Origin: an uncultured virus (IMG/VR IMGVR_UViG_3300034062_003972) | Taxonomy: Duplodnaviria; Heunggongvirae; Uroviricota; Caudoviricetes | IMG/VR virus record: IMGVR_UViG_3300034062_003972 | Length of the DNA stretch: 64,000 nt | Reading direction: 5' to 3' (one strand) | Part shown: one piece after another, positions 1-64,000 of the stretch | How the letters are laid out: the number at the start of each line of letters is the position of its first letter | How positions within the stretch are numbered: position 1 is the first letter of the stretch | The notes under the pieces: model-generated | What the model saw: only the letters and a program-made list of their open reading frames with translations | The model's database searches: none | What the model was told of the DNA's origin: nothing | Translations under genes and position numbers: made by a program

Positions 1-220
1 AGCCGAGCGGCCCGCCTGGGGCGCCGATGGTGTCGCACCTCCCGAGGTGCCGGCCCGCCGTCCAGATCGAGCCGAGCGGCCCGCCTGGGGCGCCGATGGT
101 GTCGCACCTCCCGAGGTGCCGGCCCGCCGTCCAGATCGAGCCGAGCGGCCCGCCTGGGGCGCCGATGGTGTCGCACCTCCCGAGGTGCCGGCCCGCTGTC
201 CAGATCGAGCCGAGCGGCCC
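1..220. repeat. 69-bp tandem repeat, 3 full copies plus a partial; may extend left of the window
   Basis: Unit AGCCGAGCGGCCCGCC...TCCAGATCG starts at 1, 70, 139, 208; one C>T change in copy 3; internal inverted repeat GCACCTC-CC-GAGGTGC. Confidence 0.95.
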
Positions 221-224
221 CGGC

Positions 225-369
225 CGTGGCAACCCGCGCCCCTGGATCGTGGAAACCAGCACCCCCGGATCGTGGAAACCCGAGCCGCCCCCGTGCGCGG
301 CAACCCCGGCCCGTGGAAACCAGCGGCAGCGGCGAGCCCCCGTGCGCGGCAACCCCGACCGCGGCAACC
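225..369 (+). repeat. Seven direct copies of CGYGGMAACC
   Basis: Copies start at 225, 248, 271, 296, 312, 345, 360. Confidence 0.9.
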
Positions 370-411
370 TGTAAATTTCGTAAGGCACACTTTTAGGCTG
401 AATTCCTACGC

Positions 412-439
412 TTGACTCTGCCGAAGACTCTGCTATCCT
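412..439 (+). promoter_or_regulatory. sigma70-like promoter for the early array
   Basis: TTGACT-N16-TATCCT with TG extended -10, AT-rich upstream. Confidence 0.7.
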
Positions 440-499
440 TCGTGTGTGGGCGTGAACGTCACGCCCCGTAGATGGAAACCCCGACCGAGGAAACGAGAG

Positions 500-760
500 A
501 TGACCAAGAACCCCCCCGGCGAAACGACCCTGTCGATGATCCGCCACTGGCTGCTCCGCGGCGACGATCTCCAGCAGACCCGGCGGCACGTTGTGAAGCA
601 TCACGGCCGCGCGGAATGGTCGTGGCTCGCCACCACCAGCACGGAGCGACACGGCCGCGACCGGGCGCAGGCCGCGCGGTGGCTGCGGGATATTCGGAAG
701 ATCGCGGCGCACAACGGCTACACGCCCCGCGAGGTGTTCGCCCTGGCCCGTTCCAAGTAG
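500..760 (+). CDS. Hypothetical protein
   Basis: ATG after GAGGAAACGAGAG; 86 aa. Confidence 0.7.
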   Translation: MTKNPPGETTLSMIRHWLLRGDDLQQTRRHVVKHHGRAEWSWLATTSTERHGRDRAQAARWLRDIRKIAAHNGYTPREVFALARSK

Positions 761-810
761 GCTACAAACGACCATAACCCGCCGGCACGGCCGGCACAAC
801 CCGAGGAGAG

Positions 811-1437
811 ATGACCATGCGACAGGCTGAAGTTCAGATCGGCGGCGACTACCGCGTTCGGATTGGCGACCGGCTCGCCCTGGTGACCGTCCAGCGGCGG
901 AAGGATGGCCGCGGCCGCGCCCGGTTCGTCTGCCTGACGCACGACACCCGCCGCGAGGTGACCGCCACCGCGGCCCGGCTGCGGCCCCTGCCCGGCACGG
1001 CCGAGGCGGCCGCGCAGAACCGCCGCCGCACGGCGGCCGCCGCCGCCCGAGCCCCGCGGCCGTTCACCGGCTCGCCCGGCGAGCGGATGATCGAGGCGGC
1101 CCCGGTGCCGGGGATGCTCGCCCGCGTCGGCTCGTCGCCCGTGGCGGCCCTCTCCGCGGCGAATGCGGACTATGTGCGCCGGATCGTGGACGGGGTCCAC
1201 GTTGCCGAGAGTTTCGCGCACGTCGCCCGCGTCGTGCGTCGGAAGATCGGCCGGTCGATCATCTTCCGCTCGATCCCGCGGGCTCTGCGGCGCGGCCTGC
1301 TCCACGCCGCCGCCGAGCGTCACGCCGCCGGCCGGCGGATGTACCGCGCCGCGATGGGCCACGACCCGCTGCCGTCGCCGCGGATGGTTGCCGACGCGGT
1401 CGGCATCGCGGCCGGCATCGGAGCCTGCCCCCGCTGA
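811..1437 (+). CDS. Hypothetical protein
   Basis: GAGGAGAG RBS; 208 aa. Confidence 0.75.
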   Translation: MTMRQAEVQIGGDYRVRIGDRLALVTVQRRKDGRGRARFVCLTHDTRREVTATAARLRPLPGTAEAAAQNRRRTAAAAARAPRPFTGSPGERMIEAAPVPGMLARVGSSPVAALSAANADYVRRIVDGVHVAESFAHVARVVRRKIGRSIIFRSIPRALRRGLLHAAAERHAAGRRMYRAAMGHDPLPSPRMVADAVGIAAGIGACPR

Positions 1438-1517
1438 CGACTGATGACCAGTATTCCGGCAGGCGGCACGTTGCCCCGGCCGGCGGAACGAGTGGACCCG
1501 GAACGAGGAAACGAGAG

Positions 1518-1721
1518 ATGAACACGGCAACCGCCAACCCGACCCGCTGGTACGTCACCGCGACGGTCACCTACTGGGATCGCGCCTGCGGCGATTACGT
1601 CGAGGTGGCGCTCGACCACTACAGCCGCGAGGCGACGGTCGAGGCGGCCGAGGATGACGCCCGCGAAGTGTGGAGCGATCACGGCCACAACCCCGAGCGC
1701 GTGACCGTTCGGCCCTGGTGA
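1518..1721 (+). CDS. Hypothetical protein
   Basis: GAGGAAACGAGAG RBS; 67 aa. Confidence 0.7.
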   Translation: MNTATANPTRWYVTATVTYWDRACGDYVEVALDHYSREATVEAAEDDAREVWSDHGHNPERVTVRPW

Positions 1722-1820
1722 CCCCCGAGCCGGTGCCGTCGCCCGCGGGCGGCATCGAGTCGGCGGCCACCGCGGCCCCGTGGATGGAAACCCGATACCC
1801 CCGAGAGAGGAAACCAGACC

Positions 1821-2990
1821 ATGAACACGACCGTCTCCCCTTCGACCGTCACCATCCCCGAGTTGGTCGCCATCGTGCGGCCGTTCGCCAGCCGCGACAA
1901 GCGCAGGCCCGCCCTGCGTGATGCGCTCGTCCAGTTCACCGCGGACGCGACGAGCGTGACCGCGACCGACCTGGAGGTCGCCGGCACCGTGACCCTGCGC
2001 ACCCCCGGCGTCGTGCCCTGCTCGATCCTGGTCGAGGCCGCGACTTGCCACAACGTGGCCGAGCGCGACCCCCTGGAGTTCGCCGCGGCCGCCAGCATGG
2101 GCGGCCCGGAGATCGCCCGCGTGATCCTGACGGTGACCGACGTGCGCCGCATCGCGGACCACGTTGCCACGGCGACCGATCCCGACTCCAGCCGCTACAC
2201 GCTGGGCGGGGTGCTGATCGAGCGGCCCGAGAGCGGGATGCTCACCGCGGTCGGAACTGACGGCCGCCGCCTCCACGCGCTGCGGATTCTGCCGGCGGCC
2301 GCGGACGGGTCGCCGCGCGACGGCAGCATCGTGCCGGCGGTCGTGTTCTCCCGGTTCGTGGCCGCGGTGCGGGCTGCGGCCCGCGTCGGCCTCGATCTCG
2401 CCGGCCGGCGGCTCGCCGCCGCCGTCGAGGCGGGCGAGGTCGTGATCACCTTCAGCGAGAAGGAGGTCGCGCTCGCCTGGGGCTCGACCTGCGGCACCGT
2501 CGCGGTGCGGGTGGGCGCGCGGCTGGTCGAGGGCCGGTTCCCGCGGTGGCGGGACTGCGTCCCACCGGCGGCCGAGGTGACCGCGCCGGCCGTCGTGAAC
2601 GGCCCCGCCGTCGCCGCTGCCTGCCGGGAGGTCGCCAAGGCGACCGCCGAGGCGGCGAAGGCGGCCGCGGCCGCCTGGGTGGCCGAGGAGGCCGCCAAGG
2701 GGCGGCGGCGGAAGGCCGGCGAGATTCGGCACCCCCGCGGTGCCCAGTTCTCCGCGGACGGCATCGCGGGCCGGGGCTGCGGGGTCGTGCGGCCGGTCTG
2801 CTCGACGCCTGCGGTGCTGCTCGACCCCGTCTTCGCGGCCGATGCCGTCGAGGCGGCCGTCGAAGTCGGCGGCCACGCGGTCGATCTGCGGATCACCGAC
2901 GCGCAGTCGGCCGTCGTCGTGTTCGCTCGCGAGTGGCAGATCGCCGGCCCCGGCTTCCTGGCGGTCGTGATGCCGATGGCGCAGGACTGA
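1821..2990 (+). CDS. Divergent DNA polymerase III beta sliding clamp-like protein
   Basis: Motifs ATDLEV, SRYTLGGVLIE, VGTDGRRL, EGRFPRWRDCVP, C-terminal VVMPM. Confidence 0.8.
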   Translation: MNTTVSPSTVTIPELVAIVRPFASRDKRRPALRDALVQFTADATSVTATDLEVAGTVTLRTPGVVPCSILVEAATCHNVAERDPLEFAAAASMGGPEIARVILTVTDVRRIADHVATATDPDSSRYTLGGVLIERPESGMLTAVGTDGRRLHALRILPAAADGSPRDGSIVPAVVFSRFVAAVRAAARVGLDLAGRRLAAAVEAGEVVITFSEKEVALAWGSTCGTVAVRVGARLVEGRFPRWRDCVPPAAEVTAPAVVNGPAVAAACREVAKATAEAAKAAAAAWVAEEAAKGRRRKAGEIRHPRGAQFSADGIAGRGCGVVRPVCSTPAVLLDPVFAADAVEAAVEVGGHAVDLRITDAQSAVVVFAREWQIAGPGFLAVVMPMAQD

Positions 2991-3070
2991 CCCCCGACCG
3001 TGAGAACACGGGGGCCGGCGCGGTGCCGGCCCCCTGGATCGTGGAAACCCGAGACGAGAGGAGACGAGAG

Positions 3071-3331
3071 ATGGCAGAGTTCATCGCATCGCGAGCGGAT
3101 CAGACGGTGGAAGTCGAGCCGCACGTTTCGCAGGTGTTCGTGCGGATCGCCGGCCTGACGATTGCCGTGCAGCGGTCGGGCTCCGATGACGAGCCGACCA
3201 TCAGCATCGACGCCTGGGACGATGACTTCGGCAAGGCCGGCTCGCCGGTCGCGACGATGCACGTTCCCGCGCCGGCCGACAGGGACCGCGACCCCGCAGT
3301 GCTGGAGTGGTACAGGCAGCGCGCCACCTGA
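3071..3331 (+). CDS. Hypothetical protein
   Basis: GAGGAGACGAGAG RBS; 86 aa. Confidence 0.7.
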   Translation: MAEFIASRADQTVEVEPHVSQVFVRIAGLTIAVQRSGSDDEPTISIDAWDDDFGKAGSPVATMHVPAPADRDRDPAVLEWYRQRAT

Positions 3332-3429
3332 CCCCCGGCACGGCCCCGTCGCCCGCGGGCGGGGTCGAGCCGGTGGCCGCGTGGCCCCCGCGTGTGGGAA
3401 CGAGACGACAACCCTGGAGCGTGGAAACC

Positions 3430-3729
3430 ATGACGACCAGATTCAAGAAGAGCCGAGCCGACTACCCCGATGGGGTGCTGGCGATCTACGACAACGGAGG
3501 CCGCACCATCGACCGCTATCGCGTGATCTACGCGCCGTTCACGGTGGACGGGCGGAACTACTTCCCGACGCGGGACATGAGCGCCCGCCCGACTCATCCG
3601 CAGGGCTACGGCATCTCCAGCGACTTCGGCCACAAGCCTCGCCGGCTGAAGGGCGACCGCGTGATCCCGTTCGACGCGCTGCCGGAGGACTGCCGGCTGT
3701 GCATCGAGGATGACCTTCGGAGCGAGTGA
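3430..3729 (+). CDS. Phage hypothetical protein (DNGGxTxDRY motif)
   Basis: GGAG RBS; 99 aa. Confidence 0.75.
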   Translation: MTTRFKKSRADYPDGVLAIYDNGGRTIDRYRVIYAPFTVDGRNYFPTRDMSARPTHPQGYGISSDFGHKPRRLKGDRVIPFDALPEDCRLCIEDDLRSE

Positions 3730-3794
3730 CGATGGCGGGCCGGCGCGTGACCGGCCCCGTGCGCGAGAACGACAACCCCTGGAGCGTGAAAACC

Positions 3795-4088
3795 ATGACG
3801 ACGACGACCATCAACCTGACCATCCCCGACGACGCCTGGGAGGCGATCGGCTGGAATGACGGCCCCCCGCACGATCGCCTGCTGGCGCAGGTCGTGCTCA
3901 ACGGCACGCATCACCACCTCGACGCATACCGGGCCACGGTCGAGCCGGACGGATGCGTCGTGTTGGCGAACCCGGAGATGGAGAAGGAGCAGATGCCGCT
4001 GCTTCAGTCGCTCTACGACGGGGGCTACGACCTGACGACGATCCGAGGCGAGCGGTACGTCGTCGTGATGTACCCGCACGCGAATTGA
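3795..4088 (+). CDS. Hypothetical protein
   Basis: Leader nearly identical to that of the 3430 gene; 97 aa. Confidence 0.75.
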   Translation: MTTTTINLTIPDDAWEAIGWNDGPPHDRLLAQVVLNGTHHHLDAYRATVEPDGCVVLANPEMEKEQMPLLQSLYDGGYDLTTIRGERYVVVMYPHAN

Positions 4089-4117
4089 ACCCAACACCCG
4101 ACCGAGGAGACGCGACG

Positions 4118-4324
4118 ATGCCCATGTATCTGATCCGTTTCGACTCCGGTCGCCACTGCCCGCCCGTCGAGGCGGCCGGCGACCGCGAGGCGGCCGAGTA
4201 TGCGATGGAACTGCTACTGGACGATGGCGCGGAGCCCGGCGAGGAGGCCGGGGTCTACCGCGTCGAGGATGGTGGAGTCGAGGAGCATATCGCCACCGTG
4301 GCGGTGCCGAGCGACGACGAGTGA
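4118..4324 (+). CDS. Acidic hypothetical protein
   Basis: GAGGAG RBS; 68 aa. Confidence 0.7.
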   Translation: MPMYLIRFDSGRHCPPVEAAGDREAAEYAMELLLDDGAEPGEEAGVYRVEDGGVEEHIATVAVPSDDE

Positions 4325-4349
4325 GCAACCCGAGACGAGGAGAGACGAG

Positions 4350-4565
4350 ATGACCACGACGCACGACCCGGCCTTCCTTCCCTGGACCGCCGCGACGGCG
4401 GCCACGCTCCTCTCGCGGATCGTGGAGGCGCAGGCTGCGGCCGATGAGTTGAACACGCTCCTCGCCGCTGGCCTCGCCGGCCACGACCGCTACGAGCGCG
4501 CGGCCTGCGACCGCGACGATGCAATCGAGGCGGCGGCGGCCTTCCTGCGGAGGGACGCCAAATGA
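4350..4565 (+). CDS. Hypothetical protein
   Basis: GAGGAGAG RBS; 71 aa. Confidence 0.7.
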   Translation: MTTTHDPAFLPWTAATAATLLSRIVEAQAAADELNTLLAAGLAGHDRYERAACDRDDAIEAAAAFLRRDAK

Positions 4566-4912
4566 CCCAGACCGTGGAAACCGAGTACCGCGTCTCCGAG
4601 CGTGTCGTCCTGCGCCCCGGCGACCGCTTCCGCGTCGGCGGCGGGCCGTACTACAGGCTCGCGTCGGGCGAGCGGGTGCCGATGGCAACCCGAGGCATCG
4701 TGACGTTCATCCGCGCGATCCGCTGCGGCCGCGGCGGGCGGCGGGTGCTGCTGGAGTGTCAGGCCGGCGATGGGACGGTCGTTCTGCACGTTGCCGGGCC
4801 GCGGGCGAACAAAATGATGCCGTCCCTGGTCTGCCGGCCGTACAAAATCCGCGGGAAACTGCGGGTTGGGACGGGCCGCCAGAAAAATCGTAGAGGCGGG
4901 GTTGACGACTAG
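4562..4912 (+). CDS. Basic hypothetical protein
   Basis: ATGA overlap with upstream gene; 116 aa. Confidence 0.7.
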   Translation: MTQTVETEYRVSERVVLRPGDRFRVGGGPYYRLASGERVPMATRGIVTFIRAIRCGRGGRRVLLECQAGDGTVVLHVAGPRANKMMPSLVCRPYKIRGKLRVGTGRQKNRRGGVDD

Positions 4913-4930
4913 CCGACACAAGCGTAGAGT
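4902..4930 (+). promoter_or_regulatory. sigma70-like promoter
   Basis: TTGACG-N17-TAGAGT. Confidence 0.65.
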
Positions 4931-4976
4931 AGTTGTGACACGGGTCGAGACAAGGCAACAAACGAGGAGAGATGCG

Positions 4977-5372
4977 ATGAACACGATGCTCCATGTGACG
5001 GTGATCGACGGTCGCTGCGAACTGACCGCAGACGGCGGGACGGCAAAGCAGTGCCACTGCGGCGTGATGGCGCGGATGACTGAGACGATTCCGACGAACC
5101 CCGTCACCGAGGTGTCCGCGGCAAACATCTGCCCGAAGTGCTACGAGCGAGTCTACGGCACAACCAAAACCGTAATGGCCGACGTGTGGGCGCTCATCAA
5201 CTCTGCCAGCCTCGCGGACATCAACGCGGCCGCAGAGAAGGGGCGGCAGGCGGCGAGGATTCTTGACGAGGCGGCGATTGCCGACTGGTCCCCCGAGGAG
5301 GACGCGGAGGCCGCGGCGGCGCTCGAGCGCCTGCGGCGACAACTGCCCGAGTGGATGACGCGGGCATGGTGA
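4977..5372 (+). CDS. Hypothetical protein, possible Zn-binding (CxC...CxxC)
   Basis: GAGGAG RBS; 131 aa. Confidence 0.7.
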   Translation: MNTMLHVTVIDGRCELTADGGTAKQCHCGVMARMTETIPTNPVTEVSAANICPKCYERVYGTTKTVMADVWALINSASLADINAAAEKGRQAARILDEAAIADWSPEEDAEAAAALERLRRQLPEWMTRAW

Positions 5373-5437
5373 CGAACCCGCCCCGGCCGCGTGGCCTGGG
5401 CATGACCGAGTGAACCCGAGACGAGGAGGCGAGGATC

Positions 5438-5710
5438 ATGGGTGCCGTGAAGAGATTTTACGAGGACTGCGCCGAGGCGGGCCGATGCCCCCTCACGACC
5501 GAGACGTTCGACTACCTGGATGACATCGAAGGCCAGCGTGGCCTCGATTGGATCGGCTACTGCGAACACGACTACACCGCGGTCAACGGCATGGTCTGCT
5601 CGCAGGAGTGCATCACGATGGAGTCGGCCCGGCGGCTTGTGGCCGAGGGGCTGGCGAACGACGAGATCGAGTTTTTCGTGCAGTGCTTCGGGGACTACTG
5701 CCCGGCCTGA
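5438..5710 (+). CDS. Acidic Cys-containing hypothetical protein
   Basis: GAGGAGG RBS; 90 aa. Confidence 0.7.
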   Translation: MGAVKRFYEDCAEAGRCPLTTETFDYLDDIEGQRGLDWIGYCEHDYTAVNGMVCSQECITMESARRLVAEGLANDEIEFFVQCFGDYCPA

Positions 5711-5804
5711 CCGGGCCGCCGCCCCGGCTCGTTGCCGCGGCGGCTCGATGATGGGATGATTCACCAGACCCCCGGATGGGGGAACGAGAACAAAGGGGAA
5801 GACG

Positions 5805-6710
5805 ATGATGACTGCAACCAAGAAGGTGACCTACACGGCGACGTTTCAGGAGGGCATCGCGGGTGCGGTGCTGGCGAAGGTGACCCGCAACCGGCGGCGG
5901 CTCGACTTGGACGATCTGCCGGCCGGCGTGATCGACTACCTGAGCGTCAAGAGGACGAACGGCGGCGCATGGGTCTTCGATGTTGACGGCCACCGCTCAT
6001 TCGATGATCTCGTCGCCTGCGAGGAGGTCACCGAGAATAAGCAGGGGCGGCGGAACGCTCCCCGGCAGGCCACGGCGACGTTTGCCCTGGAACCCTGCCG
6101 CGTGAACGAGATCGACCCGCCCGAGCAGATTGAGCGAACGTGGAATGACGGCGCTCACTGTGGACTCACCGACTGGTACGAGCCGCTGGAGGCGGCGATC
6201 ACGGCGGCCCTGGCCCGCGGCAAGGGGTACGCCTGGACTACCGGGTGGTACGGGAGCAAGAAGGAAATCGCATCGGCCTGCATCACGCAGCATGGCGGCC
6301 AGATCACCGTCAAGGCATCGGTGAGCGATGACCTCGACACCGAGGGGATGGGCGAGAAGACGATCCGGTTCACGACGAACCTTGAGAAGATTCGGGCCGC
6401 GGTCACGGCGGCCTGGGAGGAGGCCGAGGAGAACCAGAGGGACAACCGCGCCTACATTGGCTTTTCGGTCGGCCGCGACGGGAAGTGGGAGCATACGCTC
6501 ATCCTGCCGATGGGATTCGGACATGACATGGATGCCCCTCCCGGCGACAACTACCACCGATGGGGTTGGGCCGACGAGGCCGAGGGTGTCGAGCATCCAG
6601 CCGCGATCCCGGCCGAGGTGGCGAAGCAGATCGTGGCCTGGGCCGAGCAGTGCGAGTTTGGCGAGCAGACTGTGATCGGCGGGTGGACTGTCAAGGCGTG
6701 GGAGCGATAG
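5805..6710 (+). CDS. Hypothetical protein
   Basis: 301-aa ORF with natural amino-acid composition. Confidence 0.8.
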   Translation: MMTATKKVTYTATFQEGIAGAVLAKVTRNRRRLDLDDLPAGVIDYLSVKRTNGGAWVFDVDGHRSFDDLVACEEVTENKQGRRNAPRQATATFALEPCRVNEIDPPEQIERTWNDGAHCGLTDWYEPLEAAITAALARGKGYAWTTGWYGSKKEIASACITQHGGQITVKASVSDDLDTEGMGEKTIRFTTNLEKIRAAVTAAWEEAEENQRDNRAYIGFSVGRDGKWEHTLILPMGFGHDMDAPPGDNYHRWGWADEAEGVEHPAAIPAEVAKQIVAWAEQCEFGEQTVIGGWTVKAWER

Positions 6711-6712
6711 CG

Positions 6713-7006
6713 ATGCCTGACTTCAACGTAGAGGCTCACTGGTGTTGCGAGACGGTTAGGCACTGGCAGGCGACGGTGGAGGGCCACCTCGTCTACTGGG
6801 GGCAACTGCCGCCGCAGGCATCGGTCGGCTACGGGATGATCTGCGACTGCAAGGGCTATCGGTTTCGCGGAACGTGCCGACACGCGAAGCAGGCCGAAAC
6901 CATGCGGTGCGGCTGGCAGGCTTTCGTCCACGGCGACGAGCCGACCAGCGACGGGAAATGCCCGCGGTGTGGCGGGCAGGTGACGGCGGAACGGTATGCA
7001 GTTTGA
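6713..7006 (+). CDS. SWIM-type zinc finger protein
   Basis: CDCKGYRFRGTCRH (CxC-x8-CxH) plus CPRCGG. Confidence 0.75.
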   Translation: MPDFNVEAHWCCETVRHWQATVEGHLVYWGQLPPQASVGYGMICDCKGYRFRGTCRHAKQAETMRCGWQAFVHGDEPTSDGKCPRCGGQVTAERYAV

Positions 7007-7038
7007 ACCCAAACCCTAGAGATGAGGAGAGAGAGACG

Positions 7039-7305
7039 ATGCGACGAATCAGTATTTCGATCTGCCCGACCACGCTGGAGTTCGCCAACGGCGATATGTA
7101 CGACGGCGACAAACTTCTCGACGCGATCCGCGAGTTCGCGGCCGAGCACTTCCCCGAGGGGGCTGCGTTCTCGACGCTCCAGATCGGCTACCGGCAGGGC
7201 GATGACTGGGCGAAGGTGGACGGCGACGAGGAGGCCGGCGCGGCCTTTATGGATGCCTTCTGGACGGGCAGGACTGCCGACGCGAGCCTGTTCGTCAACC
7301 CCTGA
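7039..7305 (+). CDS. Hypothetical protein
   Basis: GAGGAG RBS; 88 aa. Confidence 0.7.
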   Translation: MRRISISICPTTLEFANGDMYDGDKLLDAIREFAAEHFPEGAAFSTLQIGYRQGDDWAKVDGDEEAGAAFMDAFWTGRTADASLFVNP

Positions 7306-7369
7306 CCGTAGCAACCAGAGTTCGATTTCACCCTGCCGCCCCGTGCGGCGAAACCGGAGGAGAGGGACG

Positions 7370-7675
7370 ATGACGACGAACGCGCAACTGCGCAGGATGG
7401 ATGCTCACGACCAGCACAGCGCAATCTACGCTGCGCTGACCTGGGCGAAACTGGAAGACCTCATCCCCTGCCGCTGGTCGGTCGAGGACTGCGAGGGCGG
7501 CGACACGGCGGCCATGCTGCAAGCCGTCTGCCTGTGCCAACTGGCCGAGCGGCGAGTGCCGTTCGACACGGCAATCGAGAACCTCGTTGACGGATTTGCG
7601 CCGCGCGGCGCGACACCGTACCCAGATGCGGCCGAGGCGCTCCTGGCCCGGCGGGACGCTCCCGCCGAGGTCTGA
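7370..7675 (+). CDS. Hypothetical protein
   Basis: GGAGGAG RBS; 101 aa. Confidence 0.7.
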   Translation: MTTNAQLRRMDAHDQHSAIYAALTWAKLEDLIPCRWSVEDCEGGDTAAMLQAVCLCQLAERRVPFDTAIENLVDGFAPRGATPYPDAAEALLARRDAPAEV

Positions 7676-7755
7676 GCCAAAAAACTTTTTCTGCCCGCAC
7701 AAAAACATTTTTCACCCGACCGCAGAAACCCCGCGCAAAACGCTGCTTTTAGGAT

Positions 7756-7771
7756 TGGCACGCGGCGTGCA
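7756..7771 (+). promoter_or_regulatory. Putative sigma54 (-24/-12) promoter or palindromic operator
   Basis: TGGCACG-N4-GTGCA versus consensus TGGCACG-N4-TTGCW; upstream phased A/T tracts. Confidence 0.45.
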
Positions 7772-7799
7772 TATCACTCTGACAAAGGAGAACCTGACC

Positions 7800-8138
7800 A
7801 TGACAACCAGACGAAACGATTTCCCGACCGACGATTCGATCGCCGCAGCCGCCAACCGGGCCGAGGCCGTCCTGGGCCTCTACAGCAAGGCGAAGCCGAC
7901 CGCCGAGTGGGGCGGCTGGCAGGAGATGCTGGTGCAGGCGATTGCCGACCTCGCCATCCTGTCACAGGTCGAGGCCAACGTCGCGCACGCCGAGGCGCGG
8001 GCCGATGGCGAGCCGGGCGGCGGCGGCTATGACGCGGGCCTCGCCTGCGAGCATGGCGCGGAACTCGCGGAGACGATGTTTCAGGAGCAGGAGAGCCGCG
8101 ATCTTCGCAGTCTGTACGAGGAAGGCGGGGTCGCGTGA
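7800..8138 (+). CDS. Hypothetical protein
   Basis: AAGGAG RBS; 112 aa. Confidence 0.7.
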   Translation: MTTRRNDFPTDDSIAAAANRAEAVLGLYSKAKPTAEWGGWQEMLVQAIADLAILSQVEANVAHAEARADGEPGGGGYDAGLACEHGAELAETMFQEQESRDLRSLYEEGGVA

Positions 8139-8356
8139 ACGTCTACGTTGCCGTCTACATCGACCGACACGATGGCCCGCTCGTTGCTGGTGTGTATGCC
8201 TCCGCAGCCGACGGCGCGGAAGCCCTGGCCGCCGTCGCTGGGAAGCGGCTCACGCTCGACAAGTGGCTGTGTGCGAACGACATGGACGGAGACATGGCTG
8301 GATACTGCATCGAAGCAAAGATCGGACAGAGGATCGAGTGGCACGGGGTCGCCTGA
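8135..8356 (+). CDS. Hypothetical protein
   Basis: GTGA overlap; 73 aa. Confidence 0.65.
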   Translation: MNVYVAVYIDRHDGPLVAGVYASAADGAEALAAVAGKRLTLDKWLCANDMDGDMAGYCIEAKIGQRIEWHGVA

Positions 8357-8412
8357 CCCCCGAGAGTAGAAACCCATGCCGGCCCCGGCCGGCGAAACCC
8401 GAGGAGAGAATT

Positions 8413-9027
8413 GTGGCTACGAAAACGAAGAAGCATGGAGTGATCGTCACAATCGGCGGCCGCCACAACTCTAAAACGATCTGGAACCGCGGGCACCGGA
8501 TGGTGACCTACCGGAAGCAACCGCACCGCATCCGGTTCAAGTCGAAGATGGTGAGCGACAAAAATCAGCACCTCTGCGGCGGGTGGTTTTTCGCCGGCCT
8601 GGAGAACACGAATCTCTGGATCGAGCGTCAACTGATTGCCGGCAGGAAGCCGCTGGGGGCGATGGTCTTCTGGAACGACGATCGCGACGAGGCTGGTGAG
8701 TGCGCCGAGCGGCTGCGGGCCGCCGGCCTCATCGTCCGCACCGGGGCGGGGTTCACTGACGGCACCCGGATCGTGGAAGCCTGCCAAGACATCCGGGTCG
8801 GCGACATCGGCGACATCGGCGACCTGTTCGCCGACTACGTTCACGCCCGCATCCCAGTGGACGAGGATAAACTGCGAGACGAGTTCAATCGCTATGCCGG
8901 CCGGCGGCTCCGTTCATTCCTTGGCAAGAAGTGGGACGTCGAGCACTGCCCGCTCTGGCTCACCGGCCTTATCCTGGGCTACCCCATCGAGAACACGATC
9001 AGTTGCTACCACGACGCGGTGTCGTGA
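8413..9027 (+). CDS. Hypothetical protein
   Basis: GTG start after GAGGAG; 204 aa. Confidence 0.75.
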   Translation: MATKTKKHGVIVTIGGRHNSKTIWNRGHRMVTYRKQPHRIRFKSKMVSDKNQHLCGGWFFAGLENTNLWIERQLIAGRKPLGAMVFWNDDRDEAGECAERLRAAGLIVRTGAGFTDGTRIVEACQDIRVGDIGDIGDLFADYVHARIPVDEDKLRDEFNRYAGRRLRSFLGKKWDVEHCPLWLTGLILGYPIENTISCYHDAVS

Positions 9028-9119
9028 CCGTCAAGTTTTTCTGCAACAAAACATGACATTTCGGGGTCGCCGCCACCCCGGAGCGTAGAAACCCCGTGCG
9101 GCGAAACGAGGAGAGGACG

Positions 9120-9488
9120 ATGAAACTGACGACGAGACTCAAGCGCGGACGCAAGTCCGAATGGTTGGTGCTGCAAGGCGGCGCCACCAAGATGATCGTG
9201 GCCGAGATCAGCCGCGAACTCATCGGCGGCGTGTCGATGAAATACCGGCCGTACATCCACATGCGCGACAAGCGAGGGCCGGATGGCGAAGACTACTACC
9301 TGCGCGGCCTGCCTGGGTGCGACACCATGGACGATGCCGTCGAGGCCGTGCGATCTGCGCTGGTGCCGGCCGCGGTGGTCGAGGTCACCGACCGCGTGTC
9401 GTTCATCGGCGTCGGCATGACTGCCGACCGTGCCGCGAAGTTCGCCAATGCCATGAGCCGCAAGATCGCGGAGGAGGGGCTGCGATGA
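9120..9488 (+). CDS. Hypothetical protein
   Basis: GAGGAG RBS; 122 aa. Confidence 0.7.
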   Translation: MKLTTRLKRGRKSEWLVLQGGATKMIVAEISRELIGGVSMKYRPYIHMRDKRGPDGEDYYLRGLPGCDTMDDAVEAVRSALVPAAVVEVTDRVSFIGVGMTADRAAKFANAMSRKIAEEGLR

Positions 9489-9847
9489 TCTACTGGATTC
9501 TCACCGACATCGCCGGCAAGCACGCTCGCCGGCACGACGGCGACTGGGAGCCCCTGTCGAAGCGCGAGCCTGCCAGCGACGAGGTCGAGCGGTTTCACCG
9601 CCACGCCGATGCCCTGGCGAGGGTTCGCAAACTGAAGGCGAAGGGGTGCCACGCGAAGGTGCTGAAGCAGGAGGGCATCGTTCTCTACTGGCGACTCCCC
9701 GAGGCGGCGGCCGGTGAAAGCGATCTGGCCGAGGTGATCGAGTTCCGGTCAGCCCGGCAGGCCACGGCGTGGCGGAAGCGGGCCGAGGCCGAGGGATGCG
9801 AGGTGATCGAGTGCCTGGGTACGGCGAAACGGAAGGTGAAGCGATGA
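9485..9847 (+). CDS. Hypothetical protein
   Basis: ATGA overlap; 120 aa. Confidence 0.7.
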   Translation: MIYWILTDIAGKHARRHDGDWEPLSKREPASDEVERFHRHADALARVRKLKAKGCHAKVLKQEGIVLYWRLPEAAAGESDLAEVIEFRSARQATAWRKRAEAEGCEVIECLGTAKRKVKR

Positions 9848-10032
9848 CCAACCGAGTGTCCCCCTACGAAGCCGGATGGCTCACCTTCCTGGTCGAGCAC
9901 GGCCTCGCCACCGAGCCCGAGGCCCGTGCGGCGCAGAACCGCGTGGCGCAAGAGGCCATCAGAGAACTGGAGCGACGGCAGGCCGCCAAACGGCGGAAGA
10001 AGCGACGACGGAAAAACAGTGGGGACGAGTAG
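9844..10032 (+). CDS. Hypothetical protein with basic tail
   Basis: ATGA overlap; 62 aa. Confidence 0.6.
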   Translation: MTNRVSPYEAGWLTFLVEHGLATEPEARAAQNRVAQEAIRELERRQAAKRRKKRRRKNSGDE

Positions 10033-10109
10033 GCTACCTGACGATAGTATGTGGCGGGGGCAGCGTAGCCCCCGTGCGTGGTAACCATTGGCGACAAGGA
10101 GATAGTGAG

Positions 10110-10412
10110 ATGGAGAAGTATCTGGCATCATGTTGGGTCAAGGACGAGGAGATCACGGTCAGGATCAAGCAGGTCGTGGCCTGCCCTGGCGATCACGGTG
10201 AGTATCCGCTGTACGAGTTGGATGGCGGCGAGAGGCAGCGGCACTATCCGTGGTGCAAGTTCGAGAGCATCCACGACACCCGCGAGGCGGCCGAGTTGTG
10301 GATTGCCAACCGGCTGGAGGGGTTCGCCCAGGCGATCCACGCCAAGGCCGAGGAGTTGCGGCACGCGGCCGCCGAGCGGACGGCGAAAGCCCAGATCGAG
10401 GCCGTGGCATGA
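10110..10412 (+). CDS. Hypothetical protein
   Basis: AAGGAG RBS; 100 aa. Confidence 0.7.
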   Translation: MEKYLASCWVKDEEITVRIKQVVACPGDHGEYPLYELDGGERQRHYPWCKFESIHDTREAAELWIANRLEGFAQAIHAKAEELRHAAAERTAKAQIEAVA

Positions 10413-10732
10413 TCCGCGACACCTACCGGGCGATCCTCGCCCTCGCCGTGGGGCTGGTGCTCGTCGAGCGGTGCCGGTCAGGGGCGTTGATGCCCCTGGC
10501 TGGCCCGCAGGCGGCCGCACAGCCGGCCAGCCTGTCTCAGCACCCTGCGGCCGTGCCGGCCGCCTGGGGGCCGCCAAGCCCCCCTGCGTGGCAACCAGTG
10601 CCGACCCCGATCGTGGTAACCGCCCCTCCGATGCAGCCTTGGCAGGCTGCACCGGCCCCGGAACGTCCTCTGGCCCGATTCGGGGGTGCCGTCGTAGAAT
10701 TGGCAGAGTCCGTGCTAGGAGTAGTGAGATGA
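10409..10732 (+). CDS. Membrane-anchored Pro/Ala-rich protein
   Basis: N-terminal hydrophobic segment; ATGA overlaps on both sides. Confidence 0.6.
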   Translation: MIRDTYRAILALAVGLVLVERCRSGALMPLAGPQAAAQPASLSQHPAAVPAAWGPPSPPAWQPVPTPIVVTAPPMQPWQAAPAPERPLARFGGAVVELAESVLGVVR

Positions 10733-11034
10733 AGATCGACACCGACCAGTTTCTGACGATCGAGCAGACCGCCGAGGAGTTGGGCGCACCCAACAAGCGG
10801 GCCGTCTACCGGGCGATCGGCCGGGCGCGAGCCGCAGGCCACGAGACGACGACCAGCATCTACGGCAAGACGCTGATCCCAAGGGCTGCGCTGGCGATCC
10901 TCAAGGAGTTCTACTTCCCCTACTACTCCGACGCTCACCAGCGCATGGTGAAAGCCTGGGGCGCGGCGGGCGGGACGCAGAAGAAGATCAACCGCGAACT
11001 GGGTGTCCGCTCGACCAGGCGGCGTTCGACGTGA
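10729..11034 (+). CDS. Excisionase-like helix-turn-helix DNA-binding protein
   Basis: FLTIEQTAEELG...KRAVYRAI...YGKTLIPRAAL. Confidence 0.65.
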   Translation: MKIDTDQFLTIEQTAEELGAPNKRAVYRAIGRARAAGHETTTSIYGKTLIPRAALAILKEFYFPYYSDAHQRMVKAWGAAGGTQKKINRELGVRSTRRRST

Positions 11035-11314
11035 CCTTGCTGTGGCAACTGCGGCAGAGCAGTCGCAGCCCTTCGAGCGGCGTGGCCTCCGCGGCCTCGT
11101 CCTGCGGCTTGGCCTCGATGTGATCGACGTGCGCGTCGCCGGCCCGGTAGATGAGCGTGTGGCACAACTGGCACATGCCGCCGTCGCGGGCGATGACGGC
11201 CTTGCGAACCCGCTGCCACGCCGCCGAGCCGTACCCCCGTGCGCAGGAACTGGCCCGAGTCTCGGCGGGCTTCGGAATCCACCGCGGCCGAAACGTCTTC
11301 TGCTTCCAGGGCAT
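10988..11314 (-). CDS. HNH endonuclease (HK97 gp74-like)
   Basis: RGY..W.RVR...RDGGMCQLC...VDHI...LCRSCHSK. Confidence 0.9.
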   Translation of the reverse strand: MPWKQKTFRPRWIPKPAETRASSCARGYGSAAWQRVRKAVIARDGGMCQLCHTLIYRAGDAHVDHIEAKPQDEAAEATPLEGLRLLCRSCHSKVTSNAAWSSGHPVRG

Positions 11315-11643
11315 CAGCCTGCCTGCCTCGACCACCCGTACATGAGAACGCGATGGCTCTCGCGCTTGAGCCACCAGTCGATGACGAGTTTGACGATGGC
11401 GTTGACCAGTGTGCTAATGATGAACATCGCCACGACGCTGCCGTATCGTTCCCGCAGGCGCAGACGGATGCGGGCCGTCACGACCTCCCCGATCCGATCT
11501 ACCGGGCAAAATTCGTCGGGCCACTCCTCGACGACCATCTCCACCAGCCGGTCGCGGAGCGGCGCGTGGAGCCGGAGCCGCGTACCCCCGGCCGTGGCGA
11601 CGTAATTCTTCAGCGCACGATACGTTGCGTCGGCAGCGGGCAT
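11314..11643 (-). CDS. Hypothetical membrane protein
   Basis: C-terminal hydrophobic helix; within operon. Confidence 0.65.
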   Translation of the reverse strand: MPAADATYRALKNYVATAGGTRLRLHAPLRDRLVEMVVEEWPDEFCPVDRIGEVVTARIRLRLRERYGSVVAMFIISTLVNAIVKLVIDWWLKRESHRVLMYGWSRQAG

Positions 11644-11981
11644 TTCCCATCCTCGCATTTGGCCTGCTTCCCCTGCTTGCAGCGGCACGAGTCGTCGCAG
11701 CGGCAAGGCACTACCGCCAGGCCGTCACCTGTCGGTTCCTTGCCTGCCCCATTGCAGCGGCAACCGCTTTGGCATCCATCCCGCCCCGGAGCCGGCGTTG
11801 GCTCCGGGGCCGGCGTAGGGCGCGGGCCGGACACCAGTAATTCGTAGTTGCCGGTGACGGCGATGAGCGGCTGGAGGTCTTCCTTGGCGGCCGACGGCTT
11901 GATGCCGCAGCCCAGAGGCATGGCGGCCACCGCGGCCAGCATGACGACGCCGAACGAGTCGGCGATGGCGATGTGCTTCAT
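11610..11981 (-). CDS. Cys-rich lipoprotein
   Basis: Signal ending in PLGC, Pro linker, C-terminal Cys cluster. Confidence 0.65.
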   Translation of the reverse strand: MKHIAIADSFGVVMLAAVAAMPLGCGIKPSAAKEDLQPLIAVTGNYELLVSGPRPTPAPEPTPAPGRDGCQSGCRCNGAGKEPTGDGLAVVPCRCDDSCRCKQGKQAKCEDGKCPLPTQRIVR

Positions 11982-13000
11982 ACGTTCCCCACTGCACCGT
12001 AGGACTTGAGTTTCCTGGGAGGCCAGCCGGCGACGCTCGACAGGGCGATGCACTGGCCGCGCAGGAGCACGCTGGCCTTCGACCAGTACGCGCCCTCTGG
12101 AATCTCTAGATCAGTGCCGCGCACCTTCCTGCTTCCGGAGTTCCACCGCTTGCCCCAGGAGTTCAGCACGGCCGCCAGCGGCTCGCCGTAGAGGCGGATC
12201 GTCTCCGGCCTGTCGTCAAAGCCACAGAGAGCCTGGCTGTGCATCCACGTCCCAGGCACGACCGGCGAGTAGCCATTGTCGTCGCGCTTGTTCGACCACT
12301 TCAGCGACGAGCAGAAGAAGACGCCGTAGCCAGCGAAGAGGAAATCCCTGATCTCATCGATCGTCTTCAGGAACGTGGCCGTGCGCACGAGGTGCGTCTG
12401 GCCGTAGTCGGTGATCGGCTGCGGCGGCCGGCGGCTACCGCCGTACTTGATCTCGGTGTCGCCGGAGTAGGTCGTGAGGTCGAGTTTGAACTCCGGGTAG
12501 TCCTGCCGCAGCCAGATGCCGCATTCGGTCGTCACGGCTCTGGCTGCGCCGCTGCACGTCCAGCCGTCAGCCCCGTTGTGGCCGCGATACCAGTATGGGA
12601 CTTCGTTCGAGAGCACCGAGTTGGCGATGGCCTCGGCCGAGAGGTCGGGCTTCCCCTCGATGACCCCGGTGACTTCGTCGGGCCTGCCGTCGATGAGTTC
12701 GCACGTCCACGACATCAGACAGGCCCGCTGAAGGCCGAACGAGACGCACGAGCCGTTCTCCTGGGCCGGGCCAGGCCAGCAACCGGGCCACGTCCGCGTG
12801 ACGTGCTCCCACATTGGCACCAACTTCCCCTTGCCGGCGTCGGCGAAGTCCCACTCGTGGGCGACGCTCGACCCGTCGGGGTTGCCGCCGTGGCGGATGA
12901 TCGAGTCCGCGCACAACTCGTCTTCGCGCGGGTCGGTGTACGCGCCGAGCAGGCCGGCGTCGTAGGCGTCGGCGGGATTGAGAAACCTACCCATCGCCAT
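11978..13000 (-). CDS. Papain-like (C1) cysteine peptidase
   Basis: Q-x3-SC (QENGSCVSFG), HSQALCGFD, NSWG catalytic motifs. Confidence 0.85.
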   Translation of the reverse strand: MAMGRFLNPADAYDAGLLGAYTDPREDELCADSIIRHGGNPDGSSVAHEWDFADAGKGKLVPMWEHVTRTWPGCWPGPAQENGSCVSFGLQRACLMSWTCELIDGRPDEVTGVIEGKPDLSAEAIANSVLSNEVPYWYRGHNGADGWTCSGAARAVTTECGIWLRQDYPEFKLDLTTYSGDTEIKYGGSRRPPQPITDYGQTHLVRTATFLKTIDEIRDFLFAGYGVFFCSSLKWSNKRDDNGYSPVVPGTWMHSQALCGFDDRPETIRLYGEPLAAVLNSWGKRWNSGSRKVRGTDLEIPEGAYWSKASVLLRGQCIALSSVAGWPPRKLKSYGAVGNV

Positions 13001-13472
13001 GCACCGAAAGCACCCAGGAGAGGACTCCGCAGGCTGCGGTGAGGCGTGTCCGCAGGTCTTTGTCCAAAGCGCGAATGTCGGCCCCGACGGCGTTCACGAA
13101 CGTCTCGTCGATGGCCTCGGCGAGCCCCGGATACTTGCCCACGTTTTCCTTGTCGATCGCCGACCGCAGGCTGCCGCCGTGAAAACGGGCGAACTCCTCG
13201 GTCGTGTTGATGATCGGGTCGTCGCGGGTGGCGTCCCGCATGAGCACAAACACCATCGCGTCATAAAAATTCGCCAGATACTGCCGATCCTTGAGCAGCA
13301 TCTTCGGCAGCACGCCCCGCATCGGCTCGGCCCACTTGATCAGCGCGGGGTCGGGCTGCGGAATCTTGATGGCTTCGTGCGGGGCAGGGGGCCAGTCAAG
13401 GGTGATGGACGATCCCTTCCACGCGAAGACGAGGAGCACCACTGCCACGACGTGCCTCCAGCCGAGTGTCAC
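12987..13472 (-). CDS. Hypothetical exported or membrane protein
   Basis: N-terminal hydrophobic segment; 161 aa. Confidence 0.75.
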   Translation of the reverse strand: MTLGWRHVVAVVLLVFAWKGSSITLDWPPAPHEAIKIPQPDPALIKWAEPMRGVLPKMLLKDRQYLANFYDAMVFVLMRDATRDDPIINTTEEFARFHGGSLRSAIDKENVGKYPGLAEAIDETFVNAVGADIRALDKDLRTRLTAACGVLSWVLSVHGDG

Positions 13473-13717
13473 TTGTCGCTCCCGTCAACCAGAGCGAGCG
13501 TCAGAATGTCGATTGCCTGCTTCCTAGACTCGTCGAGCGCGTCGGTCGCCAGGAGGCGGGCGCGTACCATCGCCAGGTAGGCAATGGCTTCCTGGTACGA
13601 GGGGGCAGGCTTGCGCTGCTCGCCGAGCGGCAGGGCCGGCATCACGGCTTTGATCTGCGGCCAGAAAGCGACGGCGATCGCAGCGACGGCGACGGCGACC
13701 TGGACGTAGAAGTTCAT
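13469..13717 (-). CDS. Small membrane protein
   Basis: N-terminal TM; 82 aa; 4-nt overlaps. Confidence 0.7.
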   Translation of the reverse strand: MNFYVQVAVAVAAIAVAFWPQIKAVMPALPLGEQRKPAPSYQEAIAYLAMVRARLLATDALDESRKQAIDILTLALVDGSDK

Positions 13718-13998
13718 TCAGACACCTGCGCCACGACCCAGTCGAAGAACGACTTGCCCTCCGGCGTCTTGAGGATGGCCTCGATGTGCGACAGAACCTC
13801 GTCGTCCACCTCGGTCATGCTCTTGCCGGCGGCCCACTGGAGCGTCTTCACCAGGGACACGGCACGCTCGTGCGGAGTCTCGGCGCCGGCCACGGCCTGG
13901 AGCCGGGCCAGGAGCGGAGCCCACTCCGCCAGCAACTTCAGTTTGTCGACGAGCGGGAAACCGGCCCCGTACAGTTCGTCCTCATTGACCTGATCCAC
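13714..13998 (-). CDS. Hypothetical protein
   Basis: AAGGAGG RBS; 94 aa. Confidence 0.75.
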   Translation of the reverse strand: MDQVNEDELYGAGFPLVDKLKLLAEWAPLLARLQAVAGAETPHERAVSLVKTLQWAAGKSMTEVDDEVLSHIEAILKTPEGKSFFDWVVAQVSE

Positions 13999-14182
13999 GT
14001 CGCACCTCCTTGTGCTTGCCCAGAAATGCCAAATACTGCGGCGACAGCGTCCGTGCTGTGCTTGTCATCCGGCCCCAGTGTGCCGGCGGCGGCTCCGGCA
14101 CCAGGGACATAAGTGGCGTCGAATCGTTGCCGTACCTCGGCTGGAAGTCCCTTTCGTCGGTCTGGTCGTCGTCAGTCGCCAT
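13982..14182 (-). CDS. Hypothetical protein
   Basis: 66 aa within operon. Confidence 0.6.
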   Translation of the reverse strand: MATDDDQTDERDFQPRYGNDSTPLMSLVPEPPPAHWGRMTSTARTLSPQYLAFLGKHKEVRRGSGQ

Positions 14183-14363
14183 GCACTGCGTGGTTCAGGA
14201 GGTCGTAGGCGTCGCTAAAAACGACGCCAGCAAGTTCCTTGGCCTCCGTCTTGCTCGCCTTCGACTCGAACGTCCAAACCTCGTCCTCGACGGTGTCGTC
14301 ACCGTGCTTGAGAACCAGCCGGGCCTCCTTCGGCGCGATCACGAGCCTCACTTCAGCCAGCAT
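14172..14363 (-). CDS. Hypothetical protein
   Basis: AGGAG RBS; 63 aa. Confidence 0.65.
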   Translation of the reverse strand: MLAEVRLVIAPKEARLVLKHGDDTVEDEVWTFESKASKTEAKELAGVVFSDAYDLLNHAVHGD

Positions 14364-14697
14364 CGTTGTCGCTCCTAGTAGCATTATCCATTCTATCATG
14401 CAGCCTTCCCTCCAAGCGGGCTTCCCGCTCCGCCTGGCTCCAGCCCATGCGGATGTTGGCGGCGGCAACTTTGATCTCCTGCGGCGTGGGCAGGTATATG
14501 TCGGGGTCGGGACGGTCGTAGAGCCCGAGAGTCGCTGCGAAGGCTCGCAGCGACTCCGGTTCCAAACCCATCTCCTCACAAACCTCGTCCCATGAGGCGT
14601 CGGACACCCACAGGCGGCGGAGCCGTCGTTTCTGGTTTGCGCGTTCCTTCGCGGCCGCCAATTCGTCCGGCGTCATACGCCGGCGGGAGTTCGACAC
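14353..14697 (-). CDS. Putative HTH protein with PTPQEI...W...ER motif
   Basis: SWDEVCEEMGL HTH-like segment plus shared motif. Confidence 0.65.
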   Translation of the reverse strand: MSNSRRRMTPDELAAAKERANQKRRLRRLWVSDASWDEVCEEMGLEPESLRAFAATLGLYDRPDPDIYLPTPQEIKVAAANIRMGWSQAEREARLEGRLHDRMDNATRSDNDAG

Positions 14698-14698
14698 G

Positions 14699-15541
14699 CT
14701 ATTGCCAGATGGAAATGTAGCGGCACCCAGGATTCAGATAGAGTTGATAGCCAGCGTCGGCCATCTTCTTGTGCAGAAAGACGTGCTCGCAGTCGCCGCC
14801 CTCGTAGGGACGCACGCCGGCCGCGAGAAAAGCCTCGGTCTTGTAGACGCACAGGCCGCCGAAGGCCGAGTTCATCGGAATCGGCGGCGAGCCGACGGGT
14901 GGCAGGAGTCCGGAGGCCCAGCCGAAGCCGATCTCTTTGCGACGGTCCCGCCACCAATTGAGCCTCATGGCCCAGGCATCGTAGTGGGCGACGCCGCTTT
15001 CATCTCTGTAAAGGCTGTAGGAAGCCATCGCGCCTGGAGACTTGACGGCCGAGCGGGCCGACATCGCCCCCAACTGGCAGATCGAATGAAAAATGCCATC
15101 CGGACTGAACCCGTGCTGCGGGTCGACGTCGAGCACGATCGTCCAGGTCGCGCCGGCCGCGTGCTCCCGAACCCAGTCGTGGCAAGCGTTGCGGCAATAT
15201 GCCAGCCGCTCCGTCCGCTCCGGCTCAAAGCCCCTGGAGTCCAGGCCGCCAAGAGTCTCGTGCCGCACCTGAATCCAGCCATGACGTTCGGCGGCCCTGT
15301 CCAGATAGTCGTTCGTGCCGTCCTCAGAGTCGTTCTCGAACACGAACCATCGCAGGCTGCGAAAGCCGCGCCGGGCCTCGGCGAGCAGGCCGGCGGTGTT
15401 GTTGATGAGCGGCATCGCATTCCTGGCAATCGACACCACGACGACGTCCAGTTCCGAAGCCACCCGCCGGCCGACGGCCACGTCGCGGGCGTAGTCGTCC
15501 GCGTACTCTGCATCCACAGGCCAGACTGTTTCAGGTCGCAT
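14699..15541 (-). CDS. GT-A glycosyltransferase, CAP59/GT69-like
   Basis: FENDSEDGT, RLAYCRN, LDVD, YDAWA, SAFGGLCVY, DCEHV. Confidence 0.8.
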   Translation of the reverse strand: MRPETVWPVDAEYADDYARDVAVGRRVASELDVVVVSIARNAMPLINNTAGLLAEARRGFRSLRWFVFENDSEDGTNDYLDRAAERHGWIQVRHETLGGLDSRGFEPERTERLAYCRNACHDWVREHAAGATWTIVLDVDPQHGFSPDGIFHSICQLGAMSARSAVKSPGAMASYSLYRDESGVAHYDAWAMRLNWWRDRRKEIGFGWASGLLPPVGSPPIPMNSAFGGLCVYKTEAFLAAGVRPYEGGDCEHVFLHKKMADAGYQLYLNPGCRYISIWQ

Positions 15542-16172
15542 GGGCGGCGAACTCCCGGCAGGCTGCCTCGCGGTAGACGTACTGCGTGACGTGGACGAAG
15601 TGGGCGTTGGCGTCGCGCCTGGCGTCCTTGGGGTGGTGGTTCCACCTGGCGGGCAGGAACTCCGTCCGGTCGAAGAGGATCGTCGGCTCGCCACGCGACG
15701 CGATCGGCGCGCCTGACGCCAGCCTGTAGCCCATCTTGTCCAGAACTGCCGCCTGCTCCCACCACCAGTGATGCAGAAACCGGCTGCGATCCATCCAGAT
15801 TTGTTCGAGCGTCGAGAGCATTTCCTTGGTCACGACCCACACGCCGCAGTTCGGCACCAGGCCGCTCTCCGTCTCGTGCTCGACCAAGCCTTGCCACTTC
15901 GAGGCGTCGAAGTCGTCCAGAATGTTCACGTCCGAGCGGAACACGACCACGTCGGCGTCCAGCCACACGACAGTGTCGCGATGGCGGCTCTTCAAGGCCG
16001 AGATGATCCTCGGCACTTTCACCCACGACGGCGGCGCGTCGTCGGCGTGCAGGTTCACGCACTTGTAGTCCATGCCGTGCTTCTGCGCGTACCGCTCCAT
16101 GAGCGGCAGCGTGTGCCTAGCAATCCCGGCGAACTCCGGCCCGCACCATCCGGTAAGAAGGAGCGTGCTCAT
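15531..16172 (-). CDS. Glycosyltransferase, GT34 (MNN10/GMA12)-like
   Basis: YAQKHG, WVKVP, WLDAD, NCGVW, WEQAA. Confidence 0.8.
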   Translation of the reverse strand: MSTLLLTGWCGPEFAGIARHTLPLMERYAQKHGMDYKCVNLHADDAPPSWVKVPRIISALKSRHRDTVVWLDADVVVFRSDVNILDDFDASKWQGLVEHETESGLVPNCGVWVVTKEMLSTLEQIWMDRSRFLHHWWWEQAAVLDKMGYRLASGAPIASRGEPTILFDRTEFLPARWNHHPKDARRDANAHFVHVTQYVYREAACREFAAHAT

Positions 16173-16783
16173 TGGCCGCCCAGCGTTAGCAGTTCCTGCC
16201 GAGCAACGGCTGCGTCGCTTTCTCCTCGGCACGCAACGAGCAGGCCGCGGTGTGTTGAAGCACCGTGCCTGCGGCGGCAGTCGACGGCGCAGTGCCACCC
16301 GCCGGCCTGCAACTGCTCCCAGAGCCACCGCGCACCGTCGCACTTACTGAAGCCGGCCGCCTCCGCCGTCACGTCATGCGCGACAATGCACCTGGGGTGC
16401 AGCGCCAAGACAATCGGCAACTCATGCGTTACCGCTTGCATCTCGTGGTCGCCGTCCACGACGACCATGACGTCGCCTTCTGCCGAAATAGCCGGCAGTG
16501 CGACGACGCTAGGGCTCTGATGCACCGAAAAGCCTGGCCTGGCGTCGGCGATGGCCCTGACGCTGTCTTGGATCGAGATGTCAATCAGATGCGCCTTCTT
16601 GATTGCTCCGCAATCGTATGCCGCAGCGATTGCCGTCGTCGAAACGCCGGCGAAGCACCCTATCTCCACCACAGTCTGCGGACGAAGTTTCTGCATCACA
16701 GCCAGCATCCACTCGACGTGGACTCTATCCATGCTCATTGCGTCGCCGACGCGCTGCTCAAGTGATCCAAAGTCAATAGTCAC
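16169..16783 (-). CDS. Class I SAM-dependent methyltransferase (glycan O-methyltransferase-like)
   Basis: VVEIGCFAGVST, VDGDH, AHD. Confidence 0.8.
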   Translation of the reverse strand: MTIDFGSLEQRVGDAMSMDRVHVEWMLAVMQKLRPQTVVEIGCFAGVSTTAIAAAYDCGAIKKAHLIDISIQDSVRAIADARPGFSVHQSPSVVALPAISAEGDVMVVVDGDHEMQAVTHELPIVLALHPRCIVAHDVTAEAAGFSKCDGARWLWEQLQAGGWHCAVDCRRRHGASTHRGLLVACRGESDAAVARQELLTLGGQ

Positions 16784-17073
16784 GCCACGCTCTCCAGAAA
16801 CTCCTTGACGTCGCCGACCGACCGGCACACGGTGGACGGGCAGCCGTGGCCGATCAATTCGCGCAGACGATGCTGTTGGAGCCTGGTCGGTTCCTCGCCT
16901 GCCCGCTTGAACTCGATCCAGTACGCGCGGCCGTCCTTGATGCACAGGACGTCGGGCAGGCCAGCCAGCGAGAACTGGCTGCCGTGCATCTTGATCGCGA
17001 AAAACCCCATGCCCCGCGCGACTGCCATTCCGTTGGCGACGATTGTTTTTTCGAGCGGTGCCTTGCGGGCCAC
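16780..17073 (-). CDS. VRR-NUC nuclease
   Basis: GLPD...WIEFK...PTRLQ. Confidence 0.85.
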   Translation of the reverse strand: MARKAPLEKTIVANGMAVARGMGFFAIKMHGSQFSLAGLPDVLCIKDGRAYWIEFKRAGEEPTRLQQHRLRELIGHGCPSTVCRSVGDVKEFLESVA

Positions 17074-17074
17074 G

Positions 17075-17437
17075 TCAGAACTCGTGCTCCGTAGCCTGGA
17101 ACGCGACGGCACGCCCGTCATAGGCGTAGGCCGGCATCGACCACTGGCGACGCCTGGGGCCGACGATGCGCTTCTCTCGCTCCTCGTCCGACCAGCCGGC
17201 ACGCACCTGGGCGCACCGATCGGCGATCTCCTCTGGGCTCGGAGCCGACAGCCGCTCCATCTCGGCTCGCGGACGCGGCGGCAGCCGCAGGCGGCGGCTC
17301 ACGCACCATATCTGGCTCTTCGTCAGGCCGAGCCTGGAGGCGATCTCCAGCGTCCCCAGTTCCGGGTTGGCCCAGAGCGCGAACACCTTCCTGGCGTCTA
17401 CCACGATGCAGCGACCGTCCCTAGTGCGCAGTTCCAT
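17075..17437 (-). CDS. Putative HTH protein with PSPEEI...W...ER motif
   Basis: TLEIASRLGLTKSQI HTH plus shared motif. Confidence 0.7.
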   Translation of the reverse strand: MELRTRDGRCIVVDARKVFALWANPELGTLEIASRLGLTKSQIWCVSRRLRLPPRPRAEMERLSAPSPEEIADRCAQVRAGWSDEEREKRIVGPRRRQWSMPAYAYDGRAVAFQATEHEF

Positions 17438-17438
17438 C

Positions 17439-17747
17439 CTAGACTTCCTCTTTCACGAACACCCCCTCCGGCGTCAGGTGACCACGGCGGTCCTTGATCG
17501 TCAGATAGGCAGATTCCAGGCAGCGGGCCAGCGACAGCCCCTGTAGACGCGAGTAGATAATCAGCGTCACCAGGACGTCGCCGACGCCGTCCACGATCTC
17601 GTTGTCGTGCCGCTTGAGCGTCGCGTCGGCCAGTTCGCCCAGTTCGCTCACGGTCTTGAGCAACTGGGCCTGCGCGGTCGAGTGCTCAAGGATGCGGCGA
17701 TCCGCAGCCCACTGCTCGACTTTGGCAACGAGGTCTTCGAGCGTCAT
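17439..17747 (-). CDS. MazG-like NTP pyrophosphohydrolase
   Basis: KTVSELGELA...DGVGDVLVT...AY..IKDRRG. Confidence 0.85.
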   Translation of the reverse strand: MTLEDLVAKVEQWAADRRILEHSTAQAQLLKTVSELGELADATLKRHDNEIVDGVGDVLVTLIIYSRLQGLSLARCLESAYLTIKDRRGHLTPEGVFVKEEV

Positions 17748-17890
17748 TTCTTCTTCCCGGCTCGCTTCTTGGCCTTCTCGGCGATGTCCATCGCGATGGC
17801 GACGGCTTGGTTGTGCGGGCGGCCAGCCTTCACCTCGGCCTTGATGTTCGCGGCGATCGTCTTCTGCGAGTAGCCCTTCTTGAGCGGCAT
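17744..17890 (-). CDS. Small basic phage protein (MPLKKG...QAVAIA)
   Basis: 48-aa ORF read by hand; ATGA overlap with the mazG-like gene. Confidence 0.75.
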   Translation of the reverse strand: MPLKKGYSQKTIAANIKAEVKAGRPHNQAVAIAMDIAEKAKKRAGKKK

Positions 17891-17895
17891 GGCAA

Positions 17896-18537
17896 CTACC
17901 TCCTGACGTAAGACAAAGCATCACGAAGCCACCGCACCCGCTCATCGGCCGGGAACACTCCGCAGGCGTGATAGACAAAGTCGCCCGGCTGCCAGTGACC
18001 GCCGATCTCGTCGCGGGCGTTGGCGGGACGGTTCCACACGCAACTGTTGAAAGCGCGGAGCGGAGCAACCGTAATCAAGTCCTCCGGCACAGTTTTGATG
18101 TTCTGAAGCCACGTCTGCCAGATGCACGGCAGGCCGCTCCACTCGTCCTCGCGGGTGGCGATGGCGTGAAGCAGGCCGCGCGATGGGGTCGTGTTCTTCC
18201 AGATCATGCTGCCGCAGTTGATTCCGTTCCACTCCACAATTCCCTCTTCGCACACAGTGACGTGTGGCCCGAGAGACGGCACGTCCTCGATCTGTTGCGC
18301 CATGTTCGTAATGATGGCGTCGCAGTCGAGCGTCCAGAGGAGGTCGAACCTGTCGAGGTAGTCGCAGAGGTAGTGCGTGTTGCGCGCCGCCTCTTCGTAT
18401 GGCTGGTTGTCGCAGACAAGCGAATAGCCGTGCCGCAGGCAATATTCCAGTTTGTTCGGAGTGGTCAGCGCAGACAGTTCGGCGACGTTGGCCGAGACGC
18501 TGGTCACGACGGCAACTTTGACTTGCGTGCTGCTCAT
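17896..18537 (-). CDS. Second GT34-like glycosyltransferase
   Basis: NKLEYCLRHGY, WTLDCD, INCGSM, WQPGDFVYH. Confidence 0.8.
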   Translation of the reverse strand: MSSTQVKVAVVTSVSANVAELSALTTPNKLEYCLRHGYSLVCDNQPYEEAARNTHYLCDYLDRFDLLWTLDCDAIITNMAQQIEDVPSLGPHVTVCEEGIVEWNGINCGSMIWKNTTPSRGLLHAIATREDEWSGLPCIWQTWLQNIKTVPEDLITVAPLRAFNSCVWNRPANARDEIGGHWQPGDFVYHACGVFPADERVRWLRDALSYVRR

Positions 18538-18559
18538 GCTGTGCCGCTCCTGGCCCGCA

Positions 18560-18760
18560 TCACTTGACTCCGATGCGGACGGGGGACTGAAGCAGCATCG
18601 CCAGGAGCGCGAGGCCGACGCCATTCGAGAACGTCGCCTCCTTGAGGCCGAACAGTTCCGGCATCGCGAGGTTCCAGGCCAGCATCGCGCCGAGGCCAGC
18701 CAGGGCCAGGAGGGCTGGAAAGAGGCAGGCCCAGAGGAAGATGGTGACGGTTTCCTTCAT
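18560..18760 (-). CDS. Small two-TM membrane protein
   Basis: 66 aa, hydrophobic. Confidence 0.7.
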   Translation of the reverse strand: MKETVTIFLWACLFPALLALAGLGAMLAWNLAMPELFGLKEATFSNGVGLALLAMLLQSPVRIGVK

Positions 18761-18810
18761 GCGCAACTCCGTTCGCGGGTCGCCTATTGTGGCCGGGGGT
18801 AGGCTATGCG

Positions 18811-18987
18811 TCAAGCCGGTTTTTCGGCCTGCTCAAGCCGGTCTGCCGCCGCCTCCATCGCCAGCCGAAACTTCGACGGCATCGAGTCCAGGCGTGCGTC
18901 GGCGGCCAGCGTGCGGAGCGTGTCGGCCAGTTCGTCCGGAGACTTGCCGGCGAGCACGGCCCTGGCTGCGCTAAGGTTGGCGTTCAT
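18811..18987 (-). CDS. Hypothetical protein
   Basis: 58-aa ORF read by hand (MNANLSAARAVL...), GGAG RBS. Confidence 0.55.
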   Translation of the reverse strand: MNANLSAARAVLAGKSPDELADTLRTLAADARLDSMPSKFRLAMEAAADRLEQAEKPA

Positions 18988-19213
18988 AGGATCGCTCCAG
19001 CCTGGAGTACCACGCTGTCACGGCGTCCTCGTCGAACGCCTTTGCGTCGGCAACCTCGTAGCCCATAGGGAAGTGCCGAAGGACTCGCAGCGCTTCCTGC
19101 CGCACGGACTTCGGGATGCGCTTGATGCCGCCTGGGATGTATGGGTTCGCAAGCCGCGTTAGGAACTCGCGGGCTTGCAGGACGGCGCGCGTGCGTTCGG
19201 CTGGGAGCGTCAC
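18971..19213 (-). CDS. BPSL0761-like protein
   Basis: TLPAERTRAV...REFL...VRQEA..LRHFP. Confidence 0.7.
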   Translation of the reverse strand: MTLPAERTRAVLQAREFLTRLANPYIPGGIKRIPKSVRQEALRVLRHFPMGYEVADAKAFDEDAVTAWYSRLERSYERQP

Positions 19214-19449
19214 TTCAACCGCTCCAACAGGCTCCGCAGCGTGGCGGCGCGCTTGTTCGCTACCGGCACGTTGTGCGGGCCGTCGATGTTGGAAAAAAAC
19301 CTGATCGCCCCCCGCTCCTCGTCGGTGAGCCGCAGCCGTTTGATTTCCTCCAGTAGCCATGTGTTCGCCGCCGACATCCTCGCCATAGCCATGTGCGTGT
19401 TGTGAGAACCAGACGGCTCGGCACCGTCCTGCGTGTTGTCATCGCTCAT
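19210..19449 (-). CDS. Hypothetical protein (RLRLTDEER motif)
   Basis: AGGAG RBS; C-terminus paralogous to the next gene. Confidence 0.65.
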   Translation of the reverse strand: MSDDNTQDGAEPSGSHNTHMAMARMSAANTWLLEEIKRLRLTDEERGAIRFFSNIDGPHNVPVANKRAATLRSLLERLK

Positions 19450-19477
19450 CGTTCGCCGCTCCTGATCCTTCACGTTC

Positions 19478-19867
19478 TCAGCCTAGCCGTTCTAGCAGTC
19501 CACGAAGCGTGTCGGCGGTGGTGCCGTAGCCGCGGGAGAAGAACGCAACCGCCGCCCTAATCGCCTCTCGCTCGTCGTCGGTGAGCCGCAGGCGGTCGCT
19601 GCCGCCCCCGACAGACGCATGAGCGCCTTCGGGCAACTGGGCTATCGCCGCCGGCACGGCGTCATGATTCGTATTGAAAAAGCAACTCTTTTCGTCGCTT
19701 TTCTCATATGGCACGGCCGCTGCGGCGACACGTTCACGCCCGCGGAGCATGGCATCTGCCGCCTCGTATGAGAGCCTCGCCCAGTAGTCCATGCTGCGGT
19801 CCTTGTCGGTCGGGGCGGCAAGGAGCCCAGCCAACGCAGCGGCGGCGAAGTGGTCGCGGTCGTTCAT
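19478..19867 (-). CDS. Hypothetical protein (RDxFAAAAL and RLRLTDDER motifs)
   Basis: Common phage N-terminal motif; 129 aa. Confidence 0.7.
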   Translation of the reverse strand: MNDRDHFAAAALAGLLAAPTDKDRSMDYWARLSYEAADAMLRGRERVAAAAVPYEKSDEKSCFFNTNHDAVPAAIAQLPEGAHASVGGGSDRLRLTDDEREAIRAAVAFFSRGYGTTADTLRGLLERLG

Positions 19868-20166
19868 CGATACCTCACCACAGCGATCCACCCACCCTTC
19901 GCCGGCGACCAGGCCACGCCGATGTCCAGGGGCTTGCGCTGCCCCCAGAAGCAGCACCGCCGGATCGCGTCATCGGGCGACGACCGCGAGAAGCCGATGC
20001 CCTCGGTGAGCCGACAGCCCGTGTGCTCGAACCGGCCGCGGCTGGCGAGGACTTCGGCGGCGTCCTGGGCCGACGCGAACGTGACAGGCCCGCGGATGGT
20101 GACGCCACCGTCGGCGACGGCAGAGAGGCACGACAGGGCCATGGCGGCGACCAGCAGGCAACGCAT
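19864..20166 (-). CDS. Secreted small protein, CAP/SCP-like
   Basis: Signal peptide; H...EGIG...IGVA...W. Confidence 0.6.
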   Translation of the reverse strand: MRCLLVAAMALSCLSAVADGGVTIRGPVTFASAQDAAEVLASRGRFEHTGCRLTEGIGFSRSSPDDAIRRCCFWGQRKPLDIGVAWSPAKGGWIAVVRYR

Positions 20167-20183
20167 GGCGATGCTCCTTGAAA

Positions 20184-20432
20184 CTAGGACTTCCGACCCC
20201 ACTCCGCGACGATGCGGAGCGATAACCTCGCGACCTTTTGTTCCAGTGCTTGATTCTCGCGCAGCAACCGCTCGATCCTGGCCTCGGCGATTCGCAGGTC
20301 GTCCTGCGTTCGCCCATATCCGCCGCGGAGCCGCTCGATGCCGCGGTTTGCGGCCCTCGCGCCCTCGACGGCACGAAGGTAGAGCAGTTCCCAGTAGTTG
20401 GACCGCTCCTCCCAGTCGATTCGATCGTCCAT
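20184..20432 (-). CDS. Coiled-coil hypothetical protein
   Basis: 82 aa. Confidence 0.65.
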   Translation of the reverse strand: MDDRIDWEERSNYWELLYLRAVEGARAANRGIERLRGGYGRTQDDLRIAEARIERLLRENQALEQKVARLSLRIVAEWGRKS

Positions 20433-20437
20433 CGGCC

Positions 20438-20632
20438 TCACCCACAGAGGTAGCGGACGTACCACGGACGGTTCGGGCTCGTCGCCGGCGTCTCGATGAC
20501 GTTGATCCTGGCCTCCGCCCAAACCAGGCGGGCGGCCATGTCCTTCACCTGCTTCCGCAGGTCGGCCACCTCGGCGGCCAGCGCGGCTACGTTGACTTCC
20601 ACCTCGATCTTCTGCGCCTTCTTCTTTGCCAC
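20438..20632 (-). CDS. Coiled-coil hypothetical protein
   Basis: AGGAGG RBS, GTG start; 64 aa. Confidence 0.65.
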   Translation of the reverse strand: MAKKKAQKIEVEVNVAALAAEVADLRKQVKDMAARLVWAEARINVIETPATSPNRPWYVRYLCG

Positions 20633-20678
20633 GATTCTGCCTCCTATAGCGGCCAGTAGCCTACCAGACGACGCCCGA

Positions 20679-20915
20679 TCACTCAATGCCGGCTGCGAAG
20701 TCGTCTTCAGCCAGGTATCCCTCAACCCAGCGGTTCAGTTCCTTGGAGTAGGCCGCTAGCGACTCTCGGAGCATATACACGGCAAACGCCAGCCCCTTCG
20801 CCCCCGCCGAGTCGCAGAGTTGCCCCTGCGTCTCGACGGCCTCCATGACGGTGCGGAGTGTGTTCTGCATCGCGAGCAGGCGGCGCAGGACGTCGACTTT
20901 CTCGTCGTTGGTCAT
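20679..20915 (-). CDS. Hypothetical protein
   Basis: ATGA overlap; 78 aa. Confidence 0.65.
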   Translation of the reverse strand: MTNDEKVDVLRRLLAMQNTLRTVMEAVETQGQLCDSAGAKGLAFAVYMLRESLAAYSKELNRWVEGYLAEDDFAAGIE

Positions 20916-21658
20916 GCGTCGATCTGCCCGTTTAAGACCGGCAGCAACTCCCTGGCCCTGGTGACCGCCGTGCCGTCGAAGCAGCGGCGGCACTTGGCGC
21001 AGGTGCCGGTGATGTCCTCGGCCGCGTTGAGCGGGCAGTCGTCGGCATTGAGGCCCGCCGAGCCTGGATCGTAGCCGTCGTAGAACACGACCGGCGCGAG
21101 GGACTTCTCCGGAAACTCGCCGGAGTCGCACTGGTATGACCAGAACCAGTTGCCTGGGTACTGCCGCATCGCCGCGGCCCGAATCCACGAGCCCTTGTCG
21201 ACGCTAAAGTGAACGAACACATTCGCCGCCGGCTCGATGTTCACCGCGTGCTGCGGCAGCCTGGTGACGACCCACTGGGGAATGTCAGGCATCAGCGGCG
21301 CGGCCGCATTGATGCACTCGACAGACTCCTTGAACAGGTCGCCGCCGCCGTTCCAGCGGACGAAGGAGAGGCGGAGGCGGATCGCCCAGCCGGCGATCAG
21401 GGCGGCAGTACGCTGCGGATCGGCCAGGGTACTGTTATAAAGTCGCCATTGCTTCCGGAGGCTCGCCGACCACGTCGATGGCCCGCAGCCAAAGTAGCAC
21501 GTCTGCACGCACACCTTCGTCGGCGTGCAGGTCGTGGCGATCGGGTAGTTGAGGCTGTGGCCGGTGACCTTGTTCGTCGAGAACGGGTTCTCGTCGGGGG
21601 CCAGGAGATCGTCCACGCGGGCGTCGGCGGTCTTCTTCTGGAGGGAGGGGAAGTTCAT
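20912..21658 (-). CDS. Gp88-like (radical SAM-related) protein
   Basis: C-x5-C-x3-CY, RWNGGGD, W.VTR, FSVD, CP...CxxCxxC. Confidence 0.7.
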   Translation of the reverse strand: MNFPSLQKKTADARVDDLLAPDENPFSTNKVTGHSLNYPIATTCTPTKVCVQTCYFGCGPSTWSASLRKQWRLYNSTLADPQRTAALIAGWAIRLRLSFVRWNGGGDLFKESVECINAAAPLMPDIPQWVVTRLPQHAVNIEPAANVFVHFSVDKGSWIRAAAMRQYPGNWFWSYQCDSGEFPEKSLAPVVFYDGYDPGSAGLNADDCPLNAAEDITGTCAKCRRCFDGTAVTRARELLPVLNGQIDA

Positions 21659-22074
21659 TCGGCCAGCCTCCACACGCCCTCGGCATCCTTCTGGAACAGC
21701 GTCGGCCGCAGGCCGGCACGCGCGGCTACAAGAAGCATCGACGGATGGAATACGGCGACATTCTCGCCAAGCGGACCTGCTCGCAGCCCGGCGGCCGCGA
21801 AAGCGGCGACGCCTCGCCTGCGGAACTGCGGGCTCACGAATGCTTCCAGCGTGTCGCGGCCCCGCCAAGTCTCTGTCCTGGCCCAGCCGGCCGTCACGCC
21901 TTCGCAGACGACGACGGCGACGTAGCCGTCGTCGTCGGTCGGGTAGGCATCGCGGGCAAGCCACATGCCCAACTTCCTCTGAAAATCGCTACCGTCGTGA
22001 GTCAGCGACTTGTGGATGAAGACGGCGTCCAGCGACTCCGCGAACCGCTCCGCTGGCATGACGTGGCACATCAT
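21655..22074 (-). CDS. GNAT-family acetyltransferase
   Basis: FVSPQFRRRGVA acetyl-CoA motif A. Confidence 0.7.
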   Translation of the reverse strand: MMCHVMPAERFAESLDAVFIHKSLTHDGSDFQRKLGMWLARDAYPTDDDGYVAVVVCEGVTAGWARTETWRGRDTLEAFVSPQFRRRGVAAFAAAGLRAGPLGENVAVFHPSMLLVAARAGLRPTLFQKDAEGVWRLAE

Positions 22075-22325
22075 CGCTCGAACCTCACATACAGCGGCCC
22101 GTTCTCTCCGAAGTAGGCGCCGAGAGTATTGAACGACAGGTACTCGTCGGCCTCCTCCGGCTCCATGCCGTCCCGCTCGACCAGCACCTGCACGCACTTG
22201 TCGATGTCGTAGACGGCGACAGTCGCGTGGTGGTGGTTCACGGTGTAGCCGATGAGCGCGGCCTCCAGGCCGTCGGCCAGGAGGGCGTCTGGGTTCAGTT
22301 CGGCGAGGGCTTCGAGGGTGGTCAT
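22071..22325 (-). CDS. Conserved phage hypothetical protein
   Basis: ADG.E.A.IG...VYD...EEA.EY..FNT.GAY.GE..P. Confidence 0.75.
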   Translation of the reverse strand: MTTLEALAELNPDALLADGLEAALIGYTVNHHHATVAVYDIDKCVQVLVERDGMEPEEADEYLSFNTLGAYFGENGPLYVRFER

Positions 22326-22974
22326 TTCAGGCACCCCCACTGCTCTGCCATCGCCGCGGCCCACCCAGCGAACGTCTCGCTCCTGATCTTCCAGCGATCA
22401 TCGGAGGGCGGCTCCTTGTTCTGGCCGCTGTCCGTCTGGTTGCCCCACCGAAGCGAGTAACTTCGGCAATCTGCGGAAAGTGCGAGACGGGGGGGGCAAA
22501 CAATGTCGGGGAAAGACGCGGAAGGCTCTTCAGCCAGAGGCACGTCTTCTTGCTGGCGTCGTCGCCGTACTCATACGGCTGGATGAACTGATCCGGCTCA
22601 CGCCACCGGGTCGACAGCACGCCGATTGGGTTCTCGATGGCGATCCGCTCGATCGGAGCGTTCGCCAGCATCATCACGAACGCGATGGCCTCCTCGCGGG
22701 CGTCGCGCCTGGATTGCCCAATCAACGTGCCAGTCTTCATCTTCTTCGTCTGAACATCCCTGTAGGCCCACTCTGCGGCAATCGTCAGGTAGGTGCATGG
22801 CGGGTGCGCGATCATCAAGTCCCAGCCGTCGCCGATCACGTCTCGGACGTCACCGCAGTAGTGTCGGCCAGTAGCCTCCGACGGCAGGAGGTCGCAACTC
22901 ATGGCGTCGTGGCCCGCCGCAATAAAGGCGTCGCGAACGCGACCGCTGTATTCGCAGGCGACGAGGACTCTCAC
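22322..22974 (-). pseudogene. DNA cytosine methyltransferase-like gene split by a frameshift at a C8 run (22489-22496)
   Basis: VLVACEYSG, AHPPC, IENP, KKTCLWL in one frame; conserved RWGNQTDSGQN...RS.T...AMAEQWG in the -1 frame. Confidence 0.75.
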
Positions 22975-23711
22975 GCCACGGCCCCCTGCGCCACGGCCAC
23001 CCGCCGCTCCGCGATCGCCGCGTACTCCGGATTCAACTCGCAGCCGATCGCGTGGCGTCCAAGCCTCGCCGCCACCGCCAGCGTCGTGCCGGAGCCGGCG
23101 AACGGATCGAGCACGACGTCTCCCTCGTTGCTCGACACGCGGATAATCCGCTCGACCAACTCCTCCGGCAGTTGCGTCGGCACGCCCTTCACCCGCTCGC
23201 GGAACGTGCCGCAGACGCGATTGATCTGCCACACGTCTCCCATGATCTTGCCGCCCGGCGCGGCCCGGCGGTCGCCGTACTTTGTCTGCCTGGCCGACGG
23301 CACCGTCACGGCTTCACGGTTGAACGTGAACCGCTTCGCATCCTTGACTGCGTAGTAGATCGGGCGGCTCGTGCGGCCAAACTTGTTGTGGCAGTAGGTT
23401 CCAAAACTTTCGGCCCAGGTGACGCGGTTGCGCATCGTCATGCCGCAACGCTGCATCGCGATGTCGATGTCCGCGCCGTGCTCCTGGCCGCTGATGATCC
23501 ACATCGAGCCCGTCGGCTTGAGGGCGCGGTAGCACCAGTTGATCCAACGCTCGCACCAGATGTCGTAGTCGGGCCGGCGGTCGGCCTTCGGGCCGGCGCC
23601 GTAGTCGAAGCCGAGGTTGTACGGCGGGTCGGCCAGCACGAGGTCGATGCTGTGCTTGTCCAGCGTCGGCAGGATGGCGAGGCAGTCGCCGGTGAGGATG
23701 CGGTGGGTCAC
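22971..23711 (-). CDS. N6/N4 DNA methyltransferase (beta class)
   Basis: DPPY followed by DPFAGSGTT. Confidence 0.9.
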   Translation of the reverse strand: MTHRILTGDCLAILPTLDKHSIDLVLADPPYNLGFDYGAGPKADRRPDYDIWCERWINWCYRALKPTGSMWIISGQEHGADIDIAMQRCGMTMRNRVTWAESFGTYCHNKFGRTSRPIYYAVKDAKRFTFNREAVTVPSARQTKYGDRRAAPGGKIMGDVWQINRVCGTFRERVKGVPTQLPEELVERIIRVSSNEGDVVLDPFAGSGTTLAVAARLGRHAIGCELNPEYAAIAERRVAVAQGAVA

Positions 23712-23718
23712 GGTGGGC

Positions 23719-23877
23719 TCACCCCTGGTAGTACCTGGCCCGCAGATGCCGCTCCTCCGCCGTCCACGACCGCTGAAACTTCTTGCAGGCGACGATGATC
23801 GCCAGCCTGGTCGGATCGGGGGCTCGCTCCTTGGTGCCGCCACGGCCGTCGTTCTGCTTGAGTGAAAGCCTGCTCAC
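23719..23877 (-). CDS. Small protein with PDP...W...EER motif
   Basis: GTGA overlap, AAGGAGG RBS; 52 aa. Confidence 0.55.
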   Translation of the reverse strand: MSRLSLKQNDGRGGTKERAPDPTRLAIIVACKKFQRSWTAEERHLRARYYQG

Positions 23878-24593
23878 CGCATCACCTCCTTGATCCACGG
23901 CACAAACTCGAACACATCCGTATGCCCGCTTTCCTCGCCCTCGCGGCTCTTGAGCGGCCCCTTGTCCCGCATGGTCAGGCTGTTGACCCCGACCAGTTCG
24001 CCACCGCAGAACACCGGCCCGCCGGAGTCGCCGGGGGCAATGCAAATCTCCAGCGGCGACGAGCCGCGGCGGATGTCGCACACCAGCATCTGCCCGTCGT
24101 AACGGGCGATGCGGTTCGTGCCGGCTCGGAGGCGGCCGTCGGAGAGGTCGTGGCCTCCGGACAGCCGCCCGGTGATCCCGTAGCCGACGATACTCACCAC
24201 GCCGCCGACCTCGTGGCGACGAGTAGCCAATGGCGGGTAGGACCGCAGGCCGAAGGAACCCTCCGACCGCAGGAGGGCGATGTCGAACTTGCCCGGCGTG
24301 TCGTCGAAGCCCTCGTGGATGACGACCTCCTCGATTCGATGCCTGGCCGAGCCGGTGATCACCGTGACGCGCTCGGTGCAATGGACGACGTGAGCCGCAG
24401 TCAACGCCCAGCGGTCGGCGATCAGCACTGCCGACGCCATCTGCACGAGGCCGCCGCCGACGCCTGCCTCCAGCCTGGCCGTGTATGGCGCGAAGCCCTC
24501 GGCGTACTTGAGGTACTTCGCATCCGGAACCGCGTCGTCGATGGTGCCTGCGGCGGCCTGGGCGGCGGCGAGGACGATGGCTGCGACTCGCAT
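23874..24593 (-). CDS. Secreted trypsin-like (S1) serine protease
   Basis: Signal-like N-terminus, LTAAH, DIALL, GDSGGP. Confidence 0.9.
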   Translation of the reverse strand: MRVAAIVLAAAQAAAGTIDDAVPDAKYLKYAEGFAPYTARLEAGVGGGLVQMASAVLIADRWALTAAHVVHCTERVTVITGSARHRIEEVVIHEGFDDTPGKFDIALLRSEGSFGLRSYPPLATRRHEVGGVVSIVGYGITGRLSGGHDLSDGRLRAGTNRIARYDGQMLVCDIRRGSSPLEICIAPGDSGGPVFCGGELVGVNSLTMRDKGPLKSREGEESGHTDVFEFVPWIKEVMR

Positions 24594-24694
24594 CAGTCCA
24601 TGTGCCTCCAGAGAGAGCAGTACGTCGCCGCCCCGGCGATCACGAGCAGCGTCGCTACGTTGAGCCAGACATTCAGGTGCTGCTCGATGGTCAC
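24593..24694 (-). CDS. Small membrane peptide
   Basis: 33 aa, one TM, overlaps both neighbours. Confidence 0.45.
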   Translation of the reverse strand: MTIEQHLNVWLNVATLLVIAGAATYCSLWRHMD

Positions 24695-24903
24695 TTGAGC
24701 GACTCCAGAAGTCTGGCGATCTCTGCGTGCGTCGGCCGCTTGGGCGACCGCGCCTCCATGTATTCGCTCGCCACCCACGCTGCGAAGTTGACGGCCACCT
24801 TCGCGTCATCCCTCGGCACGACGCCACGAGGATTGCCGGCCATCCTGGCGGCGACCTGCTCGGTCAACGCCCACAGCCGGCTCTCCCAGTCGACGCCTTT
24901 CAT
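24691..24903 (-). CDS. Hypothetical protein
   Basis: GGAGG RBS, ATGA overlap. Confidence 0.65.
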   Translation of the reverse strand: MKGVDWESRLWALTEQVAARMAGNPRGVVPRDDAKVAVNFAAWVASEYMEARSPKRPTHAEIARLLESLK

Positions 24904-25139
24904 TTGGCCTCCAGCCAATCGGTGAACCCCTCGATGAGGTCATCGTAGGTTCCGTCCATGTGAACCTCGATCGCCTCGGCGATGCGGGCGAACTGCACGC
25001 CAAGTTGGTACATGGACGACTGATCCTCGTCGCGGTCGACGCGGAACGTTACCGAATGCTTCGTCGAGGCGACGTGCATGAAGGCTTCGCCGTAGACGTC
25101 GACTTCGGCCTCAACGCGGCCGCGGATTTCGTCGCTCAT
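24900..25139 (-). CDS. Acidic hypothetical protein
   Basis: AAGGAGG RBS; 79 aa. Confidence 0.7.
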   Translation of the reverse strand: MSDEIRGRVEAEVDVYGEAFMHVASTKHSVTFRVDRDEDQSSMYQLGVQFARIAEAIEVHMDGTYDDLIEGFTDWLEAK

Positions 25140-25309
25140 TGCTTTGCCACCTCCTTCGGCCTGTCGAGCAGTTCCCTCCGCAGAATCTGCACCTCTGGCG
25201 GAGCCTGGATCGCGAGGCGAACCTGACCGTCGACAATCCTCGTGACGAGGATTTCGATGTCCTTGCCGATCAAGAGGCGATCGCCGCGGCGGCGGGTGAC
25301 GACGAGCAT
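25136..25309 (-). CDS. csrA: Carbon storage regulator CsrA/RsmA
   Basis: MLVVTRRRGDRLLIG.DIEI.V...QVRLAIQAP.EV.ILRREL. Confidence 0.9.
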   Translation of the reverse strand: MLVVTRRRGDRLLIGKDIEILVTRIVDGQVRLAIQAPPEVQILRRELLDRPKEVAKQ

Positions 25310-25310
25310 G

Positions 25311-25326
25311 ACCGAATCCGTTCGGT
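25311..25326 (-). promoter_or_regulatory. GGA-loop hairpin directly before the csrA start (putative autoregulatory site)
   Basis: ACCGAA-CGGA-TTCGGT, 1 nt before ATG. Confidence 0.6.
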
Positions 25327-25405
25327 AAGGCCGGCGGCTGGCCGATGAGTCAGGAAGTGGACGAACCATCGGCCAGCCATGTGCCGGCTTGTGTGTGCGA
25401 GTAGA

Positions 25406-25882
25406 TTATGGGGCTGGGTGGAGCGTGTCAAGGTGGTTTTTGCAGGCGTCACGCACTGCCTGCCGTGGATGGTCTTTGGCCGCCCACTGAACGTAGTCCA
25501 GGCCGCGAGGCTGCTCGATAGCCTCGGCGATTGTGTGGCCCGCGAAACGACCGTCGCGGAAGACGAATTCCTCCTTCGGCGGAGCCAGGTGACCGACCAG
25601 GGCAGGCTCCCGCGAGCACGTCCCACACACGGCACATTCCAGCCTCCACTCGCCGCGCTGCTCGTCGATGATGTCCATCGCAGTCGAGCCGCACGAGTCG
25701 CCCCAGCACTGGTAGTGGCCGTCGATGGTGCCGAGCCTCTGCGTGGGCCTTTGCCCTATAAAAGAAGGCGTTTTTTCAGGAGGCGCGGCAACCTCTTCGG
25801 TCGCGACGACCTTCTTGCGCGCGCGCGCAGGTGTTTTCCGCCGCTCCGGTTCGTCAGGCGTTGTGTCGAAAAGTAGGCTCAT
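25406..25882 (-). CDS. Zn-ribbon hypothetical protein
   Basis: C-x4-C...CAVCG. Confidence 0.7.
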   Translation of the reverse strand: MSLLFDTTPDEPERRKTPARARKKVVATEEVAAPPEKTPSFIGQRPTQRLGTIDGHYQCWGDSCGSTAMDIIDEQRGEWRLECAVCGTCSREPALVGHLAPPKEEFVFRDGRFAGHTIAEAIEQPRGLDYVQWAAKDHPRQAVRDACKNHLDTLHPAP

Positions 25883-27540
25883 ACGGGAATCTCCATGCGA
25901 AAACGCTCGCGGGGGTCGTGGGCGATGATCAACTTCTTCTTCGCCCTGGTCACGCCGACGTACTCGATCCGCCGCTCCTCGTTGAACCGCTCCTGATCGT
26001 TCTCCTCGCTCTCGCGGATGCGGCGGCCGACGCTGGTGAGCATGATGACCTTGGATGCCTCTTGCCCCTTAACTGAATGCACTGTGCCAAGCCTCACTTT
26101 CGGCTCGCTGACCACATCGACCCCCCACCGCTTTGCGGCAGTCGCCCACTTCGTGCCGCCGTCCGGAAGGCCGCTCCACTCGCCGCTGGCGATCGCGGCC
26201 CGCAGGTGCTCGGTCGCCCCCAGGCCGGCGATGTCCTCGGGGTAGATGCGGTCGTAGTGCTCGGACAGCCCCTTCGTCCACTTGGCCTTGCTGCCGCGCT
26301 CAAGCCATGTTCGGCCGTCGGTCGTCTTCGACGGCAGCATCTCAAGGATGCACCCCCACTGGTCGCCGCTGATCGCCTCGCCGTGCTGGAGTCTCCACAG
26401 GCCGCCCATGCCGAGGTCGCGGTTGTGGGCTCCCGGCCTGCCTTTCACCTTCCGGAACGGGATGCCGACGTCGTCGAGGATCGCGGCCATCCGCCCGACC
26501 TGCCGATTCGTCCTCGCGATGACCAGCGTCTCCTCCCGCGGGTCGATGTCGGCCAGGTCGTCCTCGAAGTTCTCGCTCTCGATGACCTCGCCGTCATGCT
26601 CGGCCGGGGCGATGCCGCGATCCCAGTAGTCGGGCAGGCTCTTGAGGCACCGCTCGCCGAGGGCCAGGATCGGGGCGGCGCATCGCCACGACTTCGGCAT
26701 GATCTTCTGATTCTTGCCGACGTCCCACGACATAAAGTGCGACGCCGATGCTCCGCCCCACGAGTAGAGCACCTGCCACGGGTCGCCAACGGCCCACGCC
26801 CACTTGACGCTGTCGCCCTCCAGAAGCCTCCGGCACGCCATATCGAGGAGGGCCGAGGCATCCTGGGCCTCGTCGAAAATCCACCCCACGACGTCGTTCG
26901 GAACGCCCCCCGCCGGCTCGACAATCTCCGGCCCGTCGGCCGGGCTGAACCTGACCCCGGAGAACCGGGCCAGCATATCGGTGAAATCCATCCGGTGGTC
27001 GAGCCGCTTGGCCTGTTCGTACTGCTCGATCCTGGCGATCACCTCGCCGGCCGACGGGGCATCCGGCGAGCCGTCGGCCTCGACGACCTGCCGCAGCGGC
27101 ACCACGAGGTTTCTGGAGAGGCTCCAGTAGTTCAAGGCCGCCGCCGCCACAGGGTCGCCGGTGTAGATGCCGACGCCGCCATCGTCGTCCTCGGAGAGGC
27201 TGTAGGCCACATCGCTCCCTAGAGCCTCAGACACCCATTTGTCGTCCTCTTTGCTGCCGCCCAGTATCTCCCCCTTACTGACCCCCAGTTGCCTATAGGC
27301 GACGCTGTGGGCCGTCCTGAACCACCCAGCCCCGGACAGGTCGTCGGCACTGACCCCCCAGGCCGCCGCGGCACGGTTGGCCGCCTCCGACCGGGCGGCG
27401 CGTGTGAAACTGGAGAAACCCAAGGCGAACGGGTTCCGGCCGACCTCGGGCCGATCCATCGCCTTCTCCATGATCCCCAGCATCATCGAGGTCTTCCCGG
27501 TGCCTGCCCCACCGATCACGCGAGCCAGAATCACGCTCAT
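25879..27540 (-). CDS. UvrD/Rep-like SF1 helicase
   Basis: GGAGTGKT, DEAQD, VGDPWQ, TVHSVKGQE, YVGVTRAK. Confidence 0.9.
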   Translation of the reverse strand: MSVILARVIGGAGTGKTSMMLGIMEKAMDRPEVGRNPFALGFSSFTRAARSEAANRAAAAWGVSADDLSGAGWFRTAHSVAYRQLGVSKGEILGGSKEDDKWVSEALGSDVAYSLSEDDDGGVGIYTGDPVAAAALNYWSLSRNLVVPLRQVVEADGSPDAPSAGEVIARIEQYEQAKRLDHRMDFTDMLARFSGVRFSPADGPEIVEPAGGVPNDVVGWIFDEAQDASALLDMACRRLLEGDSVKWAWAVGDPWQVLYSWGGASASHFMSWDVGKNQKIMPKSWRCAAPILALGERCLKSLPDYWDRGIAPAEHDGEVIESENFEDDLADIDPREETLVIARTNRQVGRMAAILDDVGIPFRKVKGRPGAHNRDLGMGGLWRLQHGEAISGDQWGCILEMLPSKTTDGRTWLERGSKAKWTKGLSEHYDRIYPEDIAGLGATEHLRAAIASGEWSGLPDGGTKWATAAKRWGVDVVSEPKVRLGTVHSVKGQEASKVIMLTSVGRRIRESEENDQERFNEERRIEYVGVTRAKKKLIIAHDPRERFRMEIPV

Positions 27541-27615
27541 CTCACCCTCCTTGGACGGTTGGACGGAATGTCAAAATAGGAAAACTGTCCACCTAAGTGC
27601 TTGCCAGTAGCCAAC

Positions 27616-29406
27616 TTAAATAGCCTGGACGGTGGACGGTTCGTGATATTCGGTTTTTTCAAAAACTTCATCGGCCTCCCCCTTTACTGGCCGTCCGTCC
27701 GGGGCGTCGTCATCCCCGGCCGCCATGCTTTCTAGGGCCAAAATCCAGCGTTTTGTGAAGACGACGTATTCCAGCCGGCTGGACGGAAAACGGTGACGGC
27801 GGTGTTCAAAGTCACTGGCCCCGACTGCGTCCAGAAGCCTCGACCTGACCTTGCTCCTCTCGCCTGGGGCGACGTCGTGTGCGCTGGAGATGTCCTCCCA
27901 GACCTTCCCCCATTGAAACCAGAGTTCGTCTGGGGTGACCCAGCACGGCCTGCCTGACTCGTTCGGCTCCGGCTTCTCCTCGTTCCTCGGCTGGGTGGCC
28001 TTTCGGAAGACCTGGAGGAGGTATCCGGCCAGTTGGGCGTAGCGGAGGCTCGACGTGCCGACCTGGATGTCGTCCACGGCGTTCTTCCGCTGAACCAGTT
28101 GCTCCATGAGCCCTGGAACGCTCATGCCTCCCGTCTTCTCGGAGGCGTCTACGCCCTTCCAAGCGTCCCGCCATTTGGCCGTGTCGCCGTCGAGGATCAC
28201 CCTGCGGGTAGCCAGGAAGACCGTGGAGGCCACCTTGGCGGCCGACCGGAACGTGTCGAAAGTCATCTGAATCTTCCCCTTGCACGGCGTCCTGCGCCAT
28301 GCCGGGACGCACAGAATGACCTCCGGCGGGTCGGAGTGGATCATCTGGATCGACCAGTCGCCCGGCCGATATGCGTCGATCTTGCCGGCCCGGTAACGCT
28401 CCAGCCCGTGGGCCTCGAAGCCGCTGACGGCTACGGCGCCGTCCGACGAGCCATCGCCCTGCTCGACGTTCTGAATCTCGGCCTCGACGGCCACCTCGGT
28501 CAGGTCGGTTGGGGTCGGAGTCCACCGCTCCTCCTCGTGCCGCCTACGGTAGTGCGAGAAGCACGAGTTGACGATCTGGAGAACCTCGTGCGGCTTCTTG
28601 GGCGGCACCATGTATTTTTCGTTGGCGTCCTGAATCTCCTTGGTCAGGACTGCCCGCCGCTCTGGAAGAAGCGGGTAGCGGTCGTTGATGATCTTGTTCC
28701 ACGCCCACATGAGGAGGGCGCGGTGCCGCCCCTCGCCGTCATGGACGATGCGGAACACCAGCGGCCCCTGGTACTCGCCGCCGCTGCCAGCCTTGCCGGA
28801 TGAGTAGTTGACGATCTGGACGAGAAGGTCGCGCGGCGTCTCGGCGACGTCGATCTCCTCGATCGACATCCCAGGCTTCCATTCGTAGCGGACACCGCTC
28901 CAGTGCCAGGACGGCGGCAGGACGCTTTGAATCTGCGCGTCGCCGCCTCCAACGCGGCACTCCAGGCCGCCAGGCTCTGCCTTGGAGATGTCGGCGAGCC
29001 TGTCGTCCCACTTCGTGAGTTGGTGCGTCGAGCGGCCGCTCGTCCACGACGGGGTGTCGAGGGCGTGCAGGCCGAGAGCCTCACGAAACGCCTTGCCTTC
29101 CGGCGTGTCGTCCTCGTTGTCGATGTAGCCGCCGCCGGGGCCGAGAAGCACGCCGACGTTGAACGGCACGCCGTCGTCCCACGCCAGAATGTCGTCCTCG
29201 CTCTTGGCGAACCGCGAGCCCCAGTTGGTTCCCACCGGATGCTTGCCAGCCGACCGCTCGGCAGACCTTCCGACGGCGCACTCGGGGTCGCCGCAGGTGC
29301 AGCGGCCGTCTGGGTAGATGCCGTGCAGCCGGATGATGCGCAGCCCCTTGGAAAGGTAGATCGCGCACCACTTGAACATCTCGTCGAAACTGAACTCAAA
29401 TGCCAT
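27616..29406 (-). CDS. Bifunctional primase/polymerase (Prim-Pol) with PriCT-like domain
   Basis: CTCG..C...GKHP, NVGV, D.ED, VLPPS.H.SG..Y.W; RH.AL...PPK. Confidence 0.8.
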   Translation of the reverse strand: MAFEFSFDEMFKWCAIYLSKGLRIIRLHGIYPDGRCTCGDPECAVGRSAERSAGKHPVGTNWGSRFAKSEDDILAWDDGVPFNVGVLLGPGGGYIDNEDDTPEGKAFREALGLHALDTPSWTSGRSTHQLTKWDDRLADISKAEPGGLECRVGGGDAQIQSVLPPSWHWSGVRYEWKPGMSIEEIDVAETPRDLLVQIVNYSSGKAGSGGEYQGPLVFRIVHDGEGRHRALLMWAWNKIINDRYPLLPERRAVLTKEIQDANEKYMVPPKKPHEVLQIVNSCFSHYRRRHEEERWTPTPTDLTEVAVEAEIQNVEQGDGSSDGAVAVSGFEAHGLERYRAGKIDAYRPGDWSIQMIHSDPPEVILCVPAWRRTPCKGKIQMTFDTFRSAAKVASTVFLATRRVILDGDTAKWRDAWKGVDASEKTGGMSVPGLMEQLVQRKNAVDDIQVGTSSLRYAQLAGYLLQVFRKATQPRNEEKPEPNESGRPCWVTPDELWFQWGKVWEDISSAHDVAPGERSKVRSRLLDAVGASDFEHRRHRFPSSRLEYVVFTKRWILALESMAAGDDDAPDGRPVKGEADEVFEKTEYHEPSTVQAI

Positions 29407-29419
29407 CTGCTAACTCCGT

Positions 29420-30145
29420 TTAGCGACTTCCGAACTTCCTCTGCATTGAAATCCTTGCGCCGTCGATCACGCCCCGCCGCTCGCTCCAAATCTTGTTGGT
29501 TCCGTTCATCACGAACAGAAGATCGTCAGGCTGAATTTCTCCGACCCCAAGTCGCCCCCAGAACCGCACCGCAAAGGCCGCGTTTCCTGGGTTCCCGGCT
29601 CTTCCGGCGTAGTGCGCGAATCCGTTGTAGGAGAAGATCGGGACGTACCCGTGGCCGTCGAAATCGGTTTCCGCGTAGTCGTGGCACTGCGACCACCACT
29701 TCGTGTAGTCCTTCCAGTCGATGCTCGGGTTGAATGCGTGGTAGTTCTTGAACTCGACGCCTAGCCTTGGGTACTCATCCTTCCAGCCAGATCGGTCGCG
29801 AGGCTGGATTATTGCGTCGATGCGAAGGCGCCTGCCGCTCCAGTGCGTTCCCTGCGCTTCCCTGTGAATGAAGAAGTGCTTCGACAGCCTTTCGAGAACC
29901 CGATTTGCAACGGCCCTTTCGTCACCGATGCTCTTGGCCGCCGCCTTCATGCAGCGGTATGCGATTTCGTAGATGTCTCCCCTGCTTTTTGGAGGAGAGC
30001 AGTTGCTCTCGTTGAACTCATTCAGCGATTGAACGAGAGACTCAAGGACGTCAGTGCTGTCTGCTTCCATGAGCGACAGCGCGACTCGACGCCCCTCCGC
30101 GAACAGAGCCTCATGCCGCTGGCCGGTCGCAAAGCATTCGCTCAT
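29420..30145 (-). CDS. PriCT-like N-terminus plus PD-(D/E)XK-like nuclease
   Basis: GQRHEALF...N..NCSPP; RID...GVEFK. Confidence 0.6.
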   Translation of the reverse strand: MSECFATGQRHEALFAEGRRVALSLMEADSTDVLESLVQSLNEFNESNCSPPKSRGDIYEIAYRCMKAAAKSIGDERAVANRVLERLSKHFFIHREAQGTHWSGRRLRIDAIIQPRDRSGWKDEYPRLGVEFKNYHAFNPSIDWKDYTKWWSQCHDYAETDFDGHGYVPIFSYNGFAHYAGRAGNPGNAAFAVRFWGRLGVGEIQPDDLLFVMNGTNKIWSERRGVIDGARISMQRKFGSR

Positions 30146-30165
30146 GGTCGTGCTCCTTGATTTAG

Positions 30166-30209
30166 AAAACCCCCTCCCGGCCCCGCTGCTCGCAGGGGCC
30201 GGGAGGGTT
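30166..30209 (-). terminator. Intrinsic terminator
   Basis: 13-bp stem CCCTCCCGGCCCC/GGGGCCGGGAGGG followed by GGTTTTCT on the minus strand. Confidence 0.65.
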
Positions 30210-30343
30210 CGGTTCGCCAGGCGTCATGTGGCGGAGGGGAAACCACAGGGGATCGCCCGACTTCCGCTGGTTACACGCCACTCGCGGCTAGGCGACCGGC
30301 CCACAAGTGCGTGGGTTTCGGGCCGCCGGTCCGGCCGCTTTTC

Positions 30344-31123
30344 TCACTCGTCCTCGTGGGCCTCGGGCGTGACGACCGCGCCGGCCGGCGGCGCGGAGAA
30401 CATCGCCTTCAGCGGCTCGGCGTAGAGCCGACGAGCCACCTCGCCCTGCGCCTCGGAGATCACGCCGACGACGCGCGGGACAATCGTCGAGTAGGGCTGG
30501 CCGCCCGACGACTTGGCCTTCTCCAACTTGAGGCCGACGACGCACTCGTAGTGGAACGAGGGCAACCGCTTCTGGAACGGCCCCCACGTCGCAAGCGAGC
30601 CCGGCCCGACGGTGACCAGGAGCGGCCACGTCTCACCCTCACGAAGGATCGCCAGGATGCGGGCCTCCTTGACCCGCTTGCCCGCGCCGCCACGGCTGGA
30701 GCCGTAGCCGAAGTCGCTCGACCTCGACAGCGCTTCCCAGTCGTACTTCCGGTCGCCGATCCGGTACTTCTCCAGCACCTCGGGCTTGATCGTCCCCAGA
30801 TCGTCCGACACGCGGTAGCCGACCAGGAGATCGTTCGACACGATCACCGGCCGCTGGTCCGTTGGGTCGTCCTGGGGCCAGAGCACGCCGCGCTTGGCGA
30901 TGCCCACCAGCAGGCCGACGATCTCGTCGGTCGACTGGCTATTGCCGTCGATGTTGACCTCCCACTTCGTGCCGCCGCCGGCCGGGGTCCGCACGCGGAC
31001 CAAGTCCTGCTCGCGCATCGGCTCGCCATCGAGGTTCGCCTCGATGATCCGAATCTGCCGACTGTCGGCCGAGAGGCCGGGGTAGTCGATCGTCTTTACG
31101 TTCGTCGAAATCGCAGTTGTCAT
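30344..31123 (-). CDS. Conserved replication-module protein, possible ssDNA-binding protein
   Basis: 259 aa, acidic tail, located between helicase and primase. Confidence 0.55.
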   Translation of the reverse strand: MTTAISTNVKTIDYPGLSADSRQIRIIEANLDGEPMREQDLVRVRTPAGGGTKWEVNIDGNSQSTDEIVGLLVGIAKRGVLWPQDDPTDQRPVIVSNDLLVGYRVSDDLGTIKPEVLEKYRIGDRKYDWEALSRSSDFGYGSSRGGAGKRVKEARILAILREGETWPLLVTVGPGSLATWGPFQKRLPSFHYECVVGLKLEKAKSSGGQPYSTIVPRVVGVISEAQGEVARRLYAEPLKAMFSAPPAGAVVTPEAHEDE

Positions 31124-31164
31124 GGCAACTGTCTCCTAGAAGCCTATCGGACCATCAACCTGCG

Positions 31165-31614
31165 TCAGCCAACCGTGACGTGACGCAACTTCGGAGCCAC
31201 GAATTCACCGACCAGACCCTCGAACGGCGTGCCGTCCGAATACGCCTGCCTGGGGTCGGCGTCTCGATCCTTCGACTGCTCCTTGAGCAGCGACTTGAGC
31301 CGAGCCGTGTTCACCGTGATGAGCGCGTCGTCGATGCCGGCAGCCTTGGCCGCGCGGAGGACGAGGTCACGCCGTTCCGCCGGCACGCTGAAGTAGTGGT
31401 CGTGCTCGACCCGCCACGACCGGCCGGCGACCTTGACGCCGTCGAGCCGTTGTTCCGCCATCGCCTTGACGGCGATGCGTTCCAGCGCCTCGCGGCGTTC
31501 CTTGAGGCCGTCGACCTCGCCGTTGAGTTTCGCGACGTGCTTATCGATTTCGGCGATCTCGGCCAGCGCGTCAGTGAGAGACGGCCCGTCCACCAAATCC
31601 ACGGAGGATTGCAT
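31165..31614 (-). CDS. Coiled-coil replication-module protein
   Basis: 149 aa. Confidence 0.7.
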   Translation of the reverse strand: MQSSVDLVDGPSLTDALAEIAEIDKHVAKLNGEVDGLKERREALERIAVKAMAEQRLDGVKVAGRSWRVEHDHYFSVPAERRDLVLRAAKAAGIDDALITVNTARLKSLLKEQSKDRDADPRQAYSDGTPFEGLVGEFVAPKLRHVTVG

Positions 31615-32950
31615 CGACCACGTCCTTTCGTTCGGAGAGGGCTTCATAGACGCGGCCGTCGACAGTTCGGCGGCCGCCATTCGTTGCGATCAAGTGGTAG
31701 ATCACGGTGCGTCGTCCCTGGCCTGGGCGGTGCAGGCGGGCGACGGCTTGTTCGTATTCAGCCAACGAGTAGCCAAGCGAAAAGAACCACGCATAGGCTG
31801 CCCGCGTGAGATCAATGCCGATCCCTCCCGACTGAATTTGTGCAACGAGCGTCGTTGTAGCCCCAAGTTGCCAATCCGACAACTCGGATTTGGCACCGGA
31901 GAGTTCGCTCACGCTGCGGCCGGTCGCGGAGCACGCTTCGCGAGCGCACTCGATGTCAGACTTGAACCGGCAGAAGATCACGACGGGCTCATCAGACGGC
32001 AAATCTTCCAGCATATCACGCAGCGTAGACGCCTTGGCTGGATGCTCGGCGATTTTCCTGGCAGTTTTCTCGTCGTCGAACTTGACATAGCCGCCCGTGC
32101 ATTGGTGGAGCCGTAGCAACTGCTCCAGAGCATTCTTCGGCGTCACGGCGCCGCTTTCGCACAGGAAGCAGAACTCCTTCTCCAGTTCGACGTACACCTT
32201 CGCCTCGGCCGGCGAAAGGTCGACAGGCACGTCGATCATCTGGATCGGAGGGAGGTCGAGGACGTCCTGGCTGCGGACTTGGTGCGAGGTATTGCGAACC
32301 AGTGCGTGGGCTTGCGGGAGATTGCGGAAGCCGACGACGAAGTTCTGCCCCGGCGGCGTGATAGCGTACTGCGCCTTATGAAGCGTGTACGATGTACCGA
32401 AAGTGGTGCAGTCGGGAGCCTCGACGCTCCGGTAGATGCCCCACAGGTCGAGCACGCTGTGCGGCACGAGCGTGCCGCTCAAACCGATGGCGACGGCTTC
32501 GGGATTCTTGGCCCGCACGCGACCAGCCCAGCGGCTGGCGACGCCAGACGGGCTCTTGAGGCGATGCACCTCGTCCCAGACCAAGAAATCCCACCTGGCC
32601 TTCTCCGCGCCCTTGATCCGCCAGATCGACTCGTAGTTAGCGACGACGATGCACGGCGACGGGTCGGCGAGCGCGGCCTGGAGTTGCTTCTCCTTCTGGG
32701 CCGACGAGCCCTTCTCAAGGGCGACGACGCGGATGCCAGGAGCCCAGAGCCCGGCCTGCTTCTTCCAGGCCGCGATGACTGCCTTCGGGCAACAGACCAG
32801 CACGCGGGTCCATCCGCGTGCCTTGGCCTTGCGCAGCAGAAATTCGAGCGTGGTGCGGGTCTTGCCTGACCCCATCCCGTGCGCCCAGAACACGCCGAGG
32901 CGGTCCCAGGCCCACGCGATGGCTTCTTCCTGATGCTTCCAGAGAGCCAC
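31571..32950 (-). CDS. SNF2-family SF2 helicase
   Basis: MGSGKT, DEVH, LSGT, GGIGIDL, QAVARLHRPGQ. Confidence 0.9.
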   Translation of the reverse strand: MALWKHQEEAIAWAWDRLGVFWAHGMGSGKTRTTLEFLLRKAKARGWTRVLVCCPKAVIAAWKKQAGLWAPGIRVVALEKGSSAQKEKQLQAALADPSPCIVVANYESIWRIKGAEKARWDFLVWDEVHRLKSPSGVASRWAGRVRAKNPEAVAIGLSGTLVPHSVLDLWGIYRSVEAPDCTTFGTSYTLHKAQYAITPPGQNFVVGFRNLPQAHALVRNTSHQVRSQDVLDLPPIQMIDVPVDLSPAEAKVYVELEKEFCFLCESGAVTPKNALEQLLRLHQCTGGYVKFDDEKTARKIAEHPAKASTLRDMLEDLPSDEPVVIFCRFKSDIECAREACSATGRSVSELSGAKSELSDWQLGATTTLVAQIQSGGIGIDLTRAAYAWFFSLGYSLAEYEQAVARLHRPGQGRRTVIYHLIATNGGRRTVDGRVYEALSERKDVVDAILRGFGGRAVSH

Positions 32951-32994
32951 GCCGACGCTCCTCCATGAGTCGGAGGAATGTATCGGCCGGTAGG

Positions 32995-33597
32995 CTACTT
33001 GGCAATAGAAGGTTTTTTGAGCCGGATCGAATCGCGGAGCCGGCCGACGGCCTTGCCGGTGGCGAACGTCGCCTTCGCCGCCGCCACGTTCGCGAGGCAT
33101 GACCGGCGCGAGAACATCCACTGATTCGGCCCGCGGTGGCTCCTGGCCGACCAAAGTTGCCGGCCGACGACCTTGCCTTGCTTCGCCAGCACGACCGCGT
33201 AGGAGCGTTGCATTCCGAGGATTTTGGCAGCCTCGGTTGTCGAAATGGCGTCAGCCAAGGCGATCCTTGTCGTCACGGCGGCCAGGTGAGCCAGGACGGC
33301 CTGCCGGTGGTCGGTATGGTCGCGGGGGCGTTTTCCTGTGCCGCCAGCCGCCATATCGTGGCAGTATTCGACCCAGTTCTCTTCGACCTCCCGGCCGTCG
33401 AAGAACGTGATCCGTCGTTCTCCGAGGCTCTCGAAGTGGGCGGCGGCCAGTTTGCCGCGGAGTGCCATCCTGTACGGCACGGTGAAGTGGACACCCATCA
33501 GAGACGCGGCCTCGTGGGCGCCGATCGCCTGAAATGTCGCAGTGTCCGCACGGACGGCAGAAACCACCCGACCAGCCTTTTTTGCCCGTTTTGCCAT
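32995..33597 (-). CDS. Tandem excisionase-like HTH regulator
   Basis: IGAHEAASLMGV and ISTTEAAKILGM repeats. Confidence 0.7.
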   Translation of the reverse strand: MAKRAKKAGRVVSAVRADTATFQAIGAHEAASLMGVHFTVPYRMALRGKLAAAHFESLGERRITFFDGREVEENWVEYCHDMAAGGTGKRPRDHTDHRQAVLAHLAAVTTRIALADAISTTEAAKILGMQRSYAVVLAKQGKVVGRQLWSARSHRGPNQWMFSRRSCLANVAAAKATFATGKAVGRLRDSIRLKKPSIAK

Positions 33598-33624
33598 GCG
33601 TTGCCCCTGTCCCCGAAACTGAGG

Positions 33625-33653
33625 TTGAACTGGAGGATAGGGGATTCTATCTT
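33625..33653 (+). promoter_or_regulatory. sigma70-like promoter
   Basis: TTGAAC-N17-TATCTT in the divergent intergenic region. Confidence 0.5.
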
Positions 33654-33698
33654 TCCACGCTGACCAACCGCCGGAAGGAAACCCGCAGGAGGCCAGCG

Positions 33699-33896
33699 AT
33701 GGATCGCCGTTTCAACGTCCTTGTGGAGTGGGAGGATTCCGAGGACAAGGATCACATGGATGCCGACGAGGTGCAAGTATGGGCAGAAGATGCGGACTGC
33801 GCCATAAGGAAGGCCAGAAAAGAGTGGCGGATGACCATCGGTGCCAAGTTCCCGAGGTGCGTCATCACAGACGTGAGGATGGCCCCAAAGAAGTAG
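33699..33896 (+). CDS. Hypothetical protein
   Basis: AGGAGG RBS; 65 aa. Confidence 0.7.
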   Translation: MDRRFNVLVEWEDSEDKDHMDADEVQVWAEDADCAIRKARKEWRMTIGAKFPRCVITDVRMAPKK

Positions 33897-33940
33897 TTGC
33901 CTCCCGAGAAAGTGGTGGCATCCTACCGAGGGATTCCACC

Positions 33941-34792
33941 ATGACTATCACCACGCTTTTGATTGACCAGTACGCGCCGCTGCGCGGCATCGACCCGCGA
34001 ACGATCGAACTCTACGGGTACACGATCAAGGCGTGGGGAGAGTTTCTGGGCCATTCCCCAACTCTCGACGACCTGTCGGACGAGTTGGCGATTGCCAGAT
34101 TCCTGGCTCACCGCCTGACCGTCCGCAGCGTTGCGACGGCCGCCAAGGATCGTTCACAGGTGCGCGCATTGGCAGAGTTTGCCTACCGCCGCGGCCTCAT
34201 CAAGGCGTGGCCGACGATTCGCACCATTCGCGTGCCGGAGCGGGTGCCGCAGGCGTGGCTGACCGACGAGTTCAAGAAACTCCTGGCAGCCTGCGACGGC
34301 GAGGTCGGAGAGGTCGCCGGGGTGCCAGCCTCGCTGTGGTGGCGGGCCGCCATGCTCACCTGCTACGAACTTGGCGAGCGCATCGGAGGCATTCTTGGCA
34401 TCGAGTGGCGCGACGTCTCGCCACACGGCATCGTCGTCCGCGCCGAGGAGCGCAAGGGAAAGCGGCGCGATCTCTTCCGTTCGATCTCCCCTGAGTGCCA
34501 CGCCGCGATCGAGGCTATCCGCACCGACCGCAAGGTGGTCTTCGACTGGGACCGCTGCTACACGAGCCTGTGGGGGCGGCTCGGCAAAATCTGCGAGCGG
34601 GCAGGGCTGCCGAACGACCGCTACAGCAAATTCCACCGCGTGCGCAAAACGACAGCCTCATACGCCGCCGCCGCTGGGCTCAACGCCCAGGCCGTCATGG
34701 ATCACGCCTCGCCGCTCACAACCCAGCGATACCTCGATCCCAGGATCGTGCGGCCGCAGGATGTCCACGCGGCGCTGCCCAAGGTCAGTTGA
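33941..34792 (+). CDS. Tyrosine recombinase/integrase (XerC-sized)
   Basis: GER, K, HRVR, DH, TQRY catalytic residues; 283 aa. Confidence 0.9.
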   Translation: MTITTLLIDQYAPLRGIDPRTIELYGYTIKAWGEFLGHSPTLDDLSDELAIARFLAHRLTVRSVATAAKDRSQVRALAEFAYRRGLIKAWPTIRTIRVPERVPQAWLTDEFKKLLAACDGEVGEVAGVPASLWWRAAMLTCYELGERIGGILGIEWRDVSPHGIVVRAEERKGKRRDLFRSISPECHAAIEAIRTDRKVVFDWDRCYTSLWGRLGKICERAGLPNDRYSKFHRVRKTTASYAAAAGLNAQAVMDHASPLTTQRYLDPRIVRPQDVHAALPKVS

Positions 34793-34888
34793 CCCGTAGA
34801 CGTGCGGCGGGTCGTAGGGGCAGTTCTGGCACCCCAGCCCGCAGCACCGGCCCCTGGCCGCCAGAACCTTGGCCGGTATCGGCTTCAC
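34658..34888 (-). CDS. DUF5522-like small Cys protein
   Basis: [18 protein letters not shown] overlap with gmd. Confidence 0.65.
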
Positions 34889-35874
34889 TCCGACGCCGCG
34901 GAGGCCACGATCGCCTCACGCCTCGCCAGTTCGCAGTCATCGTCAGTCATCATTTCGACGAGGCCGTCGAACGTCGTGCCTGGCTCCCAGCCGAGCCGAT
35001 CGCGAGCCAGGGCCGCGTCGGCTTGGAGCACGTCCACCTCGGCCGGGCGGTAGTACCTCGGGTCGATCTCGACGTGGTCGCGGTAGTCAAACCCAGCGTG
35101 AGCGAACGCCGATTCGCAGAACTCCCGCACGGTATGCGTCTCGCCCGTGCCGATGACGTACTCTCTCGGAGTAGCCTCTTGCAGCATCAGCCACATCGCC
35201 TCGACGTAGTCGCCTGCGAAGCCCCAGTCCCGACGGGCATCGAGGTTGCCGAGGTAGAGTTTCTGCTGTAGCCCATGCTTGATTCGCCCGACGGCTCGAC
35301 TGATCTTGCGTGTCACAAAAGTTTCGCCGCGTCGCGGGCTCTCGTGGTTGAACAGGATGCCGCAGGATGCGTGCAGGCCGTAAGACTCGCGGTAGTTGAT
35401 CGTGATCGAGTGCGCGAAAAGTTTCGCGCAGGCATACGGCGACCTCGGCTGAAACGGTGTGGCCTCTCGCTGCGGGGCCGGCGAGTTGCCGAACAGTTCG
35501 CTGCTCGACGCCTGGTAGAACCTCGCCTGCGGCGCGTGGTCGCGGATCGCCTCAAGCATCCGCAGGCAGCCGATGCCGGTGGCGTCGGCTGTGTAGGTCG
35601 GCTGGTCGAACGACACGCGGACGTGGCTCTGGGCCGCCAGGTTGTAGACCTCGTCTGGCTGTACCTCGCGGACAATGCGGGCCATCGCGCCGCCGTCGCA
35701 CACGTCGCCGTGGTGGAGGTGGAGCCGCTCGAACTCGTGATCGATGCGGCCCGTGTTAAACGTGCTGGCCCGGCGCACGACGCCATGCACCTCGTAGCCC
35801 TTCGCGAGCAGGAACTCGGCGAGGTAGGAGCCGTCCTGGCCCGTGATGCCCGTGATCAGAGCGCGACGCTGCAT
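34885..35874 (-). CDS. gmd: GDP-mannose 4,6-dehydratase
   Basis: [45 protein letters not shown]. Confidence 0.97.
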
Positions 35875-36779
35875 TGATTTCTCCACCATTCCACTGTTTC
35901 TCGGATGCCGTCCTCCAGGCTCACTCGCGGCGTCCAGCCGAGCAGGCTCTCGGCCCGCGACGCATCAACGGCTCGGCGAGGCTGCCCGTCGGGCTTCGTG
36001 CCGTCCCACTCGATGCGGCCCTCGAACCCGCAAGCGTCCGAGACCATGCCGGCAAGGCTCTGCATCGTGATCTCGCCGCCGCCGCCCAGGTTGATCGGCT
36101 CGGCGTTGCTGAGTGCCTCGCCGGCCGCGACGATGCCGGCCGCAGCGTCATCGACGTGGAGGAACTCACGCGACGCGGAGCCAGTTCCCCAGAGCGTCAC
36201 CGAACCCTCGGCCTCGCAGAATTTGCGAATCATCGCCGGTATGACGTGGCTCGACGCCGGGTCGAAGTTGTCGCCGGGGCCATAGAGATTCGTCGGGATC
36301 ACGACCGTGCCAGCCATGCCGTACTGCCGGTGATACTGCCGCAGCATCTCGTAGACGGCTCGCTTCGCTACGCCATAGCCGGCGTTCGTCTCTTCGGGGT
36401 ATCCGCTCCAGAGGTCGCCCTCGGCGAACGGCGGCCGGCAGAACTTCGGGTAGGAGCAGACCGTGCCGACGACGACGACCTTCTCGACGCCGTGGGTGCG
36501 GGCCTGCTCAATGACGTTGAGCCCCATCGCCAGGTTCGCGTAGGTGAATCGCCCTGGCTGGGCCATGTTCGCACCGATGCCGCCAACTTCGGCCGCGAGG
36601 TGATAGACCATGCGGGGCTTCGCCGCCGCGAAATACTCTGCCGTCGCGACGGCGTCTGTCAGTTCGCAGCCCCATCGTCGTGGTCGCAGCACGTCGTGGC
36701 CCGCCGCTTCGAGGAGCCGGCATACACGACGGCCGAGGAATCCGTTGCCGCCGGTGACGAGGGTTGGCCTGACACTCAC
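35856..36779 (-). CDS. fcl: GDP-L-fucose synthase
   Basis: [33 protein letters not shown]...[13 protein letters not shown]. Confidence 0.95.
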
Positions 36780-37174
36780 AGCGTCGCCGCCTCGCGGAAC
36801 GCCGCGTCGATGGCGGAAGCATTCATCCCGAGCGAAGCCCCGAACTGGCCGATCAGCGGGTGATCCCGACGCACCTCCAGGCCGTACTCCCAGGCTACGC
36901 GGGCCTCGTCCCTCGCCGGCTGCGGCAGGGCGTCGATCATGGCATCGACCTGGGCGAGCGAGACGCCGGCACGGATCAGCCAGACCCTGAACTGGTAGGG
37001 ACTCACGCTCGCCGGCACCGGCTCGACAGCCTCGGCCATCTGCCATCCGGCCGGCAGCGAGTCCTCGTGAACAGCCACGCAGCCTTCTGGCGGCATCCAG
37101 CCCGTTGGCACGTCCGAGCGAACAAACGTAACGACGCGGCCGTCCGACTCCCGAACGATTGCTAGTCTGCTCAT
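36776..37174 (-). CDS. Tail fibre-associated or assembly protein
   Basis: Follows fibre gene; V.P.Q.R..L...W...RDHP...ID..F..A. Confidence 0.6.
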   Translation of the reverse strand: MSRLAIVRESDGRVVTFVRSDVPTGWMPPEGCVAVHEDSLPAGWQMAEAVEPVPASVSPYQFRVWLIRAGVSLAQVDAMIDALPQPARDEARVAWEYGLEVRRDHPLIGQFGASLGMNASAIDAAFREAATL

Positions 37175-38067
37175 GGTTGCATCAAGATCCACAGCCTGAC
37201 CATTCCGCCGCCGCCGTTACCGCCGACAGACGTACTGGCGGCCGAGTTCGTATCAGCACCCGCACCACCACCGCCGCCGCCGCCGGGCCATCCGCCATTT
37301 CCACCGTGAGTCCACGCTCCGCTTGAGCCGCCAGTGTATGAGCCGCCACCGCCGCCATCGCCAGAGCCGTAGGCTGCCGAGACGGCGGCGACGCCTCCAG
37401 TCGTCGCGCCAGCAGGGCCGGTTGCAGTCTGATTCAGCGAAGTCGGAGCGGACTTTCTACGCGAGAACCCTTGGCCGCCTGCCCCGCCTGCCCGCACCGT
37501 GGTCGTGCCGAAGCCCGACCCGCCTCCACCGCCGCCGCCGCCAGGGTAGATGCCGCTCCCCGGAGCAGCGACACCATCTGCGCCGAGGCTGCCCGCGCCG
37601 CCTCGCCTGCCGGCGTGAGGATTTCCCAGCGTTTGCGCCGCGCCGTCGCCGCTCCAATTGAAGCCGCCTGCTGCCGAGCCGGTCGCGCCACCGGCAGCGA
37701 ACAGGACTCCGCAGAATGACGCCGCAGCGCCAGCGATGCCGTGCGATTGACCAGACGAGTTTTGCGCGGCTGACGATGAGCCGCCGCTACCACCGGCAGG
37801 GACTACGATCTGCCCGCCGCTCGGAATCTGACTGCCGTACAGATACCCAGAGACGAACTCACCGGCAGACCCTCCGGTCGCACCAAACCTGTTTGTGCTG
37901 CTGACCTGCCCTAACTGACCGCCGCTGCCGCCGCCGCCGGCACCGCAAATCTCGTAGTAGATTGCGATCGCTCCAGCCGGCCGCGTCCACGCATACGTTC
38001 CAGGCGCGTCGAAGAACTGCTCGACGACGTTTCCGGCTCTAGGAAAGCCGAAGATGCCAGGGTTCAC
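37171..38067 (-). CDS. Glycine-rich fibre/virion protein
   Basis: F..PGTY.W..P.GA, GAGGGG repeats, GNGGGGMVR end. Confidence 0.75.
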   Translation of the reverse strand: MNPGIFGFPRAGNVVEQFFDAPGTYAWTRPAGAIAIYYEICGAGGGGSGGQLGQVSSTNRFGATGGSAGEFVSGYLYGSQIPSGGQIVVPAGGSGGSSSAAQNSSGQSHGIAGAAASFCGVLFAAGGATGSAAGGFNWSGDGAAQTLGNPHAGRRGGAGSLGADGVAAPGSGIYPGGGGGGGGSGFGTTTVRAGGAGGQGFSRRKSAPTSLNQTATGPAGATTGGVAAVSAAYGSGDGGGGGSYTGGSSGAWTHGGNGGWPGGGGGGGAGADTNSAASTSVGGNGGGGMVRLWILMQP

Positions 38068-38447
38068 AGGTCGGCTCCAAGTGCGGTCACGTCCATGCTT
38101 TCGGCATTGTGCGTGCTGACCACAAGGCTCCAGGATGCGTTCGGCAGCACGAGGTTGCTGTAGAGCGTGCTGACTCGCGTTGCCTTCACGCTTGCGGAGG
38201 CGGTCGCGGCGGCAATCGCCACCTCGTCGAAGAAACGATACGTCGTACCGTCATACAGAAAAATCCGCACCATGCCTGCGGTTGTCGTCACGCGAGCCTG
38301 CACGACGATCTCCGCAATCCTCGTCCCGGTCGCCGCTCCGGTGATGAGCGTGGCGACCGTGCCGGTGCCATCGCGGTTCGTGTTCGCGGTGGAGACGTTG
38401 ACGGCACCGATGCGTGGCGTGACAGCAAAGGCGGGTTCGAGGGCCAT
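38064..38447 (-). CDS. Putative virion protein
   Basis: 127 aa, Thr/Ala-rich beta composition. Confidence 0.65.
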   Translation of the reverse strand: MALEPAFAVTPRIGAVNVSTANTNRDGTGTVATLITGAATGTRIAEIVVQARVTTTAGMVRIFLYDGTTYRFFDEVAIAAATASASVKATRVSTLYSNLVLPNASWSLVVSTHNAESMDVTALGADL

Positions 38448-38459
38448 GAGAGAAAACTC

Positions 38460-39770
38460 CTAGCGGAACGAAGACCAGAGGTAGGTATTGATCGCCGCGC
38501 GGGCGCGAGGCGACAGGCGGGCGTTGGAGAGTGTGCCAGAGGTCAAGTCGCTGGCGTTGGTGCTACCGCTCGTGACGGTCTTCCAAGTCTGGTCGCCGGC
38601 GAGGAACGTCGTGGACGTGGCCGACCCGCTGCCCAGCCTCGCCGTTGCAATCGTCCCAGACGCGATGTCGCTTGCCGCGTGGGTGTGACTCGTCGCAGCG
38701 TAGGCCGTGCTGACCGAGATCACGCCGTCCGTGATCGTCACGCCAGCGCCAATCTTGACACCGCCGAGGACGCTGTTCGTAGCGGTCGGCAGCGTGTATT
38801 CCGTGGGGATCGTGGGCTTGTCGTCGAGGTCGTCGTACGAACCGCTGGTCGCCACCGTCGCCAACCCGGTCACGCTCGCGGCATCGACGGTGCCGGTCCA
38901 TGCGGTCGTCTGCGTCGTGAAACTGTTTCCTTGGGGGTCGTCATAGAAATCGAGGCTGTAGAGTTTGAATCCGCCAAGCGATCCGGCAATTGTTTCAACG
39001 CGAATAGGGTTTGATGTGTCGAGAGATCGCAGGCATAGGAAGTCGTCGTCGTCGATCGCGAAATATCCGCCAGACAGGGCGGCCGGTATGCCGCTCGTTA
39101 TATCGCTCCAAGCATGCGCGTGTGACGTGGCCGCGTAGGCAGTCGAGACTGAGATCACGCCGTCCGTGATCGTGACGCCAGCGCCGATTTTGACGCCGCC
39201 CAGCACACTATCCGTGGCAGTCGGCAACGTGTAGCCAGACGACGCAGAGATAACCCCGTTGCCGTCGATGGAAATGCCGCTCCCAATCCTCACCGCGCCT
39301 CGCGTGTTCGCGGCCGCCAGTGGCAGGCGATCCGCCGAGAGCGTCCCGCTCGTCAGCAGGCTCGCGTTCGTTGTCGGCGGAGCGGCGGCGATGACAGCGG
39401 TCGTGAAGTCAGTGATCTGCGACGCTGTGTGCGTATGGGAAAGCGGCGTCCTGGCGTCGCTCAACCGGGCGTCATTGCCTTGGCAGGCCGTGCCGGCCGT
39501 TGTGCCGTAACTGACGACGAGCGCGCCGCCAACGGTAGAGAGGCCCGCGCCAACAGCCAGGCCGATGTTCGCGGCCGACGACGTGCCGGAGTTCGTGACC
39601 GGCGCAGAGACGGCGACTACCCCGGAAGACCCCGTCGGCCCGAACCCACCGGACACCGCAACGTCCACCGTCGCGGCCGTGCTGCCGGCGGCCACGTCGA
39701 TCTGCGTCTCGCCGACGCTCGCCGTGATCGGGCTTGCGCCGCTGACGCTCGCGTTGATCTGCGACATCAC
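38460..39770 (-). CDS. Fibre protein with LPxAT..LGGVKIG and HxH repeats
   Basis: Two ~40-aa repeats, HTH-x-ASxI fibre motifs. Confidence 0.75.
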   Translation of the reverse strand: MMSQINASVSGASPITASVGETQIDVAAGSTAATVDVAVSGGFGPTGSSGVVAVSAPVTNSGTSSAANIGLAVGAGLSTVGGALVVSYGTTAGTACQGNDARLSDARTPLSHTHTASQITDFTTAVIAAAPPTTNASLLTSGTLSADRLPLAAANTRGAVRIGSGISIDGNGVISASSGYTLPTATDSVLGGVKIGAGVTITDGVISVSTAYAATSHAHAWSDITSGIPAALSGGYFAIDDDDFLCLRSLDTSNPIRVETIAGSLGGFKLYSLDFYDDPQGNSFTTQTTAWTGTVDAASVTGLATVATSGSYDDLDDKPTIPTEYTLPTATNSVLGGVKIGAGVTITDGVISVSTAYAATSHTHAASDIASGTIATARLGSGSATSTTFLAGDQTWKTVTSGSTNASDLTSGTLSNARLSPRARAAINTYLWSSFR

Positions 39771-40081
39771 AGCACCTCGACGAACCCGGTCAGCGCCGTC
39801 CGCGTGGCGTTGTTCTCGGTCCAGACCATCCGCCAGCCGTAGGTGCCTCGTGGAATCACAGCCGTCTGGGCATCGGTGAGGGCGATGTTGTATTCCCCGT
39901 TTGATGCGTTGGCGGCCGTGACGGTAAACGCCTGGACGGTGTCGCCGCTAATGAGCGAATAGATGACCGCCGTGACCGTGTAGCCGGTCATCGTAATCGA
40001 GAAATCAATCAGCGTTGAGAAGTCGTCGCCGCGGTTGAACGAAAGGCCCAGCGTTCCCGGCGTCTGTTCGTAGGACGGCAT
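39767..40081 (-). CDS. Putative virion protein
   Basis: 104 aa, beta-sandwich-like composition. Confidence 0.65.
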   Translation of the reverse strand: MPSYEQTPGTLGLSFNRGDDFSTLIDFSITMTGYTVTAVIYSLISGDTVQAFTVTAANASNGEYNIALTDAQTAVIPRGTYGWRMVWTENNATRTALTGFVEVL

Positions 40082-40098
40082 CAGTATCCTCCGCCCGC

Positions 40099-40359
40099 CT
40101 ACTGGCGGCTCTCGCTATCGGGCTTCGCTTCGCTCGCCCTCGGCTGAAGCGCATAGAGAAGCCTGGTCTGCTCCTTGACCGCGTCGGCGATCTCTTTCTG
40201 GCTCTCGGAGATCGTCTTCAGGAACACCGAGTGCTGCTCAACCAGAGGTAGCAGGACGTCCGCGCGGAGCGTGTAGCCGGCCGCGAGCGCGACAAGGGTC
40301 GGGAAGCCCCACCGCTCGATCACCGTCTTCAGGGTGTCGCTCACTTCAGCACCGCTCAT
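40099..40359 (-). CDS. Small membrane protein, holin-like candidate
   Basis: IERWGFPTLVAL TM followed by a coiled coil. Confidence 0.5.
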   Translation of the reverse strand: MSGAEVSDTLKTVIERWGFPTLVALAAGYTLRADVLLPLVEQHSVFLKTISESQKEIADAVKEQTRLLYALQPRASEAKPDSESRQ

Positions 40360-40400
40360 GCAGAACCTCTCTACAGACCGTCTCCGCTCTTTCGCCTCCA

Positions 40401-40967
40401 CTAGGCGCACGGCTGGGCCATACATCCATTGTATTGTGCAGTAGCCTGTAGCATCGCGCTGTCTACGCGGCGTTCGAGGTCGTCGAGGCCGCCGTCGTTT
40501 GAAATCTCGACGCTCACCAGCCTGTCGCTGATTCCACGCTCGCTTGAGTGCGAGGCCGTCTGACCTACCAGGCAACCGACGCCCGGCCTGACGACCCGCC
40601 AGACCGACCCACCGGCGGCCAGGATGGCCTCGGCCTCGTTGTCGAAGCGGACGTCCGAAATCACTGCTCTGAGCCGCCTGGAGGCCCGCTCCAGGGCGAT
40701 GCGAATCCAGATATCCTCGGACACCATGTTCCGCCCCCACTCCGTCCCAAGGCTCTGGAGGAGTTCTCTGGGCGACTTCCCGATCGGGAGGAGTGCCTCT
40801 TTCGCCGTCCTGTCGCGAAGGGCGCCCACGGGCAGGCCGGTCATGGCGGAAACCATCTGGTAGATAGGGTCGGCGAAGGCCAGGCTCCAGAAGCCGTGGG
40901 CGGCCTCCAGGCGGGCCGCCACAGTGTCCTTTCCTGCCCCGGCCGCGCCGCAGATTCCGATGATCAC
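40401..40967 (-). CDS. Deoxynucleoside monophosphate kinase
   Basis: GAAGAGKDT, FADP, RELLQSLGTE, SDVRF.NE, HSSE. Confidence 0.9.
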   Translation of the reverse strand: MIIGICGAAGAGKDTVAARLEAAHGFWSLAFADPIYQMVSAMTGLPVGALRDRTAKEALLPIGKSPRELLQSLGTEWGRNMVSEDIWIRIALERASRRLRAVISDVRFDNEAEAILAAGGSVWRVVRPGVGCLVGQTASHSSERGISDRLVSVEISNDGGLDDLERRVDSAMLQATAQYNGCMAQPCA

Positions 40968-41446
40968 AGGCTCATCTCCCGGCCGTTAAAGAGGATCGTC
41001 ACGCCAAGCGGCTCGGCCAGCCACCGCAGCGCAACGCCAGCCTGCGTCAGCATCCGCTCGCCGGCCAGCACCTGCTCTACCCATCGATCCGGAGTGGCCT
41101 GCCGGGCCGAGATATGGCCGACAACCTCGACGACTCCGGCGCAGATGATGGCTCTGGCACACTCTGGGCAGGCATACCATGGGCAGTAGAGCGTCGATCC
41201 GGCGGTCTTGGTGCCGATCTTGGCTGCGGCATAGATCGCCGCCCGCTCGGCGTGCTCGATGTAGCGATACTTCTCCGGCTTCGACCAGACAGCCATCGCT
41301 GGAAAGTGGTTTGCCGCCGCGGCAATAAACCCTTCCTTCGGCACGAGCACTGCACCGTTCTGCGTCGAGTCGTCGTGGCTTGCCTCTGCGGCCGTCTGGG
41401 CGGCCAGGCGGAGCCAGTCGATGTCTGTGTAGGAAGGCAGGATCAT
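40964..41446 (-). CDS. dCMP deaminase-like protein
   Basis: HAE...CPEC. Confidence 0.85.
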   Translation of the reverse strand: MILPSYTDIDWLRLAAQTAAEASHDDSTQNGAVLVPKEGFIAAAANHFPAMAVWSKPEKYRYIEHAERAAIYAAAKIGTKTAGSTLYCPWYACPECARAIICAGVVEVVGHISARQATPDRWVEQVLAGERMLTQAGVALRWLAEPLGVTILFNGREMSL

Positions 41447-42606
41447 TTCGGCTCCGCGACGTGCATGGCGACCAAGCCACCCTCGGGGCGGTAGAGGAAC
41501 GTCTCCATCGCCTGCCGGCTCCCAAGGAAGCCGTTTTCGCTGTGCCAGTCGTCTGCCGCGCTCAGGCTGGGGCACGTTCGGACGATGACTGAGTCCAGGG
41601 TTTCGATAGGACGCTGCCACTCGGCGGCCTGGGAGTGGAAGTGGCCCGTGTGCCACTCGCGGCAGACGCTCGCGCTCCACTCGGCCGGCTTCTCCAGGGC
41701 CATGATCTGTGGCAACTTCCGCTTGGCGCGGTGGCCGTGGCAGAAGCCGAGAAGGTTCTTGCCGTGCGCGGCGTACTGGCGGCCTGAGTATTCCATGCGA
41801 ACGCTGACTCGACCGTCGTTGCGAAACCGTTCGGCGACGATCCGCTGAAACGCGAACGACAACGTCTCGTCATGGTTCCCGTTGACGACGATCACGTCAG
41901 TCGGGCACTTGCCGGCCGAGCGATCGACAATCGCCAGGAGCGTCTCGCAGCCGACTTCGAGCATCTTCGGCAGCCGGCCGTCGCGTTCCAGCGGCGTGCC
42001 GGAGGTCGTCGTCCCGGTCGGCGTGTCGTAGTGAAAGACATCACCGACGAACGCGATGGTGCGCCGGGCCGGCTTGTAGCCATCGCCGACTGCCAGAAGT
42101 TCGCCAGCGGCCTCGCGGACGCGACGCTCGGCAATGTCGAGGTCGTAGTCTCCGCCGCCGGCCGGGCCTGTCGTGTGTCGCCAGGCGTATTTGCCAAAGT
42201 GCGGGTCGCCGATCGGGACGACCTGCCAGAGGCCGTCGCGCCTGGGGTGACCCTTTACCCGAGGCTGGCGAATCTTCTTCGCCGCCGCCGCAATCATCGC
42301 CTCGACGGCCTCGGTGACGCTCGGCCCCGCCTTGGGCTTGAGCCTGACGAACACGCGGTGCAGTTCGAGCGTGCCGCCGTCGCCGTCGCCGCAGTTCCAT
42401 ACCGTCGCCTCGGAGGCGGCGATGTCGTATTTCGTCATATCGACCTCGATATGACGAACTAAGTCCTCCACCGTCTTGATGCGGCGGCTGGTGCTGCGGG
42501 CCTCCAGCACGTCGCCGCTCGTGGTCTTCGTGACCTGCTCGGCGTCGGCCTTCGGCTGCGGCGGATGCTTGTCGGCGAGCCTGTCCTTCAGACTTTTGAG
42601 AGCCAA
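41443..42606 (-). CDS. Calcineurin-like metallophosphoesterase
   Basis: DPH, GD, GNHD, HGH, GHFH. Confidence 0.85.
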   Translation of the reverse strand: MALKSLKDRLADKHPPQPKADAEQVTKTTSGDVLEARSTSRRIKTVEDLVRHIEVDMTKYDIAASEATVWNCGDGDGGTLELHRVFVRLKPKAGPSVTEAVEAMIAAAAKKIRQPRVKGHPRRDGLWQVVPIGDPHFGKYAWRHTTGPAGGGDYDLDIAERRVREAAGELLAVGDGYKPARRTIAFVGDVFHYDTPTGTTTSGTPLERDGRLPKMLEVGCETLLAIVDRSAGKCPTDVIVVNGNHDETLSFAFQRIVAERFRNDGRVSVRMEYSGRQYAAHGKNLLGFCHGHRAKRKLPQIMALEKPAEWSASVCREWHTGHFHSQAAEWQRPIETLDSVIVRTCPSLSAADDWHSENGFLGSRQAMETFLYRPEGGLVAMHVAEPK

Positions 42607-42845
42607 TTTCTGACTCCTTGCTGGCCGCAGACCTCGATGCCGGCCGCGTGGCACTCCTCAATGATGTCTCTCGCCATCTGGCAGCACGACGCGCTGATCG
42701 CGCCGGCTCGCCAGGCTTCGCGAGCATCGGCGAACTCTTTCTGGTATTCCTCGGGCAGCCGATCAAACCAGCCGAGAGGCTTGGGTTTTCGGCTGGCGGC
42801 CCGCTCCCTCAGTCGCTCAACCAGCCGCAGCGGCTTTTTCTTCAT
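42588..42845 (-). CDS. Hypothetical (HTH-like) protein
   Basis: 85 aa upstream of the phosphoesterase. Confidence 0.6.
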   Translation of the reverse strand: MKKKPLRLVERLRERAASRKPKPLGWFDRLPEEYQKEFADAREAWRAGAISASCCQMARDIIEECHAAGIEVCGQQGVRNWLSKV

Positions 42846-43128
42846 CGATCCTGTACCCCAAGGCCCAAAGAATCCGCGCCACGTCCTTCGCAGCGTCAGT
42901 GACGGATTCCTCGCTGGTTTGCGGGAAGAGGGCGTGCATCGCCTCGTGAATCTCGACCTCAAGGCGGAGGCGGCCGGTAAGCCGCTCGTCGATGAGAATC
43001 TTGCGGATGCTCTTGAGCGGGCTTTTGTGGTCGGGGAGGTATGTCCAGCCGTTTGCGCCGCCGCGGAGGCGGGTGTATCGCCAGAGCCATTTCAGGCCCG
43101 CGATCGTGAAGTGGTGGTCGCTCGGCAT
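42817..43128 (-). CDS. HEXXH metallopeptidase-like protein
   Basis: IHEAMHA...EE.V. Confidence 0.7.
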   Translation of the reverse strand: MPSDHHFTIAGLKWLWRYTRLRGGANGWTYLPDHKSPLKSIRKILIDERLTGRLRLEVEIHEAMHALFPQTSEESVTDAAKDVARILWALGYRIDEEKAAAAG

Positions 43129-43152
43129 GGGGCGATAGTATCGGTTAGTGGG

Positions 43153-43581
43153 CTATGGCTTGTCTACGCTAGTTTTTGCCCGCGCCCGCCGGCAGGCCAG
43201 CCGCACGAGTTGCCTGGCCCCGAAGTCAGTCCACGGCAGTTTCGTCCTGCCGTCGGCCCACCGCTTCGCGTGCTCGTCACGCATGACGCCGAGGATCTCG
43301 GCCGTGCCAGCGTCGCTCTCGCACCAGTCGGGGCCGAGGGCGTCCATTTTGGTCGCCATCGAGTTGCACTTGCACCCCGACGCCGGCTCGATGCCGAGCC
43401 AGTCCTTCAGAAGAGCCTTGAGTTCGGCACCAGGACCGCCAGACTGAAACGAAATCTGCCGCCGTGTGCGCCCGACCGGGATCGCCGGGCTCGACCTTCC
43501 GCACTCTCTGAGCAGCCGCGGATTCGTTGCGACGTAGCCGCACTGCACGCATCGCATCGTGTTGTCGAACGAGCAGAGCAT
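43153..43581 (-). CDS. Cys-rich hypothetical protein
   Basis: CVQC, GPGAELK..L, CKC. Confidence 0.65.
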   Translation of the reverse strand: MLCSFDNTMRCVQCGYVATNPRLLRECGRSSPAIPVGRTRRQISFQSGGPGAELKALLKDWLGIEPASGCKCNSMATKMDALGPDWCESDAGTAEILGVMRDEHAKRWADGRTKLPWTDFGARQLVRLACRRARAKTSVDKP

Positions 43582-43588
43582 ATCGCTA

Positions 43589-46500
43589 CTACCAGACAAC
43601 TGAGAATCCTTCAACAGAGACTGAGCCGGTGTTTAGCGGTCGGTTCGGCGGCAGCGTCACGTCGTCGTCCGACATTTCAATCTCACTCAGGTTTGACGGG
43701 CAGAACATATCTTGATCGGCCATAGCCGAGCCGTCGGAGTCAAGATCGATCTGGACGTAACCATACCACTGCCCGCGAACGAAAAACGAAGTTGCAACAG
43801 GCCCGGCCTTGAATCTCTTGTGATACGCCACAACCGCGCCGCATCCGAGTTTCGATTGGCTTGCAAGCACAAAATCGGCAACAACGCTAAAATACGAGTC
43901 ATCGGAAGACTGGGCCGGCTTTGTGAACGCTCCGACAGCAGATTCAGTTGAATTGTTGATGCTAAAACTTAGCGCAACAGTTTCGCTGATCGCAACCACT
44001 TCTGCGGGAAACGTAATCGGAGATGCTACTCCAGTAAATGTTCTAGTTAGTTCGGGGCAGTCTATCTCCACGTCCACGTCTAGGATCAACTCGTTGTAGA
44101 ACTTGCACTTCCCCGGCAGAAAAACCTGCTCCCAGTCCGTCCTCCCGCAGCACTCCTTGCTGCCAAACATCAGCGACTCGGGCTTGTCGGGAGATATTTC
44201 AATCTCCCTCGGGTCTTCAAACGCAGACGGAAGCGTAGCCGTAAATTCAAGTGCGTTGCAGTTGGTTGCGTTGGTGGTGGCAACGTATGTCGGATCAAAC
44301 TCGCTGCCCCTCATCGTCGCTACGGCCGGGACATACGGCCCTCTGTATTGCACCCGCACCCATTCGTACCCAGTAATGCCCTTGAGGTATCCATCGCCTC
44401 CGTTTGAAACGGCGAGCGTGCCTTTTCCAAAGCCAGACGAATTAGTGTCCGTACCCACGTCAACAACATCAATTTTTCCGCCCGACCCTTGACTGGGCGT
44501 AACCTGAAGCACTTCTATCTGCATTGGGCAAACTATCGCAGGCGCTTTCGGCTGCGGGTCTTTTGGGTCTGCATCGCTCGATGGCAGTTCTTTGTAGAAC
44601 ACGCCGCCGTCGATGATGGTGATGCTTGCGATGTTTCCATCGTAGTCGGTGGCAACTACCCCGGTTGCAAATCTTGGTGCTGGGCCAGGGTGCGCATCCT
44701 GAAACGGATTGATTAGGTATGTATCGCTGTCTTCCGGGTCGATCTCGTCTGTGTAGATGGATACTTGCTGCCCATTTGTGAAGCCTTGGGTGTTTGGCGG
44801 TGCGGTCACGGAAACCACTTCCCAGTATGGGAACAGGAACTGGAGCATCCTCTGCTGAACGCTAGCGGAGACAGACACACCTCCGGTTATTTTGTTAGGA
44901 ACTACCGCGGCCCTGCCAGGGACTGCGTGAATCCACTTGCCGAAGTCGTAATCAAAGTCTCCGCTAAACCCAAGAAGAGGCCCGTTATCAACTCCAGGGA
45001 TGCCTGACGGGGCTGACAGATTAAACCACGGAAACACCTCTTCCGTTCCCTGCCAGTTGGACAGCCGAAGCCCCAACAGTTCTCCGTTATTCTCAAAGGA
45101 GGCGTCAAGTATGCCGCGGAATTTTTCCTGATAATCCGGCTGGCGATAGCACCTAAAGCCGGCCCACCGGCACTCGCCAACTCGCTCAAACGGTGTGATT
45201 GGCGTGTAGAACCTCGTGTCTGTCCACACCGGCACTTCGTAGTCATCACCGATCTCGCCGCCAGGCACAAACGCGCAGTCGTTGACTCGTGACAGAAACC
45301 AGGAACTGTATCCATCGCCGCCATCGACCAGCGAGAGATTTGTGATTTTGCCAAAATTCGGGCTTGAAGTGTTGGAGCCTACGGTCGCCGTTATTTGAGC
45401 GCCCGAGCCCTGCGAGATAGACATTATCTGGCTTATGGAGACGGTGGTGTCTGCTACAAACGGAGGCAACGAGGCGTCTTCAACGTAGTACCGCCCGCCA
45501 GTCGTGATGTCGATCCCCGTTAGCACGCCGCCGACGTAATACTCGCCACCGGACTCAATCACTATGGAGTTGATCTCGCCATCTGGGTCCGGTTTGAAGT
45601 AGTAGCCGCCGGAAAACAAGACAATCTCGGTAATTGCTCCGTTTTCGTCAGCGGCTGTCACGAGAGCGTCCAGTTCAGGTCCGGCAGAAGCGGAATACTG
45701 GCCGTCGACAATTGTGGCGCGAACCACCTCGCCCGGTGAGTACCCACTCCCGCCGTCGTCGATGCTGATGGACTCGAAGCCCCACGTCGGAGGCGTGCCT
45801 TCCGTGTTGTTCTGCGCGATGAAGCCGGAAAGAACCGCGCCAGTGCCGGTCGTCGAATCGACGTACAAAGATAGATTCGGCGCTGAACGCGCGGTAATGA
45901 TGCGGGCGACGGCTGCGGCCTGTTCAATGACGCCTTCGCCAGAGAACAACAGCACGCTCTCGTCTTCGTACCCGCTCGTGTTTCCCGTGAATGTTACTTC
46001 AGTTACTCCCCAAGTCCCCTTTGGGTCGTTTTCGGAAACCTGGACGGAGAACGTCGCGCCATCACCCGGCGTGGCATCTGCTTCCAGTGAAGGCTCGCCA
46101 TTTTCCGCGACCAGCGTCGCGATCGCCGCAGTCTCGGCAACGCCGCCAGCGCCTATCGTTACCTCCAGCGGCTCTTGCGAATACCCCGCGCCGCCGCTCT
46201 TGATCGAGAGCGACGCGATTCGCCAGTACGGCAGTCCGCAGTCGTCTTTATCCTCTACGACGTTTATCTCGACCTCGGCGGGAACGACGCTGGAGTTGGT
46301 GACGGTGAGTGTCGGCGCGACGCGCCCAAGTTTCGCGTACCCGCTGCCAGCGTTGGTCAGCGTGACGCCTTTGATCGGCCCGATGTCTTCTGGGCCTGCG
46401 CCGCTCAGTTGGCCGCCGCCAGGTGCCTCCGCTAGTCCGGTCGCGCCGCTGCCAAAGCACGCAGTAACGGTACAAGTGATGTCGGTGTAGACTTTTTGGA

Positions 46501-46648
46501 GAGTGCCCTGCGGACCAGTTACGTTGACACTTAGCGAGTCTGGCAGTGTCCCCGTGAGACACAGGCACGCCTCGCCGTCGCCGCCGCCGTCGCCGCCGCC
46601 GTCACCGTCGCAGCACGAACTGCAACCGCTGCCCAGCATGAACCCCAT
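43589..46648 (-). CDS. Large minor tail/receptor-binding protein
   Basis: 1019 aa, repeated I...GxGY beta units, Cys-rich N-terminus, lower GC. Confidence 0.7.
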   Translation of the reverse strand: MGFMLGSGCSSCCDGDGGGDGGGDGEACLCLTGTLPDSLSVNVTGPQGTLQKVYTDITCTVTACFGSGATGLAEAPGGGQLSGAGPEDIGPIKGVTLTNAGSGYAKLGRVAPTLTVTNSSVVPAEVEINVVEDKDDCGLPYWRIASLSIKSGGAGYSQEPLEVTIGAGGVAETAAIATLVAENGEPSLEADATPGDGATFSVQVSENDPKGTWGVTEVTFTGNTSGYEDESVLLFSGEGVIEQAAAVARIITARSAPNLSLYVDSTTGTGAVLSGFIAQNNTEGTPPTWGFESISIDDGGSGYSPGEVVRATIVDGQYSASAGPELDALVTAADENGAITEIVLFSGGYYFKPDPDGEINSIVIESGGEYYVGGVLTGIDITTGGRYYVEDASLPPFVADTTVSISQIMSISQGSGAQITATVGSNTSSPNFGKITNLSLVDGGDGYSSWFLSRVNDCAFVPGGEIGDDYEVPVWTDTRFYTPITPFERVGECRWAGFRCYRQPDYQEKFRGILDASFENNGELLGLRLSNWQGTEEVFPWFNLSAPSGIPGVDNGPLLGFSGDFDYDFGKWIHAVPGRAAVVPNKITGGVSVSASVQQRMLQFLFPYWEVVSVTAPPNTQGFTNGQQVSIYTDEIDPEDSDTYLINPFQDAHPGPAPRFATGVVATDYDGNIASITIIDGGVFYKELPSSDADPKDPQPKAPAIVCPMQIEVLQVTPSQGSGGKIDVVDVGTDTNSSGFGKGTLAVSNGGDGYLKGITGYEWVRVQYRGPYVPAVATMRGSEFDPTYVATTNATNCNALEFTATLPSAFEDPREIEISPDKPESLMFGSKECCGRTDWEQVFLPGKCKFYNELILDVDVEIDCPELTRTFTGVASPITFPAEVVAISETVALSFSINNSTESAVGAFTKPAQSSDDSYFSVVADFVLASQSKLGCGAVVAYHKRFKAGPVATSFFVRGQWYGYVQIDLDSDGSAMADQDMFCPSNLSEIEMSDDDVTLPPNRPLNTGSVSVEGFSVVW

Positions 46649-46651
46649 GTG

Positions 46652-46999
46652 TCAGCACTCCGCGGCGATCAGAAACCACGCCTCGCCGTCACGGGCGATT
46701 GCGCAGTTGCGAACTGATTGCGTCGCCGTTGAGATTTCGGCAAACAGATTCGTTGCAGACGCCGTATTTGGCGTGGTCGTTTGGTACTTGAACGTCACAG
46801 TCTTTGAGGCGTTTTTCGACCATCCGCCCGTAAACGTGCAAATCCGAAACACCTTCGCCGCCAGCGTCGACTGATCCCCCTCCTCAAACCTCGTCGGAAT
46901 CTTGGTCACCTGCATCCGCATCGGCGCAGCCTCGGCGGCATCGACGGTGCGTCGAATCCTGCCGAGCAGATCGGAGCCAATGAGGAAGCCGTCGGCCAT
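46652..46999 (-). CDS. Minor tail protein
   Basis: Position in tail module. Confidence 0.6.
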   Translation of the reverse strand: MADGFLIGSDLLGRIRRTVDAAEAAPMRMQVTKIPTRFEEGDQSTLAAKVFRICTFTGGWSKNASKTVTFKYQTTTPNTASATNLFAEISTATQSVRNCAIARDGEAWFLIAAEC

Positions 47000-47005
47000 G
47001 ATCAA

Positions 47006-48088
47006 CTAGATGTCCGTGCGGAGGTTCCACTGCCTGAAGTCTATTTCTTCCGTGACTTTGTAGCGATAGACGAGGACTGGAGGGTTTGCGGTGTCGAGTC
47101 GTGGTCGCCCGTTGTCGTTGAGCGGGATTGGCTGCGCCGAAGGGCGCTGGCTTGAGGCATCGCCAGACGCGATGCGAATCATCGCGCGAACTTTTTGGTT
47201 CACGGCGATTCCGTCCGGTAGCGCTAGCGGGGTAGCGATCTTGTTGTCATTGGTTAGTTTGAGCGGCTGCCCGAACGAGTCGTCTTCCCCGCCGCCAGGC
47301 GGATTGAATGCCTTCACACTAAACCCAGTCTGAGGCTGCAAGACGTCCCACCCGACGTCCTGAAGAAGATAGGCCCCGCCGGCCATCGCGTAGGCAGAGT
47401 TTCGTTTGTAGAGAAACTCGTAGGAGCAGTTCCACCCCCGATAAAGTTGCCCCTGCCAATAGTCGTTCTGCGGCCTTGCCTGAACCCCCCTGAACATGAC
47501 CGTGCGGCGGCCCATGTTGAGCGAGCCAAGGCTGACCGGGACGCTGTTTGTGTAACCGGCGTATTGATTCCGCGTCGTCGGATCGACTGGCTGGAACTGC
47601 TCAATTGTGATCGTCGTGATCGGCTGGACTGCCGTGACGCCCTCGTAGAGATCGCCGGCCGGGTTGGTGATTGGCAAGGCACCGCCAGAAAGCGATCCGT
47701 TCACGCCGCTGACCTTAGTCCACTGATACGCCGGCACCTCCATCAGCGACGTGTTCGTGTACCAATTCGCCGGCCGAATGCTCGGTGCTTCTGACTGTGG
47801 GTCTTGCCCAGGTTCTGCGCTCGGCGCCGTTCGGTAATTGAACGTCGCCAGGATGACCATCCTGCTCTCGCCCTCGTAGACCCCAGAGAACGAGTAGCAG
47901 AAGGTTCCTGGGTTGCGCGGATGCGCTTGGCCGACGGAGACGGAGCACGCAGCCGGGATGTCGACAAACTCCGACGGGCTGTTTAGCAAGATGCGAAACA
48001 CCCGCGCCGCCGAGATTGCCGTTTGGTTCTGATCCGACGAAAACTCGTAGGACTGCCCCTGCGACAGTTCGCTAACCATCCTCGGCAT
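47006..48088 (-). CDS. Minor tail protein
   Basis: 360 aa downstream of tape measure. Confidence 0.65.
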   Translation of the reverse strand: MPRMVSELSQGQSYEFSSDQNQTAISAARVFRILLNSPSEFVDIPAACSVSVGQAHPRNPGTFCYSFSGVYEGESRMVILATFNYRTAPSAEPGQDPQSEAPSIRPANWYTNTSLMEVPAYQWTKVSGVNGSLSGGALPITNPAGDLYEGVTAVQPITTITIEQFQPVDPTTRNQYAGYTNSVPVSLGSLNMGRRTVMFRGVQARPQNDYWQGQLYRGWNCSYEFLYKRNSAYAMAGGAYLLQDVGWDVLQPQTGFSVKAFNPPGGGEDDSFGQPLKLTNDNKIATPLALPDGIAVNQKVRAMIRIASGDASSQRPSAQPIPLNDNGRPRLDTANPPVLVYRYKVTEEIDFRQWNLRTDI

Positions 48089-48091
48089 GAA

Positions 48092-48460
48092 TCAGCCCTC
48101 CGTGATGTCGACGCGAAGGCGGGTTCCGGCCGTGCCGATGGCCTTGTAATTTACGCCGGTAGACAGCCGAAACACCGCCGGCTCGCCGGGCCGCAGCGTG
48201 GTGAGCGAGACGAACGACCCGCCCTCGTCGATGCCGATCTGGGCGGTCGCGACCGTGGCCGTTGAGAGGTTGCGAAGGAAGGCGAGGCCGACGCTGGATA
48301 GGTTCGACGTGGACACGTTCGTCGGGTTCGTCGTGAGCGAGTAGGTCAGCGACTGCATCCCTTCGAGCGACATATCAGCCGTGACGTTTGTCACCTGGAT
48401 GCGGTTGTCCAAAAAGCCTTTGTTGACCGTGATGTTCACGCCGTATGAGATGTCTGACAT
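48092..48460 (-). CDS. Putative virion protein
   Basis: AAGGAG RBS; RNLST...LRPGE. Confidence 0.65.
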   Translation of the reverse strand: MSDISYGVNITVNKGFLDNRIQVTNVTADMSLEGMQSLTYSLTTNPTNVSTSNLSSVGLAFLRNLSTATVATAQIGIDEGGSFVSLTTLRPGEPAVFRLSTGVNYKAIGTAGTRLRVDITEG

Positions 48461-48472
48461 TGGGGGTTCTCC

Positions 48473-51400
48473 TTAGTTTGCGACGGGTGCGTTTTTCTTC
48501 TCGGCGATGATCGCAAGCAGCCTGTTTGCCTCCTCTTGGAGGTTGACGAGATCGACGTCGCGATTGGAGTCGTCGCCGCGCAGGAGCCGGTTGAGTTCCC
48601 GCTGGCCCTCGACCGTCGAAGCGTCGGTCGCGCCCAGGGCGGCGCGGGATGGGCCTTGGAGGATGGCGTTGCGGACTTCGTCGGCGAAGCCGGCGGTCAT
48701 TGGGGCTACCTGGCGGGCGCGGTCGGCAATGAACCGATCGATCGCGGCGTTTCTGCCATCGCCGTCAACCAGGCCGGTCGTCTCGGCCGCGACTTCGCCG
48801 AACCTGGCAATGATGTCGTTGATGCCCTGTCGCGTCTCCTCGGCGGCCCGCTCCGCGGGAGTCATCGCCAGTTGGCGGCCACGCTCTGGGTCGCCCAGAA
48901 GCCTCCTGGCCTCCCTGGCCTCGAAACTGTTCATCGTTTCGTCGAGGGCGGCGACTTCCGCTTCCAGGGAGCGGATCGAGTTGTTGAGTTCCTGCTCGGT
49001 GCGGATGAGGATGGGGTCGGCCGGCGTGGCTTGCAGTTGCTGCCGAACCGTTTCCCTCTGGAACTGGAGTTCGCGGAGCCTTTGCTGCTGAATGCCAGCC
49101 GCCGATCCGACGCGATCGATGGCTTCCTGCGTCCTGCCGATGACGGCTTCGATTTGGCGCTCGGGGTTGAGCGTGCGTTCGCGACGCAGGCGATCTGATC
49201 TTTCCTCGATTTCTCCACGCCTTGCTCTGGTGCGATTAATATCTTCGCGCGCTGATCGAATAGCCGCCTCGCGCTCGGCCGGGTTTTCGATTTGAACAGC
49301 CGCGTTCAATCGCTCGACGGCGTCCTGAAACTCGCCGCCGACTTGATCTAACAAGACTGCAAATTCCCTCGCCCCAGGCACTCCCGACTCTATAGCGGCC
49401 GCGACCTCTTCTTGCGCGCTCCTGATGGCCGCCGCAGGCCCACGCGCAGACAACGCAATCTCTCCGGCGGCTTCATCGACTGCGCCGGAGATCGCGGCGT
49501 CCAGCCTGGCAGCCAGGCTATTGAGTTCATCGAAAGATTGCGCGGCCGTCCTGAATCTTAGCCCACCGTCAAAAACACTTGGCCCTTCCGCAAGAATTTC
49601 ACGCAGCCGTGCGAGCGGCGCTTCCAGTGCTTCTCTCCTAGCGCGAATGCTACCAATGTCTTGGCCTGCGGGCAGGTCTGGAACATTTCTCCGGAACGGA
49701 TTTGGCGCGCGGCGGCGAATCGCCGCCTCCACCTCACGGTCGTCTGGAGGCGGCAGGAGCAGGGCGCCTCTGCGAAGCCTCTCCCTCCTGCGAGATTCCT
49801 CCAACTGCGCCTGAAGTCCTGTCCGCTGGGCTGCGTCGCTTGAGTCTTCTATCTCTCTGTTGATTCTTGCTTGATTCGCCCGCTCAACTCGAATAAGCGG
49901 ATCGTTCTCAAGAACTCTCTCTTGATTAATTTCCCTGCGGGCCTTGGCGGCCCGCTCGATTGACTTCGTAAATTCCCTGGCTTCGGCCGCCTGGTCCGAC
50001 AGCGTCCCAGACCTGAGCGCGTCGCCCAACTCACGAAATGACTCTGCGAGCGTTTCAACGAGGCTTTTTTGCCTCGCCAGCGTGTCGTTCAGTGCTTTTG
50101 TGCTATCTTGCGCTGTTCGGCCGCTGTTGATCCACTTCGTAAGAGCGACTACTGCCTGTCCTGCGAGCACCGCGGCAAGGCCGATGAATAGACCTTGGGT
50201 TCCGCCAAGAATGAAAGCCAGTTGCGTCACATTGTTGCTGATGGCGCGCAGACGCTGGTCAAAACTTCCGGTAACTGAGAAAAAGTCGTCGATCGCAAAG
50301 CCGGCTTGCTGCGCGGCCAGGGAGAATTTGTCTAGCCCTTGCCTGCCAATGTCTCCGGCTCGCTGAATCCTTTTCTCGACGTCGCCAAGGCTGATCCCAG
50401 AAGCGGCCGCCGACGCCGCCGCGAGCGAACGAACCATTGCGTCAATCTCCGCCCTCGCGCCGGCTATATTTCCGGCGTCGAAAGCCTCGTTGATGCGATT
50501 TCTTACTGCGTCAAAAGACGTCGCCAGCACCCCCCTAGCGTCGCCGGCGACTCGCGAAATGACGCCTTGAAGAACTTGAAGTTGTGATTCATACGACCGA
50601 AGTTCCGTTTGATCTAGTCCGAGCGAAATCCCGGATGCGCCAGCGCCGCCAAAAGACTGGCTAAAGTCAAACGCTGTCGCCAGTCTCCTTGCGGAAGCCT
50701 CTAGTTGCTGCACTTGCTGCCGCGCGGCGTTGATTCCGTTTGCGAACGCATCTGGCGATCGCGAAATCTCTAAGAGCGTGTCTCTGGCAGCGCTTAGTTG
50801 CGGCCGCAACTGTTGCTGCACCGATCGAGGCAGCCGCGAAAGAGACTGCTCGACCTCATCAACTTGCCCGCGCAGGTCTTGAACCTGAAAGCCGCGGTTC
50901 CCAGTCAAGATCGGAGATGCGAGGTCTTGGTTTCTTTGGTCGCGAGAGTCGCGCGCCGCCGCATCAAGCAACCGTGTTCGCTCCGCGTCAAGGTCGCCTC
51001 GCGATCTTTCGCGGTTTATGACGGCTGCGATTTCATTGTCTTCGGCCCTGCGGGCCGCGGCTGCCCTTTCTTTCTCTTGCTGAAGCCTAGTCCGCTCGCG
51101 ATTTATGAGCGCGCCGATTTCATTGTCTTCGGCCCTGCGCCTCGCGGCCTCCGCTTCCGCAGGCGCGTCAATTGTTGACTGAAGGCTCTGCCTGGCCTGT
51201 GCGGACTGCCGAATAAGCGCATCGAGTCGTGCCTGCGCCTCGGTCGTGTCGAGCCCTAGCGTTGTCCTGCGTTCGACAGAAGCCTGATACCTGGCAATTT
51301 CCTGCCGCAGCCGAGCCAACTCTTCGACGCGCTGCCTGACTGATCCGTCTTCAAGGACGGCTGGCGGCAGCGCCGCCGCTCGCTGGCTCAATTGAGCCGA

Positions 51401-52342
51401 TCGCGTCAGTTCGTCTCTGACGCTCGGCGCGGCGAACTCAAGTTCGCGCCCGGTGAAGCCACTGTTGGCGAGATTCTGGACGGCCGACAGCCTCTCAATA
51501 GACGCAGTGACTGCCTCTACAGCACGACGCACGCCGGCATACCGCTGCGTCGAGATGTCCGCGCCGCGCTCCGCGGCTGTCGTCAGATTCTCGACGCCAC
51601 GTTGAGCCCGCTGTAGCGCGGGGCCGAACGCCGTCTGAATTTCCGCTGACAGTGATGCGTACTTGGCGACGGCAGCACCGATCGGGTTGCCGAGTTCGTT
51701 CGTGATGCTTACCAGCCGGTCTGACTGAATGATTGCTCGCTCAAGTTCCCGCGTCTCAACGCGCACCTGCAACCGCTTCAGCCGCTCTGGCGAAATTCTG
51801 GAGAACGTATCAATCAGCCTGTCGAGCGCGGACGCCTCGATGCGCGTTTTGACGTTGATGACCTTTCCATCGACCTCCTGCACGTCAGCCCGCAGACGGC
51901 GCAGCCCCTCAACGCCGCCGACGTTGACGGCGAGATCGACGTCTTGCTGCGTCAGCGTCCCCAGGACGTTCCGCAACTCCGTGATGTTGCGAAGCCCGCT
52001 TTCGCGGACGACGAGGTCTACTTCCGCCTGGCGGCCGAGGGCGACCAGTTCGCGGACGCGGGCGTTCAGGTCTTCGACAGACCTGATCGCACCCTGAAAT
52101 CCACGGAACGCCAACTTCTGGGAGGCGGCGTTCTGGATCGCCCGCTCGTACCGCTGGATCGGCGTCAGGATCGAACTGATCGACTTCGAGACGTCTGCGG
52201 AGGCCCGGCGCAGGTCTTGTGTGATCGAGTTGGCGAACGCCTGCGTCCGCTTCGCCGATTCGTTGAGGCCGCGGACGTAGTTCCCCGTGTTCGCGGAGAC
52301 TACTGCCGAGATTTTGCCGAGATACCCGCGGCCTGTCGCCAT
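48473..52342 (-). CDS. Tape measure protein
   Basis: 1289 aa, helical Ala/Arg-rich, central hydrophobic segment, follows chaperones. Confidence 0.85.
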   Translation of the reverse strand: MATGRGYLGKISAVVSANTGNYVRGLNESAKRTQAFANSITQDLRRASADVSKSISSILTPIQRYERAIQNAASQKLAFRGFQGAIRSVEDLNARVRELVALGRQAEVDLVVRESGLRNITELRNVLGTLTQQDVDLAVNVGGVEGLRRLRADVQEVDGKVINVKTRIEASALDRLIDTFSRISPERLKRLQVRVETRELERAIIQSDRLVSITNELGNPIGAAVAKYASLSAEIQTAFGPALQRAQRGVENLTTAAERGADISTQRYAGVRRAVEAVTASIERLSAVQNLANSGFTGRELEFAAPSVRDELTRSAQLSQRAAALPPAVLEDGSVRQRVEELARLRQEIARYQASVERRTTLGLDTTEAQARLDALIRQSAQARQSLQSTIDAPAEAEAARRRAEDNEIGALINRERTRLQQEKERAAAARRAEDNEIAAVINRERSRGDLDAERTRLLDAAARDSRDQRNQDLASPILTGNRGFQVQDLRGQVDEVEQSLSRLPRSVQQQLRPQLSAARDTLLEISRSPDAFANGINAARQQVQQLEASARRLATAFDFSQSFGGAGASGISLGLDQTELRSYESQLQVLQGVISRVAGDARGVLATSFDAVRNRINEAFDAGNIAGARAEIDAMVRSLAAASAAASGISLGDVEKRIQRAGDIGRQGLDKFSLAAQQAGFAIDDFFSVTGSFDQRLRAISNNVTQLAFILGGTQGLFIGLAAVLAGQAVVALTKWINSGRTAQDSTKALNDTLARQKSLVETLAESFRELGDALRSGTLSDQAAEAREFTKSIERAAKARREINQERVLENDPLIRVERANQARINREIEDSSDAAQRTGLQAQLEESRRRERLRRGALLLPPPDDREVEAAIRRRAPNPFRRNVPDLPAGQDIGSIRARREALEAPLARLREILAEGPSVFDGGLRFRTAAQSFDELNSLAARLDAAISGAVDEAAGEIALSARGPAAAIRSAQEEVAAAIESGVPGAREFAVLLDQVGGEFQDAVERLNAAVQIENPAEREAAIRSAREDINRTRARRGEIEERSDRLRRERTLNPERQIEAVIGRTQEAIDRVGSAAGIQQQRLRELQFQRETVRQQLQATPADPILIRTEQELNNSIRSLEAEVAALDETMNSFEAREARRLLGDPERGRQLAMTPAERAAEETRQGINDIIARFGEVAAETTGLVDGDGRNAAIDRFIADRARQVAPMTAGFADEVRNAILQGPSRAALGATDASTVEGQRELNRLLRGDDSNRDVDLVNLQEEANRLLAIIAEKKNAPVAN

Positions 52343-52346
52343 CGCC

Positions 52347-52664
52347 TCATCCTTGCGGCGGTTGCTGCAACTTCATCAACTCTGCGAACATCTGCTCCTG
52401 CGACTGCCTGGGCTTCTTCGAGGCCGGGATGAAGACGGACTCTTCGGGCAGCCGCTTGTAGTTGCCGCTGGCTGCCATGATCGTCCGACACAACCGAGCC
52501 GTCTGAACCCACGGGTCAGGCAGCGGGTAGAGTTCGTGGAATGCGTGCCACTCCGCCAACTCTTCGCTGTCACACTCCCGCAGCAATCGCTTTACCGTCA
52601 TGCCCAGCGCCAGGGCCAGCCTCATGTAGAAGAGGCGTTCCGGTCGCTGGGCGAATCGTTTCCC
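52347..52664 (-). CDS. Tail assembly chaperone -1 frameshift extension (gpT-like)
   Basis: Slippery G-GGA-AAC at 52658-52664; -1 frame reads GKRFAQRPER...LGMTV..L...ELAEW. Confidence 0.8.
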   Translation of the reverse strand, partial: GKRFAQRPERLFYMRLALALGMTVKRLLRECDSEELAEWHAFHELYPLPDPWVQTARLCRTIMAASGNYKRLPEESVFIPASKKPRQSQEQMFAELMKLQQPPQG

Positions 52665-52990
52665 AGTTCTTCGACGGCCTCCGGCGAGAAGGCGTTGTGC
52701 GCCCACGCGGCCTCGAAAGCCTTGTTGATCGACGCGCTGGACTTCTTGCCCAACTGCTCGGCGTCGGCGTCCGCGAAGAGCCGCTCGCCCTTCTCGTCGC
52801 AGAGGGCGAGCACCAGGAAGCGGACGCGGAAGCCCTTCATCTTCTGCTCGGAGTAGGACTCCTCGAAGAAGTCGCGCTCGGTGCCGGAGATGGTGCGGAC
52901 GTATACCACGTCGCCCCACTCCTTCTTCATGTCCAACTCTTTGAGTTTGGTGTCGTCAGCCGCCAGAATCTTCGCCTTCGTCAAAGCCAT
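52622..52990 (-). CDS. Tail assembly chaperone (gpG-like)
   Basis: EWG..VYVR.ISG.ERD, LCDEKGERLF. Confidence 0.8.
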   Translation of the reverse strand: MALTKAKILAADDTKLKELDMKKEWGDVVYVRTISGTERDFFEESYSEQKMKGFRVRFLVLALCDEKGERLFADADAEQLGKKSSASINKAFEAAWAHNAFSPEAVEELGNDSPSDRNASST

Positions 52991-53008
52991 CGCAGAAGAA
53001 ACTCCTGA

Positions 53009-53404
53009 TTAGAAAAACTGACCAGAGATCGTGTCTGTTGCCGCGTAGTCGGTCAGACGAAACCGCATCGTGCCGCGAACTAGATCACCAACCGCTGCCT
53101 CCTGCGTCGCTGTCTCGCAGATTGCGCGGTTTGAGATCGAGAAGACGTTGCCGGTGAACGACAGTAGGCCGACCTTGCCGATGGCCTGGAGCGGCCCGAT
53201 GCCGCCGGTCGGCTGGATGAAGTCGACGTCGACCGTCCCGCCGCCGTTGGCGCCGCTCGGGACAAGAACCAGTTGGTTGGCCGGCGCGTTGTAGGGGGTC
53301 ATATCGACGATCTCCGCCGTCGGATGATCGACCGACACCCTAGTCGCGATGGCTCGGACGCCGCAGAACGTAAGGGTAGCGCCAGATGCGACGAAGCCTG
53401 CCAT
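53009..53404 (-). CDS. Tail tube-like protein 2
   Basis: Resembles the upstream gene; precedes chaperone. Confidence 0.6.
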   Translation of the reverse strand: MAGFVASGATLTFCGVRAIATRVSVDHPTAEIVDMTPYNAPANQLVLVPSGANGGGTVDVDFIQPTGGIGPLQAIGKVGLLSFTGNVFSISNRAICETATQEAAVGDLVRGTMRFRLTDYAATDTISGQFF

Positions 53405-53431
53405 GAGTCACGCCTTCTAGAGCGCGACCGC

Positions 53432-53767
53432 TTACGCCACGCGGAACGTCGCGCTGCCGGAAACGAGTGCGCCGACCGAGCCGCCAAGCGAAGAACTCGC
53501 CATCGTCGCGTTGCCGCTGAACGAGAACGGCCCAGCGATCGAAAGAGCGCCGGAAACGCCGGCCGTGAGGATGCTGTTCGAGATGTAGTCGATGGTGACT
53601 TCGCGTTCGGTGGCGAAGCCGCCGACGAACTCCCGGCGTCCGTTCGGGGCGATGCCCAGGTGGCTGCCGTCGATGAGGTCTTGCGTGTCATTGACCTGGA
53701 CGCTGGTGACCGTGAGGGTCGTGCCGGCGAAGGTGAACGTGAGTCCCTGTGAAGAAACGCCAGCCAT
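53432..53767 (-). CDS. Tail tube (major tail)-like protein 1
   Basis: G.TFTF, ID.SHL, G..TF.V; follows tail terminator. Confidence 0.65.
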   Translation of the reverse strand: MAGVSSQGLTFTFAGTTLTVTSVQVNDTQDLIDGSHLGIAPNGRREFVGGFATEREVTIDYISNSILTAGVSGALSIAGPFSFSGNATMASSSLGGSVGALVSGSATFRVA

Positions 53768-53806
53768 GTGACACGCCTCCTTGCGTGAAGTACCGTCGAG
53801 TAGGTT

Positions 53807-54232
53807 TTACTGGGCGGCTTCTTGCCACCGAATCTGATACAGTTGCCGAACCTCGTAAGCCGGCGGGAGTTGGGCTCCGACGGCCGCCGGGTCGAGGAAG
53901 TCGTCCGTTTCGGACACCAGCCTCATATCTTCAATTGTAGCCCCTGCCAGCGTCCCGGTGGCTCCATCCAGCGCAAGCCTGACCTCGTCGCCCAACTCCC
54001 TGGACGTGTCGTGGTTCAATGCCCAGGAGGCGATCTGGAGGCTGACAAGAGGCATGAACATCGGGCCGGAAAGGTGGCTCTCGCGGATGATGTTCTGCCG
54101 CTTGTAGACAATGAACGGGAACCCGGCCCCTTTGGGGACGGCGATCGGGAAGACGTTGAAACCCACGAGCCTGGCGACGCCCGGCGTGGAGAGCAACTTC
54201 TGGTAGACGTGCTTTTCTGGGGAGAGGAGCAT
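53807..54232 (-). CDS. Tail terminator/completion protein
   Basis: FPFIVY, LQI..WA, VR.ALDG. Confidence 0.75.
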   Translation of the reverse strand: MLLSPEKHVYQKLLSTPGVARLVGFNVFPIAVPKGAGFPFIVYKRQNIIRESHLSGPMFMPLVSLQIASWALNHDTSRELGDEVRLALDGATGTLAGATIEDMRLVSETDDFLDPAAVGAQLPPAYEVRQLYQIRWQEAAQ

Positions 54233-54235
54233 GGT

Positions 54236-54994
54236 TTAGCCGCCGCGAATGGCGATCGACGCCTCCAGGTATGCGCTGAGAATCCCGTACACGTCCCTCG
54301 CGTTTGCGGCGATCGTGTCCTGCATCAACTCCAACTTTGGCATCCCGGCGATGGTTTCGCCAGGCGCGAGGGTGATCGGGTGTTGCTTCCTGCCGCCGCC
54401 GGTTGCCCGCGGGCCGGCAAAGTCTCTGGAGTATTTGTCCCCAATGACGCCGCGGTCGTCCGCGGAACCCATCAGGAAGTAGTACCCGCGGCCCATCCGC
54501 TCGAATTCTGTGTTGTTGAACGAGCCGGCTCTGCTCATCTTGCCGTTGATGGCCTGGTGGACGTTGACGTAGGCCCGCCGCCCGCGAGAGCCAGGCTTTC
54601 GTCGCCCGGTCCCAAATTCCACCAACCATGCGTGATTACCACTTTCAACGCCTGGCTGTGACCCGCGGTTGCCAGTCTGCCGAGGGCCGACGACTGCCGT
54701 GCCGCCCTCCTTGTAGGCGCGGTAGATCGTCGTCACCGACTTGGCGAGGTTGCCGGTGGCCTCGTGCCGCTGCGCCAGGGAGCGGTAGTCGTCCTCGATG
54801 GGCTTGGCGGCCTTCTTGCACGCCGCCTCGATGATTTTCTGCGACGAGGCTACGCCGGCCAACTCCTCCAGCCGCTGGACGAGGCCGCGGACGCCGGCCG
54901 TCTTGATCGTGATGAACTGATTGGCCTTCTCGACGCCGGTTACGCCGCCTTCGAGAATCTGCGGCGCGCCAATGCCCTGCTCGATTGCCATCAC
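54236..54994 (-). CDS. HK97 gp10-like protein
   Basis: TGNL.KS, HAWLVEFGT. Confidence 0.75.
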   Translation of the reverse strand: MMAIEQGIGAPQILEGGVTGVEKANQFITIKTAGVRGLVQRLEELAGVASSQKIIEAACKKAAKPIEDDYRSLAQRHEATGNLAKSVTTIYRAYKEGGTAVVGPRQTGNRGSQPGVESGNHAWLVEFGTGRRKPGSRGRRAYVNVHQAINGKMSRAGSFNNTEFERMGRGYYFLMGSADDRGVIGDKYSRDFAGPRATGGGRKQHPITLAPGETIAGMPKLELMQDTIAANARDVYGILSAYLEASIAIRGG

Positions 54995-55308
54995 TGCACC
55001 TCGCGAGCCAGGATTTCGGTGTAGTCGCCGCGGTCGGTCACGCTGGCGATCTCCATCGTGCGATTCTTCCAGATTACCCGGTGGGTGTGCTGCACATCGC
55101 TCCGCTCGCGGATGCGGATGCGGTGTGTCGCGATCACGTTCGCTTGCTGGGCCTGGAGGATGTCGCGGCTAGAGAGGCCGCTGACGTTCGCCCAGACAGT
55201 GCAGAGCGTGTTATCCCAGTTCAGTGTCGTCTCGCCGGAGAGGCTGCGCACCTCCGCTGGGGTCTTGATCGTTACCCGCTCGGTCATCTTGCCGATGTCG
55301 ACGCTCAC
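54991..55308 (-). CDS. Head closure/head-tail joining protein
   Basis: G.M.ERVTI, VWANV..LS.R, HRIRIR. Confidence 0.8.
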   Translation of the reverse strand: MSVDIGKMTERVTIKTPAEVRSLSGETTLNWDNTLCTVWANVSGLSSRDILQAQQANVIATHRIRIRERSDVQHTHRVIWKNRTMEIASVTDRGDYTEILAREVQ

Positions 55309-55763
55309 GACACGCTCCCGCGGCCGATCAAGACGATGTCATACGCCCCGCCGGCGGTTCCGGTGACCGTCACGGTCGCCGTCGACATCCCGGCCGCCGT
55401 CAAGTCGCACTGCACGGCCACCCCGCCGGCCTTGACCGTCTGGCCGCCGGCGGGAAACGGCGCCCCGGCGAATGCCAGAGTCGACGCCCCGCTGTTTTTG
55501 ACGTAGTAGGCCGACACGCTGGTCAGCGTCACCGTGGCCGGCGAGCCGTCGCGGGTGTCGGCCAGCGAGGCCAGACTGAGCGTCTCCGACGCCCCGGAGA
55601 GCGTCCGCGAGTCGCTCCAGGTGATCTGTGCCTGCCCGGCCGCGCTGCCGTCGGCCACGAGAGCCGCGTAGGAGGCCGGCGTGACGCGGACGGTCTTCGA
55701 CAGGTCGCCGCTCGACGACTCGTGGGCTAGGAGGGAGAGCGAGATTTGGGCGTTCAGGGCCAT
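55305..55763 (-). CDS. Putative virion decoration protein
   Basis: 152 aa; WSD.RT, VKN, YDIVLIG. Confidence 0.6.
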   Translation of the reverse strand: MALNAQISLSLLAHESSSGDLSKTVRVTPASYAALVADGSAAGQAQITWSDSRTLSGASETLSLASLADTRDGSPATVTLTSVSAYYVKNSGASTLAFAGAPFPAGGQTVKAGGVAVQCDLTAAGMSTATVTVTGTAGGAYDIVLIGRGSVS

Positions 55764-55766
55764 CGG

Positions 55767-56255
55767 TCAGGTTCCCATGACGTAGATTTCGTAAGACTGT
55801 CCGCTTGTGCCGCCGATGCGGAGGATGCTGCCGCCGACCGTCGTGCCGAATCCGTCGGAGTTCGGGCAGGAAAGCATCATTGAGCCACCCTCGCGGATCG
55901 GGTAGCCGCGCAGCGTTAGGCTCCCCAAGTTGATCATCGGCGAGAAGTTCCACGACGTGACGTCCTGCCGGAAGATGCTGAAGGCCGAGCCCGTCCAACC
56001 CGCCGACAGCGCGATCTGGTTGGTCGTCGAGAGGTTCTTGATGCACAAGACCTTGACGACTCCGAGGCCGATGGTCGAGAAGTCCACCTCGTCGAAGCCC
56101 GCAACCCCGAACGTGCGGCGGTCGCTCCAGACCTTTGTGCAGTCCCCGGCGTCGACCGTGAACGTGAACGGGTGCTGGTCGATGGCCGTCGTCAGGCCGC
56201 GTGTAGTCGACCGCCGCGCAGAGACGTTCCCCGTGATCTGCGCAGTGACGGTCAT
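55767..56255 (-). CDS. Putative virion decoration protein (paralog)
   Basis: 162 aa; WSD.RT, IKN, YEIYVMG. Confidence 0.6.
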   Translation of the reverse strand: MTVTAQITGNVSARRSTTRGLTTAIDQHPFTFTVDAGDCTKVWSDRRTFGVAGFDEVDFSTIGLGVVKVLCIKNLSTTNQIALSAGWTGSAFSIFRQDVTSWNFSPMINLGSLTLRGYPIREGGSMMLSCPNSDGFGTTVGGSILRIGGTSGQSYEIYVMGT

Positions 56256-56902
56256 CGGTATCCGCCCCAGCCGGAGGCCGCCAGGAGCGTCTCGAACGTC
56301 TGCGGCACCGGCAAAACCTGCGAGTAGCCGGCGACGACCGGCTGGCGATGTTCGTAGAGGTGAGCCGTCTGAAGCAGGATCAGTTGCCTGATCACGGGCG
56401 GCACGTTCGCGCCGCTGGCCCCGTAGCCTGCCGTCCACCGCACAGTGACGCTGTTCTCGTCGCCGCGAACCGCCGGCCAGACGCCGTTGTAGAGTGGGTA
56501 GATGCGGCCGGGGGTCGCATAGTTGTCGACCTGGAACTGGTTCGCCGCGGACGTGATCGTCCGCTCGACGCCCGCCTCATCTCGATAGATGACCGTGACG
56601 TTCGCCGCTGCCATCGGCGGCCTGGGCAGGATGATCTCCCAGAGCGGGAACGTGTCGTAGCGGGCCTCCAGCACTTGCGTGATGAGGGCGACGTCAAGAA
56701 TCTGCTCGACGTACTCCCTGGACATCGTGATGTACGACTGAATCAGAGAGTCGTCGTCGGTGATGTCGACCTTGGCCTGGGCCTTGGCCTCGGCCAGTGT
56801 GACCGGCTCGACGGCCGGGGCCGTGTGGAGCCGCAGGCTCCGGTACGGCGTGATGCCGCTCGACGGATACTCCGGCATTCCGTAGCGGATGGTGACGGTC
56901 AC
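56252..56902 (-). CDS. Head-tail connector (phiE125 gp8-like)
   Basis: EPVTLAEAK, DD.LI, AGYG...VP, HLYEHR. Confidence 0.85.
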   Translation of the reverse strand: MTVTIRYGMPEYPSSGITPYRSLRLHTAPAVEPVTLAEAKAQAKVDITDDDSLIQSYITMSREYVEQILDVALITQVLEARYDTFPLWEIILPRPPMAAANVTVIYRDEAGVERTITSAANQFQVDNYATPGRIYPLYNGVWPAVRGDENSVTVRWTAGYGASGANVPPVIRQLILLQTAHLYEHRQPVVAGYSQVLPVPQTFETLLAASGWGGYR

Positions 56903-57141
56903 TTGGGCTTCCTCCGGCCGCCGGTGGTGGTGCGTTCGACTTTGGGTTCGACCATCTGCTCTTCAATTACTTCGGGCTCGCTTCGCTTCGCGTCCATCTG
57001 CTCGATGTCTCGGCCTTCGGCAGAGACATCGACCGGCTCCACCATCCCCCTTCCGACGTAAATGCGGGCCATGCCGTCGGCCCAGTCGAACTCCTGGCCG
57101 ATGCGATAGCCCGAAAACGCCTTCGTGATTCTGACCCTCAT
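56899..57141 (-). CDS. Small head-associated protein
   Basis: MRVRI...G...A...RG.VE with basic tail. Confidence 0.65.
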   Translation of the reverse strand: MRVRITKAFSGYRIGQEFDWADGMARIYVGRGMVEPVDVSAEGRDIEQMDAKRSEPEVIEEQMVEPKVERTTTGGRRKPK

Positions 57142-57854
57142 GCCACAAACCCCCACACGTCCTTCGGCGGCGTGTCCTTGTTGTTCCAGAAATCAGTCGT
57201 GTGCTGATGCACCTTGCCGCCCTCGACCGTCCGAGAGGGCCAGGTGACCATCAGTTCGGCGTGGCCGACGCTGACGTGCGTCGCCATGCCAAGCGTGTTG
57301 CCGGCCGCCTCCCAGGCGTGCCAGAAGGCGATGTCCTCGTCGACCTCGCTGCCGTCCTCTTCGACCTTGCGGATGAACCACGGCTTCTTGAGTTTCTTGA
57401 GGGCCGAAGTGCGCAGGAACGTGGCCCCGAAGTGGGCCGTTCGCACGAGTTGCACGGGCTTCTCGAACCACTCATTGCCGACGTCCAACTTCTCCTCGGG
57501 CTTGTAGCCGAGCGGGCTGAACATGACGGCATTCGCCTCCCGCTTGCTCTGGAGCGGGGCGATGGCATCGACGCCGGAGTGCATCATCAAGGCCAGAAGA
57601 GCCTCGACGGTCTTGGCCGTGAAGACGGTGTCGTAGTCGAACGTCAGGATGACGTCGTGGGTGTCGATGACCTGTTCCATTGCCTTGGACAGGCAGACAC
57701 CCCAGAAGGCACCCGTGACCTTGATCGGACTGATCCGGTGAGGCGCAAGAGCCTGGGAGACGCAGAAGAGGTTGTCGGTGAAGCCAAGTCGCGGGGTGCT
57801 CATCACCGCCGCGACTTTGACTTCCGCCTCGACGTTTCCGATCCGCAACAGCAT
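57138..57854 (-). CDS. GT-A (GT2-like) glycosyltransferase within the head module
   Basis: FDYD (DxD), FG..F.R...KPWF, EDI.F, GH. Confidence 0.7.
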   Translation of the reverse strand: MLLRIGNVEAEVKVAAVMSTPRLGFTDNLFCVSQALAPHRISPIKVTGAFWGVCLSKAMEQVIDTHDVILTFDYDTVFTAKTVEALLALMMHSGVDAIAPLQSKREANAVMFSPLGYKPEEKLDVGNEWFEKPVQLVRTAHFGATFLRTSALKKLKKPWFIRKVEEDGSEVDEDIAFWHAWEAAGNTLGMATHVSVGHAELMVTWPSRTVEGGKVHQHTTDFWNNKDTPPKDVWGFVA

Positions 57855-57936
57855 CGTTCGCTCCTTTGAGAGGAGCGGGCGCGCCTCCATGCGCCTTTGC
57901 CGGCCTAGTCCAGTGGCCGTCCCGCTTTGACGGGAA

Positions 57937-58383
57937 TCAGCCCTTGACCCAAGCCAGCGCACCAGCCTCGGTCGCCGTCGCCGGCGAAACCTCGGCCCGC
58001 GACAGACGCCCGGTGATCGCCACGGTGGCCGACACGCCGGGCGTGTAGGACACCTTGAGGTAGCGCTTCCGAGCCTTCGTGTCGACGTCCATCTTCACGA
58101 CGGAGGTCAGGGCCGTGCCAGCCACCGAGATGGCCGGGACGGTGAAACCGCCCGTGCCACCCATGACCAGGGCGGTCACGTTCGAGTAGTCGGTGCTGAG
58201 AGCGTCCGACTCCTCGACCTTGAGGACGTTCGCGAACGTCGTCGCGGCGTTCGAGGCACGCATCACCGTGAGGCTGGCGTGATCGTAGCCGAGCGTGTCG
58301 ATGGTCAGCGTAGCGGTGGCGGTCGCACCAATGGCGGCAGCCTCGACGGAGCCAACAACCTTGTCGTTCTGAGCGTGGATCAT
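57937..58383 (-). CDS. Capsid decoration/cement protein
   Basis: Directly after capsid; IDT.GY, KV.ESD, KRYL.V. Confidence 0.7.
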   Translation of the reverse strand: MIHAQNDKVVGSVEAAAIGATATATLTIDTLGYDHASLTVMRASNAATTFANVLKVEESDALSTDYSNVTALVMGGTGGFTVPAISVAGTALTSVVKMDVDTKARKRYLKVSYTPGVSATVAITGRLSRAEVSPATATEAGALAWVKG

Positions 58384-58410
58384 CTTCTGGCTATCTCCTG
58401 GTTAGGTTGT

Positions 58411-59769
58411 TCAAGAAGCCGCCGTCCGCAGAGCCACCACAGGGCCGACCTCGCTGGTCGAGCCAAGGCTGTGATGGTTCACGTCGAACCGCATCGTCCC
58501 CTGGAGGAGGAGTTGGTCCGTCGTGGCGTAGACCTGATCGTAGAGCCGGACGCTGAAGTCCCGACGCCGGGCGTAGATGCTGGACAGCGAGAGGTTGCCG
58601 AACAGCACCTTGACCTTCGACACGTCCGAGCCGAGGGTGCTGTTGAGCACATGCACGAGCCGCACGGGGTATCCGAGCCAGGTGTCGGTCACGCCGGTGC
58701 CGAGGTCCGCTCCGGTGTTGCCGCCGGCGGCGTACTTCAGGCGGGAGATGCTCGCCGCGTAGCCGGCCGGGCTCACATACCAGGCCGCACCATTGCGGGC
58801 GTAGATCGGCAACTTGCCCATCGCACCGAGGAAGTCCTCGATGTCGAGCGTCTCGAAGGAGACGTTGCCAGAGGCAGCCGTCACCACCGACGCCGAGTGA
58901 TCGCCGTTGACGATCTTCGACGCGATGCCGCGGATGCCGCCGAAGTCACCCTGCGTCCCGTCGCCGAGCCAGCCACAGAGGTCGATCTTGTAGGCCAGGC
59001 TGGTCGCGAACTCCGTCGCGACAGCGTCGGCCAGACCGACCACGCCCGCCGAATCCTCGACCACCTCGGTCGACATCCGGCAGCCAACCGCCAACTTCTT
59101 GGCGACGAGCGACACGTTGCCGTAGGTCGGCTCGCTCTCGGTGACGGCCGAGCCCTCGCCCACGAAGTAGGCCGTGGTGCCGGAGAGCCGCTTCGGGATC
59201 ACCATCGTGTCCCGCGTCATCGTGACGTTCTCGCAGGCCGGGGGCAGGGTGCCGAAGGTTTCGACCAGCCGGATCACCCGGTTGGCGAACTCCTCGGGGA
59301 CCAGCGCGCCGCCGGTGCTGTTGGCGTTCTCGCCCAGAGCCCGGTTCTCGACGCCGTGATCCTTGCACCACCGCAGGTCGTCGGCATTCTTGAAGATGTG
59401 CGCCCGCAGCCAGCGGCCGCAGCGATAGGCACTCTCCACCGAGTCGGGGCCATCGTTGAACGCGGCCAACTGGGTGTGATGGGGGAGGATCGACCGAATC
59501 TCGGTCTTCTTCGCGTCCTCGGTGGCCTTCTCGACCACCGGAGCCGGAGCCGGCTGGGCCTTCTCGACGACGCTGCGGAGTTCGGCCTCCTTGGCAGCGA
59601 TCCGCTCCTCGAACTCCAGCGAGGTCTTCAGGTCGTCGGCCTGGTTGCCGAGCGAGATGAGTTCCTTGGTCTGATCCGCACTCCGCTCCTCGATCGAGCC
59701 GAGTTCGGTCATCCGCGCGGCAACGGCCGCGGCACGCTCCTGAAGACGCTTGAGATTCGACGACGCCAT
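58411..59769 (-). CDS. HK97-family major capsid protein
   Basis: Coiled-coil delta domain, GGALVP, FVGEG, GDG, LGYPV, FGNL. Confidence 0.92.
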   Translation of the reverse strand: MASSNLKRLQERAAAVAARMTELGSIEERSADQTKELISLGNQADDLKTSLEFEERIAAKEAELRSVVEKAQPAPAPVVEKATEDAKKTEIRSILPHHTQLAAFNDGPDSVESAYRCGRWLRAHIFKNADDLRWCKDHGVENRALGENANSTGGALVPEEFANRVIRLVETFGTLPPACENVTMTRDTMVIPKRLSGTTAYFVGEGSAVTESEPTYGNVSLVAKKLAVGCRMSTEVVEDSAGVVGLADAVATEFATSLAYKIDLCGWLGDGTQGDFGGIRGIASKIVNGDHSASVVTAASGNVSFETLDIEDFLGAMGKLPIYARNGAAWYVSPAGYAASISRLKYAAGGNTGADLGTGVTDTWLGYPVRLVHVLNSTLGSDVSKVKVLFGNLSLSSIYARRRDFSVRLYDQVYATTDQLLLQGTMRFDVNHHSLGSTSEVGPVVALRTAAS

Positions 59770-59926
59770 TTTGGCCTGACTCCTGGTTGAGCCGGCCAAA
59801 CGCAAAAGCGGCGGCCGGCGGGTGATTCCCGCAAGCGCGCCGCGTCGTGAATCCTCACGCCACTCGCACTGCTCACCACGGCATCCGCCGCGGTGCGTAG
59901 TCCATACTTGTAGCCTATGCTGTCGG
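59770..59926 (-). promoter_or_regulatory. Structured capsid leader with multiple GGA-loop hairpins
   Basis: Stems at 59874-59895 and 59846-59859, both with GGAT loops. Confidence 0.55.
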
Positions 59927-61825
59927 CTACATACTCTGCAAACGAGTCCGGAGCACGGCTGCCTTCAACTCCGCCGCCTTGACCGCAGCCGCGGCAATGG
60001 CGACGTCTTCAGCCGACGGCGCGGGGACCGAATTGCTCTCGGCCACGACGACCGGCTCCGCAGCGGGCGGAGCGTCCGTTTCGGCGACCGCCGTATCCCT
60101 CGACTCCTGCTCACTCATCGTGACCTCCGGAATGACGTGCATCTGGCACAGCGCTTCGGGCGAAATGCTTCCTGCAACGATTTCGCACGCCCCGCCACCT
60201 TCATAGAAGATGCAGTTCGCGCACCTCATTCCTTGAGCGATCCACGGGCTTTCGGCCATGTAGTGGACATCAGTTGGCAAAAACTGCCCATAGATGTCGA
60301 CCGCGTCCTCAAGCACCCTGGCAATGACTTTCTTGTGCGGCGAGAGGCCGCCCTCGGGCTCCGCGCGGTTCTCTTGCGCGTCCATCTGGGCCACCTTGGC
60401 CGCAGCCCACCGCTGGCCGGCGTTTCCAGCCCACAGGAGCCACGCCACGAACCCCGGCTTCTCATCGCCCGGCGTGTCCCAACCCGGCGACTTGCTCGCC
60501 TTCTCGTGCCTGGCGAACCAGGCATTCATCTCGCGGACGTGATCCTCGGTGAGCGTCTCGCGGGCGGCGATCTTGTTCGCTCTGGCAACCGTCTCTGGCT
60601 TGAGGCCGTCGCCTGACTTGCCCTCCTCGTGGAGTTTGAGGCCGCGCCGGGCCGCCGAGGCCATGCCAGCGGTGGGGCGGAGGTTGACGTCGGCACGCTG
60701 CTCGTCGGCCTGGCCTGCCGGCTCGTCGACCTTGGTCAGCGACGACATCTTCTTCGCCACCATGTGGTCTTCCGGCTCGCCGTCGTCATACGGCGTCAGC
60801 ACCACCAGGGGGTCTTCCTCGGTGGCGGCCATGCCTTGCACCGAGCCGTTCGGCATGACGTGCTCGACGCGGCCGACGCCGTCACCCCAGGAGGCGTAGT
60901 CGCCTTCCTTGAGAGAGCCGGGGGCTTCCCTGGCGACGGTGTCGCTGGTTGTTACGGAGCGTACCTCCGCTGGCTCTGCCGCGGAGGCACGCCGCTTCAA
61001 AACCCACTTCGCCCCAGCCTCTCCTCCAGCCAGTTTCCACTCGACCCAGGCCGGCGAGCCGACCCAATCCTCGGCACGGGCCTCCAAGCACCGATCATGG
61101 ACGTTCGCCAGGTACTCGACCTCCTCGACGGAGACGATTTCACGGGCCACGAGGTGCTCGGCGATGCCCACCAGCACTTGATCGACGTCGTCGCGGCCCC
61201 GGCAGGCGTTCAAGCCTTTGCGGGCAGCGTTCGCCATCGTCTGATTCGGCCGGTAGGCGTCGCCGAGGGCCATTTCGATGGCTCGGCGGCTGACGATCAC
61301 GCTCGAAGCCTCGAAGGCGGGCCGCACGACCGGGCCGACGTCCTCCAACTTGCCGATGGAGCGGACTTCGCGCCTCCGCAGGCCGCTTTTCGTCATGCTC
61401 CACGAATCGCCGCGCTGATGTCCATCATTTTTGATAGCGAACGCAAACGAACTGCCGGTCACATAGCCCCCGGCGACCAGTTCGACGACCTCTTCGGCCG
61501 TCTGGGTCTTCGGCAGCGGCCCCATTTCGTAGCGCAGGCCGTAGGAATCGGGCCGCAACTTGAGCGTGTTGTTCGCAGACCGGGCCAGCAACTTGTCTTT
61601 GGAGTGGTTGTAGACGCCGATGACGTCCGGATTCGTCGCCAGCACTTCGTCGAAGGCATTCGGGTGAATGACCTCCACGAAACCGCCCAGATTTCTCGAC
61701 TCCGAGTTGAAAACGGCGGCGTAGCCGACGATCACTGGCCTCTTTTCGCCGTTGCCGACGTCGCGGTACTCGATCGACGTGTCCGAAACGGTCAGACGAC
61801 GCTCAATTTCAGTGTCAGCCATCAC
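59927..61825 (-). CDS. HK97-type prohead protease with ~440-aa multidomain extension
   Basis: GYAAVFN, F.E.I...AF, NH, GLRY, SSFAF, DVGPV..PAF. Confidence 0.88.
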   Translation of the reverse strand: MMADTEIERRLTVSDTSIEYRDVGNGEKRPVIVGYAAVFNSESRNLGGFVEVIHPNAFDEVLATNPDVIGVYNHSKDKLLARSANNTLKLRPDSYGLRYEMGPLPKTQTAEEVVELVAGGYVTGSSFAFAIKNDGHQRGDSWSMTKSGLRRREVRSIGKLEDVGPVVRPAFEASSVIVSRRAIEMALGDAYRPNQTMANAARKGLNACRGRDDVDQVLVGIAEHLVAREIVSVEEVEYLANVHDRCLEARAEDWVGSPAWVEWKLAGGEAGAKWVLKRRASAAEPAEVRSVTTSDTVAREAPGSLKEGDYASWGDGVGRVEHVMPNGSVQGMAATEEDPLVVLTPYDDGEPEDHMVAKKMSSLTKVDEPAGQADEQRADVNLRPTAGMASAARRGLKLHEEGKSGDGLKPETVARANKIAARETLTEDHVREMNAWFARHEKASKSPGWDTPGDEKPGFVAWLLWAGNAGQRWAAAKVAQMDAQENRAEPEGGLSPHKKVIARVLEDAVDIYGQFLPTDVHYMAESPWIAQGMRCANCIFYEGGGACEIVAGSISPEALCQMHVIPEVTMSEQESRDTAVAETDAPPAAEPVVVAESNSVPAPSAEDVAIAAAAVKAAELKAAVLRTRLQSM

Positions 61826-63476
61826 TCACCTCGTCGAAATGCCGCTCGAACCAGCCCTCGGTGACCGATTCGTACTTGTTTCCGCTCCGATGACAGCCGA
61901 GAAGCAGGTCTTTGGAGCGATTCACCCACGAAGCCACGAACGAATCAACGTCTCGACCAGCCGCTGATGCTGCGTCGCGGAGTTCAATCCGCATCTTTTC
62001 CTCGACTTGGCCGAACCATTGCGTGATTTTCTCCGGCTTCGACCGCCGTTCGAGGATTCCGTCGGCTTCGATGTCGGCGATTCGCCGGAGCGTCGTGCGG
62101 AACAGGGCTTCGGCAGCGTCGAGCGAGCGGGATTCTTGCTGCGCGGCCGGCTCTGTGGCCGCCTGCTGCGGCCTGTTTTGCTCTGGCGCGGACGCAGGAT
62201 CGGCGTTTTCCTGGCCGGACGTTTGGCCGGTTTGCGCAGCCGTCGGATTCTCCGGCGTGAAGGCTCCGAGCAACTGCATATTGACCTGGATGAACCGCTT
62301 CTTGCCCTGGCCGTCGGGCAGCGGGTTGTAGCCGATCGCCGCGCGGACTTCGTCGACATCCAGCACTCCCATGTTCGCCATCTCGCGGAGGAACTGCGAG
62401 CGAGCGGCGTAGTCGCCAGCCATCAGCGCGTTCGTGTCGAACTGCGTGAAGTAGTTCTTGTCGTCCACCACGAGGTCGCGACGGGCCGCCATCTCCCACC
62501 GTCGGCACCACGGGATCAGCGAGAACGTCACGAAGTCGATCGCCGACTGCTCGACGGTGCTGAAGCGGACGTTCGTCAGGTCGCCGATCAGGTGAGGCGG
62601 AACCCGATATGTCCTCGCGATGGATTCCAGAGCCCACCTCTGGCTCTCAACAAGAGCAGCATCGCGATTGTTTACCGGCTCTGCCCGCTTCTTGAATCCG
62701 AAAGGCATGACCACCGTTTTGAAGTGGTTGCGGGGGCCGGCGTGGGCCGAATCCCACTGCTCGCGGAAGCGACGAAGCGTCTCCGGCTTCTGCGGCTGGT
62801 CGGTTTCGATGTACGTCCCGGTCGAGCAGCCGTTGCCAAAGAATGCCGAGGAGTGCAGTTCGCACGCCCGCGCCAAGGCGATGGCGTCCTTCGACAGGCT
62901 GGTTGGCACGAAACCCGTCACGCCGTCGTTCGAGAGCCACCGGAGGTGGAAAATCTCGTCCTGCCGGTACTCCTCTGGCTCCGGGGCCGGGTCGGCCAGC
63001 GTCGCGGGCCTGCGGTAGTAGTAGCGAAGTTTGCCGTTCTCCAGCCGCTTGGCCTCCATCCGCGAGGGGTGGAGCGGGATCAGTTCGCTCACCGCGCCGT
63101 GCTCGATCGAGCCCTTGATATGGGCGTAGGCGTTGCCCCACAAGAGAATCCACGACTGCATGAGTTCGCGGAACTCGAAACTCGTCATCCACGAGTTTGG
63201 CTGGTAGTGCAGGACTTCGTGGAGGTGCTTGTCGTCGGCGACCTCCTTGCCGCCGCCGGGGAGTTTGCGGCAGTAGTTCCAGGGGAGGCTGGCAATACTC
63301 TCTGCCAGTACCCTTACGCAGGCCAGGACGCCGGCACTCTCCAGCGCCAACTCGGGCGAGACGTCCACGCCGGCCGTCGTTGACCGGCCCGCGATGATCT
63401 CCTCGAAGACCCTGGAGAGGCTCTGGCTGCGGAGTTCCATGACGCCGGCGTAGGACTCTTCTTCTGCTGTCGGCAT
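61815..63476 (-). CDS. HK97-family portal protein
   Basis: ACVR..AESIA, PN.WMT, GNAY, EIFHLR, VPPHLIG. Confidence 0.93.
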   Translation of the reverse strand: MPTAEEESYAGVMELRSQSLSRVFEEIIAGRSTTAGVDVSPELALESAGVLACVRVLAESIASLPWNYCRKLPGGGKEVADDKHLHEVLHYQPNSWMTSFEFRELMQSWILLWGNAYAHIKGSIEHGAVSELIPLHPSRMEAKRLENGKLRYYYRRPATLADPAPEPEEYRQDEIFHLRWLSNDGVTGFVPTSLSKDAIALARACELHSSAFFGNGCSTGTYIETDQPQKPETLRRFREQWDSAHAGPRNHFKTVVMPFGFKKRAEPVNNRDAALVESQRWALESIARTYRVPPHLIGDLTNVRFSTVEQSAIDFVTFSLIPWCRRWEMAARRDLVVDDKNYFTQFDTNALMAGDYAARSQFLREMANMGVLDVDEVRAAIGYNPLPDGQGKKRFIQVNMQLLGAFTPENPTAAQTGQTSGQENADPASAPEQNRPQQAATEPAAQQESRSLDAAEALFRTTLRRIADIEADGILERRSKPEKITQWFGQVEEKMRIELRDAASAAGRDVDSFVASWVNRSKDLLLGCHRSGNKYESVTEGWFERHFDEVSDG

Positions 63477-63477
63477 C

Positions 63478-64000
63478 CTAGAACACCATGAGTTCGGGTT
63501 CTTCGTCGGGGCCGCGGACCTCGCCGCTACACAGGCCGAGGGCCATGATGAGAGAGACGGCGGCGTCGATGCGGGCCGTGGATTTGGAGTGGCTTTTGGT
63601 GGGCTTGTAGTTCCCGGCGTCGTCCGTCCGCACCTGAAGGTTCGACATCTGTAACGCCAAGGCCGGGTTGCCGCCGTGCCGTAATTTCTGGCCTAAAACG
63701 AGAGTTTCGAGCAGTTTCGTGGGCGGGCTCATCGAGGCGTAGCCCTGCCCGAACGGCTTGACATCAATCCCTTCGGCGACCAGTTGCGTCGTCAGGTGGG
63801 TTGCGTTCCATCGGTCGATGGCAACAGCCCGAACCGCATTCTTCTCCGCAAAGGAGAGAATGTAGTTCCTGACAGCGTCGTAATCCGTCACATCGCCTTC
63901 TGTAATTGTAACCCATCCGTCCTTCGCCCATTGGCGATACGGTGCTTCGTCCCTGTCCGCGCCGGCCTCGGGGACGAAGAGGTGGGCGAAGACGTCGAAC
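63478..64000 (-). CDS. Terminase large subunit, C-terminal part (truncated by window)
   Basis: DRWNA, FGQG..SMS, H.GNP, RIDAAV...MA. Confidence 0.9.
   Translation of the reverse strand, partial: FDVFAHLFVPEAGADRDEAPYRQWAKDGWVTITEGDVTDYDAVRNYILSFAEKNAVRAVAIDRWNATHLTTQLVAEGIDVKPFGQGYASMSPPTKLLETLVLGQKLRHGGNPALALQMSNLQVRTDDAGNYKPTKSHSKSTARIDAAVSLIMALGLCSGEVRGPDEEPELMVF

Follow-up and report, generated by a model that had tools for sequence, protein, structure and literature searches.

The window analysed here is a stretch of 64,000 nucleotides from an uncultured virus of the Caudoviricetes (IMG/VR record IMGVR_UViG_3300034062_003972). It has a G+C content of 64.7%, and a Pfam scan of its 147 ORFs finds integrase, prim-pol, helicase and tail genes, as befits a phage genome. 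Searches with Pfam and phrog profiles place an HK97-type head module on the minus strand around the gap at 59926-59770, with the following features:

63478-63891, minus strand: C-terminus of the terminase large subunit
61815-63476, minus strand: portal (PF04860, E = 2.5e-88)
59927-61825, minus strand: protease ORF of 632 aa, of which residues 1-184 are an S78 prohead protease (PF04586, E = 7.6e-32)
59784-59780, minus strand: AGGAG Shine-Dalgarno (SD) of the capsid gene
58411-59769, minus strand: major capsid gene, HK97-type, 452 aa, ATG at 59769-59767 (PF05065, E = 4.1e-26; phrog_10, E = 8.6e-44)

The gap is 157 nt long and non-coding, running from the protease stop codon (59929-59927) to the capsid start at 59769. 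A blastn comparison of the head-gene region with 50,697 phage records gave no match. The nearest related record has 29% of sampled words in common with the window and an identical leader, and the runs that contain the window phage are lake-water metagenomes.

Searching viral contigs with the capsid protein yielded 350 relatives. We used the best 80 of these 350 (71-100% identity), for 77 of which at least 260 nt of upstream sequence was available. In 65/77 loci, 132-179 nt separate the end of the last long ORF from the capsid start; in another 8/77 the distance is 376-544 nt, and the leader element described below is present nonetheless. The upstream ORF was not definable in 4/77. Together, the window and the 77 loci have 51 distinct sequences upstream, which form the rows of our alignment. 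The element also occurs in three genome-collection matches and in four remoter viral loci (capsid 62-66% identical). A covariance model built from 55 sequences (R1) locates the element exactly once, and invariably at the capsid start, in each of 10/10 related records; within the window it detects the leader alone, the runner-up scoring 17.5 bits (E = 0.1). The leader element is a conserved, once-per-genome feature of a lake-water phage family. A sister group lacking either the leader or csrA was not found in a search from the most distant capsid (L090), which gave only 4 loci.

At the end of the protease ORF and the start of the gap lies a promoter-like motif, from which we place the 5' end of the capsid message:

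59941-59936, minus strand: -35-like hexamer TTGCAG (TTGCAC in most relatives), within the last protease codons
59917-59910, minus strand: -10-like TAGGCTAC (TAnnnT followed by AC), 18 nt after the -35-like hexamer
59770-59905, minus strand: predicted 5' leader of the capsid mRNA, about 136 nt, with its 5' end taken from the -10-like motif

The motif is conserved whether it lies within protease coding sequence or outside any ORF, and the -35-like hexamer is kept also in the 8 loci whose last long ORF ends 376-544 nt upstream. Three positions of the -10-like motif (T, A and the sixth, T) do not vary at all or show conservation of at least 90%. In sigma-70-type promoters, the -35 and -10 hexamers stand 16-18 nt apart. 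The window holds 48 instances of TAGGCTAC with at most one mismatch, five of them exact, where 13.0 +/- 3.6 are expected, and the motif or its variants precede gene starts at 758, 10030, 20663, 25408, 31146 and 59917 by 25-90 nt. The site at 25408 lies upstream of csrA and consists of TAATCTAC after a perfect TTGACA-N17; the -10-like motif precedes csrA in 6/8 relatives as well. Since a promoter scan with the E. coli sigma-70 consensus misses the capsid-leader motif, it is its conservation that speaks for a promoter.

Assuming the same -10-based 5' end throughout, the leader measures 136-146 nt over the 51 rows. A metatranscriptome contig (450 nt, about 95% identical, depth 4.8) covers 59453-59898 and stops there, although neither a start nor a strand can be read from contigs. 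The RNA runs are available as contigs only: X22 and X23 are probably DNA, and X24 gives three contigs, one of which ends near the predicted start, with the absence of X24 cover on 59921-61900 counting for nothing. From the motif we infer a promoter role and a 5' end near 59905.

The initial annotation had described the leader as a structured RNA, and this holds well. A 176-nt stretch folds at an MFE of -85.8 kcal/mol (z = -3.64), with 0/200 shuffles equally stable, and the pairing is conserved over the 51 distinct sequences. RNAalifold draws four helices from these, with compensatory changes in 15/31 pairs. When the consensus is extended to 34 pairs, 95.4% of cells pair and 16/34 pairs change on both sides (51 sequences, 49 distinct rows); none of 500 shuffles attains any of five measures, and pairing falls to 33-45% when partners are slid by 1-3 columns. 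The stems that had been listed, GCCGGCCG/TGGCCGGC among them, all lie on the minus strand at their proposed places. The structure is specific to the capsid-sense strand, because its G.U pairs (e.g. in 41/49 rows at one pair of helix P4, below) would be C.A on the opposite strand. As to known families, an E-value scan of 59300-60400 on both strands against Rfam 15 produced a single hit of 15.3 bits (E = 6.5), on the opposite strand, so that the leader matches none of them; if confirmed, it would be a new entry among the structured RNA families. The first of its elements are the following:

59895-59874, minus strand: hairpin 1 (P1), CACCGCGGC-GGAT-GCCGTGGTG, 9 bp including one G.U, loop GGAU, GGA at 59886-59884
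59834-59870, minus strand: P2, stem AGUGCG/CGCGCU plus GUG/CGC, capped by hairpin 2 (RNAalifold consensus)
59859-59846, minus strand: hairpin 2, CGTGA-GGAT-TCACG, GGA at 59854-59852
59832-59818, minus strand: P3, GCGGG-AAUCA-CCCGC

In hairpin 1, all nine stem pairs (9/9) covary and even the closing pair varies (C-G, A-U, U-G, G-U), and the loop contains GGA in 49/51 rows, the exceptions being L013 and L027. In hairpin 2, 3/5 stem pairs covary, the inner GA/UC pairs and the loop are invariant (GAGGAUUC), and the top reads GAGGAYUC in 47/51 rows; L038, L039, L044 and L045 are without a GGA loop here. Overall, one of the two GGA loops is missing in 6/55 leaders, and a reduced leader variant, in G064, has hairpin 1 without GGA. 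The spacing between the two GGAs is 31 or 32 nt in 42/42 rows that have both by column. Four distant leaders (L101, L102, L104 and L091) keep GGA in both loops despite different stems and flanks: in L101 the flanks A-GGAU-U and C-GGAU-G are exchanged between the hairpins, and L102 has UGGACU. The lower stem of P2 shows compensatory change in 2/9 pairs and one-sided change in 3/9, and the P3 stem is invariant (4/5 pairs never vary; 99.6% paired). Unlike the GGA loops, the loops of P3 and P4 vary freely in length and sequence. The alignment indicates that the loops of hairpins 1 and 2 are under selection while their stems are free to vary.

Only part of the earlier description of serial GGA loops in the manner of CsrB survives this comparison. 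Two loops are conserved, in addition to the GGA within the SD, and "serial" is an overstatement: the proposed first loop, TGGAC in GTA-TGGAC-TAC (59907-59897, with a stem of 3 bp), has GGA in the window's row only of the 51, and we therefore regard it as a chance occurrence. The two conserved loops do lie away from the SD, as had been noted, at about 70-82 nt in the 46/51 rows where both can be located.

Towards the 3' end, the MFE and centroid structures of the window differ in an orderly way from the RNAalifold consensus, and the difference involves three helices that compete for the same strands:

59793-59817, minus strand: P4, CGGCCG (59817-59812) with UGGCCG (59798-59793)
59808-59843, minus strand: AltT, GCGGCG (59843-59838) with CGCCGC (59813-59808), enclosing P3 (window MFE and centroid)
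59771-59799, minus strand: P5, SD-sequestering hairpin of UUGGCCGGCUC with GAGUC-A-GGCCAA, which excludes P4

In the consensus, or "ON", state, P2, P3 and P4 form and the SD is free. In the MFE, or "OFF", state, AltT takes the 3' strand of P2 and the 5' strand of P4, thus excluding both helices, and the 3' strand of P4 re-pairs downstream in P5, burying the GAG of the AGGAG SD. All P4 cells (100%) pair, with compensatory change in 2/6 pairs (GC to AU in 6 rows). AltT pairs in 98.7% of cells and has no compensatory change, the only variation being GC to GU (15 times) and UG to UA (6 times), and the argument for it is hence one of conservation and energy. Local folding of 32 distinct 3' segments gives P5 as the MFE hairpin, with at least 3/4 SD bases paired in 29/32, and four of its positions show compensatory pair types (U-A/C-G/U-G; C-G/U-A; U-A/C-G; C-G/U-A/U-G). 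In 8 rows, a base that P4 and P5 have in common has gone from C to U; each of these rows has an A as the P4 partner and a downstream AGCC for P5. On a capsid protein tree of 40 of the 55 sequences, one per near-identical group, this passage from GGCC to GGCU with both partners changed accounts for 4 changes, of which well-supported branches force at least 3.

When the shared strand was forced to pair either upstream or downstream in each of the 51 rows, the SD-closed class was lower in energy in 45/51, by a mean of 5.5 kcal/mol (range -3.0 to +14.1). A two-state leader, with the SD hidden by default at equilibrium, is thus plausible. At the level of predicted structure, P4 and P5 are mutually exclusive, both covary, and P5 occludes the SD, as is expected of an RNA switch. 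Hairpins 1 and 2 are present in both predicted states, so that the models show no route from their occupancy to switching.

These helices also bear on whether the element belongs to the capsid message at all. A small RNA gene that merely happens to lie between the protease and capsid genes could account for the promoter-like motif of its own, but the covarying P4 and P5 reach into the capsid SD, the single copy per genome always stands at the capsid start, and a terminator scan of the leader was empty, with no conserved U-tract after AltT or P4 in the alignment; we consider such a gene extremely improbable. That the element instead sets the ratio of protease to capsid, as a processing, stability or attenuation element (an RNase III/E site or a partial terminator), would suit the long irregular helices P2 and AltT, the UUUUGCGUUU after AltT in the window and a U-run after P4 in the divergent relative L101. 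The U-tract is not conserved, however (e.g. AUCGUCGCGUAU in the L014 group), the empty terminator scan applies here too, a terminator before the most-needed structural gene would be counter-intuitive, and the conserved GGA loops would be left unexplained. This makes a processing or attenuation role highly improbable in our estimation.

A candidate ligand for the GGA loops is encoded by the phage itself:

25139-25309, minus strand: csrA, 57 aa from the ATG at 25309, with a longer 77-aa frame starting at 25369 (PF02599, E = 7.5e-18)
25311-25326, minus strand: csrA hairpin ACCGAA-CGGA-UUCGGU, 1 nt before the csrA ATG, a probable autoregulatory CsrA site

Residues 1-51 of this CsrA align without gaps with solved E. 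coli and Pseudomonas CsrA chains (E = 1.9e-8), and among the 147 window ORFs it represents the only RNA-binding family with a known preference for GGA in the Pfam scan. The gene adjoins those for a UvrD-like helicase and prim-pol, about 34 kb from the capsid gene; from this position among replication genes, we take csrA to be an early gene. Over 30 related viral records, csrA is present in 7/7 that are at least 84% complete and in 0/23 fragments that are at most 73% complete. The suggested check of whether csrA accompanies the leader across phages thus comes out positively for the window and its near-complete relatives, though as all of these fall within one lineage, the co-occurrences are not independent. 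The csrA proteins have diverged to 42-75% identity among relatives, which indicates that csrA and the leader have both been kept over considerable divergence.

In 9/9 homologues, 1-4 nt separate the csrA start codon from a preceding hairpin of the form stem-A(N)GGA(G)-stem, for which five covarying stems occur (CCGAA/UUCGG, GCUGA/UCAGC, UCCGA/UCGGA, GAGG/CCUC and GGAA/UUCC). Such a canonical GGA-loop hairpin on the csrA SD implies autoregulation, and it is probably a CsrA autoregulatory site. Hairpin 2 of the capsid leader (GUGA-GGAU-UCAC) closely resembles it.

The host may supply CsrA as well. The leader element was found in 3/151 sampled genomes of the family Planctomycetaceae, the third as a reduced variant, on short or phage-like contigs, and on one contig of a Chakrabartia MAG. 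In these three Planctomycetaceae MAGs there are 4-5 csrA matches per MAG on other contigs. The sole csrA of the Chakrabartia MAG is on a 50.8-kb contig that also carries the leader. A csrA-rich planctomycete host is likely, the assignment resting on binning.

GGA is a motif of only 3 nt. Over the whole window, the count of hairpins with GGA in the loop (169) shows no enrichment over that in shuffles (162 +/- 13), hairpins with the SD in the loop occur at 9/51 gene starts where 8.2 are expected with flanks shuffled, and GAGGATTC occurs 5 times against 2.6 expected, which is not significant. Accordingly, the window gives no indication of a wider phage CsrA regulon, as neither GGA-loop nor SD-in-loop hairpins exceed chance in it. 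SD-in-loop hairpins elsewhere, which may be chance, are those of prim-pol (29424-29409) and at 53787-53772 and 18777-18762.

These counts weigh on the proposal, made at the outset, that the leader is a CsrB-like sponge. As a decoy, an abundant late capsid mRNA would titrate CsrA, so that late in infection messages under CsrA repression would be released, while capsid itself would be hardly affected. That the GGA sites stand 70-82 nt from the SD on a message that is probably the most abundant of the late ones would agree with this, as would a csrA that itself looks CsrA-repressed. CsrB and RsmZ do have GGA in hairpin loops in common with the phage leader, but they carry many such sites and are separate, terminated small RNAs, whereas the leader has two conserved sites, comes with neither a terminator nor a separate small RNA, and continues into the ORF. 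Moreover, the window is not enriched in candidate repressed targets, and an elaborate SD-closing relay would be left without a role. Because it runs into the capsid SD through covarying helices, the element is best described as an mRNA leader, and we consider a sponge quite improbable.

Here, we propose that the leader is, on balance probably, a cis target through which the CsrA of the phage, of the host, or of both sets capsid translation or mRNA stability. The multi-site CsrA target of the initial annotation is retained in a trimmed form: it keeps two GGA loops, conserved on covarying stems, and gains a co-carried csrA with a canonical hairpin on its own SD, and it loses the third site. Hairpins 1 and 2 present GGA in a hairpin loop, as a CsrA/RsmA site does, and a cognate CsrA is encoded by the window, its 7/7 relatives at least 84% complete and the candidate host MAGs. 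One CsrA dimer can bridge sites 10-63 nt apart, a range that includes the GGA spacing of 31-32 nt, and the two loops, identical and constantly spaced, are what a homodimer would call for. The GGAU loop is a tight tetraloop if its closing pair forms, whereas well-studied CsrA sites mostly have loops of 5-6 nt. Compared with the SELEX consensus RUACARGGAUGU, as given in the accessible text of PMC4347634, GGAU(G) is common in the leaders (CGGAUG in 10/51, UGGAUG in 7/51 and AGGAUU in 8/51 rows), and the upstream ACA of the consensus is not conserved.

In light of this proposal, how might CsrA act on the capsid message? The capsid mRNA would be transcribed from its own promoter-like site and by read-through of the head operon, and would by default fold into the SD-closed form (AltT and P5), with the SD-open form (P2, P3 and P4) as the alternative. 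Hairpins 1 and 2 would most likely serve as two docking sites of one CsrA homodimer, the phage's and/or host paralogues. Once bound on the 5' hairpins, CsrA may bias the choice of helix or protect the 5' end from decay, and in this way set capsid output. The closed default, the 5'-proximal sites and the placement of csrA with the replication genes give us a weak lean towards activation rather than repression. More tentatively, we raise the possibility of a self-contained Csr circuit, in which csrA would be expressed early and limit itself, and CsrA docking would then tip the capsid leader from SD-closed to SD-open, timing morphogenesis. If this circuit were true, the phage would have converted a global regulator of bacteria into a translational switch devoted to the passage from early to late expression.

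The helix relay could also work without CsrA, driven by co-transcriptional folding, temperature, the ribosome, a small ligand or another phage protein, with the GGAU loops making a tertiary contact or binding a different dimeric RNA-binding protein. The competing, covarying P4 and P5 need no CsrA, both hairpins are formed in both states, the blocks AGCAGUGCGAGCG and GCGGCGCGCU are conserved beyond the needs of pairing, and the 6/55 leaders without one GGA loop would be readily accommodated. Against this, the alignment contains no conserved complement of the loop (AUCC), no riboswitch or other Rfam family matches, identical loops at fixed spacing suit a homodimer, and CsrA is the sole RNA-binding family with a known GGA preference found in the 147 ORFs. 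We consider a CsrA-independent leader unlikely.

Known CsrA targets offer parallels to the proposed cis target on both sides. The leaders of glgC, hcnA and B. subtilis hag are repressed by CsrA/RsmA through an upstream hairpin site and a site at the SD, and ymdA has a CsrA-activated leader. The capsid leader has in common with the repressed leaders GGA in loops, two sites within the reach of one dimer and GGA in the SD, and the gene regulated in hag, as here, encodes the major subunit of a self-assembling structure. It differs from them in that both sites are at least 70 nt from the SD, which an RNA helix already closes, the regulator is carried by the phage and the loops are GGAU tetraloops where the closing pair forms. 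With flhDC, moaA, psl and ymdA it has in common two 5'-proximal sites far from the SD, and an SD-sequestering helix that binding could open or stabilise; a relay of three successive alternative helices, predicted here, has not been described for flhDC, moaA, psl or ymdA. Such modes are set out in the accessible text of PMC4347634, where the canonical high-affinity CsrA site is GGA in a hairpin loop overlapping the SD, repression comes about when the protein bridges to the SD or stabilises a hairpin that blocks it (RsmA-psl), and activation by protection of the 5' end from RNase E (flhDC) or by remodelling (moaA). If confirmed, the leader would provide a small natural system in which to study how the effect of distant binding passes through successive alternative helices to a ribosome-binding site.

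Phages also regulate their messages with RNA-binding proteins of other kinds. Com of phage Mu activates mom by opening an SD-closing helix, and T4 RegA and the MS2 coat protein act on start-site hairpins. A phage RNA-binding protein paired with a leader hairpin is common to these and to our proposal, while the protein families and RNA motifs differ.

Phage-borne csrA is already on record: it was counted in 30/2517 phage genomes, or about 1% (PMC7366521), and a survey of GenBank and IMG/VR reported many more in IMG/VR (PMC8450108). A further example is Bci, a CsrA/RsmA homologue of a P. aeruginosa prophage (PMC7546807). The accessible portions of these three sources discuss phage csrA as a manipulator of the host, with proposed effects on CRISPR-Cas, quorum sensing and infectivity, and describe no cis target in a phage's own structural genes, for which the present leader is a candidate (PMC7366521; PMC8450108; PMC7546807). 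Our literature search, which covered a minority of subscription journals, turned up no description of CsrA sites in the capsid leader of any phage. On the best available reading of the sequences, what is new here is a CsrA-type leader in which both regulator and target would be phage-encoded, coupled to a predicted multi-helix SD switch. The locus thus offers a concrete candidate cis target, namely a 136-nt RNA with two candidate sites, a csrA autoregulatory site and a predicted two-state SD switch, and if confirmed would show a phage scheduling capsid synthesis with a captured global regulator.

A link between csrA and capsid is seen in another group of phages. By annotation, csrA lies directly upstream of the capsid gene in Bcep22, BcepIL02, BcepMigl, JC1, DC1, CSP3, Itty13 and UAM5, an arrangement also noted for CSP3 in the accessible text of PMC10269572. 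These phages differ from the window in sequence, capsid family and architecture, all of them unrelated, and csrA is adjacent to the capsid gene there as against about 34 kb away here. What the two have in common is the csrA-capsid link and a structured capsid leader, and in Bcep22 it is the GGA arm that pairs with the translation start region. By analogy, the adjacency suggests that the general reason for phages to carry csrA may be a capsid switch of this kind. The csrA-capsid gap of Bcep22 folds with z = -5.13, its GGA-bearing CAGGAUGUGC arm being paired with the bases before the AUG, and the arms of the gap covary among 6 Bcep22-like phages.

The csrA gene of the phage, which encodes a homologue of the regulator CsrA, has a promoter-like site and a leader ahead of it.

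Window 25139-25431, minus strand: csrA and its upstream region
Window 25431-25401, minus strand: promoter-like site ahead of csrA, a perfect TTGACA-N17-TAATCT

This csrA leader, of approximately 90 nt, contains a 12-bp hairpin, and a hairpin with a CGGA loop lies 1 nt before the csrA ATG. The latter, pre-ATG hairpin is kept in all nine of the nine homologues, with covarying stems.

A motif, TAGGCTAC, is enriched in the window (48 matches at no more than one mismatch vs 13 expected) and lies a short distance upstream of several gene starts, for example at 758, 10030, 20663, 31146, 32991, and 59917, the last being just upstream of the capsid leader. This motif probably serves the phage as its -10-type promoter element.

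The Bcep22-like phages, a separate csrA-carrying lineage unrelated to the window phage in sequence and capsid family, have their major capsid gene directly downstream of csrA.

Locus L109 (Bcep22) 1566-1663, and also loci L110-L115: csrA-capsid gap region of Bcep22-like phages

Within this gap lie a TTGCAA-N17-TAGAAT-like promoter and a long covarying helix, in which a CAGGA(G/U)GUG arm is paired with the bases preceding the AUG. In Ralstonia phage Eline the leader is retained, and an HNH gene stands at the place of csrA.

A reduced variant of the capsid leader occurs in a Planctomycetaceae-family genome, where a search for a portal gave no match.

Locus L107 1440-1620: reduced leader variant ahead of a capsid homologue

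Here the loop of hairpin 1 is GACA, and the leader carries just one AAGGAA site and lacks an AGGAG SD.

Elsewhere in the window, four hairpins resembling CsrA sites lie 0-4 nt before the starts of prim-pol and of three ORFs that are small or in the tail region; the frequency of such hairpins is not above chance.

Window 29409-29424, 18762-18777, 53772-53787, and 24904-24918, minus strand: hairpins with a 5-bp stem and an A(N)GGAG loop

The gene before the capsid leader may be composite.

Window 59927-61825, minus strand: prohead protease ORF, 632 aa

Its S78 domain is limited to residues 19-184, and the 450-aa tail, which matches phrog_2859 at residues 380-493 and closes with an Ala/Glu/Lys-rich stretch, may, judging from its sequence, be a fused scaffold.

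Repeats and sugar-modification genes were also observed.

Window 1-369: 69-bp tandem repeat (3.2 copies, 99% identity), then 23- and 49-bp repeats
Window 14702-18624 and 34888-37046, minus strand: sugar-modification genes

On the minus strand, every 69-bp unit carries the hairpin GCACC-TCGGGA-GGTGC. The sugar-modification set comprises a GDP-mannose 4,6-dehydratase (E = 6e-135), an NAD-dependent epimerase, and two glycosyltransferase-like ORFs.
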